64,000 bases of DNA from an uncultured bacterium (GTDB lineage: Bacteria > Patescibacteriota > Minisyncoccia > Minisyncoccales > RBG-13-42-11), in contig CAWBPO010000001.1 of assembly GCA_963790795.1 (NCBI GenBank), positions 204,073-268,072 on the forward strand. The letters are read 5' to 3'. How positions within the stretch are numbered: position 1 is the first letter of the stretch; the number at the start of each line of letters is the position of its first letter. Below, piece by piece: positions 1-64,000 of the stretch. Below the pieces are notes generated by a model. The model did not search any database, was not told the origin of the DNA, and saw nothing but the letters and a program-made list of their open reading frames with translations. The position numbers were made by a program, and so were the translations under genes.

Positions 1-377
1 TCCCGCCCGGACATAATGAAATTCCTGAAAAATACAGAGAAATCGGCCAGCCAGTCTTGATTCCAGGTTCAATGGGCACAGCTTCCTATGTTTTGGTCGG
101 TCAAAAAACCGGCCGAGAAGCATTCTTTTCTACTTGTCACGGTGCGGGCAGAACAATGTCAAGGAACGAAGCAAAAAGAAGAATATCTGGACAGGAAGTG
201 ATAAAAAGCTTAGAATCAAAAGGAATTATCGTGAAATGCCAGGACATGAAAGGAATTGCTGAAGAAGCGCCTCAAGCATATAAAGACATTCATGAAGTGG
301 TTGAAGTTGTTCACAAAGCTGGTTTATCAAAAAAAGTGGCAAGGCTCGTGCCTTTAGCTGTTATTAAAGGAGAATAA
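1..377 (+). CDS. rtcB: RNA-splicing ligase RtcB, C-terminal part (5' end lies outside the window)
   Basis: Frame is open from the window edge. HNEIPEKYREIGQPVLIPGSMGTASYVLVG...CHGAGR matches the conserved RtcB C-terminal core. Confidence 0.9.
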   Translation, partial: PPGHNEIPEKYREIGQPVLIPGSMGTASYVLVGQKTGREAFFSTCHGAGRTMSRNEAKRRISGQEVIKSLESKGIIVKCQDMKGIAEEAPQAYKDIHEVVEVVHKAGLSKKVARLVPLAVIKGE

Positions 378-383
378 TTGTTT

Positions 384-584
384 ATGAATAAATTGCCGAA
401 AAGTTTACGTAAATATATTCGTTTTGAAAAAGCCCGGATTCGCCGGGAAGTTTTAAATTCAAAAGAGCAGGAAAGATTGATTGATGAATTGTATAAAAAG
501 CTTACAAAACATAATAAAAACAATGAAAAACTACTCCTCAAAAAGAGCCAAAAAAGGAAAGTTGGCTTATCGGACGCCAAGTAG
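384..584 (+). CDS. small Lys/Arg-rich hypothetical protein
   Basis: AAAGGAGA Shine-Dalgarno about 10 nt upstream of ATG 384. 66 aa, very basic, no family recognised. Lies immediately after the rtcB stop. Confidence 0.5.
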   Translation: MNKLPKSLRKYIRFEKARIRREVLNSKEQERLIDELYKKLTKHNKNNEKLLLKKSQKRKVGLSDAK

Positions 585-625
585 GTTTATATATAAAAAA
601 ACAGAAGAAGCTGGAAAGCGAAGAA

Positions 626-2212
626 TCAGAAAACCTTAACCATATAAGTGTCTTCCAGCTTGTATCCTAATTTTCTGAAATAGTTTCTCGCTCCCACAGC
701 GGCAATTACGCTGATTTTTTTTAAGTTGAATTCTTTTTTCGTGATTTTTTCAGCTTCTTTGATTAATTTCTTGCCTAATCCTTGGTGCTGGGGTGATAGC
801 GCAGTTAAACGTTTTTCATTTATCGGCAGTTGCTGGCCGAAAGTGTGGATTTCACGGATAATTGCTTTATTTTGAGAGGTTTTTCTTAAACGGAGCAAGC
901 TGTAAAGCTTTGTTCTGTTTTTATTTTCAAAGCTTAAGAATATTTCTTTGCCTTCAGAAGCATTGTAATCTTTTCTGAATAAATGCAATTTTTCTTTTAT
1001 TTGATAATTATTCCTTACTTCCCTACATCTGATGCATTTACAATGCCAATTTTCATTTTTCATGTTTTGTTTTAAAATCTGGCGGATGTTGGAAATTTTG
1101 GCAGGACCGGCAACAATGCGAAAAGAAGGAATGTCTCTGCTTATCCTTTGTATTCTGACGTAAAAAGGAATATTCTTTTTTATTGTTTTAATCAGATTGA
1201 TTAATTGGTTTTTTGTGTAAGGCTTGTATTTTTTCTTTTTCCATAATTTATATAAAGGAGCTTCTTTTAAAAGGGCGCATGGATAGATTTTTAACAAATC
1301 CGGCTGGAGATCTGGATTTTTAAATAATTCTTTAAAAAGCTCTTTGTCTTTTTTAATGTTGGAGCCTGGCAAGTTGGGCATTATCTGGTAAAGAACCTTA
1401 AATCCTGCGTCTTTTAAAAGTTTTGTCGCTACGATTGTTTCTTTTACGCCGTGTCCTCTTAGGTTTATGTTGAGAATATCGTCATAAATTGTTTGAACTC
1501 CCAATTCAACCATTGTCGCGCCTAAATTTCTCAAGCGTTTTATTTCTTTCTTATCGATAAAGTCCGGTCTCGTTTCAATTGAAAGCCCAACTATTCTGTG
1601 TTTTGCTTTTTCATTAATTCTTTGAGCGTCTTTTAATGTTTTGCTTTTTCTTTTATTGCAGGCGTCAAAGCATCTTTTAACAAACCATTCCTGGTATTTT
1701 TTTGGATAGAAAGACCAGGTGCCACCGACAATCCTCAGCTCAATTTTGTCAGTGGGATGGCCTTCGTTTTCCAGCATTTCAATTCTTAATTTGGTTTGCA
1801 AGAAAGGGTCATAATTCAGTTTTTTAGCTCTTTCAACAGCCGGTTCTCCGGAAACATAGCTTTTCGGAATGTTTGCTTCTTGAGGGCAATAAAGGCATTT
1901 ACCAGGGCAAGGATATGGTTTTGTTAAAACTGAGATGTTGACTATGCCAGAAAGCGAACGAATCGGCCTTGTTATCAATAAAAGCTCCAAAAGTGGAGAT
2001 TTTTTTATCTTTTTCTTTTTGGTTAATTCGTGGTAAGTTTTTAATAGGGAAATGTTATCCGGGCAGGAGATTTTGTGTTTTTTAGCAGCTTTTCTCTTGA
2101 TTTTAGCTAAAGTATCCCGGTCTTTTACCCGATTTTTAATAATTTCTCTTATTATTAATTCTAAAGAATTCATGGATAGCAATTTTGCGAAATACTTATT
2201 AAATAAAACCAA
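626..2212 (-). CDS. elp3: Elp3-family radical SAM / GNAT protein (tRNA wobble-uridine cm5U synthase homolog)
   Basis: Radical-SAM cysteine cluster CPGKCLYCP, TIM-barrel region, and a C-terminal GNAT with QHQGLGKKL acetyl-CoA motif. The longest ORF starts at TTG 2212; an alternative ATG at 2173 (MNSLELIIREI) is at least as plausible. Confidence 0.85.
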   Translation of the reverse strand: MVLFNKYFAKLLSMNSLELIIREIIKNRVKDRDTLAKIKRKAAKKHKISCPDNISLLKTYHELTKKKKIKKSPLLELLLITRPIRSLSGIVNISVLTKPYPCPGKCLYCPQEANIPKSYVSGEPAVERAKKLNYDPFLQTKLRIEMLENEGHPTDKIELRIVGGTWSFYPKKYQEWFVKRCFDACNKRKSKTLKDAQRINEKAKHRIVGLSIETRPDFIDKKEIKRLRNLGATMVELGVQTIYDDILNINLRGHGVKETIVATKLLKDAGFKVLYQIMPNLPGSNIKKDKELFKELFKNPDLQPDLLKIYPCALLKEAPLYKLWKKKKYKPYTKNQLINLIKTIKKNIPFYVRIQRISRDIPSFRIVAGPAKISNIRQILKQNMKNENWHCKCIRCREVRNNYQIKEKLHLFRKDYNASEGKEIFLSFENKNRTKLYSLLRLRKTSQNKAIIREIHTFGQQLPINEKRLTALSPQHQGLGKKLIKEAEKITKKEFNLKKISVIAAVGARNYFRKLGYKLEDTYMVKVF

Positions 2213-2867
2213 ACAAGATTATAATCTAATTGCTGAAGATTTTTCAAGAACCCGTTGGAATATTTGGTCTGAGTTTGGCATTTTTAGAGATTATATTCAA
2301 GACGGAGACAAAGTTTTAGATGCAGGTTGCGGAAACGGTCGGCTTTTGGAATTGTTAAAAGACAAAAAAATTGATTATCTCGGTATTGATATTTCAGATA
2401 AACTGATAGAGTTGGCTAAGAAAAAATATCCCCAGAATAACTTTTTAATTGCCGACACTTTAAATTTACCATTTCCAGACGATAATTTCGATAAAGTTTT
2501 TTCAGTAGCTGTTTTACATACTATTCCTTCGTTTGAGTTTAGGGAAAAAGCATTGTTGGAGCTGAGAAGGGTTTTGAAGCCAGGCGGTATATTGCTGTTG
2601 ACGGTTTGGGATATTTTGCGTGCGAAAAATCTTTTTTTAGCTTTTAAACAATTTCTTCTAAAATTAATCGGAAAATCAAAATTAGATTTTGGAGATGCTT
2701 TTGTCTCTTGGGGTACAAAAACAAATAGATATTATCATTTTTTTACAAACAGAGAATTGAACACGTTAGTGAGTAAGGTCGGTTTTAAAGTAATTGGGAA
2801 AGGTGTTGCCCGGAACGAAAACAAAAAGCGTTCAAATGTTTATATAATTGCTAAAAAGCCCTCGTAG
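2172..2867 (+). CDS. Trm9/ALKBH8-like class I SAM-dependent methyltransferase
   Basis: YNLIAEDFSRTRWNIW, DAGCGNGRLL (motif I), LNLPFPDDNFD, SVAVLHTIPSFEFR, LKPGGILLLTVW and NRYYHFFTNREL parallel the yeast Trm9 signature blocks. ATG 2172 chosen; the 2052 extension would overlap elp3 and looks non-native. Confidence 0.8.
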   Translation: MDSNFAKYLLNKTKQDYNLIAEDFSRTRWNIWSEFGIFRDYIQDGDKVLDAGCGNGRLLELLKDKKIDYLGIDISDKLIELAKKKYPQNNFLIADTLNLPFPDDNFDKVFSVAVLHTIPSFEFREKALLELRRVLKPGGILLLTVWDILRAKNLFLAFKQFLLKLIGKSKLDFGDAFVSWGTKTNRYYHFFTNRELNTLVSKVGFKVIGKGVARNENKKRSNVYIIAKKPS

Positions 2868-2929
2868 TTTAATGGATAGAACATGAGTTTCCGGAACTCA
2901 AAATGCAGGTTCGATTCCTGCTGGGGGCA
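2858..2929 (+). tRNA. tRNA-Arg (anticodon CCG)
   Basis: Manual cloverleaf: acceptor GCCCTCG/TGGGGGC (two G-U pairs), D stem GTTT/GAAC, anticodon stem TGAGT/ACTCA with loop TTCCGGA, T arm GCAGG-TTCGATT-CCTGC, discriminator A. CCA is not encoded. Confidence 0.88.
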
Positions 2930-2944
2930 CTAGAATAAAGAATC

Positions 2945-2972
2945 TTGACAAACGCCATCACTCAATTAAACT
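2945..2972 (+). promoter_or_regulatory. sigma70-like promoter (TTGACA-16 nt-TAAACT)
   Basis: TTGACA at 2945-2950 and TAAACT at 2967-2972, just downstream of the tRNA. Confidence 0.4.
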
Positions 2973-2977
2973 TAAAA

Positions 2978-3136
2978 GTGAGGGGGTGCGGGTTTTTTGC
3001 CCAAAAGGACAGATAGTTTTTGACGAAGGAGATACCAGCAGCTGCCTAACAATGTCCAATTAGACTTAAGTGAATAATCAAGTTCATCAAGAGCTATTCC
3101 CCCTTATTAAAGAATCCGGCTTGAGCGGGATTTTTT
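2978..3136 (+). ncRNA. candidate small RNA (about 160 nt), identity unknown
   Basis: Bounded by the promoter above and a hairpin plus T-run at 3113-3136. No ORF. A 10-bp closing helix pairs AGTGAGGGGG (2977-2986) with CCCCCTTATT (3099-3108). An internal GGACA/TGTCC pairing is also possible. Confidence 0.35.
3113..3136 (+). terminator. intrinsic terminator-like hairpin
   Basis: AATCCGGC-TTGA-GCGGGATT (one G-G mismatch) followed by TTTTTT. Confidence 0.5.
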
Positions 3137-3170
3137 AATTTAAAGAGTTGTGTTAAAATGAGAATAGCTT

Positions 3171-3734
3171 ATGAATTACAAAATCGTTGTTTCAGGTGCA
3201 GCCAGAGTCAGTCATTGCTGCAGAAATATTAAAAAACTGTCTGAAGAGGTTGGCCGGGAAATCGCCAAGAAAAAGTGCATACTTGTTACCGGAGCGACTA
3301 CCGGCGTTCCTTACTTTGCTGCTTTGGGGTGCAAGAAAGCTGGCGGCTTTAACGTTGGTTTTTCGCCAGCCACTTCAGAAGTCGCTCATTTAAAAACCTA
3401 TAAACTGCCTTTAGAGCCCTTTGACGTTATGATTTACACTGGCGCAGATTATGTTGGTAGGGATACGCTTATGACAAAATCAGCTGACGCAGTAATCATC
3501 ATCTGCGGCAGAATGGGCACTATGCACGAATTTACCACTGCTTTTGAAATCCAAAAGCCAATGGGCATTTTGGAAGGAACGGGCGGGACAGCAGATAAGA
3601 TAAGGTCAATTATTACCGGCCCTCACCGTAGGGTAGCCAAGATCGCTTATGACGAAAACCCTAAGAAATTGGTTGAAGAGGTTATTAATTTGATAAAAAA
3701 AGAGAAAAAATCAAATTCAAAATATAAAAGCTAA
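3171..3734 (+). CDS. SLOG/LOG-like Rossmann protein (TIGR00725-type, 'lysine decarboxylase-like' family)
   Basis: VTGATTGVP nucleotide-binding loop and ICGRMGTMHEF, which resembles the LOG PGGxGTxxE motif. An extended -10 (TGTTAAAAT) lies at 3148-3156. Confidence 0.7.
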   Translation: MNYKIVVSGAARVSHCCRNIKKLSEEVGREIAKKKCILVTGATTGVPYFAALGCKKAGGFNVGFSPATSEVAHLKTYKLPLEPFDVMIYTGADYVGRDTLMTKSADAVIIICGRMGTMHEFTTAFEIQKPMGILEGTGGTADKIRSIITGPHRRVAKIAYDENPKKLVEEVINLIKKEKKSNSKYKS

Positions 3735-3765
3735 AGGTCGTATATATAAAATACATTTTAAAAAT

Positions 3766-4029
3766 ATGGCAGACGAAAAAAAAGAAGGAAAATTAATAGG
3801 CAGAATTACCCACTTTTTCGGCAATATCGGAGTGGCGGTAATTGAGGTTTCAGACAGATTGAGAGCCGGCGATACTATCAGAATTGTCGGCGGAAACGTT
3901 GATTTCGAGGAAAAAGTTGACTCAATGGAAATGGACCATCAGAGAGTCAGTGAAGCTAAAAAAGGCAATTCTGTTGGCGTGAAGGTTTCCCAGAAAGTTC
4001 ACGAAGGATACAAGGTTTTCAGGATATAG
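3766..4029 (+). CDS. translation-elongation-factor-like beta-barrel domain protein (EF-Tu domain II-like)
   Basis: 87 aa. GRITHFFGNIGVAVIEV...GDTIRIVG...GNSVGVKV pattern is typical of stand-alone EF-Tu domain-2-like barrels. Confidence 0.6.
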   Translation: MADEKKEGKLIGRITHFFGNIGVAVIEVSDRLRAGDTIRIVGGNVDFEEKVDSMEMDHQRVSEAKKGNSVGVKVSQKVHEGYKVFRI

Positions 4030-4095
4030 ATAAAACATATTAGAGGTTATTTTTCCGTCTAATTTTCAGATGCCTCTTTTGGCAGATTTATTGGG

Positions 4096-5343
4096 ATGAA
4101 GTTTATAGCGGATTTTCACATTCACAGCAAATATTCGAGAGCCACTTCCAGGGACATGGATTTGGAAAATCTTGATAAGTGGGCGAGAATCAAGGGCATT
4201 AAGGTTTTAGGCACGGGAGACTTCAGTCATCCGGAATGGTTCAAATCTTTAAAAGAAAAATTAGAGCCCGCAGAACTCGGGCTTTTTAAAATTAAAAAAC
4301 AGGATAACGCTACGCGTTTTATTTTAACCAATGAAATCAGTTGCATTTATTCCAAAAACGGGAGAGTCAGGAAAATTCATGTTTTAATCTTTGCTCCTTC
4401 TTTCGAGGCAGTTGAAAAAATTAACGTTCAGTTGGGCTGGATAGGCAATTTGAAATCAGACGGCAGGCCGATTTTGGGATTAGATGCCAAAGAATTGGCA
4501 AAGATTGTTTTAAGCGCTTCGGAAGACTGTTTGGTTGTGCCTGCTCACTGTATGACTCCCTGGTTTGCCATTTTCGGTTCGAAATCAGGGTTTGATTCAA
4601 TTGAAGAGTGTTTTGAAGACTTTTCAAAATATATTTATGCCATGGAAACTGGCCTTAGCGCTTCCCCGGCTATGCTTTGGAGGATGCCAGCTGGCAGGAA
4701 AACAGCTCTTATCTCAAACAGCGATGCTCACAGTCCGAGAAAAATAGGCAGGGAAGCAAATGTTTTTGATACGGAGTTAAGCTATAAATCAATTGTTGAA
4801 GCGATAAAAACTAAAGACTCCAAGAAATTTTTATATACCATTGAATTTTTTCCTGAAGAAGGCAAATATCATTTTGACGGCCACAGAAACTGCGAAATCA
4901 GACTTTCTCCTAAAGAAACCAAGAAATACAACGGCATTTGCCCGGTTTGCGGAAAACCGTTAACCATCGGAGTTTTAAACAGGGTTGACGAACTGGCTGA
5001 CAAAGAAGAAGGTTTTGAGCCGGAAAACGCCGTTCCTTTTAAAAGTTTGGTTCCTTTGGAAGAGATTATTGCCGATGCTTTACAAATGACCGTAAATACA
5101 AAAGAAGTTGAAAAATCATACAAAATCTTAATTGAGAAATTCGGTTCTGAGTTTAACGTTCTTCTTGAAGCTTCTTTGGAAAGATTGCAAGCGGTTGTTC
5201 TTCCTGAAATTGCCGAAGGAATAGTAAGGGTGAGAGGGGGAAAAGTAAGCAAAGAGCCCGGGTATGATGGAGTATTCGGGAAAATTAGAATTTTTAACCA
5301 AGGAGAAGAGAAAAAGTTGTCAAAGCAAAAAACCTTGTTTTAA
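4096..5343 (+). CDS. endonuclease Q (EndoQ) family protein, PHP domain + Zn finger
   Basis: DFHIHSKYSRATS, GTGDFSHPEW, SNSDAHSPRKIGREANVF, GKYHFDGH, CPVCGKPLTIGVLNRV and GYDGVFGKIRI line up with the conserved blocks of archaeal EndoQ. Confidence 0.85.
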   Translation: MKFIADFHIHSKYSRATSRDMDLENLDKWARIKGIKVLGTGDFSHPEWFKSLKEKLEPAELGLFKIKKQDNATRFILTNEISCIYSKNGRVRKIHVLIFAPSFEAVEKINVQLGWIGNLKSDGRPILGLDAKELAKIVLSASEDCLVVPAHCMTPWFAIFGSKSGFDSIEECFEDFSKYIYAMETGLSASPAMLWRMPAGRKTALISNSDAHSPRKIGREANVFDTELSYKSIVEAIKTKDSKKFLYTIEFFPEEGKYHFDGHRNCEIRLSPKETKKYNGICPVCGKPLTIGVLNRVDELADKEEGFEPENAVPFKSLVPLEEIIADALQMTVNTKEVEKSYKILIEKFGSEFNVLLEASLERLQAVVLPEIAEGIVRVRGGKVSKEPGYDGVFGKIRIFNQGEEKKLSKQKTLF

Positions 5344-6383
5344 GATTTCGGCAGCCAAGTTATCAGCTTATCTTTAATTTCAAACTTTCCTTCCGTGAAC
5401 TGCTCAATCACCCAAATATTGGTTTTGCAGTGATTGGTAATCTCAGAACTTGTAATCTGGGATTTGTTTTTTGATAAGGCCAAATAAGGCAGAATCTGGT
5501 CGCTAAGATATTTGTCCAAGCAGGCATTTGATTTTTCTTCTTTTAATAGTTCTAAAGCAGCTTCCTTGCCAATATCTTCAGCTCTTTTGCCTAATTTACC
5601 CAAATTGTCCTTGCCGATTATCGTATTTTCAAATTCAGCTATCAGACAAATTTGGCTGCCAGGACATTGAGTCAGATAGTATTCAACTCTTTTTTCTGTA
5701 GGCAGGTTTAATTTTCCTAAAACCTCTCTTGCTCCGGCTAATTGTCTCTCTGCCACTTTTTTCTCTTTCAAAGATTGTGAAGCGCCTGAGATTTGCACAA
5801 TCTTTTTGAGACTGCCTCGTTCAGTCAGATTAAGGCTTTTTAATTTTGCCGGAGAAATTTCCACTTCAACCTTTGCTCCGCCTTCAGGATAATAGCCTCG
5901 TTTTAAAATATTGATTTTGACTAAAGGAAAATCTTTATTTATTTTTTTGAGAATCGGCAAAAACACATAAACAAAATAATCAATGCTTGGAGAGAAAAAA
6001 GTATCGGTTGCTCCTCCTTCAAAGACAATTTTGACAGGATTTTGGGAAAAGAGCGACGCTGGGATCAGTGTTTGCAAGATTAAAGTAATGCTGGCCGCCG
6101 TTTCAATCTTTACTTGAATCTGTTGATGTCTAACTTCAACAGATTTTGAAGGATAGAATTTTATTTCTTCTGAACCGAATTTATCGCCTTCTAATTCGGC
6201 GTTGCTCAACCGGGCCAAAGCTTGAAGCCCTAAAAGGTGCTGCGGCATTAATCCCGGCTTTTCCCTTCCTTTTCTGATATTAAAAACACGGCAGGGTTTT
6301 TTGGTAACCGCCGACAAAGAGCAAGCAGTCCTGAGGATTTGGCCGCCGCCTTCCAAGTATGAACCGTCAATTTCAATCATCAT
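5340..6383 (-). CDS. rtcA: RNA 3'-terminal phosphate cyclase
   Basis: [48 protein letters not shown] is the canonical RtcA N-terminus. 347 aa. Confidence 0.92.
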
Positions 6384-6436
6384 AGTTTAGAATATCTGAA
6401 TTTCAATATATTTTAAAGAGCATAACTTGCAAGGGG

Positions 6437-6464
6437 TTGACAAGGATTTTGAATCGCCTATAAT
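6437..6464 (+). promoter_or_regulatory. near-consensus sigma70 promoter (TTGACA-16 nt-TATAAT)
   Basis: TTGACA at 6437-6442 and TATAAT at 6459-6464, about 185 nt upstream of greA. Confidence 0.55.
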
Positions 6465-6470
6465 TAAAAG

Positions 6471-6650
6471 AGATACTAATAGTCAATTAAACCATGATAA
6501 ATAATTTCTATAGAGTTTGGTCAATTTTAAAAAAGGTCTCTGCCACTATGGTTTTGACTTTTGGAAAAATTAACTGCTGAGAGGGGATTATTAGTAAACT
6601 ACTTAACTTAAAACTAACACCCCTCTCAACTAAGAGGGGTTTTAAAGAAC
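6471..6650 (+). promoter_or_regulatory. structured greA 5' leader with alternative hairpins (attenuator / SD-sequestering candidate)
   Basis: GAGAGGGG (6579-6586), CCCCTCTC (6620-6627) and AGAGGGG (6633-6639) followed by TTTT. Pairings 1:2 and 2:3 are mutually exclusive, and segment 3 contains the greA SD. Upstream long-range helix: 6483-6496 with 6548-6558. Confidence 0.45.
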
Positions 6651-7127
6651 ATGACAGAAGAAAAAAAGTTTTATCTGACCAAAGAAGGACTGGAAAGGAT
6701 AAAAAACGAATACAAGAATTTAAGAGAGTTAAAACTTGCCAAAACCAAGGGAGAATCTCCCAAGATTTTGCATTCTGAAGATTTAAACCCGGAATATCTT
6801 GCTTTCCAGGAAGATATCAGTTTCTTGGGGTCAAGGATAACAGAGCTCGATAATATTATTAAAAACGCTGTTTTGATTAAAACCCCCAAAAAAGACAAGC
6901 AAAATATTGTTGATTTAGGAGCGACGATTTTGGTTGAAGTGGGAGGACAGGCAGACGAGTTTACTCTTGTCGGTTCTCTGGAAGCTAATCCTTCTGTCGG
7001 TAAAATTTCTAATGAATCTCCTGTTGGCAAAGCTCTTTTAGGCCATAAAGCCGGGGAAGCGGTTATTGTTTCTTCTCCAATTCAGACGATATATAAAATT
7101 AAGAAGATAAAATACAGAATCAGCTGA
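6651..7127 (+). CDS. greA: transcription elongation factor GreA
   Basis: 158 aa. N-terminal coiled-coil (LTKEGLERIKNEYKNL) and C-terminal SPVGKALLGHKAGE FKBP-like domain. Confidence 0.92.
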   Translation: MTEEKKFYLTKEGLERIKNEYKNLRELKLAKTKGESPKILHSEDLNPEYLAFQEDISFLGSRITELDNIIKNAVLIKTPKKDKQNIVDLGATILVEVGGQADEFTLVGSLEANPSVGKISNESPVGKALLGHKAGEAVIVSSPIQTIYKIKKIKYRIS

Positions 7128-7150
7128 TAAAATTCTGTCTCATTTTGGTT
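7114..7150 (+). terminator. terminator-like hairpin overlapping the greA stop
   Basis: ACAGAAT (7114-7120) pairs with ATTCTGT (7132-7138), followed by a T-rich tract. Confidence 0.4.
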
Positions 7151-7208
7151 TTTGAGTGGATTTTTCCTCTCTTTTTTGTTTGAATAAAATGTGATAAATT
7201 GAATTAGT

Positions 7209-7832
7209 ATGAAAGACGTACTCAATTTTTTAATTGAAGTCGGCAAATTAAAGAGAATGCCGAGAATGGGTTGGGTTTTGAGGGGGATAAAGAACCCGGA
7301 AACAATAGCTGACCATACTTTTCGAATGACTTTAATGGCTTGGATTTTATGCTGCAAGAAGAAGCTTAATCTTAATAAGACATTAAAGATGTCTTTGATT
7401 CATGATTTATGCGAGGTTTATGCCGGAGATACAACCCCTTTTGACTGTGTTTTATCGGAAAAGAAAAAGAAAGGCAAAGATGTTTTTAACGAGTGGCCAA
7501 GACTGTCTCAAAAAGAAAAAGAAAAGTTTTTTTTGGAGAAATATAAAAAAGAAGACAAAGCGCTTAAAAAAATTGTTTCAAAACTGCCTTCTAATTTAAA
7601 AAAGGAAATAATAAATTTATGGAATGAGTATGAAAATGGCTCAACTCATGAGGGCATATTTGTCCGTCAGTTGGACAGAGTGGAAAATCTATTGCAGGCC
7701 TTGGAATACTGGAAGAAGGGCAAAAAATTCAAGATTGAGCCGTGGTGGATTCAGATAGAAGAATTGGTAGATGACCCTTTATTGCTTAAATTTATAGAAG
7801 TTTTGGAAAAAAGATTTCATAAAAAAAGATGA
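7209..7832 (+). CDS. HD-domain phosphohydrolase (YfbR/HDDC2-like 5'-deoxynucleotidase family)
   Basis: ETIADHTFRM ... LIHDLCEVYAGDTTP gives the H..HD..D metal-binding pattern. Confidence 0.75.
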   Translation: MKDVLNFLIEVGKLKRMPRMGWVLRGIKNPETIADHTFRMTLMAWILCCKKKLNLNKTLKMSLIHDLCEVYAGDTTPFDCVLSEKKKKGKDVFNEWPRLSQKEKEKFFLEKYKKEDKALKKIVSKLPSNLKKEIINLWNEYENGSTHEGIFVRQLDRVENLLQALEYWKKGKKFKIEPWWIQIEELVDDPLLLKFIEVLEKRFHKKR

Positions 7833-8572
7833 AGAAATTTGTTTATCTTCTCGCAATTTTTATTGGATTATTTCTGCTTTTCGGGCCGGAAGTCATACCG
7901 GACAATTTTCAGCCGCAGGAAGTTTTAGCAACAGCTCAGAACAGCGATGTTATTATCGTTTTTAATTTAGGAGGATGGGGCGATGCGCCCTTTGAAGAAG
8001 CAGATGATTTTGCTCCGATTATTGAAAAAATGCAGCAGATTCTTGATCAATGGGGTTACAGCGCAGCAGTTATCCCTTATACCAGGACAAAAGATGATTT
8101 ATTTGGAAGGATAGCCGGTTTAAGAGAATTAATGAATAATTTTAAAAACTCTTCAAATGATTTGGCTGAAAAAATTGAATCTCTTAATGAAAACTTTCCC
8201 GATAAAAAGATTATTGTAACCGGACTTTCTGTTGGCGGAGCTTTTGCCACAAAAACTTACGAAAAGCTTTCCGAGGAAGTCAAAAACTCAGTCTATACCA
8301 TTGCTGTCGGCACTCCTTTTTGGGCAGACAATTTTGAAAACAGCAATCTTATCCAGGTGGACAATGAAGGAAAAGACAGTTTAGTTGAGGGGGACGTTAG
8401 TCCTTTGTTTTTTTCTTTGGTGAAAAGCCCTTTTAAATGGCTTGTTGCTAAGATTAACGGTCAGAATTTGCCTTTATCCAGAGCTTTTCAGGCCCCGGGA
8501 CATAATTATTATTGGGAATCGCCTGAAGTCGGCCCCAAAATCATCAGTTTTCTTAGCGATAAATTACGCTGA
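7829..8572 (+). CDS. membrane-anchored hypothetical protein, possible alpha/beta-hydrolase
   Basis: N-terminal TM helix. GLSVGG matches a GxSxG nucleophile elbow. 4-nt overlap with the upstream gene. Confidence 0.45.
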   Translation: MKKFVYLLAIFIGLFLLFGPEVIPDNFQPQEVLATAQNSDVIIVFNLGGWGDAPFEEADDFAPIIEKMQQILDQWGYSAAVIPYTRTKDDLFGRIAGLRELMNNFKNSSNDLAEKIESLNENFPDKKIIVTGLSVGGAFATKTYEKLSEEVKNSVYTIAVGTPFWADNFENSNLIQVDNEGKDSLVEGDVSPLFFSLVKSPFKWLVAKINGQNLPLSRAFQAPGHNYYWESPEVGPKIISFLSDKLR

Positions 8573-8577
8573 TTTCT

Positions 8578-9591
8578 ATGAAAAAGCTTTTACTTCTTTT
8601 ATTCTCTTTGCTGGCTGGCGCAGTCATTTTCGTTTGGGTTTTGAGAACAGTCGGCTGGCAGGAAATTAAAAACGCTCTCTTGGTTTTTAGTGGCTGGAAG
8701 GGTTTGGTAATTTTGTTGATTACTTTTTTGATGGCTGTTATCGGAACATGGAAGTGGAAGGCGATTTTGGACGGAAAAGGCCAGAGAGTCTCTTTTGGAG
8801 AACTTTGGCGGTATTACCTTGCCACTTTTTCCATCAGGCTTTTCGTGCCGATAGCCATTGTTGGAGCTGAGATTTTTCAGGGATACATTTTAAAAAAGAA
8901 AAATTCCATTCCCTGGGATCAAGGAATGGCATCGGTCATAATTGACAGAATTTTGGAATGGACGGCTAATTTAGTGGTAATTTTTCTGGGTGCAGTGTTT
9001 TTTCTTTTAATGATTGGCGTTCCGCCGATAAACCTGGTGATAATTTTTGGCAGCATATTTTTGGTTCTGGCAGCCGCAATTTCCTTCTTTTATTTCAAGG
9101 CTTTCAAGCGGCAAAGCATGGCAAAATTTTTTTGCAAGTTTTTTAACAATAGCTTGGACAGCCAGCTGTTTAACATTGAAAAAGAAATCTTTGTTTTTTT
9201 TAAGCTGAAAAAGAAAAACATGTGGAAAGTTTTCGGCTTGAACTTTCTGAGGGCTAGTTTCATGCTTTTGCGGACATGGATTTTAATCATTTTTTTGGGC
9301 GGGAAGATCAGTATTTTATCAGCCCTGTCCGTTCTCGGTTTTACTTACTTGGCAGTAGCCATTCCCATACCGACCGCTCTTGGCTCTCACGAGGCAATTC
9401 AGTTATTCGCTTTTAATTATTTGCATTTGAAAACCGCCACAGCTACTGCTTTTACAATGATTATCAGGGGGGCGGAAGTAATGGTTGCCTTGGTCGGAGT
9501 AATAATTTTATTCCGCTTGGGCGCATTTTTAATAAAAGAAACAATTTTTAAAAGATTTAACAGTTTTTCAAACAACAATGATAGGAATTAA
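8578..9591 (+). CDS. UPF0104 / lysylphosphatidylglycerol-synthase-TM-region-like (flippase-like) membrane protein
   Basis: About 8 predicted TM segments, with the overall pattern of the 'flippase-like domain' family. Confidence 0.55.
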   Translation: MKKLLLLLFSLLAGAVIFVWVLRTVGWQEIKNALLVFSGWKGLVILLITFLMAVIGTWKWKAILDGKGQRVSFGELWRYYLATFSIRLFVPIAIVGAEIFQGYILKKKNSIPWDQGMASVIIDRILEWTANLVVIFLGAVFFLLMIGVPPINLVIIFGSIFLVLAAAISFFYFKAFKRQSMAKFFCKFFNNSLDSQLFNIEKEIFVFFKLKKKNMWKVFGLNFLRASFMLLRTWILIIFLGGKISILSALSVLGFTYLAVAIPIPTALGSHEAIQLFAFNYLHLKTATATAFTMIIRGAEVMVALVGVIILFRLGAFLIKETIFKRFNSFSNNNDRN

Positions 9592-10201
9592 TAAAGTCAT
9601 CAAAACCCTTATTTTGTCCGATTTTTTGCTTCAATCCGGCTGGGGATTAATCGGGCCGATTTTCGCCATTTTCATAACCCAGCAAATTAAAGGCGGCACT
9701 CTGGCTGCAGTTGGTTTTATCGCTGCCACTTATTGGTTTGTCAAATCAGTTGCTCAGCCGTTTATCGCTCATTATCTTGACGTTAAAAAAGGGGAAAAGG
9801 ATGATTTCAAGCTTTTGATTTTCGGCATGTTTTTTGCCAACTTGGTTCCTTTGGCATATATTTTCACTACTGAGCTTTGGCATATATTTTTGTTGGAAAG
9901 CATAAGAGGATTGTGCATGGCTTGTGTTGTGCCAAGCTGGGCAGGCATTTTTACCAGGCACATTGACAAAGGATGGGAAGCATTTTCCTGGAGTATTGAA
10001 AGTACTGGCATTGGTTTTGCTGCTGCTTTTGCCGGGGGCCTTGGCGCAACCTTAGCTACTTTTTTTGGCTTTAAGATTGTTTTTGTTTTGATAAGCTTTT
10101 TCGGGATAGGAGCCACCTTTCTTTTGTTTTTCATACGCAACAATCTTTTTCATAGAGACGGGTTTGTTCCAAGGATTCCGCCCTCGGAAAAACCTTTTTA
10201 A
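9578..10201 (+). CDS. six-TM MFS-like half-size membrane protein
   Basis: Six hydrophobic segments. Resembles the N-terminal half of an MFS transporter. 14-nt overlap with the upstream gene. Confidence 0.5.
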   Translation: MIGINKVIKTLILSDFLLQSGWGLIGPIFAIFITQQIKGGTLAAVGFIAATYWFVKSVAQPFIAHYLDVKKGEKDDFKLLIFGMFFANLVPLAYIFTTELWHIFLLESIRGLCMACVVPSWAGIFTRHIDKGWEAFSWSIESTGIGFAAAFAGGLGATLATFFGFKIVFVLISFFGIGATFLLFFIRNNLFHRDGFVPRIPPSEKPF

Positions 10202-10204
10202 TCA

Positions 10205-11962
10205 ATGAAAAACCAAGAACTAGCCAAACTCTTTTATGAAATAGCAGATTATTTAGGGATGGAGGAGGTGGCTTTCAAACCATATGCTTATCAAAAAGCA
10301 GCTGCTGCTTTGGAAGGCATGGAAGAAGATGTGGAAGACATTTACAAGCGGGGGGGCATAAAAGAGCTTGAAGAAATACCGGGAGTCGGCAAAAGCATTG
10401 CCCAAAAGATTGAAGAATATTTAAAAACAGGGAAAATCAAATATTATCAGAAGCTCAAGAAACTTTTGCCTTTAAATTTGGAAGAAATAATTGCTGTTGA
10501 AGGAATGGGGCCAAAAAGAGCAAAGCTTCTTTATCAGAAGCTGGGAGTAAAGAATATAAAAGAACTGGAAAAAGCAGCCAGATCTCACAAGATTGCCTCT
10601 TTATTCGGCTTCGGCGAGAAAACAGAAAAAAATATTCTGGAAGGCATTGCTTTTTTGAAAAGGTCAAAAGGCAGATTTCTTTTAGGGGAGATTTTTCCTT
10701 TAGTAAAAGAGATTTTAGGCAAATTAAAAACTTTAAAAGAAGTGGAGCAAGTCAGCGCAGCTGGTTCTGTCAGGAGAATGAAAGAAACCATCGGTGATGT
10801 TGATATTTTAGCAACGGCCAAAAATCCAAAAAAAGTTATGGATTTTTTTGTTCAGCTGCCGGACATAACAAAAATATGGGGCAAAGGACCGACAAAATCT
10901 TCCATAAGGCTAAAAGAAGGATTTGACGTTGATATACGGGTGGTCACTAAAAAATCTTTTGGTTCAGCCCTCCAGTATTTTACCGGTTCAAAAGAGCATA
11001 ATATAGTTTTAAGGAGGATTGCTATTGAAAAAGGATTGAAATTAAACGAATACGGGCTTTTTAAAGGAAAGAAAATGATTGCCGGATGGTATGAAAACGG
11101 CATTTATCGGGCGCTTGGCCTTTCCTGGGTTGAACCTGAATTAAGAGAAGGCCAAGGAGAAATAGAAGCAGCCCTTCGACAAGCTCAGGGCAAGCCAAAC
11201 GGATTGCCAAAAATCATTGGCTACAAAGACATTAAAGGAGACTTGCATTGCCATTCTACTTGGGACGGCGGAGTAAACACAATTGAAGTTATGGCAAAAA
11301 CTGCTCAGGATATGGGTTACCAATACATCGGTATTGCCGATCATACAAAGTTTTTAAGGATTGAGAACGGATTGAACGAAAAAGAGTTAGAACAACAGCG
11401 GAAAGAGATTGATAAATTAAATGAAAAACTTGTCCCGTACCGAACCGAAGGTTCTGGTGCGGGGTTCCGCATTCTCCAGGGATGCGAAGCGAACATTTTG
11501 TCTGACGGCTCGATCGACATCAAAGACGAAGCGTTAAAGAAGCTAGATTTTGTTATTGCCGGAGTCCATTCAGCTTTTAAAATGGAAAAATCAAAAATGA
11601 CAGAAAGAATAATCAAAGCAATGGAAAATCCGAATGTAGATATAATTTCTCATCCGACAGGCAGGATTTTGAAAAAGAGGGACGAATATCAAATTGATTT
11701 TGATAGGATTTTAAGAACGGCCAAAGAAACAAAAACAATTTTAGAAATTAATTCTTGGCCGGAAAGATTGGATTTGAATGACAGGAACATTAAAAAAGCA
11801 AAGACAGCTGGCGTGAAAATGATAATTAACACCGATTCTCACGACAAAAATCATTTAAGGTTCATGGAGTTCGGCATTGCCCAGGCTCGTCGCGGCTGGG
11901 CTGAAAAAAGCGATATTATTAACAGCCAGCCATTGGCAAAATTATTAAAATTTTTCAAATAA
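10205..11962 (+). CDS. polX: family X DNA polymerase with C-terminal PHP domain (PolX)
   Basis: HhH motifs (IPGVGKSIAQKI, VEGMGPKRA), GSVRRMKETIGDVDIL nucleotidyltransferase motif, and PHP region DLHCHSTWDGG...IADHT...SHP...DSH. Confidence 0.9.
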   Translation: MKNQELAKLFYEIADYLGMEEVAFKPYAYQKAAAALEGMEEDVEDIYKRGGIKELEEIPGVGKSIAQKIEEYLKTGKIKYYQKLKKLLPLNLEEIIAVEGMGPKRAKLLYQKLGVKNIKELEKAARSHKIASLFGFGEKTEKNILEGIAFLKRSKGRFLLGEIFPLVKEILGKLKTLKEVEQVSAAGSVRRMKETIGDVDILATAKNPKKVMDFFVQLPDITKIWGKGPTKSSIRLKEGFDVDIRVVTKKSFGSALQYFTGSKEHNIVLRRIAIEKGLKLNEYGLFKGKKMIAGWYENGIYRALGLSWVEPELREGQGEIEAALRQAQGKPNGLPKIIGYKDIKGDLHCHSTWDGGVNTIEVMAKTAQDMGYQYIGIADHTKFLRIENGLNEKELEQQRKEIDKLNEKLVPYRTEGSGAGFRILQGCEANILSDGSIDIKDEALKKLDFVIAGVHSAFKMEKSKMTERIIKAMENPNVDIISHPTGRILKKRDEYQIDFDRILRTAKETKTILEINSWPERLDLNDRNIKKAKTAGVKMIINTDSHDKNHLRFMEFGIAQARRGWAEKSDIINSQPLAKLLKFFK

Positions 11963-11963
11963 A

Positions 11964-12473
11964 ATGAAAAACAATAAAAAATCGAAAGTTAAAATTAAAA
12001 AAGCGGGAATCGCGGATATTAAACCGTTTTTGCCTCTGTTTAAAGATAGTGTCAAAAAGCAATTTCCGGAATATTCCTCAAAGGTTAAAAATCTTTTTTT
12101 AAACAAATATTTTACAAGGAAAAATTTCATAGAAGATTTAAAAAAAAGAATGATGGATTTAATTTTAGCCTTCATGGATGGGCAAATCGTCGGCTATCTC
12201 ATGATTCTTCCGCCTTACGGTGGCATTTCTTACGTCTCCTGGCTGGCGGTTGGGAATTCTTTCCAGGAAAAAGGAATCGGCACAGCTCTTTTGAAAGAAT
12301 GTGAAAAAATAATAAGAAAGAGGGGCGCTCATAAGATTCATCTTTGGACCAGTAAGCGGAATGTCAAATTCTATAAGAAAAATGGATGGGTATTGGTCGG
12401 GAACATACCTGAAAATTATTTCGGCGCAGATGACTGGTTGTTTTACAAAGCAATTAAAAAACCAAGATATTAA
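11964..12473 (+). CDS. GNAT family N-acetyltransferase
   Basis: FQEKGIGTALLKECEKIIRKRG matches the Q/RxxGxG/A acetyl-CoA motif. Confidence 0.8.
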   Translation: MKNNKKSKVKIKKAGIADIKPFLPLFKDSVKKQFPEYSSKVKNLFLNKYFTRKNFIEDLKKRMMDLILAFMDGQIVGYLMILPPYGGISYVSWLAVGNSFQEKGIGTALLKECEKIIRKRGAHKIHLWTSKRNVKFYKKNGWVLVGNIPENYFGADDWLFYKAIKKPRY

Positions 12474-12478
12474 AAAAT

Positions 12479-12916
12479 ATGCCAGTTGAAAAGTCTGCTG
12501 GACTCGTTATTTTTAAAAAATCAGAAGGTAAAAGAGTTTACCTTCTTTTGTATTATCCCAGAGGATCTAGAAGGCCAAAAACCTATTGGGATTTTCCGAA
12601 AGGCCACATTGAAAAAGGTGAAAAACCAACAATGACAGCCAGGCGGGAAACAGCTGAAGAAACAGGATTGTCTGACATTAATTTTATTAAAGGGTTTAAA
12701 GAAGAAATTAAATATTTTTTTAAATGGGAAGGCAAGACAATTTCAAAATTTGTTGTTTTCTATTTAACTGAGACCAAAAAAGAAAATATAAAGATTTCCA
12801 AAGAGCATATAGGATACAAATGGCTTCCTTTCGGAAAAGCTTTAAAGCAACTACATTTTCAAAATGCCAAAGAAATACTCAAGAAAGCAGATAGTTTCCT
12901 TCAAAAAAGGGAATAG
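12479..12916 (+). CDS. NUDIX hydrolase
   Basis: Nudix box GHIEKGEKPTMTARRETAEETGL. Confidence 0.88.
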   Translation: MPVEKSAGLVIFKKSEGKRVYLLLYYPRGSRRPKTYWDFPKGHIEKGEKPTMTARRETAEETGLSDINFIKGFKEEIKYFFKWEGKTISKFVVFYLTETKKENIKISKEHIGYKWLPFGKALKQLHFQNAKEILKKADSFLQKRE

Positions 12917-12939
12917 GTTTACTTAAAAAGGATAGCGTG

Positions 12940-13002
12940 TTAATAAGAAAATGCGCTTATGGTATACTGCGCATTTTCTTGAATCGGAATTAAAATTCCG
13001 AT
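12940..13002 (+). promoter_or_regulatory. promoter embedded in two perfect palindromes (operator / terminator candidates)
   Basis: -35 TTAATA (12940-12945), 17-nt spacer, then extended -10 TGgTATACT (12960-12968). The -10 lies between the arms GAAAATGCGC (12947-12956) and GCGCATTTTC (12969-12978). A second palindrome is ATCGGAATT-AA-AATTCCGAT (12983-13002). Confidence 0.4.
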
Positions 13003-13049
13003 ATTCTAAAAATCGGAGGGTTTGCATTTTGTCAGAAAGGAGGTAATAA

Positions 13050-13409
13050 ATGCCACTATTGTTGTTTTGGCAACCCAAGTTATTGCCGCCTCCCCGCTTT
13101 AAAGTATGCAAGCGATGCGGGGCAATTTGCGAATCGGCAATAAACAGATGCCCAGGCCTTATTTCCATTAACAAAATTAGTTTCTGGGAAAGGTTCTGGC
13201 GCAGACTCTTAAGAAAGCCAAAATACGGAGAGTTCTTTTTCATATGCGAAAGCGTAGACTTTCAAGAGGTAACATGCAGCATAGCGAAACAGGGAGTAAA
13301 GATCTATTTCCAAACTTGGCCGACTTGGCCCGATGAAAGAGCTTGGCGCCAGATATCTGCAAAAGACGACATGGAGAAATCTTCCAGAACAAAAAAGCCT
13401 ACTGATTAA
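13050..13409 (+). CDS. hypothetical Trp-rich protein with N-terminal zinc-ribbon-like CxxC...C motif
   Basis: Strong SD GAAAGGAGGT 5-6 nt before the ATG. CKRCGAICESAINRC motif. Visibly GC-richer than its neighbours. Followed by a bidirectional terminator. Confidence 0.6.
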   Translation: MPLLLFWQPKLLPPPRFKVCKRCGAICESAINRCPGLISINKISFWERFWRRLLRKPKYGEFFFICESVDFQEVTCSIAKQGVKIYFQTWPTWPDERAWRQISAKDDMEKSSRTKKPTD

Positions 13410-13436
13410 TCTGTGCGATTTCTAGTAGGCTTTTTT
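13391..13436. terminator. bidirectional intrinsic terminator
   Basis: AAAAAAGCCTACT ... AGTAGGCTTTTTT: a perfect 7-bp GC-containing stem flanked by A- and T-tracts, between convergent genes. Confidence 0.7.
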
Positions 13437-13448
13437 ATTTAAGATACA

Positions 13449-13793
13449 CTATTTTACTTTTTCTATTATCTTTTCGAAAATTTGAGGATGGTTTTGGCAA
13501 AACTGGGATAGAATCTTTCTGTCAATTTCAATTTTATTTTTCTTCAAATTGGCAATAAACTTCGAATAGGATAAGCCTTGCTGTCGGCAAGCGCCATTAA
13601 TGTTTGTCTGCCAAAGCTTTCTAAATTCCCTCTTTTTTGTTTTTCTGTCGCGATAAGCGTATTCCCAGGCATGGTAAAGAGCGTCTTTCGCCAATCGGTA
13701 TTTTGATTTTCTTCCCCAGCGAAAGCCTTTAGTTTGCTTTAATACGTTTTTTCTGCGTTTATGCGCTGTTTTTCCTCTTTTGACGCGAGCCAT
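13449..13793 (-). CDS. rplT: 50S ribosomal protein L20
   Basis: MARVKRGKTAHKRRKNVLKQTKGFRWGRK. Confidence 0.95.
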   Translation of the reverse strand: MARVKRGKTAHKRRKNVLKQTKGFRWGRKSKYRLAKDALYHAWEYAYRDRKTKKREFRKLWQTNINGACRQQGLSYSKFIANLKKNKIEIDRKILSQFCQNHPQIFEKIIEKVK

Positions 13794-13796
13794 ATA

Positions 13797-13982
13797 TTAT
13801 ATTCCTAATAACTTTTTGATTTTTTTAACTTCGCTCTTAGAAACTTTTATCAACTTTCGGCTTTGCCTGGTTTTTTTGCCAGATTTTTTAGCCAAATAAT
13901 GGTCAAGCTGAGTTTTTCTTCTCAGAATTTTGCCGCTTTTTGTTACTTTAAAGCGTTTTTTAATTGATTTTCTTGTTTTCAT
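13797..13982 (-). CDS. rpmI: 50S ribosomal protein L35
   Basis: MKTRKSIKKRFKVTKSGKILRRK. Confidence 0.93.
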   Translation of the reverse strand: MKTRKSIKKRFKVTKSGKILRRKTQLDHYLAKKSGKKTRQSRKLIKVSKSEVKKIKKLLGI

Positions 13983-14019
13983 ATTTTGAACGAAGTGAGA
14001 AATATATCCGCAGATATAA

Positions 14020-14529
14020 TTATCCTTTTGAAATTATCATTGTGAATCCTCTGGATTCTCTTTTTAATTCCCGTTCCTTTTTTATCGGGACAAGTTCATT
14101 CAAAGTATTGAGAAATTTCTCTACTTTCTCTCTGGCAAAATCTTGGAGAGCTCTTTGTCTTCCTCTTAGGGGCAGGTCTATTCTTACTTGGTCTCCTCTT
14201 TTTAAGAACTTTTCTGCTTGATGAGCCCGCGTTTCCAGATCATGCTGTGAAATATTGAAAGTTAATCTTATCCCCTTTAATTCTCCGCCTTTGTGTTTGT
14301 GGGTTGCTTTTTCTTTCTTTTCTTCCCGGTAAAGATACTTGCCGTAATCTCCTATCCGGCATACTGGCGGGTCCACTTTTTCCGTTACTTGAATTAAATC
14401 TAAATTGCGCTCACGGGCCATTCTGAGCGCTTCTTCCAAAGAAACTACTCCCACTTGCTTTTCAGTCTCATCGATTAATCTTACCTCTCTTGCCCTTATT
14501 CGATTATTGGCTAATAATCTTTTAATCAA
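14020..14529 (-). CDS. infC: translation initiation factor IF-3
   Basis: NNRIRAREVRLIDETEKQVGVVSLEEALRMARERNLDLIQV. The ORF begins with TTG (14527-14529) immediately followed by ATT, so it has a non-AUG start, as is usual for infC. Confidence 0.92.
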   Translation of the reverse strand: MIKRLLANNRIRAREVRLIDETEKQVGVVSLEEALRMARERNLDLIQVTEKVDPPVCRIGDYGKYLYREEKKEKATHKHKGGELKGIRLTFNISQHDLETRAHQAEKFLKRGDQVRIDLPLRGRQRALQDFAREKVEKFLNTLNELVPIKKERELKRESRGFTMIISKG

Positions 14530-14548
14530 ATTAATAATTTAATTTTTG

Positions 14549-14899
14549 TGGAGATGGCGGGATTGGACCCGCGTCTGAGGAGTTTTTCTGAAATAATTCT
14601 ACAGGTTTAGTTCAGTTTTTTAGAAAGCATAGAGTCTAAACTGAACAAAATATCTATACCCTGAATCCAATTATTTTTCAATAGTTTTTCCGGATTCTGA
14701 AAAAACCATTTATCTCGCTAAGTTTGACACTCGATTTTGCTAAGCGAGAATCAGCAAAACGAATGGCTCTGCTACTTATGCGTAAGCAAGAGCAGGTTGT
14801 TTGAATAAGTTGGCACTTATCCTTTTTGCCAGTTTTTGCAAGTTCTGACAACTTGACCTGATTATTTCAGTCCGCTTCTCATCGAAGCATTTCATCCCC
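14549..14899 (-). ncRNA. ssrA: tmRNA (SsrA)
   Basis: 5' GGGGATG pairs with 3' CATCTCC, including the G3:U pair. T-arm GCGGGTCCAATCCCGC. Tag reading frame 14776-14814: GCC AAC TTA TTC AAA CAA CCT GCT CTT GCT TAC GCA TAA = ANLFKQPALAYA*. Confidence 0.9.
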
Positions 14900-15341
14900 G
14901 CATTTTTAATTCTCTTTCTATCTCTTTTTTAAGCGTTCTTTTTTTAATCGTTTCTCTTTTATCCGCTTTCTTTTTTCCTTTTGCTATGCCAAATTCCAGT
15001 TTTATTTTAGCTTTTTTAGTATATACCTTTAATGGCACTAAAGTCAATCCTTTCTCTTTTGTTTTGCCGATCAGGTACTTAATTTCAGATTTTTTCAAAA
15101 GAAGCTTTCTCGGACGCTCGGCTAGATAATCGGAAGGAGCGTTTTTAGGCTGATAGGGTGGGATATTGGCTCCAACCAGGAAGATTTCCCCATTATTTAA
15201 AGTCACATAGGAGCCAGCTAAGTTTATTCTTCCTGTTTTGATTGATTTTACTTCTTGTCCGATTAAAACAATACCAGCCTCGATTTTCTCCAGGATTTCG
15301 TAGTTAAAATATGCTTTTTTGTTTTCAGACAATACCTTCAT
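14892..15341 (-). CDS. smpB: SsrA-binding protein SmpB
   Basis: NKKAYFNYEILEKIEAGIVLIGQEVKSIK.... Confidence 0.95.
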   Translation of the reverse strand: MKVLSENKKAYFNYEILEKIEAGIVLIGQEVKSIKTGRINLAGSYVTLNNGEIFLVGANIPPYQPKNAPSDYLAERPRKLLLKKSEIKYLIGKTKEKGLTLVPLKVYTKKAKIKLEFGIAKGKKKADKRETIKKRTLKKEIERELKMRG

Positions 15342-15399
15342 AAGTTAAGTTTAGCACTAAATCCTTTAATTTTTAAATGAAATAAGCTAAAATGATTAT

Positions 15400-16953
15400 A
15401 TGATAGCTAGAAATGAGATTAAAAATTTACTTGAAAAATCAGTAAAAAACCTCTATAACAAAGAGATTGAAGTTAGAATAGACAGGCCGGCAGAGCCGGT
15501 TTTTGGCGATTATACCAGCAATATAGCAATGGTGCTTAAAAAGAACCCTCAGGAGATAGCTGATAGCATACAATCCGATATTTTAGAGAGAATTGAAGTG
15601 AAAAACGGCTTCATTAATTTTTTTCTTTCAAAAGAATATTTGCAAAAGCAGGTTGAAGAAGTTTTAAAAAAGAAAGACAAATTCGGAGATTTGAAAATGG
15701 GCAAGGGCAAAAAAATAGACATTGAATGTATTTGCGCCAATCCTACCGGAGAATTGCACATTGGCCACGGCCGGGGTGCTTTTTTGGGCGAGACATTGAC
15801 CAATGTTTTCAAGAAAAGCGGCTTTAAGGTTTTTCGTTCCCATTATGCCAATGACGCTAAAAACAGCTCCCAGATAAAAGAGTTGGGCAAGACAGCTTTG
15901 GGGCAAGGAACAACATATTTGAACGAATACCTTAAGAAAAAGATTAACAAACTAAAGCCGGAAATCAGCCAATGCAAAAATGAAAGGGATGCTGGTTCTT
16001 TGTTGGCTCAGGAGGTACAAAAAGACATCAAAGATTTCATTGAGAACAAACTGAAGATTGGGTTTGATTTTTGGGTTTCTGAAGAAAAAGATTTGTATCA
16101 GAAAGGCAAAATAAATAAAATCTATGATTGGCTTAAAAAACAACGCTTGGTCTACGAAAGAGACAACGCCCAATGGCTGAAAACCTCAGCTTTTGGCGAT
16201 TCAAAAGACTGGGTTATTGTCAGGGAATCAGGGGAATTTACTTATCTTTTACCTGATATTGCCTACCATAAAGACAGGTTTGACAGGAAATACGACAAAA
16301 TAATCAATATCTGGGGAGCTGACCACCAGGGGCACGTTAATAAAATAAAGGCAGTCAGCAAAATCCTTGATTACAAAGGGGAGTTGGTTTTTTTGATCAC
16401 TCAGGTTGTCAGATTAAAGGGAGAAAAGATGTCAAAGAGAAAAGGCAAAGTGGTGACTTTGGCGTGGCTGATGAATGAGGTTGGTTCAGACGCAGTCAGG
16501 TTCATATACTTGATGAAATCATCTGACACGCAAATGGAGTTTGACATGGAACTGGCCAAAGACCAGTCAGAGAAAAACCCTGTTTTTTACGTGCAGTACG
16601 CCCATGCTAGAATTTGCAGTATTTTGAGGAAACTGAAAATTGAGAATCTGAAGTTGAAGCCTGGAACTAAGAACTTAAAGCTTTTAACTCATCCGTCTGA
16701 ATCAGGGCTTATCAAACAATTAATTAAGTTTTCGGAAATTATTGAAGATACGGTTAATGATTATCAGGTTCAAAGAATTCCACAGTATGCTTTGGATTTG
16801 GCTGCTTCTTTTCATCAGTTTTATCATGATTGCCGGGTTATATCAGAAGACGTTCCTTTATCAGAAGTCCGTTTGGGCTTGGTTTTGGCAACGAAAATAA
16901 TCTTAAAAAACACTTTATCTTTAATGGGAGTTTCCGCTCCGGAAAAGATGTAA
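15400..16953 (+). CDS. argS: arginine--tRNA ligase
   Basis: NPTGELHIGHGRG (HIGH) and KMSKRKG (KMSKS-like). 517 aa. Confidence 0.93.
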   Translation: MIARNEIKNLLEKSVKNLYNKEIEVRIDRPAEPVFGDYTSNIAMVLKKNPQEIADSIQSDILERIEVKNGFINFFLSKEYLQKQVEEVLKKKDKFGDLKMGKGKKIDIECICANPTGELHIGHGRGAFLGETLTNVFKKSGFKVFRSHYANDAKNSSQIKELGKTALGQGTTYLNEYLKKKINKLKPEISQCKNERDAGSLLAQEVQKDIKDFIENKLKIGFDFWVSEEKDLYQKGKINKIYDWLKKQRLVYERDNAQWLKTSAFGDSKDWVIVRESGEFTYLLPDIAYHKDRFDRKYDKIINIWGADHQGHVNKIKAVSKILDYKGELVFLITQVVRLKGEKMSKRKGKVVTLAWLMNEVGSDAVRFIYLMKSSDTQMEFDMELAKDQSEKNPVFYVQYAHARICSILRKLKIENLKLKPGTKNLKLLTHPSESGLIKQLIKFSEIIEDTVNDYQVQRIPQYALDLAASFHQFYHDCRVISEDVPLSEVRLGLVLATKIILKNTLSLMGVSAPEKM

Positions 16954-16959
16954 TTATAT

Positions 16960-17535
16960 ATGAATAACCATTATTTTATTATGCGGCACGGGGAGAACGT
17001 TTATCAGGTTAAAAAAAAGAGATTTATTTATCCTTTTAAAAATAGCCGTTCAATTAAATTAACCGAAGAGGGACGAAATCAGGTGAGAAGAAGTTTTAAA
17101 AAGATAAAAAAAGAAAAAATAGATTTAATTTATTCTTCCGATTTTTACAGGACAAAAGAGACCGCAGAAATTTCCTCAAAGGAATTAGGCATTAAGAAGA
17201 TTAATTTTGATAAAAGGCTTAGAGATATAAATATGGGTGTTTTCCACGGCAGAGAAAAAGAGGAATATTTTAGGTTTTTTAACTACAAAAAAAGAAAATT
17301 TTCTAAAAGACCTCCGAAGGGAGAAAGCTGGGATGACCTTAAAAAAAGAACAATCAGTTTTTTAAAAGACATTGATAAAAAACACAAAAACAAGAAAATT
17401 TTAATTGTCGGCCACGGCGATCCTTTATGGATACTTGAAGGCATAATCAAGAAGATGAGCAACCAGGAGCTTTTAAAAGAGATTTTCGTCAAAAAGAATC
17501 AAATAAAAGTTGGCGAGTTAAAAAAAGTTAACTGA
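16960..17535 (+). CDS. histidine phosphatase (phosphoglycerate-mutase-like) family protein
   Basis: IMRHGEN catalytic RHG motif and a later GHGD. Confidence 0.8.
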   Translation: MNNHYFIMRHGENVYQVKKKRFIYPFKNSRSIKLTEEGRNQVRRSFKKIKKEKIDLIYSSDFYRTKETAEISSKELGIKKINFDKRLRDINMGVFHGREKEEYFRFFNYKKRKFSKRPPKGESWDDLKKRTISFLKDIDKKHKNKKILIVGHGDPLWILEGIIKKMSNQELLKEIFVKKNQIKVGELKKVN

Positions 17536-17536
17536 T

Positions 17537-20419
17537 ATGGAGTTAAATTTCCCCCAAATAGAGCAGAAAATACTTAAATTTTGGCAGGAGAACAGGATTT
17601 TTGAAAAGCTGAGAAAGAAAAACCAAAATAAAAAACGCTGGTCTTTTTTGGATGGCCCGATTACTGCCAATAATCCCATGGGCGTTCATCATGCCTGGGG
17701 AAGGACCTACAAGGACGTTTTCCAGAGATACAAAGCGTTTCAGGGGTTTGACCAGAGATTTCAGAACGGTTTTGACTGCCAGGGGCTTTGGGTCGAGGTG
17801 GAGGTGGAAAAAGAGCTTGGTTTCAAAAATAAAAAAGACATTGAAAAATACGGCATAGCCAATTTTGTCAACAAATGCAAAGAAAGGGTTCAAAAGTATT
17901 CTAAAGTTCAGACAGAACAGTCTGTCAGATTGGGGCAGTGGATGGACTGGAACAATTCTTATTACACAATGTCTGACGAGAATAACTATGCTATTTGGAA
18001 TTTTTTAAAGAAATGCTGGAAACAAGGATTGCTTTACAAGGGAAGAGACGTTGTGCCCTGGTGCATCCGCTGCGGCACAGCCATTTCCCAGCATGAAATT
18101 CTGACAGAGGAATATCAGGAAATCACTCATAGATCAATTTTCGTTAAACTGCCTGTTACTGGGCGGGAAAAGACATATCTTCTGGTTTGGACAACTACTC
18201 CATGGACATTACCTGCCAACGTGGCTGTGGCTGTAAATCCAAAATTGATTTATGCCGAAGTCAAAGATGAAAACAGCGATATTTTTATTTTGCAAAAAGA
18301 CAAAGCAGAAATTTTGAAAGAAAGAGAAATAATTCGAGAATTCGCAGGAAAAGATTTGGAAGGACTGGAATATAAAGGAATGTTTGATGAATTGCCAGCA
18401 GTAAAAGAAAGTTTAAGAGATTTTAAACACAGAGTTATTTTATGGGATGAAGTTTCAGAAGAAGAAGGAACTGGCATTGTACACATTGCTCCTGGCTGCG
18501 GACAAGAAGATTTTCAGCTTGGCAAAAAATTAAAACTTCCCGTAATTGACCCTTTAAATGATGAAAGCAGATATAAAGATGGTTTTGAATTTTTGACGGA
18601 AAAACTGGCAATAGAAGTCAATGATTTGATTTTTAATGATTTAAAAAACAAGAATATTGTTTTTAAGATTGAAGATTATACTCACAGGTATCCGACCTGC
18701 TGGCGATGCAAGGAAGAGCTGATATTCCGCTTGGTTGATGAATGGTACATTTCAATGGAAAAATTGAGGAAGTCATTAATGAATGTAGTCAGAAAGATAA
18801 AATGGCTGCCTTCTTTCGGTTTGGAAAGAGAGTTGGATTGGCTGAAAAACATGCAGGACTGGCTGATTTCCAAAAAAAGATATTGGGGTCTGGCTTTGCC
18901 TATTTTTGAATGTTCCTGCGGTTGCTTTGAAGTTATCGGTTCAAAAGAAGAATTAAAAGAAAGAGCAGTTGAAGGATGGCAGGAATTTGAAGGCAATTCT
19001 CCTCACAGACCCTGGGTGGATAAAGTGAAAATCAAATGTTCAAAATGCGGAAAATTGGTTTCCAGGATTCCTGATGTCGGCAATCCCTGGCTGGATGCTG
19101 GCATTGTTTCTTTTTCTACCATGGGTTATTTCACTGACAAGCATTATTGGAAGAAATGGTTTCCAGCTGATTTAATTTGCGAATCTTTCCCGGGCCAATT
19201 TAAGAACTGGTTTTATTCTTTAATTGTTATGAGTATGGTTTTGGAAAAGACCAATCCGACAAAAACAATTTTCGGATATGCTTTGGTGCGTGATGAGAAA
19301 GGAGAAGAAATGCACAAATCCAAGGGAAATGCCATTTGGTTTGACGAGGCAGTGGAAAAGATAGGAGCTGACCCGATGAGATGGCTTTATGCCAGGCAAA
19401 ATCCAGCATATAATCTTAATTTCGGATACAAGCCTGCAGAAGAGATAAAAAGAAAGCTTTTAACTTTGTATAATTCCATTGAATTCTTTACTACTTATGT
19501 TGCATTAGAAGAATATCCAAACGGGAAAAATATAGTTGAAAACAAGAATTGCTTGGATATCTGGATTATTTCTCGTATGAATAATTTGATAGCCAAAGTA
19601 ACAGAGAATCTGGACAATTACAATGTTATGTCAGCCACTTTAGCTATTGAAGATTTTTTCATAAATGATTTATCTCTTTGGTATATCAGAAGGTCCAGAA
19701 AACGCTTTCAAAAACCAGTAAATCCAGAAGAAAAAATGGAAGCTTCGCAAACTCTTTATTGCGTCATTGTTAATTTATTGAATATAATAGCTCCCATAAT
19801 GCCGTTTTTTTCCGAAGAAAACTATCAGAAGCTTCGAAAAGATGAAATGCCAGAATCAATTCATTTGATTGATTGGCCGGAAGTAAATAAAAAATTGATT
19901 AATAAAGAATTAGAAGAGAAAATGCAGAAAACAAGAGAGATAGTTACTTTAGCTCTAGCTGGAAGAGCGGCAGTTGGAATTAAGATAAGGCAGCCCTTGC
20001 AGAGCTTGAAGATTAAAAACACGAAATTAAAGATTGATAAAGAGCTGTTTGATTTGATAAAAGACGAGGTGAACGTTAAAGAAGTGGTTTTTGATGAAAA
20101 GATAAAAAATAAGGTGGAGTTAGATACTAATATTACTTCAGAATTAAAGGAAGAGGGAACAGTCAGGGAAGTTATAAGAAACATCCAGGGAATGAGAAAG
20201 AAAGCCGGTTTGAAGCCAAAAGATATAATTTCAGTGAGATATTCTGGGAGCAATGATTTAAACGAGATTTTAACCAAAAACAGAGATTTCATTTTAACAG
20301 AAGCCAAAGTTAGAGACTTAACCTCAGAAAGAGAAAGCCAAGCAGAGGAATCTTTTGACGCTGAAAAAGAAGTTACAATTGACCAGCAGAATCTTAAAAT
20401 AGCGATAAAAAAGATATAA
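17537..20419 (+). CDS. ileS: isoleucine--tRNA ligase
   Basis: PMGVHHAWGRT (HIGH-like), KMHKSKGN, and Zn-binding CxxC pairs. 960 aa. Confidence 0.95.
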   Translation: MELNFPQIEQKILKFWQENRIFEKLRKKNQNKKRWSFLDGPITANNPMGVHHAWGRTYKDVFQRYKAFQGFDQRFQNGFDCQGLWVEVEVEKELGFKNKKDIEKYGIANFVNKCKERVQKYSKVQTEQSVRLGQWMDWNNSYYTMSDENNYAIWNFLKKCWKQGLLYKGRDVVPWCIRCGTAISQHEILTEEYQEITHRSIFVKLPVTGREKTYLLVWTTTPWTLPANVAVAVNPKLIYAEVKDENSDIFILQKDKAEILKEREIIREFAGKDLEGLEYKGMFDELPAVKESLRDFKHRVILWDEVSEEEGTGIVHIAPGCGQEDFQLGKKLKLPVIDPLNDESRYKDGFEFLTEKLAIEVNDLIFNDLKNKNIVFKIEDYTHRYPTCWRCKEELIFRLVDEWYISMEKLRKSLMNVVRKIKWLPSFGLERELDWLKNMQDWLISKKRYWGLALPIFECSCGCFEVIGSKEELKERAVEGWQEFEGNSPHRPWVDKVKIKCSKCGKLVSRIPDVGNPWLDAGIVSFSTMGYFTDKHYWKKWFPADLICESFPGQFKNWFYSLIVMSMVLEKTNPTKTIFGYALVRDEKGEEMHKSKGNAIWFDEAVEKIGADPMRWLYARQNPAYNLNFGYKPAEEIKRKLLTLYNSIEFFTTYVALEEYPNGKNIVENKNCLDIWIISRMNNLIAKVTENLDNYNVMSATLAIEDFFINDLSLWYIRRSRKRFQKPVNPEEKMEASQTLYCVIVNLLNIIAPIMPFFSEENYQKLRKDEMPESIHLIDWPEVNKKLINKELEEKMQKTREIVTLALAGRAAVGIKIRQPLQSLKIKNTKLKIDKELFDLIKDEVNVKEVVFDEKIKNKVELDTNITSELKEEGTVREVIRNIQGMRKKAGLKPKDIISVRYSGSNDLNEILTKNRDFILTEAKVRDLTSERESQAEESFDAEKEVTIDQQNLKIAIKKI

Positions 20420-20420
20420 T

Positions 20421-21242
20421 ATGTTGGAAAAAGAACCACAATTTATAAAGCAGCAGGAGGCGCAACCAGAGCAAAAGGAAGTTAAAAAAGATGGTTTGAA
20501 AGAATTAAGAAACTACATTAAGGAGATGTCTTTGGGATTAAGGAAAGAAGGAGTTCCCGTTGACGAAAGGGCAAGAATCGACGTTAATAAATTCGGCAGT
20601 ATTTATTCAAATCATTCTATCGAATCAGACCGGGCGTGGATTAAAGATTTAAAAGGGCGATGGAAAGAATCAGCTATTGCCGGGAGTCACTGGTCATGGG
20701 CATTCCCCAAAGAAGAAGCATTGAGGGACGTACCCGTAGGCGATATTTTTGAAATGCTGACAACTTCCATTTTTCACAAAAACTTGAGCAAAGATTTTAT
20801 CGTAACCAGAACTTCTGAGTATGATGATGCCAGAAATAAAGTAGATAACATAATTTTAGAAAGAAAAACTGGGAATATAGTTTGCGCATTTGATGAAATC
20901 GGAGCTGCAAGCGGAGAAAGGTTTGAGGAAAAACAAAACAAGGTTTTGGATAGAAATTGGCAGAAAGGAGGAGCCGACCTTAAATACGGGATTTTTTTTG
21001 AAAAAAAAGCCGGAAAAATGGAATTGAAAAAAGGTTTTGTCCATCACATTCCGCTTTTTTACCTTGCCATGTCTGAAGAAAAAATAAAAAATGCTTTGAG
21101 CGACCCCGACCAGCAAGAAAAAGTTTTCCATGGTTTTGTTAGTTCGGTTAAAGAACAGATAAAAAAAATCAACGAAGGTCCGATACATCCCAAATTAAAG
21201 GAACGCTTGGATTTTTTTGAGAAAGTTATAGAAAAATTATAA
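20421..21242 (+). CDS. hypothetical protein
   Basis: 273 aa, tightly packed between ileS and recO. No family recognised. Contains YDDARNKVDNIILERK (D...ExK-like). Confidence 0.65.
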   Translation: MLEKEPQFIKQQEAQPEQKEVKKDGLKELRNYIKEMSLGLRKEGVPVDERARIDVNKFGSIYSNHSIESDRAWIKDLKGRWKESAIAGSHWSWAFPKEEALRDVPVGDIFEMLTTSIFHKNLSKDFIVTRTSEYDDARNKVDNIILERKTGNIVCAFDEIGAASGERFEEKQNKVLDRNWQKGGADLKYGIFFEKKAGKMELKKGFVHHIPLFYLAMSEEKIKNALSDPDQQEKVFHGFVSSVKEQIKKINEGPIHPKLKERLDFFEKVIEKL

Positions 21243-21971
21243 ATGTTCACCCATCACAGAACCCAAGGTTTCATTTTAAAAAAAAATGACATCGGAGAAG
21301 CGGATCGGCTTTTCACCATTTTTACAAAAGATTTTGGGAAGCTGGAATTATTGGCCAGGGCTGAAAGAAAGATAAAATCAAAGTTAAGAGCTGGCTTGGA
21401 ACTATTTTATCTTTCAGAAATTGAGTTTATCCAGGGCAAAGCATACAAAACTCTGACTGATGCGATTTTGATTGATAAGTTCGGCAATTTAAGAAAAAGC
21501 TTAAAACCCCTGGCTATTGCTTCCAAGATTTCAGAAGTTTTAGACAGATTGGTAAAAGGACAGGAGCTAGATAAAAAACTCTGGCACTTGCTTAAAGAAA
21601 CTTTTGAAAAGCTGAATGACCAGGAGACAAAGCCTGAAACTTGCAATTTGATTTATTATTATTTTCTCTGGAATTTTCTTTCTTTGTTGGGTTACCAGAT
21701 TGAATTTTATCGCTGTTCTTCCTGCCAAAAAAAACTAATTCCAGAAAACATCTATTTCAGTTTCAAAAAAGGAGGGTTGATATGCGGCAGCTGCGGCAAA
21801 AGGGAAAAACTGGAGAGTCCCGTCAGTTTGAATGCGATAAAACTAATCAGAATTTTGTTGAAAAATGATTTGTCTGCCTTGTCCAGACTGAAAATAGATA
21901 AAAATGACTTCGACTCATTAAAGGAAATTTCCAATTATTATTTTTCCGAGATTTTGAGAGAAACCCAATAA
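21243..21971 (+). CDS. recO: DNA repair protein RecO
   Basis: N-terminal OB fold (GFILKKNDIGEADRLFTIFTKDFGKLELLARA) and C-terminal Zn motif CSSC...CGSC. Confidence 0.9.
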   Translation: MFTHHRTQGFILKKNDIGEADRLFTIFTKDFGKLELLARAERKIKSKLRAGLELFYLSEIEFIQGKAYKTLTDAILIDKFGNLRKSLKPLAIASKISEVLDRLVKGQELDKKLWHLLKETFEKLNDQETKPETCNLIYYYFLWNFLSLLGYQIEFYRCSSCQKKLIPENIYFSFKKGGLICGSCGKREKLESPVSLNAIKLIRILLKNDLSALSRLKIDKNDFDSLKEISNYYFSEILRETQ

Positions 21972-21990
21972 TTTGCTAATATAATTAAAT

Positions 21991-23667
21991 ATGAGAAAAC
22001 TTACTTTTTTTATCATTATTTTAGCGGTAGTCGTCGGGATTATCGGTTTTTATTATTACCAGAGAAACGTTTATTCAAAAGAGATATTAAAACTGGAGAT
22101 TTTAGGACCGGAAGAAACAGAATTGCTTCAGGAGATTGAATACGTTGTCAAGTATAAGAACAACGGAAATGTCAACTTGGAAGAGCCTGAGCTAATTTTT
22201 GATTATCCCGAGTATGCCGTACCGACAGACTACACTTCCTTGAGGGTGGTTAAAAAATCAGAAGAACTGGGAGGAGCGATTTATCCCGGCCAGGAAAAAA
22301 CTTTCATTTTCAAAGGGCGGCTTATGGGAAAAGAAGGGGAAGCCAAGGAAGCCAAGGTTTCCTTGAGTTATTCTCCGAAAAACTTAAGGGCCCGCTACAC
22401 TTCAAAAACTTCCTTCACGACAATCATCAAGAAAATCCCTCTCAACTTGGAATTTGATTTGCCGGTAAAAGTTGAATCGGGCAAAACATTCAGCCTTAAT
22501 TTGAATTATTTTTCCAATATCGATTATCCGCTTTCCGACTTAAGAATACTGGTTGAATATCCTTTTGGATTTGAATTTGTTGATTCTGACCCAAAATCTC
22601 TGGAAAAAACAGAATGGGAAATCGGCCTTCTGAATAAAACTCAAGGAGGCAGAATTCAAATTTCAGGCAAGCTTTCAGGCACCATCGGGGAAGAAAAGAT
22701 TTTCAGGGCGAAGATAGGCAGCTGGAAAGACGGCAATTTCATTATTTTGAGGGACGTAAGCAAAGGAATGTCTATCATTAAGCCCACTTTGTACATTACC
22801 CAGGAAATCAACAGCAACCCGAAGCTTATTGCCAATCCGGGCGACTTACTCCACTACGAGATTTTCTTCAAGAATATCGGCGAGGAGGATTTGAACGACA
22901 TGTTCTTGCTGGTCACTTTGAGCGGCTCTTCTTTTGATTTTGCGACGACCAAGACTTTAGACGGAGATTTCACCATAGGCGACAATTCAATTATTTGGGA
23001 CTGGCGTAGGGTGAGCAAGCTTCAGTTCTTGCATCCTCAGGAAGAAGGCAAGGTTGAATTCTGGATAAAATTAAAAGACGCTTGGGAGATTAAAAGCTTA
23101 GCAGAAAAAAATCCGCAAATTTCGACAACAATCTTTTTGAGCCAAGTTAAAGAAGAATTCAGCAACAAAATTAATTCAAAATTAGCTGTTTCGCAAAAAG
23201 GATATTTTAACGATGAAGCTTTCGGGAATTCAGGTCCCATTCCTCCGGTTGTCGGACAAACCACCACCTATACTGTCGCCTGGCAGATTAAGAATTATTA
23301 CAACGACATGAAGGACGTAAAAGTTAAAGCTACTTTGCCAAGAAACGTGAATCTGACTGGAAAGATTTTCCCGGAAGAGCAAAAAAACAACTTCACTTTT
23401 GATTCGCAGTCCAGGGAAATAGTTTGGAATATCGGGGAGTTGTCAGCTGGCCAGGGAATTTTAAGTTCAGCTCCAAATATTTCCTTTCAGATTGCTTTTT
23501 TACCGGATAGCAGCCAGTTTGGACAGGCTCCGTTATTAATCAATGAAGCAAGGATCAGCGGTCAGGATCAGTGGACAGGTGAAACCATTCAAAGCACCAG
23601 TCCTTCAATCAATACCAGCTTGCCGGACGATACATCTATTACTTACGAAATGAGTGTTGTCAGATAA
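21991..23667 (+). CDS. large membrane-anchored hypothetical protein (beta-rich, DUF11/CARDB-like repeats suspected)
   Basis: N-terminal TM helix, then 530 aa of beta-strand-like sequence. No catalytic motif. Confidence 0.65.
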   Translation: MRKLTFFIIILAVVVGIIGFYYYQRNVYSKEILKLEILGPEETELLQEIEYVVKYKNNGNVNLEEPELIFDYPEYAVPTDYTSLRVVKKSEELGGAIYPGQEKTFIFKGRLMGKEGEAKEAKVSLSYSPKNLRARYTSKTSFTTIIKKIPLNLEFDLPVKVESGKTFSLNLNYFSNIDYPLSDLRILVEYPFGFEFVDSDPKSLEKTEWEIGLLNKTQGGRIQISGKLSGTIGEEKIFRAKIGSWKDGNFIILRDVSKGMSIIKPTLYITQEINSNPKLIANPGDLLHYEIFFKNIGEEDLNDMFLLVTLSGSSFDFATTKTLDGDFTIGDNSIIWDWRRVSKLQFLHPQEEGKVEFWIKLKDAWEIKSLAEKNPQISTTIFLSQVKEEFSNKINSKLAVSQKGYFNDEAFGNSGPIPPVVGQTTTYTVAWQIKNYYNDMKDVKVKATLPRNVNLTGKIFPEEQKNNFTFDSQSREIVWNIGELSAGQGILSSAPNISFQIAFLPDSSQFGQAPLLINEARISGQDQWTGETIQSTSPSINTSLPDDTSITYEMSVVR

Positions 23668-23672
23668 ACAAT

Positions 23673-25001
23673 ATGGATAATGTTTTAGAAAAAATCATTT
23701 CGCTTAGCAAAAGACGCGGTTTCATATTTCAATCTTCCGAGGTTTACGGCGGTTTTGGTTCCTGTTATGATTTTGGTCCCTTGGGAGTGGAAATGAAAAA
23801 TAACATTAAAAAGTCTTGGTGGAATGAAATGACAAAAAAGCAGGAGAATATTGTCGGCTTGGATGCGGCAATTTTAATGTCTCCCCAGGTTTGGCAGGCT
23901 TCTGGTCATTTGAGTGCCGGGTTTGCCGATGAGCTGGTTGAATGCAAAAAATGCCACAAAAGATTCCGTTTAGACGAACTTAAAGAAAAAAGGTGCCCGG
24001 AGTGCGCTGGTGAACTGACGGAAGCGAAAAAATTCAATTTGATGATGAAAACTTTCGTCGGCTCTGTTGAAAATGAAGCAGCTGCCACTTTCTTGAGAGC
24101 GGAAACCTGCCAGGGCATATATCTTAATTTTCTCAATGTTTTAAACTCAATGCGCTTGAAGATTCCTTTTGGCATTGCTCAGGTCGGCAAGGCTTTTCGG
24201 AACGAGATTACTCCCGGCAATTTCATTTACCGGACCCGGGAATTCGAACAAATGGAGCTCCAATGGTTTTGTCATCCGAAAACAGTTGATGAATTCTTTG
24301 AATATTGGAAAAAATCAAGAATGGAATGGTATTTGAGCCTGGGAGTGAAAAAAGAGAATTTGCGGTTTAAAGAAGTTTTAAAATCAGATCTGGCCCATTA
24401 CGCCAAAAGAGCAGTTGATATCGAATACAATTTTCCTTTTGGCTGGAAAGAAATTGAAGGAATACACAACAGAGGGGATTGGGATTTGTCAAACCATTCA
24501 AAGTATTCCAAGCAGGATCTGCGCTATTTTGACGAGGAAACCAAAGAAAAATACTTTCCTTATATTATAGAAACTTCAGCCGGAGCTGACAGAAGCTTTT
24601 TAACTTTTTTAATTGACGCTTATTCTGAAACAAAAGGCGGCAGAACCAAAACAACGGAATCTGTCAAAGAAATGGAAATTACGCTTAAACTTCATAAAAG
24701 CTTGGCGCCAGTGAAAATAGCAGTTCTTCCTTTGGTTAAAAACAAGCCGGAATTAGTCAAAAAAGCAAAAGAAGTGTTTAAACTTCTCAAACCGTATTTT
24801 GTCTGCCAGTATGACGAGGTCGGTTCAATAGGCAGAAGATACCGCAGACAGGATGAGATAGGAACAATTTTCTGTTTAACAGTAGACTTTGATTCTTTGG
24901 AGCAAGACGATGTCACTGTTCGTGACAGAGACACAATGAAGCAAGAAAGAGTGAAGGTTAATGAGTTAATCAAGATTTTAAAAGAAAAATTAAATAATTA
25001 A
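23673..25001 (+). CDS. glyQS: glycine--tRNA ligase (dimeric class II type)
   Basis: RRGFIFQSSEVYGG, FRNEITPGNFIYRTREFEQMELQWF and SAGADRSFL. Confidence 0.93.
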   Translation: MDNVLEKIISLSKRRGFIFQSSEVYGGFGSCYDFGPLGVEMKNNIKKSWWNEMTKKQENIVGLDAAILMSPQVWQASGHLSAGFADELVECKKCHKRFRLDELKEKRCPECAGELTEAKKFNLMMKTFVGSVENEAAATFLRAETCQGIYLNFLNVLNSMRLKIPFGIAQVGKAFRNEITPGNFIYRTREFEQMELQWFCHPKTVDEFFEYWKKSRMEWYLSLGVKKENLRFKEVLKSDLAHYAKRAVDIEYNFPFGWKEIEGIHNRGDWDLSNHSKYSKQDLRYFDEETKEKYFPYIIETSAGADRSFLTFLIDAYSETKGGRTKTTESVKEMEITLKLHKSLAPVKIAVLPLVKNKPELVKKAKEVFKLLKPYFVCQYDEVGSIGRRYRRQDEIGTIFCLTVDFDSLEQDDVTVRDRDTMKQERVKVNELIKILKEKLNN

Positions 25002-26267
25002 ATGTTTAAAAAGACAACTCTTAAAAACGGACTGCGTATTGTTACTTATCCGATGGAGAACACACGGGCTTTGACTTTGCTGGTTTTGCTTGGAGCTGGA
25101 GCAAAATATGAAACCAGGAAAATTAACGGCATTTCCCATCTTTTGGAGCACATAGTTTTCAAAGGGACGAAAAAACGGCCCAATCCCACAGACATTGCCA
25201 GAGAGATAGACAGAGTCGGCGGGATTATTAATGCTTTTACCGGCAAGGAATTAATGGGTTTTTGGACAAAAGTTGATTCAAAACATTTTGAACTTTCCTG
25301 CGACATCATTTCAGATATGATTTTTAATCCTCTTATTAAAGAAAAAGCACTTGAAAAAGAAAAGAAAGCAATCATTGAAGAAATTAATATGTATCTTGAT
25401 ACGCCGCAGAGATATATTTTGGAGCTTTGGGAAAAACTTCTGTATGGAGACCAGCCAGCTGGTTGGCTGATTTCAGGAGAAAAAGAGATACTAAAACGAA
25501 TCTCTCGAAAAGACATAATAAATTATTCTAAAAATCAATTTGGCTCAGAAAATGCGGTTGTTGTTTTGGCCGGAGATTTTTCACAAAAAGAAGCTATTTT
25601 AAAGTTAAAGAAGTCTTTTGGAAAATTCAAAAAGATTAAAACTTTATCGAAAAAACCTGTAGTTGAGAAACAAACAACCCCACAGGTTCTAATTCAAACG
25701 AAAGAAACGGACCAAACGCATTTGGCTTTAGGCGTAAGAACTTTTAATCTTTTTTCTCAAAAAAAATATCCTTTAGCAGTATTAACCAATCTTTTGGGCG
25801 GGAATATGAGCTCCAGACTTTTTACTGAAGTCAGAGAAAAAAGAGGGATGGCTTATCATGTTATGGCAATGACTGAAGAATACACTGATTCGGGATATCT
25901 TATTACTCACGCCGGGCTTGATAATAAAAGAGTTTCGGAGGCAGTAAAAGTTATTCTGAGAGAGTATCAAAAACTAAAAGATAAGAAAGTTCCGAAAACA
26001 GAACTTCAAAAAGCCAAAGACAATATAAAAGGCCATCTTTATTTAGGGCTTGAAACTTCTGATGCTTGCGCAGCATATTTTGGCGAACAGGAAATCTTAA
26101 AAGGGCAAATTGATTCTCCGGAAAAAGAATGTGCAATGATTGATAAAGTCAGCCAGAATGATATCCTAAAAGTAGCCAAAGAGATTTTCAGAAAGGAAAA
26201 GCTGAATCTGGCTTTAATCGGTCCCTTTAAAGACAAAGAGAAATTTCAAAAATTGCTGAAATTATAA
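25002..26267 (+). CDS. M16 family (pitrilysin-like) metallopeptidase
   Basis: Inverted zinc motif HLLEHIVFKGT. Confidence 0.88.
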   Translation: MFKKTTLKNGLRIVTYPMENTRALTLLVLLGAGAKYETRKINGISHLLEHIVFKGTKKRPNPTDIAREIDRVGGIINAFTGKELMGFWTKVDSKHFELSCDIISDMIFNPLIKEKALEKEKKAIIEEINMYLDTPQRYILELWEKLLYGDQPAGWLISGEKEILKRISRKDIINYSKNQFGSENAVVVLAGDFSQKEAILKLKKSFGKFKKIKTLSKKPVVEKQTTPQVLIQTKETDQTHLALGVRTFNLFSQKKYPLAVLTNLLGGNMSSRLFTEVREKRGMAYHVMAMTEEYTDSGYLITHAGLDNKRVSEAVKVILREYQKLKDKKVPKTELQKAKDNIKGHLYLGLETSDACAAYFGEQEILKGQIDSPEKECAMIDKVSQNDILKVAKEIFRKEKLNLALIGPFKDKEKFQKLLKL

Positions 26268-26268
26268 C

Positions 26269-27306
26269 ATGAACAGCGAAAAATTATTGGACATATCTTG
26301 GGACAGTATTTTAAAAGTTGCTCTGGCCGCTTTTGTCATTTATCTCCTTTATTCAATCAGGGATATTTTGATTTTGGTTATTTTTGCCTTGATTATCTCA
26401 GTTTTGTTCAATCCGGCAATTGATTTTTTGCAAAGAAGAAGAGTCCACCGCGTTTTGGCTACTGGCTTGGTTTACGTTTTGATTTTCGGCGCATTGGGGG
26501 TTTCAATTTATCTGATATCTTTGTCTTTTATTCCTGAAGTTGGACAATTTGCCGAACTTTTCTCCCAATACTTTGAAAAAATAACTCCGCCTTTAAAATG
26601 GCTGGGCATAGAAGCTTTTGAAAACTTTGAAACTTTCATTACTGCTGTTGAAGGTTGGTTGTTGGGCGCATCGTCCAATATTTTCACTGCCCTGTCAGCT
26701 GTTTTCGGAGGGATATTTTCCGCTTTTACCATTTTTTCCCTTGCTTTTTTCTTTTCTTTGGAGGGGAAATGGACTGAAAGAGTGATAAGGCTTCTTTTTT
26801 CTAAAAAACACGAAGAGTATGCAATAAGCGTCTGGGAGAAATCTCAGCAAAAAATTTCAGGTTGGTTTGGTATGAGAATTTTATGTTGTTTTTTCGTGGG
26901 GCTAGCTTCTTTTCTTGCTTTGAAATTGTTTAAAATTGATTATGCTTTCAGCCTTGGCTTGTTCGCCGGAATAACCAACATTATTCCTATTTTGGGGCCG
27001 ATACTTGCCGGAGCAATAATTACCATCTTGGTCTTTTTTGAAGACTGGTTAAAAGCCGTATTCATTTTGATCGTTTTTTTCTTAATCCAGCAGATAGAAG
27101 GGAATATCCTTACTCCGATTTTGAGCAAGAAATTCATTGGTTTGCCGCCCGTCTTGGTTTTGATTGCTTTACTGATTGGCGGAAAGCTCTGGGGGCTTTT
27201 GGGGGCAATTCTGGCGATTCCTTTAGCTGGAATTTTATTTGAATTCATCAGAGATTTTTTCAAAAAAAGAAAAGACCGCATAAGTTCAGAGGAAGCGGTT
27301 GCATAA
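26269..27306 (+). CDS. AI-2E family transporter (PerM-like)
   Basis: Polytopic membrane protein with a family-typical C-terminal region: IIPILGPILAGAII...QQIEGNILTP. Confidence 0.8.
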   Translation: MNSEKLLDISWDSILKVALAAFVIYLLYSIRDILILVIFALIISVLFNPAIDFLQRRRVHRVLATGLVYVLIFGALGVSIYLISLSFIPEVGQFAELFSQYFEKITPPLKWLGIEAFENFETFITAVEGWLLGASSNIFTALSAVFGGIFSAFTIFSLAFFFSLEGKWTERVIRLLFSKKHEEYAISVWEKSQQKISGWFGMRILCCFFVGLASFLALKLFKIDYAFSLGLFAGITNIIPILGPILAGAIITILVFFEDWLKAVFILIVFFLIQQIEGNILTPILSKKFIGLPPVLVLIALLIGGKLWGLLGAILAIPLAGILFEFIRDFFKKRKDRISSEEAVA

Positions 27307-27309
27307 AAA

Positions 27310-27990
27310 ATGGCCATTTTTTATATCGTTGCCACTCCCATTGGAAACTTAGAGGATATTTCAAAGCGCGCCCTCCGGATTTTATCGGAGGTTGATTTAA
27401 TTTTGTGCGAAGATACCAGGAAAACGAAAAGGCTGTTGGATTTTTATAATATTAAAAAGCAAACATTAAGTTATCACCAGCATTCAAAACTTAAAAAAAT
27501 AGATTACATTGTTGATTTACTGAAAATTGGCAAAAATTTAGCCTTAGTTTCAGACGCCGGCACTCCCGGTATTTCCGATCCCGGGAATTCATTAGTTGAG
27601 GAAGCGATAAAAAGACTGGAAGATAAAGTAAAAGTTGTTCCTGTACCCGGAGCTTCAGCTGTAATCGCAGCTGCTTCGGTTTCTGGTTTCCCGACAGATA
27701 AGTTTCTATTTTCGGGCTTTCCGCCAGTGAAAAAAAAGAGAAAAAAGTTTTTTGAGGAAGTGACTGGTTCAAAATATCCGGTAATTTTCTATGAATCGCC
27801 TTACAGGATTTTAAAGACATTGGCAGAATTGAAGGAAATAGATTCTAAATTGAAAATAGTAGTAGGAAGAGAACTAACCAAGAAATTTGAAACAATTTAT
27901 CGCGGAGACATTGGAAAAGTGATAAAAGACATTCAAAATGATAAAATAAAGGGAGAATTTGTTATTATTGTAAATAGAGATGAAAGATAA
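27310..27990 (+). CDS. rsmI: 16S rRNA (cytidine1402-2'-O)-methyltransferase
   Basis: LYIVATPIGNLEDIS.RALRIL..VDLILCEDTR and SDAGTPGISDPG. Confidence 0.9.
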   Translation: MAIFYIVATPIGNLEDISKRALRILSEVDLILCEDTRKTKRLLDFYNIKKQTLSYHQHSKLKKIDYIVDLLKIGKNLALVSDAGTPGISDPGNSLVEEAIKRLEDKVKVVPVPGASAVIAAASVSGFPTDKFLFSGFPPVKKKRKKFFEEVTGSKYPVIFYESPYRILKTLAELKEIDSKLKIVVGRELTKKFETIYRGDIGKVIKDIQNDKIKGEFVIIVNRDER

Positions 27991-29395
27991 GTTTTACATA
28001 ACAACTAGCATTGCCTATACAAATGCTCTGCCGCACATCGGCTTTGCTTTGGAATTGGTGCAGTCAGACGTTTTAGCCCGTTATCAGAGGATTTTAGGTA
28101 GTGATGTTTTCTTTTTGACTGGCACAGACGAACACGGCCTTAAAATAGAAAGAAAAGCCAAAGAAGAAGGAAAAACGACAACTGAATTTACCGATGAACT
28201 TTCTGATAGATTTAGGGAATTAACAAAAGTTTTGAATATTTCCAATAATGATTTTATAAGGACGACCGATAGGGAGAGGCACTGGCCGACAGTTGAAAAA
28301 TTCTGGAATCAGCTGGTGAAAAACGGAGATATTTACAAAAAGAAATACAAAGGACTGTATTGCGTTGGCTGCGAAGCGTTTGTCAAAGAAAAGGATTTGA
28401 TTAACGGCAAATGTCCTAATCACGACAAAGAACCGGAAACTGTTGAAGAAGAGAATTATTTTTTCAAGCTTTCAAAATATGTCCCTACGGTAAAAAAAGA
28501 AATAGAAAAAGATAAGATTAAAATTATTCCAGAGAGCAGAAAAAATGAAATTTTAAGCTTCATCAACCAAGGCATAGAGGATATTAGCGTTTCCAGGTCA
28601 AAAAACAATTCAAGCTGGGGTATACCAGTACCTAACGATTCCGACCAAATAATATATGTTTGGTTTGAGGCTTTGCTTAACTATCTTTTCCCTGAAAAAT
28701 ACTGGCCAGCTGATGTCCATTGTCTTGGAAAAGATATATTCCGTTTTCATGCTTTAATGTGGCCGGCAATGCTTTTAGCTGCTAAATTGGGACGGCCCAA
28801 AAACATATTCGTTCATGGCTTCATAACTTCAAACGGCCAGAAAATGTCAAAATCGCTTGGCAATATTGTTGACCCTTTTGAATTGGTTGAAAAATACGGG
28901 GTTAATGCTGTTAGATACTTTCTTTTACGGGAGATTCCATCAACTGAAGATGGAGATTTTACTTATGAGAAGTTTAAGCAGAGATATAATTCGGATTTGG
29001 CCAGCGGTATAGGAAATTTGGTTGCAAGAGTAATAAAACTTGCTCAAGATTCTCAATTATCTTTTTCCGATAAGTTTTCAGATAAAAATTTCCAGAAAAT
29101 TATTGATAAAACCAAGAAAGATTTTAAAAAAGCGTTAGAAGAATTTAAATTTAACGAAGCTTTGGTTTCGATTTGGGAATTGATTAGTTTTTGCGACAAA
29201 TATATAGAACAACAAAAGCCATGGGATAATACAAATCAAAAATTAAAAATTAAAAATCAAAGAATAATTAGCGACTTATTGGTGGCAATTAAAAATATTG
29301 CCGAATTACTAAAGCCATTTTTGCCTGAAACTTCAGAAAGAATATTTGAGCAATTAAGAACTAAAAAAAGCATTCCTTTATTCCCAAGAATATAA
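27980..29395 (+). CDS. metG: methionine--tRNA ligase (short form, no C-terminal tRNA-binding domain)
   Basis: YTNALPHIGFA (HIGH), KMSKSLGN and a CxxC Zn knuckle. Confidence 0.92.
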   Translation: MKDKFYITTSIAYTNALPHIGFALELVQSDVLARYQRILGSDVFFLTGTDEHGLKIERKAKEEGKTTTEFTDELSDRFRELTKVLNISNNDFIRTTDRERHWPTVEKFWNQLVKNGDIYKKKYKGLYCVGCEAFVKEKDLINGKCPNHDKEPETVEEENYFFKLSKYVPTVKKEIEKDKIKIIPESRKNEILSFINQGIEDISVSRSKNNSSWGIPVPNDSDQIIYVWFEALLNYLFPEKYWPADVHCLGKDIFRFHALMWPAMLLAAKLGRPKNIFVHGFITSNGQKMSKSLGNIVDPFELVEKYGVNAVRYFLLREIPSTEDGDFTYEKFKQRYNSDLASGIGNLVARVIKLAQDSQLSFSDKFSDKNFQKIIDKTKKDFKKALEEFKFNEALVSIWELISFCDKYIEQQKPWDNTNQKLKIKNQRIISDLLVAIKNIAELLKPFLPETSERIFEQLRTKKSIPLFPRI

Positions 29396-30216
29396 TGTTA
29401 ATTGACACCCATGCTCATCTGAATTTCAATGCTTACAAAGACGATGCCGACGAAGTGATTCGTCGGTCTTTAGATAGTGATGTTTGGATGATAAATGTCG
29501 GGTCGCAATATGAAACGAGCAAAAGAGCGGTTGAAATTGCTGAAAGATATGAAAAAGGGGTTTACGCCGCCATTGGTCTTCACCCAATTCATTTGGAAAC
29601 TGGTTTAGTAAAAGTCAAAGTTGATCAAGAAGAGGTTGAATTTAAAACAAGGGAAGAAGACTTTGATTATGAAAAATACAAAAACTTGGCCAGGTCAAAA
29701 AAAGTTGTGGCTGTCGGTGAAATCGGCCTTGATTATTATTATCGTCCAAAAACGAAATCAAAATTAGCAGTATTTAAAGAAAAACAGAGGACAGTCCTCC
29801 GTCAACAATTAAATTTAGCAGTTGAGTTGAATCTGCCAATAATTTTTCATTGCCGCATGGCGCACGACGAACTTATTGAAATGCTTAAACAGTATGATAA
29901 AACAATTCAAGGAGTTGTCCATTGTTTTTCCGGAGATTGGCAGCAAGCAGAAAAATACCTTAAAATGGGATTTTATCTTGGATTTAACGGAATAATTTTT
30001 AAATTAAACTTAGATGAAATAATTGAAAAAGCTCCCCTTGATAGGATTTTAGTTGAAACAGATTGCCCTTATCTTACGCCTTCACCGATGACTGGCCGCA
30101 ATGAGCCCATATACGTAAAATACGTTGCTGAGAGAATTGCTAAAATCAGGAAATTGAGCTATGAAGAAATATTGGAATTAACTTCAAAAAACGCTAAAAA
30201 ATTGTTCAATATTTAA
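29395..30216 (+). CDS. tatD: TatD family metal-dependent hydrolase
   Basis: LIDTHAHLN, GEIGLDY, HCR, HCFSG and ETDCPYL. Confidence 0.9.
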   Translation: MLIDTHAHLNFNAYKDDADEVIRRSLDSDVWMINVGSQYETSKRAVEIAERYEKGVYAAIGLHPIHLETGLVKVKVDQEEVEFKTREEDFDYEKYKNLARSKKVVAVGEIGLDYYYRPKTKSKLAVFKEKQRTVLRQQLNLAVELNLPIIFHCRMAHDELIEMLKQYDKTIQGVVHCFSGDWQQAEKYLKMGFYLGFNGIIFKLNLDEIIEKAPLDRILVETDCPYLTPSPMTGRNEPIYVKYVAERIAKIRKLSYEEILELTSKNAKKLFNI

Positions 30217-30218
30217 CA

Positions 30219-32681
30219 ATGGAAGCTTATAATCATCAGAAAATTGAGAAAAAGTGGCAGGAATATTGGGAGAAAGAAGGTTTTTACAAAGCAGAAGATT
30301 TCTTAAAAAGGCCCAAACAATATATTCTTATTGAATTTCCTTATCCTTCAGGAGACGGTCTTCATGTCGGCCACTGCCGCAGCTATTCTGCTTTAGACGC
30401 GGTAGCCAGGAAAAAGAGGATGGAGGGCTTCAATGTCTTATATCCCATTGGCTGGGACGCTTTCGGCCTGCCGACTGAAAATTATGCCCTAAAAACAGGC
30501 GTTCATCCGCAAGTGGCTACTGAGAAAAATATCGCTAATTTCAAAAGACAACTGAAATCTTTGGGCCTTTCTTTCGATTGGAGCCGGGAGATAAATACGA
30601 CTGACCCAAAGTATTACAAATGGACTCAGTGGATTTTTTTGCAACTATTTAAAAAGGGGCTGGCTTATCAGGCAGAAATTCCTATTAATTGGTGTCCTTC
30701 CTGTAAAATCGGTTTGGCCCATGAGGAAGTGGTGGACGGCAAGTGTGAACGCTGCGGCGCTCAGACGGAACAGAAAACAATTAAACAATGGCTTTTGAGA
30801 ATAACAAAATACGCTGACAGATTAATTGAAGACTTGGAAAAAATTGATTACCTTGAAAAAATCAAAACCCAGCAGATTAATTGGATTGGCAGGAGTTACG
30901 GGGTAGAGGTTGATTTCAAAATTGATAATTTTAACAAAACAATAACCGTTTTTACCACTCGTGTTGATACTATTTTTTCTGGCACATATTTAATTTTAGC
31001 TCCCGAGAACCCTTTAGCAAAAGAAATAACCACGAAAGAACAAAAAGAAGAAGTGGAAAGATATATTAAAGAAACAGCCAAAAAGAACGAATTAGAACGT
31101 ACCGAATTGGAAAAAGAGAGAACGGGCGCATTCACCGGTGCATATGCAATTAATCCTGCTACCAACGAAAGGATACCGATATGGATAGCAGATTTTGTTT
31201 TGGCTCATTATGGAACTGGTGCTGTTTTTGCGGATGCCCACGACCAAAGGGATTTTGAAATGGCTAAAAAATACAATATTCCTTTGAAAGTTTCTTTAAG
31301 GCCGAAAGACGACGAACTTTGGGAAAAAGTAAAAAACCTAGAAGTGTGCTATCCAGACGAGGGAATTTTAGTAGATTCTGGGCAATTCGATGGTTTGACA
31401 TCGCAAGAAGCAATAAAAAAAATTACTGAGTGGTTCGAGAAAAAAAGAGTTGGCAGAAAAGCAATAAATTATAAACTTCGTGATTGGGTTTTTTCTAGGC
31501 AGCATTATTGGGGAGAACCTATTCCGATTATCCATTGCCAGTCATGCGGAGCGATTCCCGTTCCAGAAAAAGATTTGCCGGTCGAGCTTCCTTACGTTGA
31601 AAAATACCAGCCGACAGGAACAGGGGAATCTCCTTTGGCTAAAATTGAGGAGTGGGTTAACGTAAAATGCCCGAAATGCAAAGGAACTGCTAAAAGAGAA
31701 ACAGATACTATGCCTAATTGGGCGGGCTCAAATTGGTATTACATTCGTTATATCGATCCTGAAAATGACAAAAAAATAGCCGAGAAAAAGAAACTAAAAT
31801 ACTGGATGCCCGTTGACTGGTACAATGGAGGGTTTGAACATACTACATTACACCTTTTATATTCTCGTTTTTGGTACAAATTTCTTTATGATATTGGTGT
31901 TGTCCTTGAGCCCGAACCGTATAAAAGAAGAACTTCCCACGGTATAGTCTTAGCCGAAGACGGCAGAAAAATGTCAAAGTCTTTCGGAAACGTGGTTAAT
32001 CCGGATGACATTGTGAAAACTTTCGGTGCTGACAGTTTGAGACTTTATGAAATGTTTATGGGTCCTTTTGATCAGGCGATTAATTGGAACGCTAATGGGT
32101 TAAAGGGTTGCTACAGATTTTTAGATAGACTGTGGGATTATACGGAGACAATAAAGGAAAATCAGCCAAAGCACATTGAAACTACAAAAGAAGGGGCTAT
32201 CGTTTTGAACAAAACCATAAAAAAAGTAAGTAATGATATCGAAAATTGTCATTTTAATACAGCTGTCAGTTCTCTTATGGAATTATTGAATTTTTTCAGC
32301 AAAGAAGAAAAAGATCAATCAGGAGTACATAGAGGTTATAACCAGATTGCCATAAAAGATCTCGAAAAAATCATAATCATTCTTGCTCCTTTTGCGCCGC
32401 ATATCGCAGAAGAGCTTTGGAGTGAACTAGGGCATTCAGAGAGCATTTTTAAAGAAAAGTGGCTGGATTACGATCCGCAATTTATCAAAGACGAGAGAAT
32501 AACCTTGATTGTCCAGGTTAATGGCAGAGTTAGGGATAAAATCGAAGTTGAAACTGGCATTTCCGAAGAAAAAGCGAAAGAGCTTGCAATTTCCAGTCAA
32601 AATGTTAAAAAATGGATACAGAATAAAGAAATTAAAAAGGTAATTTTTGTTCCCGGAAGATTAATAAATATCGTAATATAG
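30219..32681 (+). CDS. leuS: leucine--tRNA ligase
   Basis: PYPSGDGLHVGHCRSY (HIGH) and KMSKSFGNVV. 820 aa. Confidence 0.95.
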   Translation: MEAYNHQKIEKKWQEYWEKEGFYKAEDFLKRPKQYILIEFPYPSGDGLHVGHCRSYSALDAVARKKRMEGFNVLYPIGWDAFGLPTENYALKTGVHPQVATEKNIANFKRQLKSLGLSFDWSREINTTDPKYYKWTQWIFLQLFKKGLAYQAEIPINWCPSCKIGLAHEEVVDGKCERCGAQTEQKTIKQWLLRITKYADRLIEDLEKIDYLEKIKTQQINWIGRSYGVEVDFKIDNFNKTITVFTTRVDTIFSGTYLILAPENPLAKEITTKEQKEEVERYIKETAKKNELERTELEKERTGAFTGAYAINPATNERIPIWIADFVLAHYGTGAVFADAHDQRDFEMAKKYNIPLKVSLRPKDDELWEKVKNLEVCYPDEGILVDSGQFDGLTSQEAIKKITEWFEKKRVGRKAINYKLRDWVFSRQHYWGEPIPIIHCQSCGAIPVPEKDLPVELPYVEKYQPTGTGESPLAKIEEWVNVKCPKCKGTAKRETDTMPNWAGSNWYYIRYIDPENDKKIAEKKKLKYWMPVDWYNGGFEHTTLHLLYSRFWYKFLYDIGVVLEPEPYKRRTSHGIVLAEDGRKMSKSFGNVVNPDDIVKTFGADSLRLYEMFMGPFDQAINWNANGLKGCYRFLDRLWDYTETIKENQPKHIETTKEGAIVLNKTIKKVSNDIENCHFNTAVSSLMELLNFFSKEEKDQSGVHRGYNQIAIKDLEKIIIILAPFAPHIAEELWSELGHSESIFKEKWLDYDPQFIKDERITLIVQVNGRVRDKIEVETGISEEKAKELAISSQNVKKWIQNKEIKKVIFVPGRLINIVI

Positions 32682-32685
32682 ACTT

Positions 32686-34506
32686 ATGTGCGGCATTGTC
32701 GGCTACATCGGTAAAAATAATGATGTAAGGGTGGGGTTGGATGTTTTAAGAAGATTGGAGTATCGCGGTTATGACTCAGCAGGCGTTGCTTGGTATAGCC
32801 CTGAAAAAGGGGAGATTTTCTGTTTGAAAAAAGCGGGTAGAATAGACGATTTGGAGAAATTAATTGCAGAAAGCAATTTAGATTTAAAAGGCAATCCTTT
32901 TATTCTGCATACCCGCTGGGCTACCCACGGTGGGGTGACAGATGAAAACGCTCATCCTCATTGGGATTGCAAAAAAGAGATTTTTTCAATTCATAACGGC
33001 ATTATTGAGAATTATCGGGAGTTAAAGGAAAAGTTGATTAAAGAAGGCCATAAATTCAGTTCCGAAACAGATACTGAGGTTCTTTGCCATTTAATTGAGA
33101 AATATTTTCAAGGGAATCTCGAGGAAGCAGTCAGAAAAGCTTTAAGAGAGGTAAGGGGTACTTACGGACTGGTCGTTATCGCCAAAAAAGATCCCGGTAA
33201 AATAGTTGCTGCTCGTCTTTCTTCTCCTCTGATTTTGGGCGTTAATCAGGACGGAATCTTGATTGCTTCCGATCCTTCAGCCGTGATTACTCATACCAGG
33301 CAAGTCATTAATTTAGACGATAATGAAATTGCCGTTTTGAAGATGGATAATTTCTATATATTAAAAGAAAAACCATTCATCCAGATTGACTGGACGCCGG
33401 AGGAAGCCCAAAAAGGCGTCTACCCCCACTTTATGCTGAAAGAAATCATGGAGGAGCCAGAAGCCATTGAAAATGCGATCAGAGGAAGATTGCTCATAGA
33501 GGAAGGAAACGTAAAACTGGGGGGATTGGCTTCTGTCGAACATAAATTGAGAGAAATTAAGAAAATATATTTAATTGCCTGCGGGACAGCTTCTTATGCA
33601 ACCAGAGTTGGTGAATACATGCTGGAAGAATATGCCAATATACCTACAGAAGTTGATTTGGGTTCGGAATTCCGTTATCGAAAGCCGATTATCGATAAAA
33701 ACACAGCCGGCATATTTGTTTCCCAATCAGGTGAAACAGCAGACACTTTAGCTGCCATTAAAGAGATGAAAGAGAAAGGAGCTTTGACTTTAGGGATTAC
33801 GAACGTTGTCGGTTCCAGCCAATCCAGGGAAACAGCAGCCGGCATTTATACAAGGTCAGGACAGGAAGTGGCTGTAGCCTCAACTAAAGCATTCTTGGGG
33901 CAATTGGCTACCTTAGCCATGCTTACAGTTTATTTGGGTAGACAGAGAGATATGTCTTTGATAACGGGAAAAAGAATTGTTTCTGAACTTTCAAAATTGC
34001 CTGATCTTGCAAGAAGAGTTTTGAACCAGAGTTCTGAAATTGAAAAATTAGCCGAGAAATACAAAGACTTTAAGAATTTTTGGTTTATGGGCAGGAAATA
34101 CAATTATCCTGTTTCTTTGGAAGGAGCCCTAAAATTGAAAGAGACTTCTTATTTGCATGCAGAAGGGATTCCTGCCGGAGAATTGAAACATGGAGCTTTG
34201 GCTTTAATAGATGAGAATTTCCCGACTGTTGCCATCTGTCCTTCAGATTCAGTTTACGACAAGATGGTGTCTAATATCCAGGAAATTAAAGCGAGAAAAG
34301 GACAGGTTTTAGTTATAGCTACCGAAGGCAATGAAGATATTAAAAAGCTGGTTGATGACGTAATTTACATTCCGAAAACCTTGGAAATGTTAACACCCAT
34401 TTTAGCGGTTATTCCTTTGCACCTTTTCGCTTACTATATGTCTGTTGCGCTTGGCAACGACGTTGACAAACCGAGAAACCTAGCAAAGTCCGTAACAGTG
34501 GAATAG
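32686..34506 (+). CDS. glmS: glutamine--fructose-6-phosphate aminotransferase
   Basis: MCGIVGYIG Ntn nucleophile, two SIS domains, C-terminal KSVTVE. Confidence 0.96.
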   Translation: MCGIVGYIGKNNDVRVGLDVLRRLEYRGYDSAGVAWYSPEKGEIFCLKKAGRIDDLEKLIAESNLDLKGNPFILHTRWATHGGVTDENAHPHWDCKKEIFSIHNGIIENYRELKEKLIKEGHKFSSETDTEVLCHLIEKYFQGNLEEAVRKALREVRGTYGLVVIAKKDPGKIVAARLSSPLILGVNQDGILIASDPSAVITHTRQVINLDDNEIAVLKMDNFYILKEKPFIQIDWTPEEAQKGVYPHFMLKEIMEEPEAIENAIRGRLLIEEGNVKLGGLASVEHKLREIKKIYLIACGTASYATRVGEYMLEEYANIPTEVDLGSEFRYRKPIIDKNTAGIFVSQSGETADTLAAIKEMKEKGALTLGITNVVGSSQSRETAAGIYTRSGQEVAVASTKAFLGQLATLAMLTVYLGRQRDMSLITGKRIVSELSKLPDLARRVLNQSSEIEKLAEKYKDFKNFWFMGRKYNYPVSLEGALKLKETSYLHAEGIPAGELKHGALALIDENFPTVAICPSDSVYDKMVSNIQEIKARKGQVLVIATEGNEDIKKLVDDVIYIPKTLEMLTPILAVIPLHLFAYYMSVALGNDVDKPRNLAKSVTVE

Positions 34507-34535
34507 CAAGGGAATATTTTGTATAATAATTCTAT

Positions 34536-36158
34536 ATGGATGAACTCCTTTCAAAAGAAGGCGGGAAGAAAATTATCTTATTGGGCAACGAAGCAATTGT
34601 TAGAGGCGCCTTGGAAGTAGGCGTCAATTTTGTTTCAACTTATCCTGGTACTCCGGCTTCTGAAATCGGCAACACTTTCTTCAAAATTGCCAAAACAGCT
34701 GGAGTTTACTTTGAATTCTCAACTAATGAAAAAGTGGCTTTGGAAGCTGGCATAGGTGCCAGTTTTTCCGGTTTGAAAACTTTGGTGGCCATGAAGAACT
34801 TCGGTTTGAACGTTTGTTTAGACGCTTTAATTCCTTTTGTTTATACCGGAACCAAAGGGCCGACAGTTATTATCGTTGCTGATGACCCTTCTTGCCATAG
34901 TTCAGCCCAGTCAGAAGAAAATACCAGGCCCGTGGATAATCTTATCCATATACCGATTTTAGAACCGTCAGACCCGCAAGAATGTCTGGATTTTGTAAAA
35001 CTAGGTTTCAAGATATCAGAGAAGTTCAATATTCCGGTAATGATAAGGACAACTACCAGAGTGGCCCACCAGAAAATGCCGGTTAGAATCTCAAATCTCA
35101 AACCTCAAGTTTTGAAAAAAGGAGAATTTGTAAAAGATACAAAAAGATTTGTCACTTTGCCGCCAAGAGTTCTGGAAATGAAAAAGGAGCTGTTTGAGAA
35201 GATAGAAAAGATTAGAAGTTTTTCTGAGAATCTATTAAAGGTTGAGGGTAAGAAGCAAAAAACAGGCATTATTACTTCTGGTGTTTCTTATCTATATGTA
35301 AAAGAAGCATTAGCAGAGCTGAAATTGGATTTACCTGTTTTGAAACTTACTTTTTCCTATCCTTTAGCAGAAAGAAAGATAAAAGAATTCATCAAGAATC
35401 TTAAAAATGTTTTAGTGGTTGAAGAACTGGAAGCTCATTTGGAAAAAGAAGTTGAAAGATTGGCAAAACAAGTCAATTGCAAGTTAGAGATTTTCGGCAA
35501 AGATTTGCTGCCAGTAGTTGGAGAATTAAAGCCAGAATATGTAATTGAAGCTGTCGCAAAAATAACTGGCAGAAAATATAAATCTAGAAAGTATGATTTT
35601 AAATCTTTAAAACGTTCTCCGCAGCTTTGCCCTGGATGCCCTTATTGGTTGGTTGTTTCAGCCATTAAAAAAGCAGTTGACGTGAATAAGGTTATATTCG
35701 GCGGAGAAATAGGCTGTTATATGCTTTTTGGCAACCAGCCCATTAATCTGCAGGATTATTTGTCCTGTATGGGTTCTTCAGTGGGAATCGCCCACGGCAT
35801 AAAAAAGGCCACTTCCCAGAAGCTGATTACTTTTGTCGGAGATTCTTCTTTCTTTCATTCTGGCATTCCAGCTTTAATAAACACTGTTTTCAACAAATCA
35901 AATCCCTTAATCATTATTTTGAACAATGAAACCACTGCCATGACTGGCCACCAGCCTCATCCTGTTTCTGTTGGCACAGAGACAGGTATCAGTATTGAGA
36001 AATTAGTCAGGGCTTGCGGTGTAAAATACGTCAAAACAATTGACCAGATAAACCAGGAAGAATTTATAAATACGGTAAAAGAGTTTGTAGTAAAAGACGA
36101 AGTTTCCGTAATTATCGCCAAACATCCTTGCAAATTCGTTATTCCAAAAAATGCCTAA
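34536..36158 (+). CDS. iorA: indolepyruvate/2-oxoacid:ferredoxin oxidoreductase alpha-like subunit (TPP-binding)
   Basis: GNEAIVRGALEVGV, YPGTPASEI, CPGCPY and GDSSFFHSG. No C-terminal di-cluster ferredoxin motif is visible. Confidence 0.75.
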   Translation: MDELLSKEGGKKIILLGNEAIVRGALEVGVNFVSTYPGTPASEIGNTFFKIAKTAGVYFEFSTNEKVALEAGIGASFSGLKTLVAMKNFGLNVCLDALIPFVYTGTKGPTVIIVADDPSCHSSAQSEENTRPVDNLIHIPILEPSDPQECLDFVKLGFKISEKFNIPVMIRTTTRVAHQKMPVRISNLKPQVLKKGEFVKDTKRFVTLPPRVLEMKKELFEKIEKIRSFSENLLKVEGKKQKTGIITSGVSYLYVKEALAELKLDLPVLKLTFSYPLAERKIKEFIKNLKNVLVVEELEAHLEKEVERLAKQVNCKLEIFGKDLLPVVGELKPEYVIEAVAKITGRKYKSRKYDFKSLKRSPQLCPGCPYWLVVSAIKKAVDVNKVIFGGEIGCYMLFGNQPINLQDYLSCMGSSVGIAHGIKKATSQKLITFVGDSSFFHSGIPALINTVFNKSNPLIIILNNETTAMTGHQPHPVSVGTETGISIEKLVRACGVKYVKTIDQINQEEFINTVKEFVVKDEVSVIIAKHPCKFVIPKNA

Positions 36159-36732
36159 AAAAGCAGAACAATTCAATATGGTAATAGTCGGCACTGGCGG
36201 ACAGGGGCTGATTACTCTTTTACAGATAATTTCAGAAGCAGCCATGTCCGAAGGTTATAATATCAGAACTTCCGAACTTCACGGCTTATCCCAGAGAGGC
36301 GGTTCAGTTGAAGTTCATATCAGATTCGGAAAGAAAATTTTCTCTCCAATGGTTACTCAGGGAAAAGCAGATTTGGTTTTGGGATTGGAAGAGCAGGAGA
36401 TTTTAAATGGAGTGTATTTTGCCAACCCAAAAACAAACTTTTTAATAAATCAGTTTATAATTCCCATTCCTTTGAAAAAGCCCTTGTCTGAAACAGAAAT
36501 TTTGGCTCAGTTAAAAAAGGTCAGCAAGAATATTACCGTAGTTCCGGCTGAAAAAATCTGCCAGGAAAAACTGGGAAACAGCGTTGTTTCTGGTATTTAT
36601 TTGATAAGTTTCGCCTCTTTTAAAAATTTAATGCCCTTAAAGCCAATATCAATTCAAAAAGCTATTAAAAAAATAATTCCGGAAAAATTTCTGGAATTGA
36701 ATTTAAAAACCTTTAACTTAGCTAAGAGTTAA
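36151..36732 (+). CDS. iorB: indolepyruvate oxidoreductase subunit beta-like
   Basis: VIVGTGGQGLITLLQIISEAA...ELHGLSQRGGSV. Confidence 0.75.
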   Translation: MPKKAEQFNMVIVGTGGQGLITLLQIISEAAMSEGYNIRTSELHGLSQRGGSVEVHIRFGKKIFSPMVTQGKADLVLGLEEQEILNGVYFANPKTNFLINQFIIPIPLKKPLSETEILAQLKKVSKNITVVPAEKICQEKLGNSVVSGIYLISFASFKNLMPLKPISIQKAIKKIIPEKFLELNLKTFNLAKS

Positions 36733-37988
36733 ATCTTTTTAATTTGAGCTCCGAGTTTTTTTAATTTCTCTTCAATTTTTTCGTGTCCTCTTTCAATTTG
36801 AGAAATGTTTTCAATAGTAGTTTGTCCTTTTGAGATAAGCCCCGCCAGAATTAAGGCTGCGCCAGACCTGATGTCCGAGGTGTTGATTTTATTTCCGATT
36901 AATGGTGTTTTCCCAAAAACCAGAGCTCTGTGAGGGTCGGTTATTTCAATGTCAGCTCCCAGTTTTCTTAATTCGTGCAAGTGCTGGAATCTATTTTCAT
37001 ATAATGGGTCGTGTATTAAAGATTTGCCCTGGCATTGCGTCAGCAATACTGATGTTTGAGGCTGTAAATCAGTTGGAAAACCCGGATAAGGAAGCACTTG
37101 GATTTTGGCCGGCTTAAAATCAGATGATTTCTTAATTGATATTTCATTATCTGAAACATCAAAGTTTATTCCTATTTCTTTCATCTTTCCAAGAAAGAAG
37201 GTCATATGGTCCGGATTTATATTTTTTATTCTTCCTTCTCCGCCGGTAATTGCCAAAGCTATGAAAAAAGTTCCAGCTTCCAGCAAGTCAGGGCACAAAG
37301 AGAATTCAGCACCTGACAGTTTTTCTTTTCCTTCAATTTCAATGGTATGAGTGCCGATTCCTTCTATTTTTACGCCCATTTTTCTTAAAAATAATCCTAG
37401 ATCTTGGACCTGGGGTTCAGCAGCTGCAATTTCAATTTTAGTTTTTCCTGTAGCTCTGCTTGCCAGCATCATTAAGATTTCCGTAGCTGTGACGGAAAAC
37501 TCTTTTAAAGCTATTTTCTTTCCTTCTAATTTCTCCGGAGATTGAAAATGATAGAATCCGTCTCTTTTTTCTGTTTTTATGCCGAAGTTTTCAAGAGCTT
37601 CCAGGTGAGTGGCAATCGGCCTTAATCCTATTTTGTCTCCGCCAGGATGGGGGATTTTAAAGTTTTTGAACTTAATAGCCAAAGGAGCGATAAACAAGAC
37701 CGAAACCCTCATTTTTTCAAAGAGATCTACTGGAATTTTCTCAGGGTCTATGTTTTTAGGATTGACTTTTACCTTTCTCGGGCTCAATTGTTCTACTTCA
37801 GCGCCCATTTGCTTTAGAATTTCAATTTGATCTAAAACATCGGTTACCTGTGGCAGGTTGTCTATAACCGAAGGCTCTTCGGAAAGTAAAACAGCCGCCA
37901 AAATAGCGCCGGCTGAATTCTTGTAACCTGAGATTTCAACTTCGCCAGAAAGAGGAATATTGCCTTGTATTAGGAATTTGTCGCTCAT
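36729..37988 (-). CDS. murA: UDP-N-acetylglucosamine 1-carboxyvinyltransferase
   Basis: GYKNSAGAILAA, PGGDKIGLRPI and GFPTDLQPQ. Confidence 0.94.
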   Translation of the reverse strand: MSDKFLIQGNIPLSGEVEISGYKNSAGAILAAVLLSEEPSVIDNLPQVTDVLDQIEILKQMGAEVEQLSPRKVKVNPKNIDPEKIPVDLFEKMRVSVLFIAPLAIKFKNFKIPHPGGDKIGLRPIATHLEALENFGIKTEKRDGFYHFQSPEKLEGKKIALKEFSVTATEILMMLASRATGKTKIEIAAAEPQVQDLGLFLRKMGVKIEGIGTHTIEIEGKEKLSGAEFSLCPDLLEAGTFFIALAITGGEGRIKNINPDHMTFFLGKMKEIGINFDVSDNEISIKKSSDFKPAKIQVLPYPGFPTDLQPQTSVLLTQCQGKSLIHDPLYENRFQHLHELRKLGADIEITDPHRALVFGKTPLIGNKINTSDIRSGAALILAGLISKGQTTIENISQIERGHEKIEEKLKKLGAQIKKI

Positions 37989-38036
37989 AATCTTTTTGAC
38001 TTAAAGGTATTTTTAGTTTAATATGAAAATTGATTT

Positions 38037-39029
38037 ATGTCAAAAGCTAAAAAAATAGTTGTTATCGGAGGCGGAACAGGTTCTTTTACGGTTCTTTCCG
38101 GATTGAAGAAATATCCGGTTGACCTTTCAGCCGTTGTTTCCATGACTGATTCAGGAGGAAGCAACAGGGTTATTCGCGACGAATTGGGCTTGCTGCCGAC
38201 CAGCGATATAAGGCAGTGCTTTGTTGCTCTGGCTGAAGAAGAAAAAGAACAGTCCTTGAGAAAGCTTTTCATTTACCGTTTTTCAAAAGGAAACGGGTTG
38301 AATGGCATGACTTTCGGCAATTTGTTTTTGGCTGCTTTATCGGACATTTTCGGTTCGCAAATGGAAGCAATCAAGAAAACTAGCCAGATTCTTAAGATTA
38401 AAGGAAGGATTTTGCCGGTGACCCTGACTGATTCAAATTTGGTAGCAGTTTATGAAAACGGAAAGAAAGTCATCGGAGAACATTTAATTGACGAACCGAA
38501 GCACAGCGGCAAATTAAAAATTAAGAAAGTTTTTTTGAAGCCGAAAGCTAAAATTTATCATGAAGTAAAAAAGGCAATTTTAAACGCAGATTTAGTTGTT
38601 ATTGGGCCTGGCGATTTGTACACCAGCATAATAGCCGGTTTGCTGACAGAAGGAATTGCCAATACTCTTAAAAAAACCAAGGCCAAAGTAGCTTATATCA
38701 TGAACTTAATGACAAGATACGGCCAGACATTCGGCTTTACTGCCAAAGATCATATTCAGTCTTTGGAAAAATATTTAGGATGTGATTGTTTGGATTATGT
38801 TTTGGTTAACACCAAACCCATTTCAAAGAGCGCTTTGGTAAAATACAAGAAAATGAAGGAGTTTCCGGTGATTGACGATTTAAAAGACAGCTATTTTGAA
38901 GTAATCAGGAGAGATTTTTTAAGCAAAAAAGAAACAAAACACGTTCCGGGAGACATTTTGAAAAGAAGCCTTATTCGTCACGATTCCAATAAATTAGCAA
39001 AAGCTTTATTCAAACTATGCAAGCAGTAA
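38037..39029 (+). CDS. YvcK/CofD-family (UPF0052, gluconeogenesis-factor-like) protein
   Basis: [20 protein letters not shown] and MTDSGGS. Confidence 0.82.
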
Positions 39030-40243
39030 TTTTGGCAGCGGGCGAATCTTCTCGTTTTTGGCCGTTAAACAAAAAGCACAAATCTCTTTTTAAAATAATG
39101 GGGTGGCCTTTGATTTGGTATACGATTGAAAGCTTGAAGAAATCAGGCATTAAAGAGATTATTATTGTCCAAGGACCAGAAAAAGACATTGAAGAGGAAT
39201 TGAAAAGCTACGATTTTGGAATTGATATTAAATATGTTGTTCAATCTGAGGCTAAAGGAATGGGCAATGCGCTTACTATGGCAGAAAAGTTAATTGACGG
39301 TCCATTTTTTGTCCTTAATGCTCATAAAGTTAATGTTGGAGGGTTTGTCAAACCGATGACAGAAAAATCTAAGGATGGGCTCGTATTATTAGGGACAAAA
39401 ACAGACCAGCCCTGGCTTTACGGCATATTAGGGCTTGAAGGCGACAAAGTAAAAAGCTTAGTTGAAAAGCCGGAAAAAGGCAGCATTTCGTCAGGCGTTA
39501 AAGCAGCCGGCATTTATCTGCTGCCTAAAAAGTTTTTTGAATATTATAAAAAAGTGTCTGAGCATCAATATTCTTTTGAGGACGCTTTAAATCTTTCTTT
39601 TAAGGAAAACGAAGCTAAAGTAGTTATTATTGATAAAGAAGTGCCTTGTAAGTATCCCTGGCATTTATTTGAGATATCAAAGCTGTTGATGAATCAGTAC
39701 CTGAAACTTCATATTGCTAAGTCAGCTAAGATTGCCAAAAATGTAACAATTGAGGGAAATGTATTTATCGGCGAGAATACCAGAATCTTTGAAAACGCCG
39801 TTATCAAAGGGCCTTGCTATATCGGAGATAATTGTATTGTCGGCAACAACTCTTTAATTAGGGATTATTCCAATCTGGAAAACGAAGTTTTAATCGGCGC
39901 TTTTGCTGAAGTAGCTCGTTCAATCTTTCAACAAGGTATTCATGTCCATTCTGGATATTTTGGCGATTCAATTTTTGGGCAGGGTTGCCTTGTTGGAGCG
40001 GGAATGATTACTGCCAATGTCAGGATTGACAGAGGAGAGATAAAGGTAAAGCCAGAAATAAACACAGGATTGAATTCTTTGGGAGCGATTGTCGGCAAAA
40101 ACACTAAAATCGGCATCAGGTGCTCTTTGATGCCTGGCGTTTTGATCGGTTCTGACTGCTTTATCGGGCCAAATTCCGTTGTTTTTGAAAATATCGAGGA
40201 TAAGACAACTTTTTATACCGAATTCAGAGGAATTAAAAGATAA
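39017..40243 (+). CDS. sugar-phosphate nucleotidyltransferase with C-terminal left-handed beta-helix (GlmU/RmlA-like)
   Basis: [16 protein letters not shown]-terminal motif and hexapeptide repeats in the C-terminal half. Confidence 0.8.
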
Positions 40244-40254
40244 ATTTTTTTGTC

Positions 40255-40283
40255 TTGACAAGAGTTTGTTTTTTTAATATTCT
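40255..40283 (+). promoter_or_regulatory. sigma70-like promoter (TTGACA-17 nt-TATTCT, overlapping TAATAT)
   Basis: TTGACA at 40255-40260, 12 nt after the upstream stop codon. -10 at 40275-40283. Confidence 0.45.
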
Positions 40284-40289
40284 GATTAC

Positions 40290-40649
40290 ATAGTTCGTCA
40301 GTTTCTTCTTGGTACGGGCCGCCAGATTCATCGGCAAAAGTTTGCCAGATATGGTCATAGATTGACCTGGCCCACAGCTCGTTAAGAGCCCATTGTCGCA
40401 GGGTTTCCCTGCATCAGCGCGAGGAGCAGTCCTTGTCTTTCCAAATATTGGGAGAAGAGGAGGATGTAGATAGTTCGTTTGCAGACAGGGCTGCTCCCCC
40501 AAAGCACTTTTATTTAAGGGAGGTGATGCCTTTGAATGTACCATAATGGCCGTTTCGGCCAAAATTTATCCAGACCACTACTGAGCTGGTAGGCGCATCC
40601 CATTAAGTAAGCCCTGCTGTATGTTTACGCAGCAGGGTTCTTTTTTATT
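40290..40649 (+). ncRNA. orphan structured RNA candidate (about 360 nt), class unknown
   Basis: GC-richer than its flanks and without a credible ORF. Has its own promoter and a strong terminator. Local hairpins at 40333-40346, 40353-40367, 40398-40412 and 40548-40560. Long-range helix of 15 bp with one bulge: 40423-40438 with 40483-40497. Confidence 0.5.
40612..40649 (+). terminator. intrinsic terminator
   Basis: CCCTGCTGT (40612-40620) pairs with GCAGCAGGG (40629-40637), followed by TTCTTTTTTATT. Confidence 0.75.
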
Positions 40650-40665
40650 ATTTTAAGCCGCGCTA

Positions 40666-40693
40666 TTGACAAAAAGCTCTGATTTAGTATAAT
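40666..40693 (+). promoter_or_regulatory. consensus sigma70 promoter (TTGACA-16 nt-TATAAT)
   Basis: TTGACA at 40666-40671 and TATAAT at 40688-40693. The leader contains an SD (AAGGAG, 40711-40716) followed by an ATG-TGA start-stop at 40726-40731. Confidence 0.55.
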
Positions 40694-40775
40694 AAATTAG
40701 TTTCTTTTGAAAGGAGAAATAGAGAATGTGATAGTTAGTTATTAATAGTTCTATAGAAAATAAAGGAGGTGCAAA

Positions 40776-41333
40776 GTGAATTCAGGAACTAAATGGGCTC
40801 TAGTAATCTTTGGAGTAGTGATTGTTCTCTTGCTCTTTGGCTTTCTTGTTCCGGCCAAACAGGAAGCCTATACTGTTCAGGAACCCTATGACGCTCAAGA
40901 AGCCTATACTGTTCAGGAACCCTATGAAGTCATAGAGACTTATACCGAAAAAGAGCCGTATGAGGCTACGGAATACTATACGGCGTATGTGCCATACACT
41001 TATCGGGTTATTTGCGGCCAAGATTGCCGTCCAGGACCAGGACCAGGACCAGGACCAGGGCCAGGACCAGGGCCAGGACCAGGACCAGGACCCAATCCAC
41101 ATCCAGGACCAGGACCAGGGCCAGGGCCACAATGTGTCCCTCGTTATTGTACAGAGCAGGGAATTCAAGCCGTAACACAGAGTCGGACCGTCACAAAGTA
41201 CCGGGACGTTGAGAAACAGAGGACTGTTACTAAATATAAGGAGGTAACAAAGTACCAAACCGTCACAAAGTACAGACCTGTTCCTCATTATCGAATGGTC
41301 CCTCTATTTAGCTCCACGCCGCCATCCAATTGA
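40776..41333 (+). CDS. membrane-anchored tandem-repeat protein with (Pro-Gly)n tract
   Basis: GTG start 5 nt after AAGGAGGT. One TM helix. Four ExYTxxEPYxxx repeats, then C...C-(PG)13-PNPH-(PG)5-C...C, then TVTKY(R/K/Q) repeats. GC-richer than the genome background. Confidence 0.7.
   Translation: MNSGTKWALVIFGVVIVLLLFGFLVPAKQEAYTVQEPYDAQEAYTVQEPYEVIETYTEKEPYEATEYYTAYVPYTYRVICGQDCRPGPGPGPGPGPGPGPGPGPGPNPHPGPGPGPGPQCVPRYCTEQGIQAVTQSRTVTKYRDVEKQRTVTKYKEVTKYQTVTKYRPVPHYRMVPLFSSTPPSN
40863..40927 (+). repeat. 36-nt-period tandem duplication inside the CDS
   Basis: GAAGCCTATACTGTTCAGGAACCCTATGA occurs identically at 40863-40891 and 40899-40927. Confidence 0.9.
41031..41128 (+). repeat. (CCAGGA/CCAGGG)n hexanucleotide simple-sequence repeat encoding (PG)n
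   Basis: Two blocks, 41031-41092 and 41103-41128, of CCAGGN units. Confidence 0.95.
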
Positions 41334-41347
41334 AAACTCCAGATACT

Positions 41348-41378
41348 GGGGATTCTGCAAATGAATCCCCGGTTTTTT
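41348..41378 (+). terminator. intrinsic terminator
   Basis: GGGGATTC (41348-41355) pairs with GAATCCCC (41363-41370), followed by GGTTTTTT. Confidence 0.75.
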
Positions 41379-41410
41379 ATTTTAAATTCAAAAAATGATA
41401 GAATAAAAAA

Positions 41411-41995
41411 ATGGAAATTTTAAATCTTTCATCAAAAACTTTCTCAAATATAATTAGAAAAGCAGTTGAGATAGTGAGAAAAGGCGGAATTGTTGTTTTC
41501 CCGACAGATACTGTTTACGGATTGATGGCTGACGCGACGAATGAAAAAGCAGTTGAAAAGATTTTCAAAATTAAAAAAAGGCAGAAAGGGAAATGGCTAC
41601 CTGTTTTTATTAAAGATTTAAAATCAGCTAAGAATATAGCCAAAATAGACAAAAAACAGGAAAGATTCCTAAAATCTGTTTGGCCGGGGAAAACAACAGT
41701 TGTTTTAAGAAGAAAAAAAGGAACAAAGATATACGGCGTTGATAAAGATACTATTGCCCTTAGGATTCCTAATTATGCTTTGTTGGATAAACTGCTTGGA
41801 AAAATCAAGAAACCTTTAGTACAAACTTCAGCGAACATTTCCGGCAAAAAGCCGCTAAATGACGGAAAAGAAACAATCAAGCAATTCAAGAAAGACAAGC
41901 CTGATTTAATAATTTCTGTCGGCAGATTGAAATCAGTTAAGCCTTCAAAAGTTATTGATATTATTGGTTCTAAAGCGAAAACTTTGAGAAAATAA
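41411..41995 (+). CDS. tsaC: L-threonylcarbamoyladenylate synthase (TsaC/YrdC/Sua5 family)
   Basis: GGIVVFPTDTVYGLMADATNEKAVEKIFKIKKR and QTSANISG. Confidence 0.9.
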   Translation: MEILNLSSKTFSNIIRKAVEIVRKGGIVVFPTDTVYGLMADATNEKAVEKIFKIKKRQKGKWLPVFIKDLKSAKNIAKIDKKQERFLKSVWPGKTTVVLRRKKGTKIYGVDKDTIALRIPNYALLDKLLGKIKKPLVQTSANISGKKPLNDGKETIKQFKKDKPDLIISVGRLKSVKPSKVIDIIGSKAKTLRK

Positions 41996-41998
41996 AAA

Positions 41999-42022
41999 CC
42001 CTGATCAAGTCAGGGGGTTTTT
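41999..42022 (+). terminator. intrinsic terminator
   Basis: CCCTGA-TCAAG-TCAGGG followed by GGTTTTT. Confidence 0.6.
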
Positions 42023-42025
42023 GTT

Positions 42026-42112
42026 TGGTGCCTGGGGTGGGACTCGAACCCACACGAGATTGCTCTCATACGATTTTGAGTCGTACGCGTAAACCAATTC
42101 CGCCACCCAGGC
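42026..42112 (-). tRNA. tRNA-Leu (anticodon CAA), class II long variable arm, CCA encoded
   Basis: The reverse complement reads GCCTGGGTGGCGGAATTGG...TACGA-CTCAAAA-TCGTA...GGGTTCGAGTCCCACCCCAGGCACCA. Confidence 0.9.
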
Positions 42113-42131
42113 AAATTCTCATTTAAGATTA

Positions 42132-44180
42132 TCAAAGTTTTTCTTTTTTTTCAATTTTAAAATCACACTCTTTGTTTGAACATTTTTCACCCCACCTTCT
42201 CGTTTTTATTATGAGAGAGCCGCATTTTTTGCATTTTTCTCCGGTCGGCTTGTCCCACAAAGCAAAGTCGCATTTCGGGAATTGGTTGCAGCCGTAGAAT
42301 ATCTTTCCCTTTTTGGTTCTTTTTTCAACGATTTTTCCATTTTTGCATTTCGGGCATTTGACTCCGAGATTGTTTTTTTCCAGGGATTCGGTATATCTGC
42401 ATTTTGGGAATTTAGAGCAAGCGTAAAATTGTCCGTATTTGCCGATTCTTATAAGCAGAGGAGCTCCGCATTTCGGGCAGATTTTTTTCGTTGGTTTTTC
42501 AGTAATGTCTTTTTTGGAAACCTCTTCGTATTTTCTTTTCAAATTCTTTTCAAAGGGAATATAGAATTCCTTGATTACCGGCACCAACTTTTTCTTTTTT
42601 TGGGCGATTTTGTCCAAATCTTCCTCCATTTTCGCTGTAAAATTAATATCAACGATTTCAGGAAAATGAGAGGTTAAAAGATTGTTGACTACTGTTCCTA
42701 TTTCTGTCGGCCTGAATCTTCTTTGCTCGTCTTTTTCAATATAATTTTTGTCCTGGATGTTGGACAGAATCGGAGCGTAAGTTGAAGGCCTGCCTATACC
42801 GTTTTCCTCCAATGCCTTAATTAAGGTTGCTTCGTTATAACGGGGAGGCGGTTCTGTGAAATGCTGCGAAGGATCTAATTTTATTAATTTTAAAATCTCT
42901 TCTTTTTTTAAGGACGGCAAATCTTTTTCTTCGTATTTTATCGGGTAAATTTTCAAAAAGCCGTCAAATTTTAAAATCTGGCCGTTGGCCCGGAAAGTAT
43001 AGTTTTCAGCTGAAATATCTACACTTGTGGAGTCAAATATTGCCTGGCTCATTTGGCAAGCGACGAATCTCCTCCAAATTAAATCGTAAAGCTTGAATTG
43101 GTTTTCTTCGAGCTTACTTTGTATTTTTAATTGTTCAGGAGATTTATCCGGATAACTTGGCCTTATTGCTTCATGCGCTTCCTGGGCGCCTTTTGATTTT
43201 GTTTTGTATTTTCTTAAAAATCCAGGCCAGTATTTTTCCCCATAATTTTTAATAATGAATTTCTTGGCTGAAAAAAGCGATTGGTCTGAAAGGTTTAAAG
43301 AGTCGGTTCGATGGTATGTGATAAAACCTCTTTCGTATAGGCCCTGGGCAATTCGCATTGTTATTTTCGCCGGAAACCTGAACTTTTGCCAAGCTGTTTG
43401 CTGCAAAGTACTGGTGGTAAAGGGAGGCAGAGGATTTCTTTTTACTTCTTTCTTCTCAATATTTATTACTTTATACTCTGCTCCATTCAAATCTTTAACA
43501 ATCTTATTTGCTTCTTTTTCCGTTTTGATTCCCAATTTCGGAATTATTTTATCATCTTTCTTTATCAATAAAGCTTCAAATTCGTTCTTTTTGATTTTGA
43601 GGAGCGTAGCGACGATTGTCCAATATTCCTGGGGTTTGAAGTTATTTATTTCCTGTTCGCGTTCAACTACCAGTCTTACTGCTATTGACTGGACTCTGCC
43701 GGCAGACAGGCCCCTGGCCACTTTTTTCCATAAAAAAGGAGAGAGTTTGTATCCAACTATTCTGTCTAAAAACCTTCTTGCTTGCTGGGCATCAACCAAA
43801 GCCATATTAATTTTTCTGGGATTTTTCATGGCTTGTTCAATGGCTGATTTTGTGATTTCGTGGAAAACAATTCTTTTTGAGTCTTTTAAATCTAAAGCTT
43901 GAGTTAAATGATAAGCGATTGCCTCTCCTTCTCTGTCTTCATCAGTGGCCAGAATTACAGAATTTGCTTTTTTTGTCTCTTTTTTCAGAAGCTCTACGTT
44001 TTTTTTGGCTTTGGGTATGATGATGTATGTCGGCGCAAAATCGTTTTCTATATCAATGCCAAATTTGCTTTTAGGCAAATCCCTTATATGACCATAAGAA
44101 GACAAGACTCTGTATTGAGAGCCTAAAAATTTTTCAATTGTTTTTCCTTTGGTAGGGCTTTCAACGATTACCAGTTGCAT
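42132..44180 (-). CDS. topA: DNA topoisomerase I with C-terminal zinc-ribbon repeats
   Basis: Toprim region MQLVIVESPTKGKTIEKFLG...ATDEDREGEAIA, catalytic region ITYHRTDS, and three CPKCG-type fingers. Confidence 0.95.
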   Translation of the reverse strand: MQLVIVESPTKGKTIEKFLGSQYRVLSSYGHIRDLPKSKFGIDIENDFAPTYIIIPKAKKNVELLKKETKKANSVILATDEDREGEAIAYHLTQALDLKDSKRIVFHEITKSAIEQAMKNPRKINMALVDAQQARRFLDRIVGYKLSPFLWKKVARGLSAGRVQSIAVRLVVEREQEINNFKPQEYWTIVATLLKIKKNEFEALLIKKDDKIIPKLGIKTEKEANKIVKDLNGAEYKVINIEKKEVKRNPLPPFTTSTLQQTAWQKFRFPAKITMRIAQGLYERGFITYHRTDSLNLSDQSLFSAKKFIIKNYGEKYWPGFLRKYKTKSKGAQEAHEAIRPSYPDKSPEQLKIQSKLEENQFKLYDLIWRRFVACQMSQAIFDSTSVDISAENYTFRANGQILKFDGFLKIYPIKYEEKDLPSLKKEEILKLIKLDPSQHFTEPPPRYNEATLIKALEENGIGRPSTYAPILSNIQDKNYIEKDEQRRFRPTEIGTVVNNLLTSHFPEIVDINFTAKMEEDLDKIAQKKKKLVPVIKEFYIPFEKNLKRKYEEVSKKDITEKPTKKICPKCGAPLLIRIGKYGQFYACSKFPKCRYTESLEKNNLGVKCPKCKNGKIVEKRTKKGKIFYGCNQFPKCDFALWDKPTGEKCKKCGSLIIKTRRWGEKCSNKECDFKIEKKEKL

Positions 44181-44231
44181 GAACGTTTTTTTAATTTAAC
44201 ATTGTTTTTAAAAATTACAAACTTTTCAAAT

Positions 44232-46181
44232 TTAGTTTATTTTAATTTTCTCAACTGCCTCAGAAAGCATTTGGCAGTAAAGGTTCAGTCCGACTTGGTT
44301 GATGCTGCCTGACTGCTCTTTGCCCAAGATATTGCCTGCTCCCCGTATTTCCAGGTCTTTCATGGCGATTTTATATCCGGAACCCAATTCTTCAGCTTCT
44401 TTTAAGGTTTTTAATCTTAATTTTGCCAGAGGGGATAATCTTTGCGGATAAAGGAAAAAGGAAAAGGCCTGGATATGAGAACGGCCGATTCTTCCCCTGA
44501 TTTGATAAGCTTGAGAAAGTCCTAATCGAGTGCTGTCAGCCACAATTAAAGTATTAACATTGGGCAAGTCCAGCCCGTTTTCAATAATAGTTGTTGCTAC
44601 TAAAACGTCAATTTTTCTGTCTTGGAAGTCATTCATTGTTTTTAACAGTTCTTTTTCTTTCATTCTGCCGTGAGCAATAGCGTATTTTGCTTTTGGGAAT
44701 AATTTTCTCAAAAACTCTTTGATTTTTTCAATCGTTTCCACTCTGTTGTAAAGAAAATATATTTGTCCTTTTCTTTTAATTTCGTTTTCAATTGCTTTTT
44801 TAATAATTTCTTCTTTAAAGGGCGATAAAAAAGTTTTGATTGGCAAGCGGCCAATCGGCGGCGTCTGAATCAAGCTGATGTTTTTTAGAGAAGAAAGCGC
44901 CATATATAGTGTGCGGGGGATGGGCGTGGCAGAAAGCGACAAAACATCCAGAGAAGCTCTCATTTTTTTAAAGCTTTCTTTTTGTTTTACGCCAAATCTC
45001 TGTTCGTCGTCAATAATTAAAAGACCAAGATCTTTAAAATCAATATCTTTTGACAAAAGACGATGAGTAGCGATAACAATGTCAATTTTGCCGGTTTTTA
45101 ATCCTTCAATTGTTTCTCTTTGTTCTTTTTTCGTTTGCAGCCGCGATAGTAAGGATGTTTTTATCGGCAAATTTTTCAATCTTTCTTTAAACTTCTGGAA
45201 ATGCTGGTTTGCCAGAATTGTTGTCGGACAAATCATTGCTGCCTGTTTGCCGGAAATCACTGCTTTAATTATCGCCCTTAAAGCCACCTCAGTTTTGCCA
45301 AAGCCCACATCCCCGCAGACTATTCTGTCCATCGGCTCGTTTTTTTCCATGTCTTTTTTAATATCTTCAATGGCTTGCGACTGATCAGGCGTTTCTTCGT
45401 ATTTGAAGGTGTCTGACAAATGCTTTTGGATTTCTTCTTCTGGCAAATAAGGAGGTCGAAGAGCAGTTTCTCTTTTGGCATAAATTTGCAAAAGCTCTTT
45501 TGCCAGTTTTTCCGCTTCCTCTTTTATCTTTCTTTTTACTTTTTGCCAGAGAGATGAACTCAGTCTGGATATTTTCGGTTCGACAAAACCGACGTATCTT
45601 GATAATTTTCTTTCCAAGCCGATTGGTACATATAATTTATCGTCTTGGGCATATTCTAATTGATAATATTGCTGGTTAGCGATTGCCAGCTGCTGAACGT
45701 AAATTCCGATTCCATGGTCCAAATGAACCAAATAATCGCCAGGTTTCAGCCCTTTCAAATCGGAAAACAACTTCTGCGATTTTAATTTCTTTTTTAAAAT
45801 TTCCTTTGCTGCTTTTTCGTCTTTGATTTCTACGGGAAGTTGTTCAATGTTTTCGATTTTATTGCCCAGGAATTCGAAACGGACAGCCTTTATTGAATTA
45901 ACAGGGAAGACGTCAATAATTCCCCCTCTTTGCGAAAATTCTCCCGGTTCTGAAACCTGCCAAACCCTTTCATATCCCATTTCGTCCAGTTTCCTTAAAG
46001 TCTGAGAAAGATTATTGTTTTGGTTTTCTTCTAAAAAAAGAACATTATCCTCAAAGAATGTTTGGGTTTTTCTCGCTTCCAGAATTTTATTAATATTTTC
46101 CTCAAACCAAAAGTTCCCCTTTTCCAGAAAGTAGGGGGTGATGCTGCAAATTAAAACACTTTCTAACCTTGACAAAATCAT
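44232..46181 (-). CDS. mfd: transcription-repair coupling factor, N- and C-terminally reduced form
   Basis: CarD-like RID (LKPGDYLVHLDHGIGIY) and SF2 translocase motifs (GDVGFGKTEVA, DDEQRFG, SATPIPRT, QIRGRIGR). 649 aa, compared with about 1150 aa in model bacteria. Confidence 0.85.
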   Translation of the reverse strand: MILSRLESVLICSITPYFLEKGNFWFEENINKILEARKTQTFFEDNVLFLEENQNNNLSQTLRKLDEMGYERVWQVSEPGEFSQRGGIIDVFPVNSIKAVRFEFLGNKIENIEQLPVEIKDEKAAKEILKKKLKSQKLFSDLKGLKPGDYLVHLDHGIGIYVQQLAIANQQYYQLEYAQDDKLYVPIGLERKLSRYVGFVEPKISRLSSSLWQKVKRKIKEEAEKLAKELLQIYAKRETALRPPYLPEEEIQKHLSDTFKYEETPDQSQAIEDIKKDMEKNEPMDRIVCGDVGFGKTEVALRAIIKAVISGKQAAMICPTTILANQHFQKFKERLKNLPIKTSLLSRLQTKKEQRETIEGLKTGKIDIVIATHRLLSKDIDFKDLGLLIIDDEQRFGVKQKESFKKMRASLDVLSLSATPIPRTLYMALSSLKNISLIQTPPIGRLPIKTFLSPFKEEIIKKAIENEIKRKGQIYFLYNRVETIEKIKEFLRKLFPKAKYAIAHGRMKEKELLKTMNDFQDRKIDVLVATTIIENGLDLPNVNTLIVADSTRLGLSQAYQIRGRIGRSHIQAFSFFLYPQRLSPLAKLRLKTLKEAEELGSGYKIAMKDLEIRGAGNILGKEQSGSINQVGLNLYCQMLSEAVEKIKIN

Positions 46182-46196
46182 TCAATTAGGTATAAT
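46169..46196 (+). promoter_or_regulatory. consensus sigma70 promoter (TTGACA-16 nt-TATAAT) overlapping the mfd start region
   Basis: TTGACA at 46169-46174 and TATAAT at 46191-46196. Predicts a leader of about 225 nt for the GGDEF gene. Confidence 0.55.
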
Positions 46197-46202
46197 ATAA
46201 TA

Positions 46203-46427
46203 TATTGTTCTTTTTTGTCAAAATTTTACCTTGCAGTCTGCCTGCCGGTGGCTTAACCGAGCACATAAATTTTTTATGTGCTCAGGGATGGATTCTAAGT
46301 TATCCCTCCTTTAACTTAGTGCCCTAGGTTACGGATTTGGACTTTTGTTTCTGATTCATAACGCTTGCAGGTAGACTGGAGGGCGAAATATTTTTGCTCT
46401 TAATAATTTAAATAAGGGAAGGTAAAA
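46203..46427 (+). promoter_or_regulatory. structured 5' leader (riboswitch-like candidate) upstream of the GGDEF gene
   Basis: Closing helix 46234-46242 with 46370-46378 (9 bp). Helix 46254-46258 with 46327-46331. Perfect 11-bp hairpin at 46259-46283. Interleaved helices 46284-46289/46302-46307 and 46295-46301/46313-46319 have H-type pseudoknot topology. CCCTCC (46304-46309) is complementary to GGAGGG (46378-46383). Confidence 0.45.
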
Positions 46428-46925
46428 ATGAAAGAAAGAATAAAAGCTGCCTATGTAGCTTTTCGTAATCCCGCTGTTGTAGAAGTTCGTGATGCTTTGA
46501 CAGGCGCGATGACTCGCAGAGAATTTCTGCGAATAGCTGGTAAGATATTGAATCGCGCTCAGAGAAACAGTCAAACAATCTCATTGGTGATGCTTGATAT
46601 GGATGGATTGAAGGCCATCAACGATGCGCAAGGACATAGGGCCGGGGATATGGCAATAAAAACACTTGCCAAAACCATCTTCGACAACATGCGGCCCTTG
46701 GATATTTGCGCACGCTGGCACGGCGATGCCGGCGACGAGTTTATTCTAGTTCTCTTAGATGTAAATTTAAGAGATGCTATAAAAGTTGTTCGGCGTATTC
46801 AAAAAGTGTTTCCCGGGTTTTCCTGGGGGATCACTCAATCTGGATTAGATGATAGTGATACCTTAGAATCCATGATTGACCTCGCCGAAACACGTATGTA
46901 TCGCCAGAAAAATAAAAAAAAGTAA
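46428..46925 (+). CDS. stand-alone GGDEF-domain protein (putative diguanylate cyclase) with variant HGDAGDEF active-site motif
   Basis: DALTGAMTRREF, LVMLDMDGLKAINDAQGHRAGD, RPLD (RxxD I-site-like) and WHGDAGDEFILVL. No sensor domain. GC-richer than its flanks. Confidence 0.8.
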   Translation: MKERIKAAYVAFRNPAVVEVRDALTGAMTRREFLRIAGKILNRAQRNSQTISLVMLDMDGLKAINDAQGHRAGDMAIKTLAKTIFDNMRPLDICARWHGDAGDEFILVLLDVNLRDAIKVVRRIQKVFPGFSWGITQSGLDDSDTLESMIDLAETRMYRQKNKKK

Positions 46926-46929
46926 ACCG

Positions 46930-46966
46930 GGCGGGGACAGCGTTCTAATCGTTGCCCCGCTATTTT
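46930..46966. terminator. bidirectional terminator hairpin between the GGDEF gene and pth
   Basis: GCGGGGACAGCG (46930-46941) pairs with CGTTGCCCCGC (46949-46959), with a T-rich tract downstream. Confidence 0.6.
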
Positions 46967-47537
46967 ATTTATTATATGTATTCATTGCCTTTTGCAGCCC
47001 TTTGTTTATTATTGTTTCAACCGCTTTGCCAGTTTTTTTTATTACTTCTTTTGCAATCTTTTCCTCTTCTCTATTAAATTTTTGAAGAACAAACTTATCT
47101 AAAGCTTTAATCTTTAAGTTGTTGTTTTTTGCTTTTATACCGATACGCAATCTTATAAAATCCTTTGTTTTCAGTTCATTGATTATTGATTCCACGCCTT
47201 TGTGATTAGCTGCTCCTCGATTCTTAGCAATCCTTATCTTGTTTAAAGGAATATCAATATCATCGTGAATGACAATTAAATCCTTAGTTTTCGATTCCAG
47301 ATTTTTGAGTAACAGCTTCGCCGATTTTCCGGAAAGATTCATGAATGTTTGCGGTTTGGCAAGAACAATCTTTTGGTTATTATATGTTCCTTTTGAAACT
47401 TCAGCGTTGAAAATTGATTTAAAAGTGAAAGCTGGAAAATTAAAATTATCAGCAATCTCATCTATTGCTCTGAAGCCGATATTGTGTCTTGTCTTTTCGT
47501 ATTTTTTGTCCGGGTTTCCCAGACCGATAATAAGCAT
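46965..47537 (-). CDS. pth: peptidyl-tRNA hydrolase
   Basis: MLIIGLGNPDKKYEKTRHNIGF. Confidence 0.94.
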   Translation of the reverse strand: MLIIGLGNPDKKYEKTRHNIGFRAIDEIADNFNFPAFTFKSIFNAEVSKGTYNNQKIVLAKPQTFMNLSGKSAKLLLKNLESKTKDLIVIHDDIDIPLNKIRIAKNRGAANHKGVESIINELKTKDFIRLRIGIKAKNNNLKIKALDKFVLQKFNREEEKIAKEVIKKTGKAVETIINKGLQKAMNTYNK

Positions 47538-47643
47538 TGTAATTTTATATTATAGCGAACAAAGTTCGATATATCAAACTGCGGTTTGCTATAGCAGGTT
47601 TCGTCTGATATACTAAAACTTTGTTTTGTTATAGCATTATCTA

Positions 47644-47671
47644 TTGATAAGTATAAAAATTTTGATATAAT
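47644..47671 (+). promoter_or_regulatory. sigma70-like promoter with extended -10 (TTGATA-16 nt-TGaTATAAT)
   Basis: TTGATA at 47644-47649 and TATAAT at 47666-47671, upstream of lepB. Confidence 0.5.
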
Positions 47672-47680
47672 TAGAAAAGT

Positions 47681-48238
47681 ATGAAGTCGTTTTTAATATT
47701 CGTCTGGGAAATCAGCAAGATAGTTATTCTTGCTTTATTGATAGTTATTCCCATCCGTTATTTTATTTTTCAGCCTTTTTTTGTCAGGGGCCAGTCAATG
47801 GAGCCTAACTTTGAGAATGGAGATTATTTGATTGTCGATGAAATTTCTTACAGGTTCAGGGATCCCTTGAGAGGGGAAGTGGTTGTTTTTAAATATCCCA
47901 ACGATCCTTCCCAGCGCTACATCAAAAGAATTATCGGCCTTCCTGAAGAAACAATAGAAATAGGGGACGGCAAAGTTGTAATTTACGATAATGAAGGAGG
48001 CCAGGTTTTGGAAGAATTAGATTATCTTTCTTCTTCTGTTTTTACTGCAGGAAGCCTTAAAGTAGTTTTGGGAGAAGATGAATATTTTGTTTTGGGCGAT
48101 AACAGAGCTGTTTCAGCAGATTCAAGGAGATGGGGAACTTTACCCGGGGAAAACATCATTGGCAGAGCCCTGTTTAAAGCCTGGCCTGTGAGCGCCTCGG
48201 CAAAAATTGATACCCCGGAATACGCTCCAAATCAATAA
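47681..48238 (+). CDS. lepB: signal peptidase I
   Basis: GQSMEPNF (catalytic Ser), YIKRIIGLPEE (Lys box) and GDNRAVSADSR. Confidence 0.93.
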   Translation: MKSFLIFVWEISKIVILALLIVIPIRYFIFQPFFVRGQSMEPNFENGDYLIVDEISYRFRDPLRGEVVVFKYPNDPSQRYIKRIIGLPEETIEIGDGKVVIYDNEGGQVLEELDYLSSSVFTAGSLKVVLGEDEYFVLGDNRAVSADSRRWGTLPGENIIGRALFKAWPVSASAKIDTPEYAPNQ

Positions 48239-48243
48239 TTTAT

Positions 48244-49548
48244 ATGAAAAAACTAAAATTTCAAGCTCCTACCGGGATGCATGATATTCTGCCGGAAGAC
48301 CAGGGATATTTCCAAAAGATTTACAATACTTGCGAAACAGTGGCTAATTTTTACGGATTTCAAAAGATAGACACTCCGATTTTAGAAGATACAGCTCTTT
48401 ATGAAAAAGGAACTGGTTTGACGACTGATATTGTCCAGAAACAAATGTTCACTTTACGGACAAAAGGCGGAGACCATTTGACCTTAAGGCCTGAATTAAC
48501 CCCTGGTGTTGTCAGGGCTTATCTGGAACATGGCATGCAGTCTTTGCCCCAGCCGGTAAAACTGTATTCAATAGGTCCGGTATTCAGATACGAGCACCCT
48601 CAGGCAGGAAGATTCCGCCAGTTTAATCAATTGAACATTGAAGTTATTGGCGAGGACAATCCAGTGATTGACGCTCAAATTATCCAGATTTTTTACAATA
48701 TTTTAAGCGAGCTCAAATTAAAGAATTTAATTATTGAGATAAACAGCATAGGAGATAGCCAATGCAGGCCTTATTATAAAAAGCTTCTGGTCAGCTATCT
48801 TAAATCAAGAGATGCTTCTCTTTGTGCAGACTGCCGCCGAAGAATAAAGGAAAATCCTTTAAGGATTCTGGACTGTGAAGAGGAAAAGTGCCAGAGAATA
48901 GCAAGTCAGGCGCCGCAGCTTATCGACCATCTTTGCGAAGAATGCCACAGCCATTTTAAAGGGGTTTTGGAGTTTCTTGACGAGACTGAGCTGCCTTACC
49001 GTTTGAATCCTTATCTGGTAAGAGGACTTGATTATTACACCAAGACTGCTTTTGAAATTTTTACTGAAAGCCCGAAGAAAACAGAAGAAAAAGAATTTCT
49101 TTCCAAGAAAGCCTTGGTCGGAGGCGGTCGCTATGACGGTTTGGTCAAATTACTTGGAGGAGAAGAGATAAAAGCTGTCGGAGGAGCAATGGGCATAGAA
49201 AGAGTGGTTGCTCTTATGAAAAGCAAGGAAATGAAAACTTCCAAATCAGCTAATCCGCAGATTTTCCTGGCCCAGCTTGGCACAATGGCTAAAAGAAAAA
49301 GCTTGAAGCTTTTGGAAGATTTTAGAAAAGCTAAAATCCAGGTGGCAGAATCTTTTGGCAAGGATTCTTTGAAAGCCCAGTTGAGAATGGCTGACAAGAT
49401 TGGAGCAAGATACACTCTTCTTTTAGGCCAGAAAGAAGCTTTGGACGGCACGATTATAATCAGAGATATGAAAACGGGCAAACAGGACATAATAAAGATG
49501 GAGAAAACAGTGAAAGAAATGCAAAGGCGTTTAAAAAGCAAACATTAA
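48244..49548 (+). CDS. hisS: histidine--tRNA ligase
   Basis: GMHDILPED, LRPELTPGVVRAY, FRYEHPQAGRFRQF and GGGRYDGL. Confidence 0.94.
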   Translation: MKKLKFQAPTGMHDILPEDQGYFQKIYNTCETVANFYGFQKIDTPILEDTALYEKGTGLTTDIVQKQMFTLRTKGGDHLTLRPELTPGVVRAYLEHGMQSLPQPVKLYSIGPVFRYEHPQAGRFRQFNQLNIEVIGEDNPVIDAQIIQIFYNILSELKLKNLIIEINSIGDSQCRPYYKKLLVSYLKSRDASLCADCRRRIKENPLRILDCEEEKCQRIASQAPQLIDHLCEECHSHFKGVLEFLDETELPYRLNPYLVRGLDYYTKTAFEIFTESPKKTEEKEFLSKKALVGGGRYDGLVKLLGGEEIKAVGGAMGIERVVALMKSKEMKTSKSANPQIFLAQLGTMAKRKSLKLLEDFRKAKIQVAESFGKDSLKAQLRMADKIGARYTLLLGQKEALDGTIIIRDMKTGKQDIIKMEKTVKEMQRRLKSKH

Positions 49549-49552
49549 ATAT

Positions 49553-49894
49553 ATGGGAAACTGCATATTTTGCCAAATTGTAAACAAAGAGGAACCAGCA
49601 GACATTGTTTTTGAAAACGAGGAAGTTTTGGGCTTTAAGAACATTCATTCAGAATCGCCCATTCATTATCTTTTTGTTCCCAAGAAGCATTTGGAATGGA
49701 AAGATGAGTTTGACGAAAAAGATTTAGCTCTTTTATCCCAGGTGGTATCTTCGGCCAAAAAGGTTGCCATTGAACAGAATGTCTTTCATGCTTGCAAATT
49801 TATCTTTAATGTCGGTAAAACAGGACATGTTCCTCACATCCATCTTCATTTTTTGGGCGGATGGAAAGGAAAAATCCCAATGCAAAACATTTAA
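49553..49894 (+). CDS. HIT family nucleotide hydrolase
   Basis: CIFCQI... and histidine triad HIHLHFLGG. Confidence 0.88.
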   Translation: MGNCIFCQIVNKEEPADIVFENEEVLGFKNIHSESPIHYLFVPKKHLEWKDEFDEKDLALLSQVVSSAKKVAIEQNVFHACKFIFNVGKTGHVPHIHLHFLGGWKGKIPMQNI

Positions 49895-49907
49895 TACAAA
49901 AAATATT

Positions 49908-50171
49908 ATGAGTACAAAAAAAATGGTTATTGAAGTGGAAAAACAAGGCAGGGAAAACTCTCAGAGTTTGATTCGCCGCTTTACGAAAAAAGTCCAGAAA
50001 AGCGGCATTTTGCCCAGGGCGAGAAAGAATCGTTTTTTCCGTCGGCCAAAAAGCGAACAAATGAAAAAGAGAGCTGCCTTAAGGCGGGAAAAATCAAAAA
50101 TAGAGTACGAAAAACTTGAAAAATTAGGCCTGTCAAAAGATTCACATTATGATTTTAAAAGAAGAAATTAA
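49908..50171 (+). CDS. rpsU: 30S ribosomal protein S21
   Basis: ENSQSLIRRFTKKVQKSGILPRARKNRFFRRPKSEQMKKR. ATG 49908 chosen; the 49764 extension overlaps the HIT gene. Confidence 0.85.
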   Translation: MSTKKMVIEVEKQGRENSQSLIRRFTKKVQKSGILPRARKNRFFRRPKSEQMKKRAALRREKSKIEYEKLEKLGLSKDSHYDFKRRN

Positions 50172-50625
50172 GTTAAAACTTAATTCAGCCCTAAGAGAAA
50201 AGAAAACATTGGAAGTTTTAGTTTTGAGGCAGCTTTTAGCTGCTCTTTTAAATAAAGAGAAAGAAAAGAGATTTAAAAGCAAGGAAGAGAAAGAAGCTCA
50301 GTTGACTGACGAAGAAGTAATGGAAGTTATTTCTTCCGAAGCTAAAAAAAGAAGAGAATCAATTGTGGAGTTTGGAAAAGGAAACAGGAAAGATTTGGCG
50401 GACAAGGAAAAAGAAGAACTGGATATTTTGGCGAAATATCTGCCAGAACAAATGTCAGAGGAAGAAATTAGAAAGCTGGTCAAAGAAGCGATTGAAAAAA
50501 CAGGAGCTTCCGAAATGAAGGACATGGGAAAAGTGATGCAGGAACTAATGCCCCAGGTCAAAGGCAAAGCAGATGGCAATTTAGTAAGCCAGATTGTAAA
50601 GGAGTTATTGGTAAATCAAATATGA
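50149..50625 (+). CDS. yqeY: GatB/YqeY domain protein
   Basis: LKLNSALREKK..., SEAKKRRESI and MGKVMQELMPQVKGKADGNLVSQIVKELL. Confidence 0.85.
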   Translation: MILKEEIKLKLNSALREKKTLEVLVLRQLLAALLNKEKEKRFKSKEEKEAQLTDEEVMEVISSEAKKRRESIVEFGKGNRKDLADKEKEELDILAKYLPEQMSEEEIRKLVKEAIEKTGASEMKDMGKVMQELMPQVKGKADGNLVSQIVKELLVNQI

Positions 50626-51029
50626 TTGAGATAAACAATTTAACTGTCGCTTCAGTTGATTATGATTTTTTGAGAAAAATTGCTAAAATTGTTTTGAATA
50701 AAGAAAAGAGGAAATTGGATTTATCCATTGCTCTGGTAGGACCTGCCAGGATAAAAGAATTAAACAAGAAATACAGAAAGAAAAACAAAACAACAGATGT
50801 TTTGTCCTTTTCATACGATACTTTCGGAGAAATAGTTATTTGTCTCAGGGAAGTCAGGCAAAACGCAAAGAAGTTCGGATTTTCTTTTGAAGAAGAGTTA
50901 GCTAGAGTTCTCATTCACGGTATCTTGCATCTTTTGGGATACGAGCATGAGAAATCTAAAAAAGAAGCTGAAAAAATGGAAAAAAAAGAAAATTATTATT
51001 TGAATTTATGGCTAAAGCTCAAATCATAG
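50622..51029 (+). CDS. ybeY: rRNA maturation endoribonuclease YbeY
   Basis: HGILHLLGYEH zinc motif. Confidence 0.92.
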   Translation: MIEINNLTVASVDYDFLRKIAKIVLNKEKRKLDLSIALVGPARIKELNKKYRKKNKTTDVLSFSYDTFGEIVICLREVRQNAKKFGFSFEEELARVLIHGILHLLGYEHEKSKKEAEKMEKKENYYLNLWLKLKS

Positions 51030-52228
51030 CTGGCTTAGACATAGGTTCAAGCAATATTAAATTATTGGTGGCGGCAAGAAAAAAAGAAGAGCCGGATTTT
51101 GAAGTGCTTTTTCGGGCTGAAGAGCCTTCTTTGGGCGTGAGAAGGGGAGTTGTCATTGACGTTGAAAGGGTTTCCCGGCTTATCCAGATTCTTGTTGACA
51201 AGGCAAGAAGTGAAATCGGACAGAAAATCAATTCTGTTTTCATTAATATCGGAGGCGGCCATCTTTTCTGCGCTCATTCTAGGGGCATGGTAGCTGTTTC
51301 CCGAGCAGACAGGAATATTTCCAAGGAAGACGTAGAAAGGGTTTTACAGGAAGCTGTCAAAGCAGTTGCCCTACCTTCAAACAACGAGCCCTTGGAAACC
51401 GTTCCCAAAGAATTCATTGTTGATGGTATGGGAGAGATTAAAGCTGCTGAAGGACTGCAGGGCAGCAGGCTGGAAACAGAGGTTCTGATTCTGAGCAGCT
51501 TTAGCCCTTATAAGAACAATTTAGTCCAGGCGGTTTTGGATGCAAATCTGCAGGTTTTAGACGTAACTCCTTCTCCGATAGCCGATTCTTTTGCTGTCCT
51601 TTCCCAAAAACAGAAGGAAATAGGGACAGTTCTCTTGGACATTGGCGCCGGCACTTCCCAGTTGGCGGTTTTCAGAGAGGGAGATTTAGCTGATTTGGCT
51701 GTTTTTCCGATAGGATCGGCCAATATAACTTCAGACATTGCTGTTGGCTTGAGAACGGATATTGACACTGCCGAGACAATAAAGCTGAAGCTGGGCAGCT
51801 GTTTTGCCAAAGGCAAGGAGAAAAAAGAAAAAATCAATATTGAAGGAGAAGAGCCTTTGGTTTTTTCACATAAAGCTTTAAGCAATATTATTGAAGCAAG
51901 GGTTTCGGAGATTTTCGTGGAAGCGCAAAAAGAGTTAAAGAAATTTTCAAAGCAGGAGCCTTTGGCCGGCGGCGTGATTTTGACAGGCGGCGGAGCAAAA
52001 CTGCCAAAGATCGTGGAACTGGCCAGGAAAGAATTGAAGCTTCCCTGCCGCTTGGGGAAAATTTCCTCTTTTCCCGAGCTAGAAGACGATTTGAGTTATG
52101 CCACTGTTTGCGGATTGGTTCTTAGGGGAGCTGATTCAGAAGAATTAGGAAATCGGCAAGGGGTCAGTGGATTATTTGAAGGCGTAGGAAGTAAAATTAA
52201 AAAAATAATAAAGAATTTTATACCTTAA
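51008..52228 (+). CDS. ftsA: cell division protein FtsA
   Basis: Actin-fold motifs GLDIGSSNIKLLVA, LLDIGAGTSQLAVF and ILTGGGAKLP. C-terminal amphipathic tail. Confidence 0.92.
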   Translation: MAKAQIIAGLDIGSSNIKLLVAARKKEEPDFEVLFRAEEPSLGVRRGVVIDVERVSRLIQILVDKARSEIGQKINSVFINIGGGHLFCAHSRGMVAVSRADRNISKEDVERVLQEAVKAVALPSNNEPLETVPKEFIVDGMGEIKAAEGLQGSRLETEVLILSSFSPYKNNLVQAVLDANLQVLDVTPSPIADSFAVLSQKQKEIGTVLLDIGAGTSQLAVFREGDLADLAVFPIGSANITSDIAVGLRTDIDTAETIKLKLGSCFAKGKEKKEKINIEGEEPLVFSHKALSNIIEARVSEIFVEAQKELKKFSKQEPLAGGVILTGGGAKLPKIVELARKELKLPCRLGKISSFPELEDDLSYATVCGLVLRGADSEELGNRQGVSGLFEGVGSKIKKIIKNFIP

Positions 52229-52233
52229 TTTTT

Positions 52234-53166
52234 ATGCAAAGGACTGACACAAAAATCAAAGTTGTCGGAGTGGGCGGCTCCGGCTTGAATGCAATATCCA
52301 GAATGGCAAGGTGCAATATAAAGGGGGTTGAATTAGTTGCCATTAATACTGATGCCCAGGATCTGGCAAGGGCCAGAGCAGAGGTGAAATTAAGAATCGG
52401 CAGGAAAATTACCCATGGCTTGGGAGCTGGCATGAATCCTGAAATCGGCAGAAAATCAGCTTTAGAAAACCGCCAGGAAATTGCAGAAGCTTTGAAAGGC
52501 TCTGATATGATATTTATTACTTGTGGTTTTGGCGGAGGAACTGGCTCAGGAGCTGCTCCTGTTATTGCTGAGATTGCCAGAGAATTAGGCGCTCTTACTC
52601 TGGCAGTAGTGACAAAACCTTTTTCTTTCGAAGGTCAGGTCAGGCAAAGAATTGCTGAAAACGGCATAAGGCGCCTGAAAGAAAACGTTGACACCTTGAT
52701 TTGCATTTCCAATGACAAGCTTCTTTCATTTTTAGACAGCAAAACTTCTCTTGTTAATGCTTTTTGGGTTTGCGACGATATTTTGCGCCAGGCAGTCCAG
52801 GGAATTTCAGATTTAATTTTATTACCAGGGATTATTAATGTTAATTTCGCTGATATCAAGACCATTATGAAAGATGCCGGCTCTGCGCTTTTTGGAGTAG
52901 GTGCGGCTCAGGGAGAAGGCAGGGCGGAAAAAGCAGCTTTTTTAGCCATAAATTCTCCTTTATTGGATATATCAGTCAAAGGAGCCAAAGGCGTTTTATT
53001 CAATGTTTCCGGCGGAAAAGACATTTCGCTTTCTGAAATTGACGAAATTGCCAAAGTTATTACCAGAGAAGTCAACCCCGAAGCTAAAATAATCTTTGGC
53101 GCAGTGCAGGACGAAAAATTAAAACAAGGAGAAATAAAAGTGACGGTAATCACTACAGGCTTCTAA
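52234..53166 (+). CDS. ftsZ: cell division GTPase FtsZ (core only, no C-terminal linker or tail)
   Basis: VVGVGGSGLNAISRM and the tubulin signature GFGGGTGSGAAPVIAEIA. 310 aa, ending directly after the globular core. Confidence 0.92.
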   Translation: MQRTDTKIKVVGVGGSGLNAISRMARCNIKGVELVAINTDAQDLARARAEVKLRIGRKITHGLGAGMNPEIGRKSALENRQEIAEALKGSDMIFITCGFGGGTGSGAAPVIAEIARELGALTLAVVTKPFSFEGQVRQRIAENGIRRLKENVDTLICISNDKLLSFLDSKTSLVNAFWVCDDILRQAVQGISDLILLPGIINVNFADIKTIMKDAGSALFGVGAAQGEGRAEKAAFLAINSPLLDISVKGAKGVLFNVSGGKDISLSEIDEIAKVITREVNPEAKIIFGAVQDEKLKQGEIKVTVITTGF

Positions 53167-53174
53167 GATAGTAA

Positions 53175-54674
53175 ATGAGCAAATCTCTGATTTTTTTCTT
53201 TATTTGCCTTTCGTTTATCGGAGGCATTTTTTTAAATTCTTTTTTCTTTTTCCATTTTCTGCATTTTGGAGTTGGGTTGATTTTGACGATTCTGCTTATC
53301 TCTGTTTTTTGGGGCCGTCAGAGAATTGTTGTAATCGGTTTCTGTGTTTTGTTTTTGGTTTTCGGAGCTTTTTGGCATGGGAGAGCTGAATTGAAAGCTT
53401 TTAACAATGAGTTGAGGTCTTATAACGACCGGGGACAAACAATAATCTTAACGGGCACAATTGCTGATGAGCCGGATATAAAGGAAAAAAGCATAAGAAT
53501 AAAAGTGCAGAGCGAGAAATTAGAAATTAACGGAGAAGCAATCAGTGTTTCGGGATACGTTTTGGTTACTGTTTGGCGGTATCCTGAATATCAATACGGA
53601 GACAAGCTGGCAATTGCCGGCAAATTGGAAACGCCGCCGATTTTTGATAGTTTTAATTACCAGGATTACCTTAAAAAGGACAGAATTTATTCAGTAATGA
53701 CTTTTCCGAAAATAGAGCTTGTTGGTTCTGGTTTTGGCAAGCCTGTGATGAAAGCTCTTTTTTCTTTTAAAAATAAATTTAAGGAAACCAGTCGCAGTTT
53801 GATTTCTTTGCCGCAAGAAGGGTTGCTGGAAGCTTTGGTTTTTGGAGAAGAAAACAATATTTCTCAGGAATGGAAAGACAAGCTGAACTTTACCGGCACC
53901 CGCCACATTGCCGCAGTTTCCGGGATGAATACAACCATTATTTCAGTGCTGCTTTTGAGTTTTCTTCTTTCTCTCGGCTTTTGGAGAAAGCAGGCTTTTT
54001 ATTTTACAATCGTTTTGCTTATTTTTTACATTTTAATGGTCGGCGCTCCGGCTTCTGCTGTTCGGGCAGGCATTATGGCTGGATTATTTTTGTTTTGCCA
54101 GTATCTCGGCAGGATGAATGTTTCTTCGAGAGCAGTTGTTTTTGCGGCAGTGCTAATGTTATTTTTAAATCCTTTGATTTTAAAACTAGATGTTGGCTTC
54201 CAATTGTCTTTTTTGGCGATATTAGGAATGATTTATCTGCAGCCTGTTTTTTCCGAATTGTTGAGGAAAGTCCAGAATTTTAGATTTTTCCCTTTAAAAA
54301 CTACGCTTGAAGCTACTTTTTCCGCCCAGGTTTTTACCATGCCGATTTTGATTTATAACTTTGGCTACATGTCTTTGGTTTCGCCGATAACCAACGTATT
54401 GATAGTTCCTTTTCTGGCTCCAATCACCATTTTGATTTTTATATTTAGCTTGGCTGCAATAACATCCCATATTTTAGGAGTTTTTCTTTCTTTTCCAGTG
54501 TGGCTGTGTTTGGCTTATCTGACAGAGATTATAGATATATTTTCCAGATTTCCTTTTGCTTCTTTGAGGCTTGAAAACGTCCATTGGATTGTCTTATTGG
54601 TTTTCTATTCTGTTTTGGCGATGATTATTTGGCGGACGCAGAAAAGGCAAAAGCTGAAATTTCTCAAATACTGA
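53175..54674 (+). CDS. comEC: ComEC/Rec2 family competence membrane protein (no metallo-beta-lactamase domain)
   Basis: N-terminal TM plus OB-like segment, then a polytopic region with GTRHIAAVSGMN. Confidence 0.85.
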   Translation: MSKSLIFFFICLSFIGGIFLNSFFFFHFLHFGVGLILTILLISVFWGRQRIVVIGFCVLFLVFGAFWHGRAELKAFNNELRSYNDRGQTIILTGTIADEPDIKEKSIRIKVQSEKLEINGEAISVSGYVLVTVWRYPEYQYGDKLAIAGKLETPPIFDSFNYQDYLKKDRIYSVMTFPKIELVGSGFGKPVMKALFSFKNKFKETSRSLISLPQEGLLEALVFGEENNISQEWKDKLNFTGTRHIAAVSGMNTTIISVLLLSFLLSLGFWRKQAFYFTIVLLIFYILMVGAPASAVRAGIMAGLFLFCQYLGRMNVSSRAVVFAAVLMLFLNPLILKLDVGFQLSFLAILGMIYLQPVFSELLRKVQNFRFFPLKTTLEATFSAQVFTMPILIYNFGYMSLVSPITNVLIVPFLAPITILIFIFSLAAITSHILGVFLSFPVWLCLAYLTEIIDIFSRFPFASLRLENVHWIVLLVFYSVLAMIIWRTQKRQKLKFLKY

Positions 54675-54696
54675 AAATGAGATATAATAAAAGAAC

Positions 54697-55995
54697 ATGC
54701 CAGATGTAAATAAAAAAGCTTGGATTATTTCGGTAAATATGGGCTTCGGCCACCAGAGGACAGCTTATCCTTTAAAGAACTTGGCGCCTGAAGAAACGAT
54801 TATCAATGCCAACGATTATCCGGGAATTCCCCAAAAAGACAGTAGAGTTTGGGAAACGACAAGAAAGGGCTATGAGTTTGTTTCAAGATTCAAGAAAATT
54901 CCTTTAGTCGGCCAGTTTGTTTTCTTTGTTTTTGATTATTTTCAGAGGATTCTCAGCTTTTATCCGAAGAAAGACCTGTCAAAGCCAAACTTTCAGTTGA
55001 AGCAAATATTCTCATTGATCAAGAAGGGCTGGGGGAAACACCTGGTTGAAAAACTCAAAGCTCAAAACGCAAAGTTCAAAGCTAATTTGCCGATTATATC
55101 CACCTTCTTTGTGCCGGCTTTCATGGCTGAATATTTTGATTATCCCGGCGAAATTTTCTGCGTTGTTTGCGATGCCGACATTTCCAGACCTTGGGCCTCT
55201 CTTAATCCTCAAAAAAGCAGAATCAAATATTTTGCTCCGACAGAAAGAGTTGTCGACAGGTTAAAGCTTTACGGCGTCAAAGAAGAAAATATTTTTTTAA
55301 CTGGCTATCCTTTGCCTTTAAGCAACATTAGCAGCAATCCGTTAGTCGACGGAATGGAAATTTTAAAAAATGATTTGAAACGTCGGCTTTTGAACCTTGA
55401 TCCGCAAAAGAGATTTTTCAAATATTACGAACCGCTGGTTAAAAAACATTTGGGAGATTTGCCTGAAAAAACAGACCGCGTTCTGACTTTGATGTTCGCT
55501 GTCGGCGGAGCAGGAGCGCAAAAAGAAATCGGAGTTAAAATCATAAAGAAATTGTCAGAAAAGATAAAGAGAAAAGAAATTAAAGTTATTTTGGTCGCTG
55601 GAATTAAAAAGAAAATCAAAGAGTATTTTGAGAAGAATATTAAGGGATTGGAGGTTGAGATTATTTTTGCAGAAAATATTGAAAATTATTTCCAGAAGTT
55701 TAATCAAGCTTTGAGAAAAACCGACATTTTATGGACAAAACCTTCAGAACTTTCTTTTTATGCTGCTTTAGGCATACCGATTATTATTGCTCCGCCTATT
55801 GGCTCTCAAGAGGAATTTAATAAAAGATGGCTTTTAAAGTCAGGTTTCGGCCTTTTGCAGGAAGACCAGAATTACATCAACCAGTGGCTCTTTGACTGGC
55901 TGGAAAAAGGGTATTTGGCAGAAGCGGCCATACAGGGCTTTGTTGAAGGAGAAAAATCAGGAACGTTTAAAATTGCGGAAATAATTTCTGCGTAG
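54697..55995 (+). CDS. putative glycosyltransferase (UgtP/MGDG-synthase-like, GT-B fold)
   Basis: The N-terminal ISVNMGFGHQRTAYPL resembles the GxGH motif of the MGDG synthase/UgtP family. This assignment is weak. Confidence 0.4.
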   Translation: MPDVNKKAWIISVNMGFGHQRTAYPLKNLAPEETIINANDYPGIPQKDSRVWETTRKGYEFVSRFKKIPLVGQFVFFVFDYFQRILSFYPKKDLSKPNFQLKQIFSLIKKGWGKHLVEKLKAQNAKFKANLPIISTFFVPAFMAEYFDYPGEIFCVVCDADISRPWASLNPQKSRIKYFAPTERVVDRLKLYGVKEENIFLTGYPLPLSNISSNPLVDGMEILKNDLKRRLLNLDPQKRFFKYYEPLVKKHLGDLPEKTDRVLTLMFAVGGAGAQKEIGVKIIKKLSEKIKRKEIKVILVAGIKKKIKEYFEKNIKGLEVEIIFAENIENYFQKFNQALRKTDILWTKPSELSFYAALGIPIIIAPPIGSQEEFNKRWLLKSGFGLLQEDQNYINQWLFDWLEKGYLAEAAIQGFVEGEKSGTFKIAEIISA

Positions 55996-56013
55996 CGTTT
56001 TTATTTTTAAAAT

Positions 56014-56925
56014 ATGCTCTGGCTAACTGTTACAATCGTCGCTTATCTTATAATGGCTGTTGTTTTTTTGGTTGATAAATACCTTTTAACCAGCGCAATT
56101 CCTAATCCCAAGGTCTATGCTTTTCTTATCGGCATTGCCGGAGTTTTTTTAATTTTGCTCATTCCTTTTGTTGATTTTTACATTCCGTCTTTCTGGCAGC
56201 TTTTCTTGAGTTTTTGGGCCGGCGCCACTTTTGTGCTGGCGCTTTTTTGGTTTTTTAAAGCTTTGCAGAAATTCAATGTTTCCCAGGTGGTTCCGGCTAT
56301 AGGCGCTTTAACGTCCCTGTTTACATTTTTTTTGGTTTACATTTTCTCTTGCGGAAAAGAAACTTTGTCTTTTTATGAAATTATTGCTTTTGTTATACTG
56401 ATAATAGGCAGCATTCTAGTTACTTTTGAGAAAGAAAAATTAGTTAATTTGCCAAGTTTGAAGCTGTCTTTAATTGCTGCTTTTCTTTTTTCTTTGTCTT
56501 TTGTCCTGACTAAATACGTTTATTTGGAGCAGCCCTTTTTAAACGGCTTGATATGGACAAGGTTGGGAGGTGCTTTGCTGGCTTTGTTTTTGTTTATTTT
56601 GTGGCCGGACATTAAAAAAGAAATATTCGTTCAGAAAGACGGTCTCAAGAAAAAATCTTTGGGATTGGTTGTCGCTAATCAAGCAGTTGGCGCTGGTGCC
56701 GGCATTTTGCAGAACTGGGCAATAGCTCTGGCTCCTTTGGCTTACATTGCTTTTATCAATGCTTTGCAGGGTGTGCAGTACGCTTTTTTGCTGATTTTGA
56801 GCGTTTTTTTATCTTTTAAATTTCCTCAGATTTTAAAGGAATTTGTTTCAAAGAAAATTATTATTCAAAGAGTAATCGCCATTCTGCTCATCGGTTTGGG
56901 TCTGGCTTTGCTGGCAATAAAATGA
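56014..56925 (+). CDS. 10-TM EamA/DMT-like membrane protein
   Basis: Ten hydrophobic segments in a 5+5 arrangement. Confidence 0.5.
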   Translation: MLWLTVTIVAYLIMAVVFLVDKYLLTSAIPNPKVYAFLIGIAGVFLILLIPFVDFYIPSFWQLFLSFWAGATFVLALFWFFKALQKFNVSQVVPAIGALTSLFTFFLVYIFSCGKETLSFYEIIAFVILIIGSILVTFEKEKLVNLPSLKLSLIAAFLFSLSFVLTKYVYLEQPFLNGLIWTRLGGALLALFLFILWPDIKKEIFVQKDGLKKKSLGLVVANQAVGAGAGILQNWAIALAPLAYIAFINALQGVQYAFLLILSVFLSFKFPQILKEFVSKKIIIQRVIAILLIGLGLALLAIK

Positions 56926-57908
56926 AGATTAAAATATTTTTTCTAGTAATTTTGATTTTATTATTGGCTTTCGCTGCCTATCTTTTTGTCGGCAAGAGGG
57001 AACCGACTCAAGATATTGTCTGGGGAGTCAATTTTTCCCAGAAGCAGGCTCAGTATTTGAGTTCTGACTGGCAGGAAACGTATTTGGCTTTAATTGAAGA
57101 CCTGAACGTGAAACATTTGAAGCTGGCCACTTATTGGAATTTGATTGAGCCGGAAAAGGACAATTATCTTTTTGAAGATTTGAATTGGCAGGTAAGGATA
57201 GCCGAAGAAAACGGAGTCCAGTTGCTTTTGGTCATCGGCATGAAAGCGCCTCGCTGGCCGGAATGCCATATGCCAGATTGGGCAAAGAGCTTGAGCAAGG
57301 AAGAGCAGCAGGAGAGAATTTTAAAGCTGCTTGAAAATATTGTTTTGCGCTACAAAGATTCTGAAGCTGTTTGGGCCTGGCAGGTGGAAAACGAGCCTTT
57401 CTTTCCTTTTGGCGAATGCCGCTGGGTTGATTCCGGTTTCCTGAAAAAAGAAATAGAGTTGGTTAAATCGCTGGACCCCAAAAGGCCGGTTGTCATAACT
57501 GACAGCGGAGAAGGTTCTTTCTGGGTGGCTTCAGCCAGATTGGGGGATATTGTCGGTACTACCTGGTACAAAAAGGTTTGGTTTCACCAACTGAAAATGT
57601 ACATTACTTATCCTTTTCCTCCGACTTTTTACGCCAGAAAAGCCAAAATCATTGAAAAGCTGTTCCACAAGGAAGTGATTTGCGTTGAAATGCAGGCTGA
57701 ACCCTGGGGTTTTACCGCATCTTTGCAGGAAGTGCCTCTTGGAGAGCAGGAAAAGACAATGAATCTGTCGCAGTTCAAGAATAATATCGAATCTATTAAA
57801 AAAACAGGATTCAGGAAAGTTTATCTTTGGGGTGCAGAATGGTGGTACTGGATGAAAGAGAATCAGGGGCAGCCGGAAATATGGGAAGAGGCTAGAAAAT
57901 TGTTTTAA
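56922..57908 (+). CDS. membrane-anchored clan GH-A-like glycoside hydrolase (TIM barrel)
   Basis: N-terminal TM helix. WAWQVENEPF contains an NEP acid/base motif typical of clan A hydrolases. Confidence 0.45.
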   Translation: MKIKIFFLVILILLLAFAAYLFVGKREPTQDIVWGVNFSQKQAQYLSSDWQETYLALIEDLNVKHLKLATYWNLIEPEKDNYLFEDLNWQVRIAEENGVQLLLVIGMKAPRWPECHMPDWAKSLSKEEQQERILKLLENIVLRYKDSEAVWAWQVENEPFFPFGECRWVDSGFLKKEIELVKSLDPKRPVVITDSGEGSFWVASARLGDIVGTTWYKKVWFHQLKMYITYPFPPTFYARKAKIIEKLFHKEVICVEMQAEPWGFTASLQEVPLGEQEKTMNLSQFKNNIESIKKTGFRKVYLWGAEWWYWMKENQGQPEIWEEARKLF

Positions 57909-57911
57909 CCT

Positions 57912-58625
57912 ATGCTGAGCATCATCATTCCAGCTTTGAACGAGGAAAAATACCTTCTTTTATTGTTGCAGTCGATTAAAAAGCAGAATCTTTTTTCAGA
58001 CTATGAGTTGATTGTGGCAGATGCCGGTTCAAAAGACAGAACGATTGAGATTGCCAAATTATTTGGTTGCAGGATTGTCAAAGGCGGATTGCCGGCTTTT
58101 GGCAGAAATGCTGGAGCAAAAGCTGCTAAGGGAGATTTGTTTTTATTTTTAGACGCAGACATAGTTTTATCAGAAAGTTTTTTGGAAAATTCTCTTTCTG
58201 AATTTGAAAAAAGAAAGTTGGGCATTGCTTCCTACTGCTTGATTCCGCAGACAAGCAATCTTCTTTTAAAAATAGCTTTTGATGTTTTTTATAACAAGTC
58301 GATAGTTGCTGTCCAGAGGTTTCTGGCTTATGGCGCAATGGGCATTCTGGTCAAAAAAGAAATCTTTGAAAAAGTGGGCGGGTTTGACGAAAGCATTAAG
58401 CTGGCTGAAGATCATTATTTTGTCAGAAAGGCTTCAAAATTCGGCAGGTTCGGCATAATCAAATCAGCTAAAATCTTCATTACCTTGAGAAGGTTTGAGC
58501 AGGACGGCTATCTGAAAACTTGTTTAAAATATATTTTCTGCCACATTTTTTTATTTTTTGGAAAAGCGGTCAGGTCAGATATTTTCAATTACCGATTCGG
58601 CCACTATTCAAAAAAAGAGAAATAA
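57912..58625 (+). CDS. family 2 glycosyltransferase
   Basis: LSIIIPALNEEKYL, ADAGSKDRT, LDADIVL (DxD) and LAEDHYF. Confidence 0.85.
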   Translation: MLSIIIPALNEEKYLLLLLQSIKKQNLFSDYELIVADAGSKDRTIEIAKLFGCRIVKGGLPAFGRNAGAKAAKGDLFLFLDADIVLSESFLENSLSEFEKRKLGIASYCLIPQTSNLLLKIAFDVFYNKSIVAVQRFLAYGAMGILVKKEIFEKVGGFDESIKLAEDHYFVRKASKFGRFGIIKSAKIFITLRRFEQDGYLKTCLKYIFCHIFLFFGKAVRSDIFNYRFGHYSKKEK

Positions 58626-58643
58626 GATATATAATTTATCTGT

Positions 58644-59945
58644 ATGGATCCTTACGAATCTCCAAAATTCAATTTAATAAAATTTTCAGGATTAAAATCG
58701 CCTAATTTTTTTAAGAACAGGACTTTATGGCTTGTAATCTTAATTGTTTTTCTTTCTTCTGCTTTCGGTTTTTTAGCTGGAATGGTTTCTTACGGCCTTT
58801 TCTACAATTATCTTTCCCATTCGAACATTGATTTTCTGAAAGTGCAAACAGTACTTGAAAAAGAATATGTTCCTCAGACCAGTCAAGAACAAATGATAAT
58901 AAAAGTGGTTCAAGAGGTTTCTCCGGCAGTCGTCAGCATTGTTATTAGCAAGGACGTTCCGATTATGGAACAATATTTTTACAACCCTTTTGAAGGACTT
59001 GAATCTTTTTCTGGAGAGCCGTTTGAACTTCAGGTTCCTGGATTCCGACAAATAGGGACCGAGAAAACAGAAATCGGCTGGGGGACAGGTTTCATCGTTT
59101 CTGAAAATGGAATAGTTTTAACCAATAAGCATGTTGTTCTTGACACGGAAGCTGAATACACTGTTTTTACCAATGAAGGCAAAAAGTATCCAGCTGAAGT
59201 TTTGGCTAGAGACCCTGTCAAAGACATAGCTGTTCTCAAAATAGAACAGGAAGGAAACGATGTTTTTTCAAAAGCATCGCTTGGCAGTTCAGATGATATT
59301 CAAATCGGCCAGACAGTCGTGGCCATTGGCAATGCTCTGGGAGAATTCAAAAACACGGTTTCAGTTGGCGTGGTCTCAGGTTTAGGCAGGACAATCACTG
59401 CTTTTGGCGATGAATCAAGCGGTTTTGCAGAATCTTTGGAAGACGTCATTCAGACAGATGCCGCAATTAATAAGGGAAATTCAGGCGGTCCGCTTTTGAA
59501 TTTAAAAGGCGAAGTTATAGGAATAAACACTGCTATGGTTGAGCAGGCCCAAAGTATCGGTTTTGCCATTCCCGTAAACCAAGCGAAAAGAAGCATTGAG
59601 CAGGTTGAAACTTCAGGGAAAATTATTTATCCGTTTTTGGGCATCAGATACGTTTTAGTGACGGAAAAAATAAAAGAAGAAAACAATTTGGCAGCGGATT
59701 ACGGCGCCTGGCTGACAAAAGGAGCAGACGGAGAGCCAGCTGTTGAGCCCGGGTCTAGCGCTGAAAAAGCAGGGTTGCAAGAAAATGACATAATTTTGGA
59801 GCTTAATGACGAAAAGATTACTGTTGATAATTCTTTATCTGAAGTTATTATGAAATATAAGCCGGGAGACAGTATTATTTTGAAAGTTTTAAGAAACGGA
59901 CAGGAGAAAATCATTGAAGCTGTTTTGGGAGAAAGAAGCAGCTAG
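58644..59945 (+). CDS. htrA: HtrA/DegP-family serine protease with one PDZ domain
   Basis: The catalytic triad is present in context: TNKHVV, DIAVLKI and GNSGGPLLN. C-terminal PDZ (SSAEKAGLQENDIILELN). Confidence 0.92.
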   Translation: MDPYESPKFNLIKFSGLKSPNFFKNRTLWLVILIVFLSSAFGFLAGMVSYGLFYNYLSHSNIDFLKVQTVLEKEYVPQTSQEQMIIKVVQEVSPAVVSIVISKDVPIMEQYFYNPFEGLESFSGEPFELQVPGFRQIGTEKTEIGWGTGFIVSENGIVLTNKHVVLDTEAEYTVFTNEGKKYPAEVLARDPVKDIAVLKIEQEGNDVFSKASLGSSDDIQIGQTVVAIGNALGEFKNTVSVGVVSGLGRTITAFGDESSGFAESLEDVIQTDAAINKGNSGGPLLNLKGEVIGINTAMVEQAQSIGFAIPVNQAKRSIEQVETSGKIIYPFLGIRYVLVTEKIKEENNLAADYGAWLTKGADGEPAVEPGSSAEKAGLQENDIILELNDEKITVDNSLSEVIMKYKPGDSIILKVLRNGQEKIIEAVLGERSS

Positions 59946-59955
59946 TATTACCACT

Positions 59956-62649
59956 ATGAACGGTAATTTCACTCACAAAGCCCAGGAAGCCATATTGCAG
60001 GCGCAAACCGCTGCCCAAGAAAGAAACCAGCAGCAGATAGACGCTTTGCATCTTTTGCATGCTTTGCTTTCTCAGGAAGAAAGCGTAGTTTTGAATTTAC
60101 TGCAAAGGCTTGGCGCTGACATTGAGGGATTAAAAAAGAAAACAAAGATTGCCTTGGATAGGATTCCAATGATTGCCGCTCCTCAGGTTTTCGGCCAATT
60201 GTATCTGACTCAGGATATGGCCAGGGTTTTGGAAAGAGCTAGGCAGGAAGCAGCCAAAATGGGCGATGAATACATTTCAGTTGAGCATTTGTTTTTGTCT
60301 TTGCTGGATATCCAAAGCAAAGCAAAAGATATTCTGGACAAAACCAATTTCTTGCAGTCAGAAGGCGGAGTCACTTCTTTGGAACTCGGCAAAATAGATT
60401 ATGATACTGCTTTAAAAGCTTTGGCTCAGATCCGCGGAGGCCAAAGGATAACTGACCCTGAACCAGAATCAAAATATCAGGTTATTGAAAAATATGCCAG
60501 AAATCTTACTCAGATGGCTCGCCAGGGAAAGCTGGATCCGGTAATCGGCAGGGAAAATGAAATCCGCAGGCTAATGCAGGTTTTGTCGCGAAGGACGAAA
60601 AACAATCCTGTTTTAATCGGAGAAGCTGGAGTAGGCAAAACAGCGGTTGTTGAAGGCTTGGCTCAGAAAATTATTTCTGCCAAAGTTCCAGAATCTTTGA
60701 AAAACAAAGAAATCATTGCTTTGGATTTGGGAGCTTTGGTGGCCGGCACGAAATACAGGGGAGAATTTGAAGACAGGATTAAAGCGCTTTTAAAAGAGAT
60801 AAACAGGGCTGCAGGCAGATATCTTATATTCATTGACGAGCTGCACACTCTGGTGGGAGCAGGAGCAGCCGAAGGAGCGATTGACGCTTCCAACTTGTTG
60901 AAGCCTGCTTTGGCTAGAGGAGAGTTGAGAGCTATTGGAGCTACCACTTTGAAAGAATACCAAAAATACGTTGAAAAAGATCCTGCCCTTGAAAGAAGAT
61001 TTCAGCCGATTTACGTTTCAGAACCGACCATTGAGGATACGGTTGCCATTTTAAGAGGAATTAAAGAAAAATACGAGCTTCACCACGGAGTGAAGATAAA
61101 GGACTTAGCTTTGGTTACGGCAGCTGAATTGGCAGCGCGCTACATTACTGATAGATTTCTGCCTGACAAAGCCGTTGATTTGATGGATGAGGCAATGAGT
61201 TCTTTAAGATTGGAAATAGAGTCAGAACCAACGGAGTTTGAAGATTTGAAAAAAGAAATCCAGAAAAAGGAAATTGAAAAGCAGGTTGTTACCAAAAACG
61301 AGAAAAAGAAAAAAGCCATCAGCCGTCAGTTGGCTGATTTGAAAGAAAAAGCAAAAGAAATTGAGGCAAAGTGGCAGTCAGAGAAAGAAACAATCGCCAA
61401 AATTAAAAACCTTAAAAAAGAGATAGATGGTTTGCGGTTTGAAACAGAAAGAGCTGAGACTTCTTCTGACCTTCAGAAAGTGGCAGAATTAAAATATGGA
61501 AAAATACCGGAGTTATTGAAAGAATTGAAATCAGCTGAAAGAAAGCTGTCCAGGTTTCAGAAATCCCGTCCCATTTTAAAAGAAGAAGTTTCAGAAGAGG
61601 ATTTGGCTCAGGTTGTTTCCCGTTGGACAGGCATTCCGGTCACCCGTCTTTTGGAAGAAGAGAAGAAAAAATTGGAAAAGATGGAAGATATTCTTGGCAA
61701 GAGAGTTATCGGACAAAGAGAAGCGATTTCAGCCGTTTCCAGCGCCGTTCGTAGGGCAAGAGCCGGCATTTCAGAAGAAAACAGGCCTTTGGGTTCTTTC
61801 ATATTTTTGGGTCCGACAGGCGTTGGTAAAACAGAAACTGCCAAAGCTTTAGCTGAATTTCTTTTTAACGATGAAAATGCTTTGATACGGCTGGATATGT
61901 CAGAGTATATGGAAAAGCACACTGTTTCTAAAATGATCGGTTCTCCTCCTGGATATGTCGGCTACGAGGAAGGCGGTCAGCTGACAGACAAAATCAGAAG
62001 AAGGCCATACAGCGCAATCCTGCTGGACGAAATTGAAAAAGCCCATCCTGACGTTTTTAACGTTCTCTTGCAGATTTTGGAAGACGGCAGATTGACCGAT
62101 GCCAAAGGCAGGACAGCTTCTTTCAAAAACGCTATCTTGATTATGACTTCCAATGTCGGTTCAGATATTATTGCCAGGGAAGCTTCTCTGGGGTTTATCG
62201 GCGGAGACGAGGAAAAAGAGGGAAGAGACAATCTGAAAGATAAAGTAATGTCAGCTTTAAAAGAGAATTTCCGTCCTGAATTTTTAAACAGGATTGACGA
62301 CATCATTATTTTCAATTACCTTGGGAAATCAGAGATAAAAAAGATAGTTGATTTGCAGCTAACAATCATTGCTGGCAGATTTAGGCAAAAGGGGATTGAA
62401 ATTAAGATTACGGAAAAAGCCAAGGAATTTCTGGCTGAAAAAGGATTTGACCAGAATCTGGGAGCCAGGCCGTTGAAAAGAGTGATTCAGAAAAAGGTTT
62501 TGGATCCTTTGGCTTTGAAAATAGTTTCAGGCGAGGTTAGGGCGAAAGACAGCATTTTGGTTGATTTGGAAAATGATAATATTGTTTTCCGGATTGCCAA
62601 AGATTTGTTTAAAAATAATTTTAAAAAAGATAAAGTTTTAGTCAAATGA
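59956..62649 (+). CDS. clpB: ATP-dependent chaperone ClpB
   Basis: Two AAA+ modules ([15 protein letters not shown] and [15 protein letters not shown]), a middle coiled-coil and an N-terminal Clp_N repeat. ATG 59956 chosen, after the htrA stop. Confidence 0.94.
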
Positions 62650-63380
62650 TGTCAAAAAAGCTTTTAATAATTGTCGGTCTTTTTATAGTCGGAATGGTAG
62701 GAGGCATTTTCGCTGACCAGATTTTCTGGCCGTATTTTGTTGAAAGGCCGCTTTTTTACGAGTATGGCTTAGAAAAGAACCCTGTTTATCTTACAGAAAC
62801 CAATCAGGTATATATCCAGGAAAACACTGCTCTGGTGGATGTAATTGAAAGAGTGGAAAAGACAGTTGTCGGCATCAAAACCAAGACCAAATACGGCAAG
62901 ATTTTGCAGGGTTCAGGTTTAATTGTCACTTCAGACGGTTTAATGGTTACTTTAGCTGAATTAGTGCCACAAGGTTCAACTTTCAGTTTCTTTTTGGAAG
63001 GACAGGAAGTTTCTTTCCAAGTTTTAAAAAGGGATTTACAAGAAAACCTGGCTTTGCTGAAATTGTCTGATTCTTCTTTGAGTACGGTTGGTTTTGCTTC
63101 TTTGGACAAGCTGAAAATTGGGGAAAGGGTGTTTTTACTTGGTGTTGTCTTCGGTTCTGTTGAAGACGGAGTTCAGCAAATGGAAAAATCGGTTAACGAG
63201 GGGATTGTCAAAACATTTAACCAGGATTCCATACAAACCAGCATTACAGAAACCGGTCTTTTGGCCGGCAGTCCGCTTTTCAATATACGAGGAGAGATAT
63301 TAGGGATAAATACGATTGATGCAAAAGGAAATGTAAGCGTCATTCCCATTACCAAGATCAAGGCATTTATGGGGATGTAG
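62646..63380 (+). CDS. membrane-anchored HtrA-like trypsin-fold protein lacking the catalytic triad (pseudoprotease), no PDZ
   Basis: Aligns block for block with the HtrA at 58644: TNKHVV vs TLAELV (H->E), DIAVLKI vs NLALLKL (D->N), GNSGGPLLN vs LLAGSPLFN (S->A). Confidence 0.7.
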   Translation: MMSKKLLIIVGLFIVGMVGGIFADQIFWPYFVERPLFYEYGLEKNPVYLTETNQVYIQENTALVDVIERVEKTVVGIKTKTKYGKILQGSGLIVTSDGLMVTLAELVPQGSTFSFFLEGQEVSFQVLKRDLQENLALLKLSDSSLSTVGFASLDKLKIGERVFLLGVVFGSVEDGVQQMEKSVNEGIVKTFNQDSIQTSITETGLLAGSPLFNIRGEILGINTIDAKGNVSVIPITKIKAFMGM

Positions 63381-63404
63381 CCATGTTTTGTACGGTAAGA
63401 AAAC

Positions 63405-63427
63405 GCCCATCGCTGGGCATTTTTTAT
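63405..63427 (+). terminator. intrinsic terminator-like hairpin
   Basis: GCCCA-TCGC-TGGGC followed by ATTTTTTATT. Confidence 0.5.
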
Positions 63428-63463
63428 TCGGACAATCTATATTGTGAGATATAACCTATTGAT

Positions 63464-64000
63464 TTATTCTTGAATTAGCCCTTCAATTGCGTTTTTCACT
63501 ATTTTTTCTATACCGAATGAGCCACTAATAAGAGCCCTATATGGGAAAAGATAAATTCCTGTGGTGGCATGAATCTTATTTCTAGTATAAGTTGTTAGAG
63601 TGCGTTTATTTTTCAAATTTCTTTTATCTTTTACAAATGGCACTCTAGGGTTGTTTTCTTTGATGAAGTCATCTATCGTTTTCTTTTGCTTGCTTTTCAT
63701 TTTTTCATCATTAACAAGACATTCTAAAAGTCGATAGCACATAAGATATTTCAACGCTCTATTGTCTTCATTTTTTATTTGCCTATATGCTTGATATAAA
63801 TCGAAAAAATTTCCGCTTGATAACTCTTTTTGTAAAATCAACTCTTTAGATTCATCAATTAACGAAGATTTAATTTTTTTTATATTTCCACGATATACTT
63901 TTTTAACATCTGGAAATGGAATGTCTAACTTAAACGAAAGGGTATCGATAATGATATCCACATACGCTTCAAGCAAATTTTTTATCGGGGAACTGTCTTT
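63464..64000 (-). CDS. hypothetical protein, AT-rich, possibly continuing beyond the window
   Basis: The frame stays open to position 64000, and the first candidate start inside the window is TTG 63976. No family recognised. Confidence 0.5.
   Translation of the reverse strand, partial: KDSSPIKNLLEAYVDIIIDTLSFKLDIPFPDVKKVYRGNIKKIKSSLIDESKELILQKELSSGNFFDLYQAYRQIKNEDNRALKYLMCYRLLECLVNDEKMKSKQKKTIDDFIKENNPRVPFVKDKRNLKNKRTLTTYTRNKIHATTGIYLFPYRALISGSFGIEKIVKNAIEGLIQE

Follow-up and report, generated by a model that had tools for sequence, protein, structure and literature searches.

Head-to-head genes for Elp3 and a Trm9-like methyltransferase as a probable two-step wobble-uridine modification module in a Patescibacteria bacterium

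The locus described here lies near the beginning of a 64-kb stretch of DNA, the whole of which is referred to as the window. It comprises two divergent genes, assigned to Elp3 and to a Trm9-like methyltransferase, together with a tRNA gene at the 3' end of the latter. The features are as follows.

626..2173, minus strand: Elp3, radical-SAM and GNAT/KAT tRNA U34 carboxymethylase by family assignment, 515 aa from ATG 2173 (TIGR01211, Pfam and PDB matches)
2171..2174, both strands: CATG common to the two divergent start codons (read from the sequence)
2172..2867, plus strand: Trm9-like class I SAM methyltransferase, 231 aa (Trm9 profile scores, hhalign, residue conservation, AF2 model)
2218..2247, minus strand: promoter-like site for Elp3 inside the methyltransferase ORF, TTGAAA-18 nt-TATAAT, 11/12 sigma-70-like (consensus match only)
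2247..2846, plus strand: methyltransferase gene body, mosaic with respect to the closest relative, as in an allelic replacement (DNA identity to the related locus L024)
2858..2930, plus strand: tRNA-Arg(CCG), overlapping the stop-codon end of the methyltransferase gene by 10 nt (ARAGORN, Rfam)

Bacteria make the xm5U34 modifications of tRNA with MnmE/MnmG; archaea and eukaryotes employ Elp3/Elongator and then Trm9. The canonical bacterial route, MnmE/MnmG with MnmC, has the same target as the one considered here (C5 of U34) and the same decoding purpose, but its enzymes and chemistry are unrelated to the pair, since it relies on a GTPase and an FAD enzyme using glycine and folate.

An earlier note on this DNA had taken the minus-strand gene for Elp3, and the domain searches agree. 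The protein scores 552.9 bits on TIGR01211 (cutoff 350), with residues 7-513 aligned to model positions 2-520, and contains the Pfam domains Radical_SAM, Radical_SAM_C and GNAT (Acetyltransf_10 at 462-505). The translation of the ORF includes PYPCPGKCLYCPQE and SPQHQGLGKKLIKE. The three-Cys Fe-S motif (CPGKCLYC) aligns to the cluster loop of 6ia8, the acetyl-CoA motif Q/RxxGxG is found in QHQGLGKKL, aligned to sWQHMGYGRML of MinElp3, and the interdomain linker holds the zinc Cys triad (C-x-C-x2-C) in HCKCIRCREV, opposite a Cys-containing segment of MinElp3. The PDB matches are M. infernus 6ia8 with 469 bits, D. mccartyi 5l7j with 383 and eukaryotic Elp3 with about 350, and the protein can be aligned over its full length with Elp3 structures from archaea, bacteria and eukaryotes. 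The alignment starts at query residue 18 against MinElp3 and at residue 71 against DmcElp3, and the archaeal-type basic N-terminal tRNA-binding extension is present by alignment to MinElp3. Both this extension and the prokaryote-type zinc Cys triad have been described for Elp3, bacterial members of which were termed 'rare' (PMC6367351). The characterised bacterial enzyme from D. mccartyi is stand-alone and has the same domain architecture, but lacks the basic N-terminus of about 70 residues that the window's Elp3 shares with archaeal Elp3; the literature that we found does not mention a Trm9 partner for this enzyme. Judged by these alignments, the product of 626-2173 is a full-length bona fide Elp3, most similar to that of the archaeon M. 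infernus.

The plus-strand ORF runs from ATG 2172 to the stop codon at 2865-2867 (231 aa). It had been proposed to encode a Trm9-specific rather than a generic methyltransferase on the strength of the blocks YNxIAxxFSxTRxxxW, DxGCGNG, LNLPF, SVAVLH, LKPGGxxLxxVW and RYYHFF; all are found in the translation, which includes YNLIAEDFSRTRWNIW, DAGCGNG, LNLPF, SVAVLH, LKPGGILLLTVW and RYYHFF. Profile comparison with Trm9 and other class I methyltransferases, one of the checks suggested at the time, places Trm9 closest. As a single sequence, the protein has Y. lipolytica Trm9 (5cm2_Z) as its top PDB match, with 60 bits, and the profile of its family ranks Trm9 first in the PDB at 89 bits, the next chain reaching 79. 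On the fungal Trm9 profile (A4) the window's protein obtains 99.4 bits (range 99-101), about 57 bits above the top non-Trm9 PDB chain at 41.8 bits; the scores of 111 Elp3-linked relatives span 63-114 bits, so that even the weakest (63.5 bits) stands about 22 above that chain. Moreover, the hhalign match of the family to Trm9 (probability 100, E 2.8e-40) covers 212 columns, which begin at the N-terminal YNxIAxxFSxTR motif and reach as far as the C-terminal Asn.

Trm9-Trm112 from S. cerevisiae and Y. lipolytica (5cm2) and the methyltransferase domain of ALKBH8-TRMT112 share the fold class of the window's methyltransferase, which is 29-34% identical to fungal Trm9 over its full length. The DxGCGNG motif and the SAM-binding Asp are shared with them, as are the Trm9-specific motifs outside the SAM core, namely Y..IA..FS.TR, VW, vPW, RYYH and the C-terminal Asn. 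Compared with eukaryotic Trm9, the window's protein has about 11 extra residues (helix 151-165) between VW and vPW, and it lacks the eukaryotic variable insertion before RYYH. The AF2 model (pLDDT 92.7) displays a Rossmann-like strand order; in a Foldseek search of the PDB, the uncharacterised M. mazei methyltransferase 3sm3 came marginally ahead of Trm9, and in a ranking by structure alone Trm9 and other small methyltransferases are not told apart. Pfam and NCBIfam returned generic families only (Methyltransf_11, UbiE-like), because no Trm9-specific model in either library matched, while the JGI annotation names several homologues TRM9 or ALKBH8. At the level of sequence, the plus-strand protein is Trm9-like, and closer to Trm9 than to other characterised methyltransferases.

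The residues essential in yeast Trm9 include ScH116, the H116A variant being inactive in vitro; in the structure ScH115 contacts the same active-site water as ScH116, and ScY18 and ScR29 have a substrate-binding role at the N-terminus (PMC4678810). Seven of the eight essential residues are present in the window's methyltransferase, ScH116 being the exception: ScR29 corresponds to R28, ScD72 to D73, ScW145 to W146, ScW168 to W180, ScR241 to R186, ScY243 to Y188 and ScN271 to N222, and ScY18 additionally to Y17. Motif I (LDAGCGNG) is present, as is the SAM-binding acidic residue D73, found in 200/201 relatives. The N-terminal substrate motif is equally well kept (R28 in 201/201 and Y17 in 190/201 family members), and so are the residues predicted to bind tRNA or cm5U: W146 in 200/201, W180 in 188/201, R186 in 190/201, Y188 in 143/201 and N222 in 199/201. 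The active-site His pair (ScH115-H116), however, is incomplete and reads H116-T117 in the window. Whereas the first His is 98% conserved in the family, the second is His in 126/201 members (63%) and T, N, Q, S, A or C in the others; it is T, N, S or A throughout the window's subclade (62 close relatives) and Q in a further 11 members. A search for compensating residues gave no second column that differs systematically between His-type and non-His-type methyltransferases. The Thr at the ScH116 position is a caveat absent from the earlier note.

The two start codons, ATG 2172-2174 on the plus strand and ATG 2173-2171 on the minus strand, have 2 nt in common within CATG 2171-2174, as had been pointed out and as reading of the sequence bears out. 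This geometry occurs in the window and 21 other loci, and the gap is 0 nt in 7 more. A longer form of the methyltransferase is possible from ATG 2052 (271 aa); the N-terminus of the family, however, coincides with M1 = 2172, and in many relatives the equivalent of 2172 is the sole in-frame methyltransferase start after a stop. Elp3 has an alternative start in the window at TTG 2212; L024 and at least 10 further loci, however, offer only the CATG start for Elp3 in frame after the upstream stop.

Since the start codons overlap, the promoters must lie within the partner genes, as the earlier note had argued. A strong promoter-like site for Elp3 lies inside the methyltransferase gene, its TATAAT at 2223..2218 (minus strand, announced near 2219-2224) and the full sigma-70-like match at 2247..2218, whereas no site passed the promoter scan for the methyltransferase. 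The TATAAT is partly forced by coding, because the hexamer corresponds to the methyltransferase codons GAT-TAT-AAT for the conserved D16-Y17-N18, and the region as a whole is not enriched in promoter-like sites (3 found versus 4.1 expected). In 11 of 22 loci, the window not among them, the Elp3 ATG is preceded at a distance of exactly 6 nt by a TANNNT hexamer, which falls on conserved methyltransferase codons. No Shine-Dalgarno-like motif was found upstream of either start in the 22 CATG-type loci, which is not special to the pair because just 6 of the 56 window genes have one.

The conservation of the pair in relatives, which had been proposed as a check, is high whichever gene is used as anchor. 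Of 79 assessable genome loci anchored on the methyltransferase, 73 have a divergent, adjacent Elp3, and of 31 assessable metagenome loci anchored on Elp3, 29 have the methyltransferase next to it, so that the pair is found in about 100 related genomes and metagenome contigs; paired loci of the methyltransferase-anchored set are almost all labelled Patescibacteria. Six loci have the methyltransferase without an adjacent Elp3. The adjacency spans a wide divergence, down to 38% methyltransferase identity, and over 90% of loci retain the pairing while the synteny around it varies. Furthermore, the pair is encoded by the cultured Minisyncoccus archaeiphilus PMX.108 (L075), on a complete bacterial chromosome of 1.54 Mb.

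The methyltransferase gene itself is less stable than its surroundings. Compared with L024, the DNA is 82-93% identical as far as about position 2246, 42-68% over 2247-2846 and 95-98% from 2847 onwards, and while the flanking proteins are 76-93% identical to those of this closest relative, the methyltransferases share just 53%. Within the window's clade, the methyltransferases are 50-60% identical where Elp3 is 73-89% identical. The body of the gene has thus been swapped independently of Elp3 and the flanks, which points to unusual evolutionary dynamics, and the pairing with Elp3 persists even at loci with a replaced allele. The same tRNA-Arg lies directly 3' of the methyltransferase in 19 of 48 scanned loci, and less than 400 nt away in 2 more.

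Eukaryotic Trm9 and the Trm9 of H. volcanii need Trm112. Neither the 64-kb window nor the related loci (124 loci, near the pair, about 1.4 Mb) yielded a Trm112/YcaR-like ORF: a search with a signature motif, together with tblastn and phmmer using E. coli YcaR, gave nothing above chance. Fusions were not informative either, as the 5 unusually long members (280-520 aa) among 150 listed representatives were only WecG/dehydrogenase read-throughs, none of them a Trm112 fusion. Likewise, tblastn with the E. coli MnmE/MnmG proteins gave no match, either in the window or across related loci totalling 1.37 Mb, a sample biased to the pair locus.

Taken together, these observations suggest that the pair is probably a two-step wobble-uridine module of archaeal/eukaryotic type in an ultra-small bacterium of the Patescibacteria (CPR). 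As expected from its family, Elp3 would add a carboxymethyl group to C5 of U34 in a subset of tRNAs, giving cm5U34; it would act alone, through its radical-SAM and acetyl-CoA-binding domains, as is thought for archaeal and D. mccartyi Elp3. The Trm9-like enzyme, to judge from its conserved substrate-binding residues and its gene linkage, would then use SAM to methylate the carboxylate of cm5U, yielding mcm5U34, which could be thiolated further if a 2-thiolase is present. Both genes would be transcribed divergently from overlapping or nearly touching starts, with control regions inside each other's coding sequence, and this overlapping layout probably keeps them together and co-expressed. The archaeal systems offer a precedent: the Elp3 and Trm9 genes cluster in Sulfolobus solfataricus (PMC6144793, PMC5372719), and H. 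volcanii Trm9 (HVO_1032-Trm112) makes mcm5U (PMC6144793). Like the window, archaea have a stand-alone Elp3 with the basic N-terminal extension and the zinc Cys triad, and a Trm9 orthologue; the window differs in its bacterial host, and Trm112 dependence has been shown for H. volcanii. Eukaryotic Trm9 differs in host, in the Trm112 and ScH116 features described above, and in that its gene is not paired physically with Elp3.

That the pair is an ordinary archaeal system, on a contig that is archaeal or chimeric with archaeal DNA, could be suspected from the window's Elp3, nearer to archaeal (469 bits) than to D. mccartyi Elp3 (383), and from one related locus (L038) labelled Pacearchaeota. This explanation has a negligible probability and is already contradicted by bacterial markers and synteny: a tmRNA (14546-14899), SmpB, FtsZ, FtsA, MurA, IF3 and the bacterial-type topoisomerase I TopA are encoded in the same 64-kb window, in line with the bacterial host assumed earlier, and on contigs as long as 680 kb, as on the complete L075 chromosome, the pair shares conserved synteny with genes that belong to these genomes. 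It is also quite improbable that the methyltransferase is an unrelated class I enzyme, acting on a small molecule, a protein or another RNA, and adjacent to Elp3 only through compaction or shared regulation. The generic Pfam/NCBIfam families, the lack of separation by structure alone and the 6 loci without Elp3 would fit such an enzyme; the Trm9-specific motifs conserved beyond the SAM-binding core, the distance of all 111 relatives from non-Trm9 chains and the adjacency over deep divergence despite changing synteny speak against it.

A descendant of Trm9 whose function has diverged in the window's subclade is a somewhat more credible alternative, though still an unlikely one. It might act on another U34 side chain, Elp3-derived or other, or serve mainly as a partner of Elp3 in tRNA binding or structure, its methyl-ester activity being weak or absent. 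The T/N/S/A at the ScH116 position in the 62 close relatives would agree with this, as would the independent swapping of the gene body and the low identity of the clade's methyltransferases relative to Elp3. Conversely, nothing is missing from the SAM-binding motifs, all seven remaining essential residues are in place, the neighbouring His is 98% conserved, no second column sets the His and non-His types apart, and the window's Trm9-profile score (99 bits) is as high as those of His-type members. The two-step cm5U-to-mcm5U module is the most likely of these readings.

Because the pair is found in about 100 related genomes and contigs, a key decoding step in this bacterial group probably follows a non-bacterial route. 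With a Trm9 orthologue linked to Elp3 both tightly and widely in CPR, the complete mcm5U pathway would reach into the bacterial domain and the list of archaeal-like informational genes of CPR bacteria would grow; such an enzyme would also be a natural Trm9, maybe Trm112-independent, that tolerates loss of the 'catalytic' His. We know of no report of mcm5U in bacterial tRNA. More speculatively, and with considerable doubt, much of Patescibacteria/CPR might decode via an archaeal-type Elp3-to-Trm9 route instead of MnmE/MnmG, with a Trm9 that is Trm112-free, has no second His in one large subclade and has been repeatedly exchanged between lineages. If so, mcm5U or mcm5s2U would exist in bacterial tRNA, and the swaps, bounded on one side by the conserved Elp3/methyltransferase 5' junction and on the other by the conserved tRNA-Arg, could reflect selection on wobble modification, possibly by anticodon nucleases reading mcm5(s2)U.

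No description of the bacterial pair was found in the literature on Elp3 in Patescibacteria/CPR and on mnmG in CPR, and the paper describing Minisyncoccus mentions neither the Elp3 nor the methyltransferase genes. The surprise is moderate, because automated annotation already names some homologues TRM9 and the pathway is a computational inference. It is now open to experiment, since Minisyncoccus archaeiphilus PMX.108, which bears the pair, is in culture.

The divergent genes at this locus encode an Elp3 and a Trm9-like methyltransferase, and a two-step route to mcm5U34 is the most likely role of the pair: Elp3 would generate cm5U34, which the Trm9-like enzyme would then convert to mcm5U34 by methyl-esterification. 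Sequence evidence shows both the families to which the proteins belong and the linkage of their genes, and the chemistry is predicted. The locus comprises the following features:

626-2173, minus strand: Elp3 ORF, 515 aa from ATG 2173
2172-2867, plus strand: methyltransferase ORF, 231 aa
2858-2930, plus strand: tRNA-Arg(CCG), overlapping the 3'-terminal 10 nt of the methyltransferase ORF, stop included
3-377, plus strand: RtcB (tRNA ligase), cut to its C-terminal part by the window edge
3171-3734: SLOG-cluster4 protein, between RtcB and RtcA
3766-4029: small EF-Tu-domain-2-like barrel, between RtcB and RtcA
4096-5343: PHP/MJ0043-like protein, between RtcB and RtcA
5340-6383, minus strand: RtcA (RNA 3'-phosphate cyclase)

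RtcB and RtcA, which are RNA-repair genes, lie on either side of the Elp3-methyltransferase locus, and together with the SLOG-cluster4, small-barrel and PHP/MJ0043-like genes they form an RNA-processing neighbourhood kept among closer relatives.

The assignment of the minus-strand gene to Elp3 in the earlier note is borne out by the TIGR01211 model, which covers the whole protein with 552.9 bits (cutoff 350), while Pfam identifies Radical_SAM, Radical_SAM_C and GNAT domains. Among solved structures, the nearest is archaeal M. infernus Elp3 (469 bits), followed by D. mccartyi Elp3 (383 bits) and eukaryotic Elp3 (~350 bits). A basic N-terminal extension of ~70 residues is common to the window and M. 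infernus proteins, whereas D. mccartyi Elp3 lacks it; the prokaryote-type Cys triad (PMC6367351) is also present. Stand-alone Elp3 is known from archaea and from 'some' or 'numerous' bacteria (PMC6367351, PMC13315578).

The plus-strand gene yields only generic class I matches with Pfam and NCBIfam. Five lines of evidence nevertheless support its placement with Trm9, as the earlier note had proposed. Its top PDB sequence match is Yarrowia lipolytica Trm9 (5cm2_Z, 60 bits with the single sequence); a 58-member family profile raises this to 89 bits, the second match scoring 79, and the alignments extend into the C-terminal vPW...RYYH block. The Y. lipolytica sequence, taken from the PDB alignment, was used to gather 120 fungal Trm9 proteins, 38 of which were built into a profile. 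This profile gives 99.4 bits to the window methyltransferase and 63-114 bits to 111 Elp3-linked relatives, as against 336 bits for Trm9 and 41.8 bits for the top non-Trm9 chain in the PDB. Among 1,744 ORFs (>=100 aa) from the window and related loci, it matched only two others, the Elp3-adjacent methyltransferase of the related locus L096 (56 bits) and one further ORF (25 bits). Moreover, hhalign of the bacterial family against fungal Trm9 gives a probability of 100 (E 2.8e-40, 212 columns), pairwise identity of the window protein to fungal Trm9 is 29-34%, and some homologues are named TRM9 or ALKBH8 in JGI annotation. The AF2 model, although confident (pLDDT 92.7), is non-discriminating in Foldseek against the PDB, the uncharacterised M. 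mazei methyltransferase 3sm3 appearing slightly above Trm9. The family comprises ~1,000 clusters (50% identity, E <=1e-30), which may include non-CPR Trm9.

In yeast Trm9, R29, D72, H116, W145, W168, R241, Y243 and N271 are required and Y18 is implicated (Létoquart et al., PMC4678810). Their counterparts in the window methyltransferase, with conservation among 201 family members, are R28 (100%), D73 (99.5%), W146 (99.5%), W180 (94%), R186 (95%), Y188 (71%), N222 (99%) and, for Y18, Y17 (95%). One reservation concerns H116: its replacement by alanine inactivates the yeast enzyme (PMC4678810), and its counterpart here is T117 (codon 2520-2522). His occupies this position in 126 of the 201 members (63%), T/N/S/A in 62 close relatives and Q in 11 others; no other alignment column differs between His-type and non-His-type enzymes, and the neighbouring His (yeast H115) is 98% conserved.

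The head-to-head adjacency proved to be conserved. A divergent Elp3 lies immediately upstream in 73 of 80 methyltransferase-anchored genome loci, with methyltransferase identity to the window down to 38%; it is missing in 6, and one locus was too short for judgement. Conversely, 31 of 38 Elp3-anchored metagenome loci had sufficient upstream DNA and Elp3 identity of at least 53%, and in 29 of these the methyltransferase is present; next to more distant Elp3 genes (39-41% identity) it is absent. Since RtcB and the SLOG, small beta-barrel and PHP/MJ0043-like proteins are retained as neighbours only in closer relatives, the pair is conserved beyond general synteny.

Direct reading of the window confirms the features claimed for both ORFs, namely PYPCPGKCLYCP and QHQGLGKKL in Elp3, and YNLIAEDFSRTRWNIW, DAGCGNG, LNLPF, SVAVLH, LKPGGILLLTVW and RYYHFF in the methyltransferase, as well as the shared CATG (2171-2174), in which the two ATGs overlap by 2 nt. 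The same overlap is found in 21 other loci, the ATGs abut (0 gap) in 7 more, and spacing is <20 nt in most of the remainder. Longer starts (TTG 2212 for Elp3, ATG 2052 for the methyltransferase) have no backing from relatives and are disfavoured, because in numerous loci a stop is followed by no in-frame start other than the CATG-type ATG, and conserved N-termini begin there. Each promoter had been proposed to lie within the partner gene. For Elp3, the scan found a promoter-like match of this kind, TTGAAA-18-TATAAT (11/12), on the minus strand at 2247..2218; it falls within the methyltransferase ORF, ~45 nt ahead of the Elp3 ATG, but its -10 hexamer overlies GAT-TAT-AAT, the codons for a conserved D-Y-N, and is thus partly explained by coding; for the methyltransferase, no site passed the promoter scan. 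A TANNNT hexamer stands exactly 6 nt ahead of the Elp3 ATG in 11/22 CATG-type loci. Both starts lack Shine-Dalgarno motifs, which is not special to the pair since only 6/56 window genes have one. TATAAT also occurs 5-11 nt before the ATG of several genes (e.g. 58644, 54697, 47681, 34536 and, on the minus strand, 46965), and together with the scarcity of Shine-Dalgarno-like motifs this suggests widespread use of leaderless or very short-leader mRNAs by the source organism.

The closest genome relative, locus L024, differs sharply within the methyltransferase gene: flanking proteins are 76-93% and Elp3 88-89% identical to those of the window, and the methyltransferase 53%, against 88-93% for its neighbouring genes. 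DNA identity falls from 82-93% upstream to 42-68% over ~2247-2846 (L024 8076-8717) and returns to 95-98% at tRNA-Arg(CCG), placing the breakpoints just past the conserved methyltransferase 5' end and at the tRNA gene. The nearest methyltransferases are those of loci L001 and L093 (68%), though their Elp3 is only 73% identical, so that the two similarities are incongruent. This combination points to exchange of the methyltransferase gene body alone for a divergent allele, bounded on each side by a conserved anchor, with the pairing kept. tRNA-Arg(CCG) follows the methyltransferase immediately in 19/48 loci scanned; as it has C34, Elp3 would not be expected to act on it. The tRNA gene may share a transcript with the methyltransferase or provide an anchor for recombination.

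The window is bacterial. A tmRNA (14546-14899, minus strand; 125 bits), which marks bacterial identity, lies directly downstream of SmpB (14892-15341, minus strand) with an 8-nt overlap (14892-14899), and FtsZ, FtsA, MurA, IF3 and bacterial topoisomerase I are also encoded. In species-representative genomes, nearly all methyltransferase relatives are labelled Patescibacteria/CPR (among them Parcubacteria, Nealsonbacteria, Paceibacterota and MAGs with a generic 'Saccharibacteria' label), and Minisyncoccus archaeiphilus PMX.108, which is in culture, is one of the carriers.

The initial observation is thus confirmed, and within the reach of sequence analysis the two-step interpretation is supported. 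No Trm112/YcaR-like gene was found near the pair in the window or related loci; the enzyme may be Trm112-independent or have a Trm112 partner encoded elsewhere. The window and ~1.4 Mb of related loci, a sample biased to the pair's locus, yielded neither MnmE nor MnmG homologues. In Haloferax volcanii, Trm9-Trm112 forms mcm5U, and Elp3 and Trm9 genes are clustered in Sulfolobus (PMC6144793). According to a 2017 review, searches of bacteria could detect no homologues of the eukaryotic Trm112-partner methyltransferases (PMC5372719). Our literature search found no paper tying Elp3 or Trm9 to Patescibacteria. Given these archaeal precedents and the absence of such a paper, we regard the pair as a bacterial, apparently CPR-wide case of the known Elp3-Trm9 pathway. 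It represents orthologous transfer of that pathway, part of which automated annotation already captures; a bacterial Elp3-Trm9 pair contradicts the published generalisation and is now testable in culture.

Elsewhere in the window, one ORF (40776-41333, plus strand) contains a long run of Pro-Gly dipeptides (PGPGPG...); a hydrophobic segment is predicted at its N terminus, it has a strong Shine-Dalgarno-like motif and no Pfam match, and an opposite-strand ORF (40800-41288) overlaps it. The gene at 10205-11962 (plus strand) encodes a PHP-domain DNA polymerase of the PolX type, which is unusual in a small genome. Finally, a Sua5/YrdC gene of the t6A pathway (41411-41995, plus strand) adjoins tRNA-Leu(CAA).

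Follow-up and report, generated by a model that had tools for sequence, protein, structure and literature searches.

A predicted structured RNA of no recognised class with an invariant ribosome-binding-site-like motif in a narrow clade of Patescibacteria

What occupies the largest non-coding stretch in a segment of a patescibacterial genome that otherwise consists almost entirely of genes? The DNA analysed here (hereafter the window; 64,000 nucleotides, ~95% coding) contains a gap of 532 nt at positions 40244–40775, and the original prediction held that this gap encodes a self-contained, highly structured RNA of unrecognisable class, a proposal that stood up to the Rfam search, to the search for homologues and covariation, and to the checks for translation and for pseudogene remnants described below. 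The gap is indeed the largest of the window and is GC-richer than its surroundings, with a G + C fraction of 0.49–0.52 at 40300–40600 compared with 0.32–0.43 nearby, and of 0.48 for 40290–40648 compared with 0.38 in the flanks. An excess of the RNA region over its flanks, by 4–17 percentage points, recurs in six of six lineages. The second-largest gap (3735–4095) contains an open reading frame (ORF) of ~87 aa. Genomes of the CPR/Patescibacteria are tiny and densely packed, and to our knowledge very few regulatory RNAs are known from these organisms. Because of this density (~95% coding here), a conserved non-coding unit of 300–680 nt is unlikely to be idle. Judged by comparative sequence analysis, the region gives a folded non-coding RNA that is conserved, fits no known class and occurs only in a narrow clade of the ultra-small Patescibacteria.

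The features of the locus are compiled in Table 1. As predicted, a TTGACA box close to the preceding stop codon, a terminator with T-run and a promoter of the next gene follow each other in this order. The terminator had been described as a 9-bp hairpin; its T-run was confirmed, and the stem measured 11 bp. A GC-rich hairpin with U-run is found at its position in every homologue. Transcription would start at ~40289–40291, and we infer that 40255–40649 forms a separate transcription unit giving a non-coding RNA of ~360 nt from the plus strand. Its own promoter and intrinsic terminator, as expected of an sRNA gene, are present as sequence signals, with consensus matches in six lineages, and no minus-strand promoter-like site was found within the RNA.

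Table 1. Features of the locus and the evidence by which each was recognised (MFE, minimum free energy; SD, Shine-Dalgarno; RBS, ribosome-binding site).
Feature	Position	Strand	Basis and remarks
Promoter-like site P1 (TTGACA-17-TATTCT)	40255..40283	+	Consensus match; 11 nt past the TAA stop of the glmU-like gene
RNA body, inferred length ~360 nt	40290..40648	+	Fold stability, GC
5' domain, GGGCC/GGCCC enclosing hairpins 40333-46 and 40353-67	40316..40373	+	MFE fold
Small hairpin GCUC-GUUAA-GAGC	40377..40389	+	MFE fold; window/L023 lineage only
Hairpin H-a (GCAGGG-UUU-CCCUGC), conserved core element	40398..40412	+	RNAalifold prediction, covariation
P-long domain, 10-15-bp closing helix (40423-38/40483-97) with two apical hairpins, forming a three-way junction	40423..40497	+	Covariation
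C-rich linker CCCAAAGCACUUUUAUUU, mostly unpaired	40498..40515	+	Unpaired probability 0.6-0.9
RBS-like motif AAGGGAGGUGAUGC, complementary to the canonical 16S 3' tail	40516..40529	+	Invariance, duplex energy
Mini-ORF UUG-AAU-GUA-CCA-UAA	40532..40546	+	Sequence reading; starts 8 nt after GGAGG
Hairpin GGCCG-UUU-CGGCC, lineage-specific 3' module	40548..40560	+	MFE fold; identical in L023, absent from L001
Pre-terminator pyrimidine-rich anti-SD-like element GGCGCAUCCC, weak version	40592..40601	+	Predicted pairing with the motif
Intrinsic terminator, 11-bp stem AGCCCUGCUG...CAGCAGGGUU (40610-40639), then U6	40610..40646	+	Sequence match
Promoter P2 of the next gene (TTGACA-16-TATAAT, 12/12 consensus)	40666..40693	+	Outside the RNA; sets the 3' boundary

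Eight distinct homologues were recovered, all of them located between a glmU-like gene and a gene for a variable membrane protein (p185) in close patescibacterial relatives; the closest named relatives of this clade are Candidatus Nealsonbacteria. The family is modular, with lengths of ~300–680 nt. The window and its closest relative (L023) are ~90% identical, and the RNA diverges faster than the flanking genes, as no blastn alignment of the RNA was obtained with L003 despite a coding identity of 80% at that locus. The family thus is narrow and fast-evolving and no universal housekeeping RNA. A covariance model of the RNA family (R1) revealed no second copy in the window or at unrelated loci, a scan of metagenomes with the conserved P2 promoter as pattern returned only duplicates of L001 and L003, and a genome scan with the glmU-like protein contributed one useful locus. 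Motif matches on viral contigs proved to be ordinary SD and start sites of phages, which reached R1 scores of 15–24 bits compared with 86–152 bits for true members. A literature search found no description of a CPR RNA of this kind.

The minimum free energy of 40290–40648 is −125.7 kcal/mol, corresponding to z-scores of −3.5 to −4.3 relative to shuffled sequence. Across the lineages z ranges from −2.2 to −5.6, and the plus strand folds more stably than the minus strand in all six. The predicted fold consists of multiple domains and combines several independent hairpins with two three-way junctions, and it includes all four local hairpins that had been proposed from the sequence alone (GGCAA/UUGCC and GGUCA/UGACC in the 5' domain, GCAGGG/CCCUGC, and GGCCG/CGGCC). 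The proposed long-range helix is real as well, and covaries; it closes the 75-nt P-long domain, which includes a purine-rich GAGGAGGAU junction. Other suggested elements fared less well. The pairing GGUAC/GUACC (40311–15/40538–42) is broken in L023, which has GCAAC, and the duplicated ATAGTTCGT motif is not conserved (L023 has TATAGTTTA and GATATTTCG), so that the duplication is probably due to chance. The pairing CAGCUC/GAGCUG (40375–80/40583–88) gained one compensatory change in L001 (CAGUU/AACUG), recognised by eye in the alignment, and stays tentative. Conservation is uneven along the molecule: the 5' domain is rearranged in L001 and missing from L026, its structure not being consistently conserved, and in L023 a substitution at 40372 retains the pair as G·U. 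The small hairpin that follows is deleted in L001 and has one broken pair in L023. The linker shares CCCCAAAGCAC between the window and L001 (with one A fewer in L023), and AAAGCAC also occurs in L003.

Two helices of the core are maintained by compensatory changes, and the homologues and covariation whose absence was to count against the original prediction were thereby both obtained. In H-a, four of six pairs are changed on both sides across six lineages, for example to GCAGGAUC/GAUCCUGC in L026. The 10-bp base stem of P-long is fully canonical in six lineages; compensatory changes affect its positions 2, 3, 4, and 5, and position 8 shows wobble changes. Paired cells amount to 85.8% compared with 74% in shuffled alignments, and 11 pairs are changed on both sides compared with 4.1 expected (none of 500 shuffles reached the observed value in either case), whereas only 39–59% of the cells pair in slid controls; since only eight distinct sequences exist, and these are related to each other, the figures are statistically weak in absolute terms. 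In L023, pairing is kept by six of the ten substitutions that fall in predicted stems. Helices kept by compensatory changes and the lack of a conserved reading frame (see below) together give the general signature of a structured non-coding RNA.

The sole invariant sequence of the RNA is AAGG(G)AGGUGAUGC. Within it GGUGAUG never varies, and GG.GGUGAUG occurs in each of the seven lineages whose sequences extend that far. The motif resembles a very strong RBS: its duplex with GAUCACCUCCUUU has an energy of −18.8 kcal/mol, a value that no other site on either strand of the 64-kb window matches, under the assumption of a canonical 16S rRNA 3' tail (...GAUCACCUCCUU), the 16S rRNA gene of the organism being located outside the window. 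GGAGGTGA occurs once in the window, and a good SD (≤ −8 kcal/mol) precedes only 5 of its 57 genes (median −1.5 kcal/mol). Five relatives carry a further SD-like motif 20–90 nt from the inferred 5' end, which the window copy lacks; its single motif is partly masked and located at a distance of ~230 nt from the 5' end. The GGA sites may resemble those of CsrA type. Neither the RBS-like motif nor the mini-ORF behind it was noticed in the original prediction.

Directly upstream of the terminator, a pyrimidine-rich element is predicted to pair with this motif. In four of six lineages (L001, L003, L013, and L027) the element is the best partner of the motif in the whole RNA, in L026 it ranks second and in the window third, and the combined p-value of the masking pairing is ~2.5e-5. 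RNAalifold predicts the masking helix in the long forms, with 12 pairs and G-C↔G·U changes. The 3'-proximal pyrimidine element complementary to the SD that is typical of SD-masked RNAs was thus found in the family. It is weak in the window itself, where the duplex of −10.7 kcal/mol is equalled or beaten by 13% of the other zones of the RNA and where most of the motif is placed in the loop of a hairpin.

The most likely reading, to which we assign a probability of roughly 0.5 on the basis of these sequence comparisons, is that of an independent regulatory RNA that ends at its own terminator and interacts with ribosomes via a masked RBS. The fast divergence of the family, which argues against a tightly constrained machine, speaks against this reading. 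The RNA would work through its RBS-like element. In a masked state the element would be paired with the anti-SD-like element and the 3' domain closed, whereas in an open state it would bind the anti-SD tail of the 30S subunit, and a few codons may then be translated. The variable hairpin modules would supply stability and set the balance between both states. A bolder reading, which we regard as rather unlikely, assumes a new class of large RNA that targets the ribosome itself: a stable and structured molecule that exposes, and is able to hide, a sequence almost perfectly complementary to the 16S rRNA tail, in a bacterium with otherwise hardly any SD initiation. It would act as a decoy, sensor, or docking platform for 30S subunits whose anti-SD is free, or use the SD/anti-SD helix and the preceding hairpin to mimic the 16S rRNA 3' end for a ribosomal protein or maturation factor.

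The constant adjacency to p185 also fits a role in cis. The RNA could be a leader or attenuator of p185-tsaC, where transcripts from P1 stop or read through depending on ribosome binding or mini-ORF translation, or on a factor bound to the three-way junction. Consistent with this alternative, the RNA lies upstream of the p185 homologue and in the same orientation in all six lineages for which the downstream region is available. Furthermore, in two relatives that have no such RNA (L005 and L010) its place is taken by P1 and then only a 9-bp hairpin with U-run just before the next gene, whose strands pair an SD-like sequence (GAAGG or GGAGG) with CCUUC or CCCCC and which resembles a minimal attenuator. 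The p185 leader has an SD:anti-SD hairpin of its own and an AUG-UGA start-stop, which likewise suits a cis role. That the RNA serves as the leader of p185 is less likely, however, because a perfect and conserved sigma-70 promoter separates this gene from the terminator in all six lineages. The P2 equivalents of the five other lineages score 11–12/12, and from P2 to the start of p185 the sequence shares 87% identity with L001, an identity above that of the RNA itself. The anti-SD-like element adjoins the terminator stem without overlapping it, so that it is not obvious how unmasking would affect termination. Furthermore, the mini-ORF ends 60–230 nt short of the terminator, the sequence varies more than a ligand-sensing aptamer would allow, and no conserved anti-terminator pairing was found. 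In the window and L001, GCAGGG/CCCUGC of H-a could swap partners with the terminator to form an anti-terminator; this swap was not seen in L003, L013, and L027 and was therefore not adopted. On balance we consider the cis-acting leader improbable, to about the same degree as the new ribosome-targeting class. As a target in trans, p185 gave no signal, the duplex between the RNA and its translation initiation region ranking 36th among the 57 genes.

Every lineage has a start codon 8–11 nt past the strong SD-like motif, followed by an ORF of 3–14 codons, and this arrangement could also belong to an mRNA or dual-function RNA for tiny peptides. The first two to three codons are similar (M-I/N-V/A). 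In addition, a possible 5' ORF of 21–29 aa in L001, L022, and L027 shares MVxIR[SA]P...HR, and its ‘IRxP’ may resemble a SecM/RAPP-like arrest motif. Between L001 and L022, 13 of 25 substitutions in this ORF are at codon position 3 and one indel removes or adds a codon in frame, but the bias is not significant (p ~0.1, an estimate). Dual-function sRNAs such as RNAIII and SR1 provide precedents (PMC12612679). On the other side, the window, L023, and L026 have lost the 5' ORF by deletion, and only 8–12 aa of it are left in L003 and L013. The mini-ORF peptide is not conserved beyond ~3 codons, differs from L023 in two of its four codons and varies in length, and the part of the RNA that belongs to no ORF, over 85%, is nonetheless GC-rich and structured. 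We consider a peptide-encoding role unlikely, and less probable than a leader function. A type I toxin mRNA was rejected, as the ORFs are not transmembrane-like and the RNA has no minus-strand promoter-like site; only the SD masking is similar.

Longer reading frames offered no alternative, in agreement with the statement in the original prediction that only short or implausible ORFs exist. Searches with tblastx against all related loci matched only the syntenic RNA regions, and did so equally in all frames. No reading frame is conserved, because indels break every frame (1, 1, 2, and 3 nt between the window and L023; 1, 2, 3, and 14 nt between L013 and L027). The 109-aa ORF on the minus strand (40233–40562) had no match in Pfam, and a search of 5.8 billion proteins gave no homologue. 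ORFs of at least 80 aa are missing from the RNA region of L001, and no gene was called in that of L027. A minus-strand ORF of 121 aa was called in L013-L017, where the RNA is not blastn-alignable with that of the window.

It is also unlikely, and slightly more so than a peptide-encoding RNA, that the region is no independent gene and instead forms a long, structured 3' UTR belonging to the cofD/glmU-like operon. The RNA is not separated from the glmU-like stop (40243) by any terminator, and its own terminator is the first one downstream of this operon. Nevertheless, P1 is kept in every lineage that carries the RNA, with equivalents in L001, L003, L013, L026, and L027 that have a perfect TTGACA, a 16–17-nt spacer, and TAnnnT right after the glmU-like stop; it also occurs in L010, whereas L005 has CTGACA instead. 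Moreover, an origin from P1 and one from the operon can coexist.

A non-functional spacer or decayed gene remnant is very unlikely. The quick sequence turnover with gain and loss of modules and the absence of the region from L005 and L010 are compatible with it, but the G + C content is well above that of the flanks in an AT-rich, 95% coding genome, compensatory changes are present, one motif is invariant, and protein-level similarity, as a decayed pseudogene would show, was found neither by tblastx of related loci nor in the protein database.

The weakest alternative is a divergent form of an established RNA (RNase P RNA, SRP RNA, 6S RNA, riboswitch, ROOL, GOLLD, HEARO, OLE, or raiA), which we regard as extremely improbable even though the size is within a suitable range and GAGGAGCAGUCC is superficially similar to CR-I of RNase P (GAGGAAAGUCC), since Rfam gave no match to the RNA at the gathering threshold, at E ≤ 10 for 40150–40800 or at E ≤ 1 for six homologous loci, and since the ~300–680 nt spread and fast sequence turnover are unlike housekeeping RNAs. 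The class hence is as unrecognisable as originally stated. The suggestion of a very divergent RNase P, whether of type A or B, failed, as GAGGAGCAGUCC pairs locally in a covarying hairpin and no P4 pseudoknot is formed: the CR-I-like GGAGCAGUCC (40423–32) pairs with GGGCUGCUCC (40488–97), with compensatory changes in the five other lineages. At this locus no Rfam covariance model of SRP RNA, 6S RNA, tmRNA, ROOL, GOLLD, HEARO, OLE, or raiA matched, and the tmRNA was located separately at 14546–14899 (125 bits). The shape of 6S RNA, a single long irregular hairpin of ~180–200 nt with a central bubble, is contradicted by the multi-domain fold and the length of the family members. Known riboswitches, T-box elements, the glmS ribozyme, and ribosomal protein leaders likewise had no match in Rfam, and besides the RBS-like motif the sequence gives no blastn alignment with L003, as would be needed for a conserved binding core.

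The preferred reading of a ribosome-engaging regulatory RNA has partial parallels in other bacteria. SD:anti-SD pairing between the 5' and 3' UTR has been described for the icaR mRNA of S. aureus (PMC3868564), and a 5'/3'-UTR interaction for the hbs mRNA of B. subtilis (PMC5737220). In these cases, too, the SD is masked by a distant downstream pyrimidine-rich anti-SD near the 3' terminator, and ribosome binding is linked to the fate of the RNA. They are, however, ordinary mRNAs with a full-length ORF between both elements, whereas here a mini-ORF of 3–14 codons and structured modules lie between them, and 230–390 nt of structured RNA precede the SD. In STAB-SD elements and other ribosome-protected 5' stabilisers of Gram-positive mRNAs (cryIIIA, hbs), an SD-like sequence binds the 16S tail and affects RNA stability without making protein. 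The 5'-proximal SD-like motif of the five relatives is similar to these stabilisers, but the window copy, with one internal and partly masked motif, is not.

RNAIII of S. aureus and SR1 of B. subtilis (PMC12612679, PMC12310071) also have their own promoter and terminator, a length of several hundred nucleotides, many hairpins, fast evolution, a restriction to one lineage, and an optional small ORF. They differ by having no homology in sequence or structure to the RNA described here, whose invariant element is an SD and not an anti-SD seed, and in which no conserved single-stranded C-rich seed loops are known. In SD-blind Bacteroidia, rpsU keeps an extended SD (PMC9976891, PMC7797042). This resembles the present case by an unusually long SD at one locus of an SD-poor genome, implying that the 16S tail serves a particular regulatory purpose; rpsU, however, is a protein gene (bS21) with a demonstrated autoregulatory loop, and the SD here is part of a non-coding RNA. 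Like OLE, GOLLD, ROOL, raiA, HEARO, and RNase P RNA, the RNA is large, GC-rich amid an AT-rich genome and folded into several domains, and was spotted as an oversized intergenic region, but it matches none of their covariance models, and its distribution is much narrower and its sequence conservation much lower.

If the RNA were merely a local leader or stabiliser, it would be of modest, lineage-specific interest. If, on the other hand, an interaction with the 16S tail proves real, the RNA would represent a further large family, one in which a ribosome-binding site serves as the conserved ‘active site’, and would offer a way into the organisation and regulation of translation initiation in an SD-poor uncultured lineage, in which about one gene in ten has a usable SD.

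The largest non-coding stretch of the window, a 532-nt gap between the glmU-like gene and p185 in DNA that is otherwise about 95% coding, has a G + C content of 0.49–0.52, compared with 0.32–0.43 around it. The second-largest gap (3735–4095) was rejected as non-coding and is counted as coding, since it holds an ORF of about 87 amino acids that is absent from the ORF listing with its 110-aa limit. Consensus scanning found a promoter-like site (P1) and a predicted terminator belonging to the large gap itself, and a separate, perfectly matching promoter sequence (P2) for p185. The + strand of the RNA folds with an energy of -125.7 kcal/mol (z = -3.5; z = -4.3 in a dinucleotide-shuffle test), and all previously listed local hairpins are part of the predicted fold. 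Gap size, base composition, signals, fold and hairpins thus confirm the original observation of a putative self-contained structured RNA.

Its class proved as unrecognizable as predicted: a scan of the window against Rfam 15 at gathering thresholds returned only a tmRNA and two tRNAs, permissive filters (E ≤ 10) over 40150–40800 added nothing but spurious matches, for example to a snoRNA and a plastid 3' UTR, and six homologous loci had zero Rfam matches at E ≤ 1. No RNase P, SRP, or 6S RNA was detected within the 64-kb window. The idea of a very divergent RNase P did not hold, as the RNase P-like string GAGGAGCAGUCC, considered as a P4 strand, is actually the 5' strand of a local covarying hairpin.

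Features of the window and of related loci (L numbers, loci on other contigs; SD, Shine-Dalgarno-like)
Feature	Position	Strand	Remarks
tRNA-Arg(CCG)	2858–2930	+	Rfam
ORF in second-largest gap	3767–4030		MADEKKEGKLIGRITHFFGNIGVAVIEV...
tmRNA	14546–14899	-	125 bits
glmU-like nucleotidyltransferase/hexapeptide gene	end 40243
P1	40255–40283	+	TTGACA-17-TATTCT
H-a	40398–40412		hairpin, shared core
P-long	40423–40497		56–75 nt; 10-bp base stem, two apical hairpins
Linker	between P-long and motif		C-rich, unpaired
Invariant motif	40516–40529		AAGG(G)AGGUGAUGC
Mini-ORF	40532–40546		UUG-AAU-GUA-CCA-UAA
Pre-terminator element, directly 5' of terminator	40592–40601		GGCGCAUCCC
Same, L001			GCAUUUCACCCCC
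Same, L003			GGUAUCACUUCC
Same, L013			CAUUACCUUCUC
Same, L026			UUUCUUCCUUUU
Same, L027			CUCACCUCCUC
Terminator	40610–40639	+	11-bp stem, then T6
P2	40666–40693	+	12/12
p185 leader hairpin	40701–40708, 40710–40719		UUUCUUUU pairs with SD-like AAAGGAGAAA
Start-stop	40726–40731		AUG-UGA
p185	start 40776		185-aa membrane protein; EPY, PG, TVTKYR repeats
tRNA-Leu(CAA)	42026–42112	-	Rfam
Other clear-SD genes	6651; 13050; 27310; 46428		GreA; 119-aa protein; TP_methylase; GGDEF protein
Possible 21–29-aa ORF	L001:6298–6384		MVSIRSPVVVDVLHRLAVPGHQ...
Same	L022:2531–2596		MVWIRAPVIAGVHRCAVPGNL
Same	L027:4437–4526		MVGIRSPATTSCSAHRLCLG...

The source organism is a Patescibacterium whose closest named proteins come from Ca. 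Nealsonbacteria. Homologous loci were collected via the flanking proteins, and eight distinct, mutually related versions of the region were recovered: those of the window, L023 (about 90% identical to the window and interrupted by a contig end), L022 (5' 150 nt only), L001 (identical to L011), L003 (same RNA in L004, L012, and L024), L013 (L014–L017 stem from the same protein look-up), L026, and L027. Wherever a contig includes both flanks, the order is glmU-like gene, RNA, p185 homolog. Both p185 and the RNA are absent from L005–L010, whose glmU-like protein is 72% identical to that of the window and in which just the promoter-like site and a short U-run hairpin remain, and the RNA was not found beside more distant p185 homologs in other contexts. 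It turns over faster than its neighbors: flanking genes of L001 and L003 are 80–85% identical to those of the window, the L001 RNA gave a patchy blastn alignment (74–82%), and the L003 RNA was undetected by blastn with the window RNA.

On alignment the L001 locus is a mosaic: its murA/cofD and tsaC/topA parts are 80–85% identical to those of the window, two additional genes (264 and 481 aa) lie between cofD and glmU, and blastn could not align the middle of the glmU-like gene (L001:2726–5650 against window 39019–39650). Between L024:1–1230 and L003:2584–3835, identity is 100% for some 520 nt that cover the RNA and P2, then falls sharply to 55–75% through p185 and tsaC; this break would reflect recombination where the p185 leader begins, or else chimerism of an assembly. 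The two p185 proteins are only 60% identical, and p185 looks hypervariable.

All six full-length versions exceed their flanks in G + C content (0.43–0.50 vs 0.33–0.40). Six of six versions are more stable than shuffles (z -2.2 to -5.6) and more stable on the + than on the - strand, as expected if G.U pairs form on the + strand. P2 scores 11–12/12 in every lineage, the strong terminator is a conserved part of the architecture, and the P1-to-P2 distance ranges from 338 to 712 nt. Conservation in tblastx was equal across the six frames and limited to syntenic regions, and indels measured 1, 1, 2, and 3 nt between the window and L023, and 1, 2, 3, and 14 nt between L013 and L027. A 109-aa minus-strand ORF had no Pfam match and no homolog among 5.8 billion proteins. 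The gap product is evidently an RNA, not a protein.

The 5' modules vary by lineage (the GGGCC...GGCCC junction of the window is absent from L026 and rearranged in L001), and 3' of them lies a shared core that opens with hairpin H-a and the three-way-junction domain P-long, both recovered by RNAalifold. In a model-based alignment of six related lineages, paired cells made up 85.8% against 74% in shuffles (0/500 as high), both-sided changes occurred in 11 of 20 pairs where 4.1 were expected (0/500), and slid controls paired in just 39–59% of cells. Read in register, the P-long base stem is fully canonical in 6/6 lineages, with exchanges at positions 2–5 (GC<->AU, AU<->GC, GC<->AU, CG<->UA) and position 8 (UG/CG/UA). 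Pairing was kept in 6 of 10 L023 substitutions within predicted stems; the GGUAC/GUACC helix originally proposed was rejected because two of the four pair-breaking substitutions fall in it. The 3' hairpins are lineage-specific and in the long forms (L003, L013, L027) build a bigger domain that is conserved and shows compensatory changes of its own. The unpaired P-long junction also holds a third SD-like stretch (GAGGAGGAU, 40448–40470; -12.0 kcal/mol against the assumed 16S tail), which L023 preserves and L001 has in a weaker form.

The motif is the only invariant sequence of the RNA. Energies of pairing with 16S rRNA were calculated for an assumed canonical tail, GAUCACCUCCUUU; with it the motif forms the strongest duplex in the window on either strand (-18.8 kcal/mol), and GGAGGTGA occurs once in the window, at the motif. 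A start codon 8–11 nt past GGAGG opens a mini-ORF of 3–14 codons (peptides MNVP, MNAT, MIAV, MNVLTLS, MIV, MIAFCRRLQ, and MIVSFWLRQKWFTS), and the AGGUGAUG portion of the motif lies mostly within a hairpin loop in the predicted ensemble of the window copy. Close to the 5' end, five relatives (L001, L003, L013, L022, L027) carry an additional SD-like motif, which in our reading can base-pair with an ACCU-type anti-SD farther downstream in L003, L013, and L027 and sits in a local hairpin in L001. It is followed in L001, L022, and L027 by a small ORF starting MVxIR[SA]P, in which 13 of 25 substitutions between L001 and L022 fall at codon position 3, with one in-frame indel; this ORF is truncated to 8–12 aa in L003 and L013, and the window, L023, and L026 have lost the whole module.

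The genome is SD-poor, as pairing with the assumed canonical tail is ≤ -8 kcal/mol for just 5 of 57 genes (median -1.5). The top value, -15.4 kcal/mol, belongs to p185, adjoining the RNA. Many genes have a TATAAT-like box 6–12 nt before the ATG, e.g., at 34536, 46965(-), 47681, 54697, and 58644, a pattern suggestive of mRNAs with no leader or a very short one. In the p185 leader made from P2, the SD-like strand is paired in a hairpin followed by a start-stop; the arrangement is kept in L001, and L013 has AUG-GUC-UAA in place of AUG-UGA.

When each RNA was searched for the stretch forming the strongest duplex with the motif, the pyrimidine-rich, anti-SD-like pre-terminator element ranked first in L001, L003, L013, and L027 (-13 to -18 kcal/mol), second in L026, and third among distinct stretches in the window copy, where the helix is weak (-10.7 kcal/mol, equaled or surpassed by 13% of other zones). 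The combined zone-rank test over six lineages gave p ~2.5e-5, an overstated significance as lineages were treated as independent. RNAalifold on the long forms independently predicted the same helix, with 12 pairs and G-C<->G.U changes.

Together, these comparisons show the gap element to be conserved, structured, non-coding, modular, transcription-unit-like, and outside all known families, with a ribosome-binding-site-like sequence, maskable by a 3' element, as its sole invariant feature. Through this motif, alternating between masked and open states, the RNA would bind the 16S tail or the 30S subunit. A stand-alone regulatory RNA is favored because the perfect, conserved P2 separates it from p185 and because the anti-SD element and the terminator stem do not overlap. 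The leading alternative, a cis-acting attenuator of p185, has P2 likewise speaking against it; it draws support from the constant synteny with p185 and from the RNA-less relatives L005 and L010. These retain a promoter-like site after glmU (CTGACA and TTGACA, respectively) and, beyond it, just a 9-bp hairpin with U-run (L005:4255–4330, L010:4250–4330) that pairs an SD-like (GGAGG or GAAGG) with an anti-SD-like strand (CCCCC or CCUUC); this arrangement may represent the device in a minimal or ancestral state.

Among the most similarly working systems are STAB-SD-type stabilizers, which are not homologs of the RNA. Similar, non-homologous systems also include the icaR and hbs mRNAs, whose SD is masked by an anti-SD close to the 3' end (PMC3868564, PMC5737220), and RNAIII as an example of the large dual-function RNAs (PMC12612679). 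A genomic analogy, likewise without homology, is offered by SD-blind Bacteroidia, in which rpsU alone has an extended SD (PMC9976891). By all comparative indications the element is a real structured RNA that had not been classified before and that, among the loci collected, is confined to one lineage; it is of moderate interest, and would be of more if it indeed engages the ribosome.

Follow-up and report, generated by a model that had tools for sequence, protein, structure and literature searches.

The DNA between mfd and pth in the 64-kb stretch analysed here (the window) encodes a stand-alone GGDEF protein behind a long leader, which a preliminary description read as a structured and possibly riboswitch-like control region of a possibly acquired gene. 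Here we asked what this leader is, how far it can be told apart from the gene behind it, and what it might act on.

The leader (46203-46430) folds with a predicted minimum free energy of -78.7 kcal/mol, compared with -50.3 +/- 4.6 kcal/mol for shuffled sequences (z = -6.2, with 0 of 200 shuffles as good). A covariance model, R1, places a structured RNA of ~180 nt at 46220..46402 on the + strand, behind a consensus promoter, with 202.7 bits and E = 1.8e-63; the antisense strand scores 23.8 bits, and the RNA is single copy within the window. Promoter and RNA were located together in 13 distinct Paceibacteria (CPR) loci, always with mfd on one side (topA in L004) and pth on the other. Across these 13 sequences, which represent only ~5 independent lineages and were compared in two structural alignments, hand-fitted or model-fitted, 94.6% of the cells are paired and 29 of the 55 base pairs show compensatory changes. 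Paired cells amount to 93-95%, versus at most 53% with the partners slid, and none of 500 shuffles reached the observed covariation score. The RNA core is also the best-conserved DNA of its neighbourhood, at 97% identity to L001 and 81% to L023, where the neighbouring CDS reach 75-85% (five CDS) and 58-73%, respectively. The leader is thus a real RNA of several helices, as had been suggested, and it is conserved; the sense and antisense scores place it on the + strand. We infer both of its ends from the sequence, with the 3' end near 46390-46402.

A search of the window region against Rfam 15 to E <= 10 gave no family at threshold, the c-di-GMP-I and c-di-GMP-II riboswitches that had been suggested included; the best were chance matches at E = 0.2-10. 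Four distant loci of the RNA gave nothing at E <= 5, and the tmRNA and tRNAs of the same window were detected normally. The RNA is absent beside pth in Nealsonbacteria loci, so its distribution looks limited to a sub-clade.

The sigma-70 consensus promoter of the RNA lies at 46169..46196 on the + strand (-35 TTGACA, 46169-74; -10 TATAAT, 46191-96). It had been described before as a consensus promoter, and TTGACA-16-TATAAT matches at 12/12 positions; every one of the 13 loci keeps TTGACAAAWYCAT...TATAAT, and transcription would start at about 46203. A mirror promoter for mfd, on the - strand at 46194..46221 (-35 46221-16, -10 46199-94), matches at 11/12 positions and has the AT-rich -10 block in common with the RNA promoter. 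From it mfd, with its ATG at 46181, would be nearly leaderless. Many other genes look leaderless too: -10-like boxes occur 4-13 nt before 20% of starts versus 2.5% in the background, an 8-fold enrichment in the genome. SD-like 5-mers 5' of starts stand at 8.5% versus a background of 6.6%, making the genome almost SD-free. Strong SDs nevertheless precede all cargo ORFs behind the RNA and, since SD sites are nearly lacking in the genome, these SD-led genes are rare exceptions. The 64 kb contain just three strong SDs in a good position, among them that of the GGDEF gene (AAGGGAAGG, 46415..46423, + strand). The scan called no clear intrinsic terminator between RNA and GGDEF gene in the window, so the RNA is physically a leader here. 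The bidirectional terminator reported at ~46931-46960 is legible in the sequence as a hairpin (GCGGGG...CCCCGC, 46931..46960) with T-runs on both strands, though the terminator scan made no call. It is common to the GGDEF gene and the convergent pth (46965-47537, - strand), and L001 and L023 have a homologous hairpin 3' of their GGDEF genes.

The helices of the RNA, all on the + strand, are as follows. P0 pairs AUUUUACCUU (46223..46232) with AGGGCGAAAU (46380-46389), with compensatory changes such as UUUCGCC/GGCGAAA versus UUUUACC/GGGUAAAA. P1 and P1b (CAGUCUGCCUGC plus CGG, 46234..46248) pair with 46364-46378; here A-U becomes G-C, G.U becomes A-U or G-C, and C.A mismatches recur at the same positions. 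The closing helix of the preliminary description (46234-42 with 46370-78) has covariation support and belongs to P1, a 12-bp helix running on into P0. Together, P0 and P1 form a universal closing rod of ~25 bp, in which 8 of 25 pairs never vary and P1 is kept in sequence as well as in pairing. The 3' strands of P1b, P1 and P0 span 46364..46389 and include an SD-like GGAGGG (46378-46383). Farther in, P2 (GGC, 46250..46252, with GCC, 46321-46323) is 100% paired, changing from GGC/GCC to AGC/GCU in L015 and L016. The 11-bp hairpin noted earlier is a variable hairpin, Pv (46259..46283, with a 3-nt loop), whose sequence is replaced in relatives while the pairing is retained: it is only 43% identical to L001, with 11/11 pairs compensatory, and is absent in L017. 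Hairpin P4 (46333..46357) is 98-100% paired, with GGAC/GUUY changed to AAAC/GUUU in L023 and other hairpins in its place in L013, L015 and L017.

Three further pairings had been drawn. Both the first pseudoknot helix (46284-89/46302-07) and the inner helix (46254-58/46327-31) are complementary within the clade, but their covariation is not above that of shuffles. The purine-rich segment at 46284..46294 (AGGGAUGGAUU in the window, GGAGGAUGGAUU in relatives), which could mask the C-rich loop described below, is complementary to it in most sequences, with covariation neither possible nor seen, and is missing in L017. Lastly, CCCTCC and GGAGGG are complementary in 95% of cells, but both sides are invariant and two varying positions are uncompensated. 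This pairing is without demonstrable support, and GGAGGG instead pairs with the covarying 5' strand of P0. A local hairpin, GAGGGCGAAA/UUUUGCUCUU (46379..46401), rivals P0 for the GAGGGCGAAA strand. It shows A-U to G-C changes in L002 and L004 and is kept in L023, but it is absent in L011, L013, L015 and L017 and is hence not universal.

What had been described as the second pseudoknot helix (46295-46301/46313-46319) is the stem of a universally conserved, covarying hairpin (46295..46319) whose loop, 46302-46312, carries AUCCCUCCUU. Five of the seven stem pairs change on both sides: CUAAGUU/AACUUAG in the window corresponds to CUAAGC/GCUUGG in L013, CUGAGC/GCUCAG in L017 and AUAGGU/ACCUAU in L015. 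The 10-nt core of the loop is unchanged in 13/13 sequences, and the anti-SD-like CCCUCC element picked out earlier is the most conserved feature of the RNA. An exposed, conserved C-rich seed, as in SD-targeting sRNAs of the RsaE/RoxS kind, is present as AUCCCUCCUU in the hairpin loop in 13/13. The loop also resembles the general 3' tail of 16S rRNA (...AUCACCUCCUU...) minus one base, an 11-nt match with one gap. We found no extended target of the loop in the 64 kb, only generic SD complementarity. Since complementarity to the loop is part of being an SD, the SD-pairing idea is unfalsified rather than supported. In its strictest form, this idea would make the RNA a mimic of the 16S 3' tail, an abundant anti-SD decoy that captures the few SD-led mRNAs (leadered or accessory ones, and its own cargo) or titrates a 16S-tail-binding factor; we regard this form as doubtful.

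The rod and the loop could also be read as protein-binding or processing elements. The rod (CUGCCUGC/GCAGGUAG) would then be a recognition site for an RNase III-type enzyme or another protein, cleavage within it would free the RNA from the cargo mRNA, and the loop would titrate or recruit a protein that binds the 16S 3' end, for example Era, YbeY, RsmA/KsgA, S1 or S21. A rod of ~25 bp is sufficiently long for RNase III, P1 is conserved in sequence with 8 of the 25 rod pairs invariant, the loop resembles the 16S tail, and ybeY lies within the same conserved gene block. This reading is purely inferential, however, as the context names no protein partner and a base-pairing RNA fits the same features. 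We consider it possible but not probable. The strong promoter, and ends that pair in a long stem as in 6S RNA, Y RNA and rRNA precursors, could instead indicate a very divergent housekeeping RNA (6S, SRP, an RNase P fragment or Y RNA) or else the decayed remnant of an rRNA operon, processing stalk and 16S tail included, given that standard models often miss CPR RNAs. None of these Rfam models matched at E <= 10, though, while the tmRNA and tRNAs of the window were found; on reading the sequence we saw neither a GNRA/SRP domain IV motif nor a 6S-type central bubble nor RNase P conserved regions, and the distribution looks sub-clade-limited. This origin appears highly improbable.

The genes behind the RNA separate it from the GGDEF gene. 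GGDEF family A follows it in the window, L001, L002, L023 and L007 (the last with an in-frame stop), and an unrelated TM-GGDEF/mCpol-like gene follows it in L011. Elsewhere its place is taken by a 60-aa ORF (L004), a 66-aa ORF (L005, L007), a Cys-rich 53-56-aa ORF (L005, L006) or a 79-aa ORF (L015); these four kinds of small ORF gave no Pfam match. In L013 and L017 there is no ORF, and the RNA runs directly into the terminator or the 3' end of pth, with the terminator directly 3' of the RNA in L013. At least six mutually unrelated cargo types, or none, therefore follow the RNA, and the slot is, judged from these sequences, a site of gene turnover. Conversely, a GGDEF family member, P0135 (L024), has no RNA and a short plain 5' UTR only. 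The RNA is independent of the GGDEF gene, and the earlier view of it as a GGDEF control element does not hold, because it persists with other cargo or none (L004-L007, L011, L013, L015, L017). Nor does recent acquisition, since relatives whose Pth is as little as 59% identical still have the order mfd-RNA-GGDEF-pth (L001, L023). The GC enrichment cited for it exists (gene 0.434 versus a gene mean of 0.380 +/- 0.036; RNA 0.415) but is modest (z = 1.5, 5th of 60).

This variety of cargo also bears on whether the RNA is a cis-acting riboswitch, or another leader responsive to a ligand or to temperature, by which the translation or transcription of whichever ORF comes next is gated. Its aptamer would be the junction closed by P0 and P1, and its expression platform the choice between P0 and the 46379-46401 hairpin. 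The GAGGGCGAAA strand does have two mutually exclusive partners with compensatory changes in each, the junction core is very strongly conserved, 46224-32 is perfectly complementary to the region just 5' of the AUG (a pairing used in the MFE structure of the window), and an SD-led ORF without its own promoter lies ~15-60 nt 3' in 10 of 13 loci. Yet the RNA and its promoter are retained in L013 and L017 with no ORF to control, the cargo genes are mutually unrelated and one GGDEF homologue lacks the RNA, while the competing hairpin is missing in four loci, predicted SD sequestration varies by locus and Rfam offers no riboswitch match. A cis-acting leader is therefore an unlikely explanation.

Two unrelated GGDEF-type genes, of family A and of the L011 type, occur behind the same RNA, and the family A pairing is old, reaching across the deepest split among the sampled loci (L023), so that some functional link may exist. 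In its full form, RNA and cyclase would be a functional pair in which the RNA might, for example, be the cyclase's sensor, scaffold or substrate, and the cyclase-less loci would be decaying remnants, and the L011 TM-GGDEF is also above the mCpol threshold. Against such a pair, the cyclase is gone or broken in six lineages in which the RNA and promoter are intact and under selection, a family A relative does without the RNA, and PADLOC returned no defence-system match. We give this pairing little credence.

The GGDEF protein is by itself ordinary. It has 165 aa (46428..46925, + strand) and, as described, is a bare, sensor-less GGDEF domain with an RPLD I-site and an insertion variant of the signature, RW-HGD-AGDEF; PF00990 matches residues 21-164 with E = 4.5e-26 and 92 bits (cut-off 23.8), and there is no other Pfam match. 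The sequence motifs quoted in the first description are all present. Aligned with the GGDEF domain of T. maritima (4urs), which is also the best Foldseek match (4urs_A, TM 0.80), the protein has 'ARWHGDAGDEF' where that domain has 'ARYGG---DEF', a 3-residue insertion together with A in place of the first G. Residues 97-103 fall within the motif-hairpin loop of an AF2 model (pLDDT 87.6). Activity is possible in enzymes that carry AGDEF. Relatives carry the canonical RWGGDEF (L023, P0135 and others) or HGE-GGDEF (P0134), and the HGD insertion would be a derived feature of one sub-branch. D57, D59, N65 and D74 are invariant in alignments with cyclases, and the equivalents of PleD N335/D344 and the metal-binding Asp are retained. 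Synthesis of other cyclic dinucleotides, raised at first, is disfavoured because the Asn (IND) and the Asp (GHRAGD) that contact guanine are both present. Hypr-GGDEF enzymes, which produce cGAMP, have Ser (Ser/Thr) at the guanine-specifying Asp of GHxxGD, and GHRAGD keeps the Asp. The window protein probably synthesises c-di-GMP in the ordinary way, as part of a family of sensor-less GGDEFs in CPR. The 57 of 60 window ORFs scanned gave no Pfam match to an EAL, HD-GYP or PilZ partner, in line with the first description.

We propose, at what we judge to be even weight for and against, that the locus encodes a structured RNA that stands alone and whose anti-SD-like loop acts on SD-like sequences or a 16S-tail-binding factor, with the GGDEF gene as a co-transcribed passenger. 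Under this proposal, 46220-46402 would be a non-coding RNA gene of its own, with a consensus promoter, which a clade of Paceibacteria (Parcubacteria, CPR) has conserved. The rod closes a junction bearing variable hairpins and the one universal hairpin, whose loop, AUCCCUCCUU, would be the working end, pairing with SD-like purine tracts or diverting, as a decoy, some factor specific for the 16S tail. Two purine tracts within the RNA (46284-94; GGAGGG, 46378-83) might cover this loop. Because the organism hardly uses SD sites, such an anti-SD mimic would touch only a handful of SD-led mRNAs, which would include, in cis, the ORF behind the RNA. The GGDEF gene would be a facultative passenger between the RNA and its terminator; lacking its own promoter, it is likely co-transcribed with the RNA, and, since leaderless translation is not open to it, it would need an SD.

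A large part of bacterial diversity belongs to the CPR/Patescibacteria, and to our knowledge almost nothing is known of their regulatory RNAs. The RNA described here is a strongly supported structured RNA from CPR with no Rfam 15 match. Its signature is simple and testable: a covarying stem topped by an unchanging loop similar to the 16S tail, within an SD-poor genome. If the loop acts on SDs or on 16S-tail-binding factors, it would reveal how initiation modes are partitioned in leaderless-dominated bacteria. If the RNA were a true 16S-tail mimic, it would be a dedicated RNA layer over SD-dependent translation in an ultra-small bacterium largely past SD initiation, and its 3' side a docking slot for exchangeable genes. 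The variable slot also illustrates how reduced genomes gain and lose small genes, c-di-GMP cyclases included, behind a strong RNA promoter.

Compared with PleD, WspR and T. maritima TM1788, the window protein has the same fold, metal- and guanine-binding residues, RxxD I-site and GDEF core. It differs in having no sensor, only a conserved ~20-aa N-terminal helix (R.KAAW.AF..PE), in the HGD insertion in the motif hairpin with A for the first G, and in being ~14 residues shorter near the C-terminal sheet. The minimal CRISPR polymerase mCpol of Panoptes is likewise a small stand-alone palm-domain nucleotide cyclase with no sensor (PMC12657218, PMC12657230). The window protein shares this small, stand-alone, sensor-less form; it has no PF18182 match at E <= 1 and no PADLOC match, PF18182 being matched only by the unrelated L011 cargo. 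Unlike mCpol, it has no adjoining 2TM effector gene, its neighbours being mfd and pth of a housekeeping block.

The RNA is comparable to translational riboswitches and other leaders in which an anti-SD hides the SD (such as preQ1-II, SAM-II, ROSE/fourU thermometers) in having a CCUCC-type element in a structured 5' region before an SD-led ORF, a pseudoknot-capable topology and alternative pairings of one strand. In contrast to these, it survives without an ORF (L013, L017), has no consistent gene association and no Rfam match, and its internal GGAGG/GGAGGG partners lie at a long distance from the start codon. It also resembles the RsaE/RoxS and LhrC-type sRNAs of Gram-positive bacteria, which are small structured RNAs with their own promoters and exposed C-rich loops complementary to SDs; its proposed action, like theirs, is on ribosome-binding sites. 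It has no sequence or Rfam relationship to them and one loop where they have several. Its junction fold, closed by the ~25-bp rod, is far more elaborate, the match of its loop to the 16S tail extends past the CCUCC core, and, unlike theirs, its host is almost SD-free and the RNA often carries a downstream ORF.

The leader between a consensus promoter (46169-46196, matching at 12 of 12 positions) and the GGDEF gene contains a genuine structured and conserved RNA at 46220-46402 on the forward strand. The leader fold reaches z = -6.2 relative to shuffled sequences. Homologous loci were gathered by three routes: through close GGDEF homologues, by exact 20-mer matches to the RNA in collections of genomes and metagenomes, and through Pth homologues of falling identity. 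These yielded 13 distinct copies, all lying 3' of the same TTGACAAAWYCAT...TATAAT promoter, divergent from mfd (topA in locus L004) and convergent on pth. Between the window and locus L001, identity is 97% in the RNA core (46284-46389) and 75-85% in five neighbouring genes; for the more distant L023 the values are 81% and 58-73%. The hairpin at 46259-46283 is just 43% identical between the window and L001, with its pairing retained. A covariance model trained on nine copies found exactly one match per locus (203 bits sense versus 24 antisense) and picked up four distant copies at 51-96 bits. In a model-based alignment of the 13 sequences, with which an alignment of the universal modules curated by hand agrees, both being fitted to the structure and covering only about five independent lineages, 94.6% of cells hold standard pairs (at most 52% with partners slid), 29 of 55 base pairs show compensatory changes, and none of 500 shuffles reached the observed covariation score. 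The RNA belongs to an unclassified family: a permissive Rfam 15 scan of 45900-47200 returned nothing but chance matches even at E ≤ 10, and for this RNA neither Rfam at gathering thresholds over the whole window nor a scan of four distant loci gave anything better. A viral copy was also sought; an 18-mer of the core had no match in viral contigs, and a degenerate 18-mer of the rod matched one high-GC phage, a hit that the covariance model rejects and that we attribute to chance.

The fold is built from universal and clade-specific modules. The universal ones are P0 (46223-46232 with 46380-46389), which covaries between UUUCGCC/GGCGAAA and UUUUACC/GGGUAAAA; P1 with P1b (46234-46248 with 46364-46378); P2, three base pairs of GGC/GCC, or AGC/GCU in L015; and a loop hairpin (46295-46319). 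P0 and P1 together form a rod of about 25 bp. The loop hairpin corresponds to the second helix of the pseudoknot proposed in the preliminary description. Its stem differs by lineage with pairing kept (CUAAGUU/AACUUAG, CUAAGC/GCUUGG, CUGAGC/GCUCAG and AUAGGU/ACCUAU), and its loop core, AUCCCUCCUU, is unchanged in 13 of 13 copies. Clade-specific are the variable hairpin (46259-46283), the P4 hairpin (46333-46357), which covaries in comparison with L023, and a purine tract (46284-46294) able to pair with the C-rich loop. This last pairing is the first pseudoknot helix as originally described. It is favoured by the minimum free energy (MFE) fold; its covariation, like that of the proposed inner helix and the CCCUCC:GGAGGG pairing, does not rise above shuffles, and none of the three can gain such support because the loop is invariant. 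Since only about 3 nt separate them, the two pseudoknot helices at full length look more like alternatives than a coexisting pair. Instead of forming P0, the GAGGGCGAAA strand can pair within a local hairpin (46379-46401), which shows a compensatory change of its own and is missing from four lineages.

Three positions of the rod carry A.C or C.A mismatches that recur, unrepaired, across homologues of different lineages: 46228/46384, 46237/46375 and 46241/46371 (columns 9/103, 18/94 and 22/90 of the RNA alignment A3). The window itself has just the first, A46228 opposite C46384. The segment UUUUACCUU (46224-46232) perfectly complements AAGGUAAAA (46419-46427) right before the GGDEF AUG, a pairing used by the MFE fold and not shared by L001 and L002. 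Conserved sequestration of the Shine-Dalgarno (SD) sequence was rejected, as nine leader MFE folds mask the ribosome-binding site with differing partners or none. Hidden reading frames were likewise discarded: a 40-aa TTG ORF (46205-46327) crosses the hairpin whose sequence is swapped in relatives, and mini-ORFs after GGAGGG vary in frame and length between loci.

What lies behind the RNA turns over from locus to locus. The family of the 165-aa window protein (family A) occupies this position in the window, L001, L002, L023 and L007, in the last with an in-frame stop. The L011 product is unrelated (21% identity) and combines a membrane helix at its N-terminus with an RFGGDEF motif. Elsewhere the cargo consists of small SD-led ORFs without a Pfam family: 60 aa in L004 (3169-3348), 66 aa ('FQVGDK...') in L005 and L007, 53-56 aa with four Cys in L005 and L006, and 79 aa in L015 (3412-3651) and L016; the small-ORF regions of L005 and L006 span 1430-1835 and 137-304. 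L013 and L017 have no cargo: in L013 the RNA runs directly into a terminator, and in L017 the entire pth-mfd spacer measures 170 nt. The reverse case also occurs: the GGDEF relative P0135 lacks the RNA, its gene being preceded by a plain promoter with a UTR of about 35 nt. The RNA is independent of the GGDEF gene, and, most simply read, the locus is an RNA gene separated from its own terminator by a slot in which genes turn over. A true riboswitch or leader is a less likely rival; the RNA is kept with unrelated cargo or none and matches no Rfam riboswitch, and it is neither a riboswitch for GGDEF, as first suggested for this gene, nor a known one. A retron-like arrangement, an inverted-repeat-closed noncoding RNA with a palm-domain enzyme, was dismissed, since the RNA is also kept where no polymerase gene accompanies it. 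The rival of a functional RNA-cyclase pair draws on two observations: two unrelated GGDEF-type genes, family A and the L011 type, recur behind the RNA, and the order mfd-RNA-GGDEF-pth is kept in L023. Since Pth is 59% identical there, this synteny shows an old pairing and not a recent import; the loci with other cargo or none speak for independence. Recent horizontal acquisition, proposed earlier from GC content, finds no footing, given the conserved synteny and a GGDEF gene that is no GC outlier (z = 1.5). Two of the cargo genes deserve description. In L011 (5578-6084, reverse strand), from a close relative, the 168-aa protein lacks RxxD and matches both GGDEF and mCpol, the latter at 29.7 against a Pfam threshold of 26.4. 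In L007 (2600-3106, reverse strand), the homologue reads RWHGENGDEF with a single stop at INDA*GH, which may mark a pseudogene or reflect an error in sequencing.

The window ORF (46428-46925) encodes 165 aa with a sole Pfam match, GGDEF (92 bits, residues 21-164), and is a new member of this known family. Its best solved-structure match is the isolated T. maritima GGDEF domain, where ARWHGDAGDEF aligns to ARYGG---DEF, so the three-residue insertion noticed earlier is real. In the AlphaFold2 model (pLDDT 87.6) the fold is the usual one and the loop of the motif hairpin, residues 97-103, is enlarged, and Foldseek returned diguanylate cyclases only (top 4urs_A, TM 0.80). GTP specificity is expected because the metal- and guanine-binding residues D57, D59, N65 and D74 and the RPLD I-site (RxxD) are retained. 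In Hypr-GGDEF enzymes, the position equivalent to D74 is Ser. The protein is probably an ordinary c-di-GMP synthase. An exhaustive HMMER search collected stand-alone GGDEFs of 160-170 aa in about 15 clusters, 38-47% identical, which have in common an N-terminal helix of the form R.KAAW.AF..PE. Nearly all of them, and the syntenic L023 homologue, have canonical RWGGDEF; the insertion is confined to a sub-branch comprising the window (RW-HGD-AGDEF), L001 (RW-HSD-AGDEF), L007 (RW-HGE-NGDEF) and the relative P0134 (RL-HGE-GGDEF). On this distribution the variant motif is, judging from sequence, a derived insertion and not a separate enzyme class. There is no mCpol match for the window protein, and scanning 57 of the 60 window ORFs turned up no EAL, HD-GYP or PilZ domain, which agrees with the missing partner already remarked upon. 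A defence system was considered and set aside: PADLOC was empty, and mCpol matched solely the unrelated L011 protein.

The genome in which the RNA resides is AT-rich (38% GC), and its nearest database relatives are annotated as Candidatus Pacebacteria/Paceibacterota, with one Ca. Saccharibacteria. Its SD-poor character is plain. Ahead of 59 ORF starts, SD-like pentamers are at background (8.5% versus 6.6%) and -10-like boxes at a distance of 4-13 nt upstream of the start codon show an 8-fold enrichment (20% versus 2.5%), so initiation appears to occur mostly on leaderless or SD-less mRNAs. A well-placed strong SD precedes three genes only in the 64 kb, ORF 13050, ORF 40776 and the GGDEF gene; in the other loci a strong SD likewise precedes each cargo ORF. 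ORF 13050 (13050-13409, forward) encodes a 119-aa Cys-containing protein without a family. ORF 40776 (40776-41333, forward) is the GC-richest ORF (0.495), is conserved in L001, follows a 5' UTR that measures about 85 nt, and encodes a membrane-anchored product with abundant QEPY, PGPG and TVTKY repeats.

Other features of the surroundings were noted. At 46169-46221 the RNA promoter and a mirror-image mfd promoter on the reverse strand use one AT-rich -10 block, so RNA polymerase may be forced to pick a direction; the mfd ATG (46181) falls within the spacer of the forward promoter. In L001 (about 5637-5745), as in L009 and L010, an insertion of about 95 nt separates mfd from the RNA promoter. 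It is bounded by a 16-nt inverted repeat, CCCCGTTAGAAATTTT / AAAATTTCTAACGGGG, of which the right arm alone is left in L004, and may be a miniature mobile element. Farther away, a tmRNA (14546-14899, reverse; Rfam 125 bits, not reported by ARAGORN) adjoins smpB (14892-15341), and an RNA-repair-type neighbourhood (57-6383) contains RtcB, cut at the window edge, a radical SAM protein, tRNA-Arg, an SLOG-family protein, a 415-aa ORF without a family and RtcA.

The invariant loop matches 11 nt, with one gap, of AUCACCUCCUU, the conserved 3' tail of bacterial 16S rRNA. We propose, with about even confidence, a structured RNA that stands on its own and works through its 16S-tail-like loop, either pairing with SD-like tracts or serving as a decoy for some factor able to recognise the 16S tail. 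Such pairing would involve the rare SD-led mRNAs in trans and the RNA's own cargo in cis, with the internal purine tracts masking the loop and the GGDEF gene riding along as a co-transcribed passenger. From the sequence features we infer the transcript ends, the co-transcription and the partner of the loop. In an SD-poor genome an anti-SD-like loop would find very few partners; a search of the window for the loop complement gave only scattered sites, all of them mismatched at one position or more. The rod is long and conserved in sequence, and a protein or RNase III might act on it to free the RNA from the cargo mRNA. On a less probable rival reading, the element would be a protein-binding or processing RNA; the rod and the likeness of the loop to the 16S tail fit that reading too. 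A divergent housekeeping RNA is a further, improbable rival. An informal comparison with 6S, SRP, RNase P, Y RNA, T-box, c-di-GMP-I/II and ykkC, good for leads only, showed no defining motif of these in the RNA. Among known systems, the RNA resembles C-rich-loop sRNAs and anti-SD leaders; its architecture and genomic setting are unusual.
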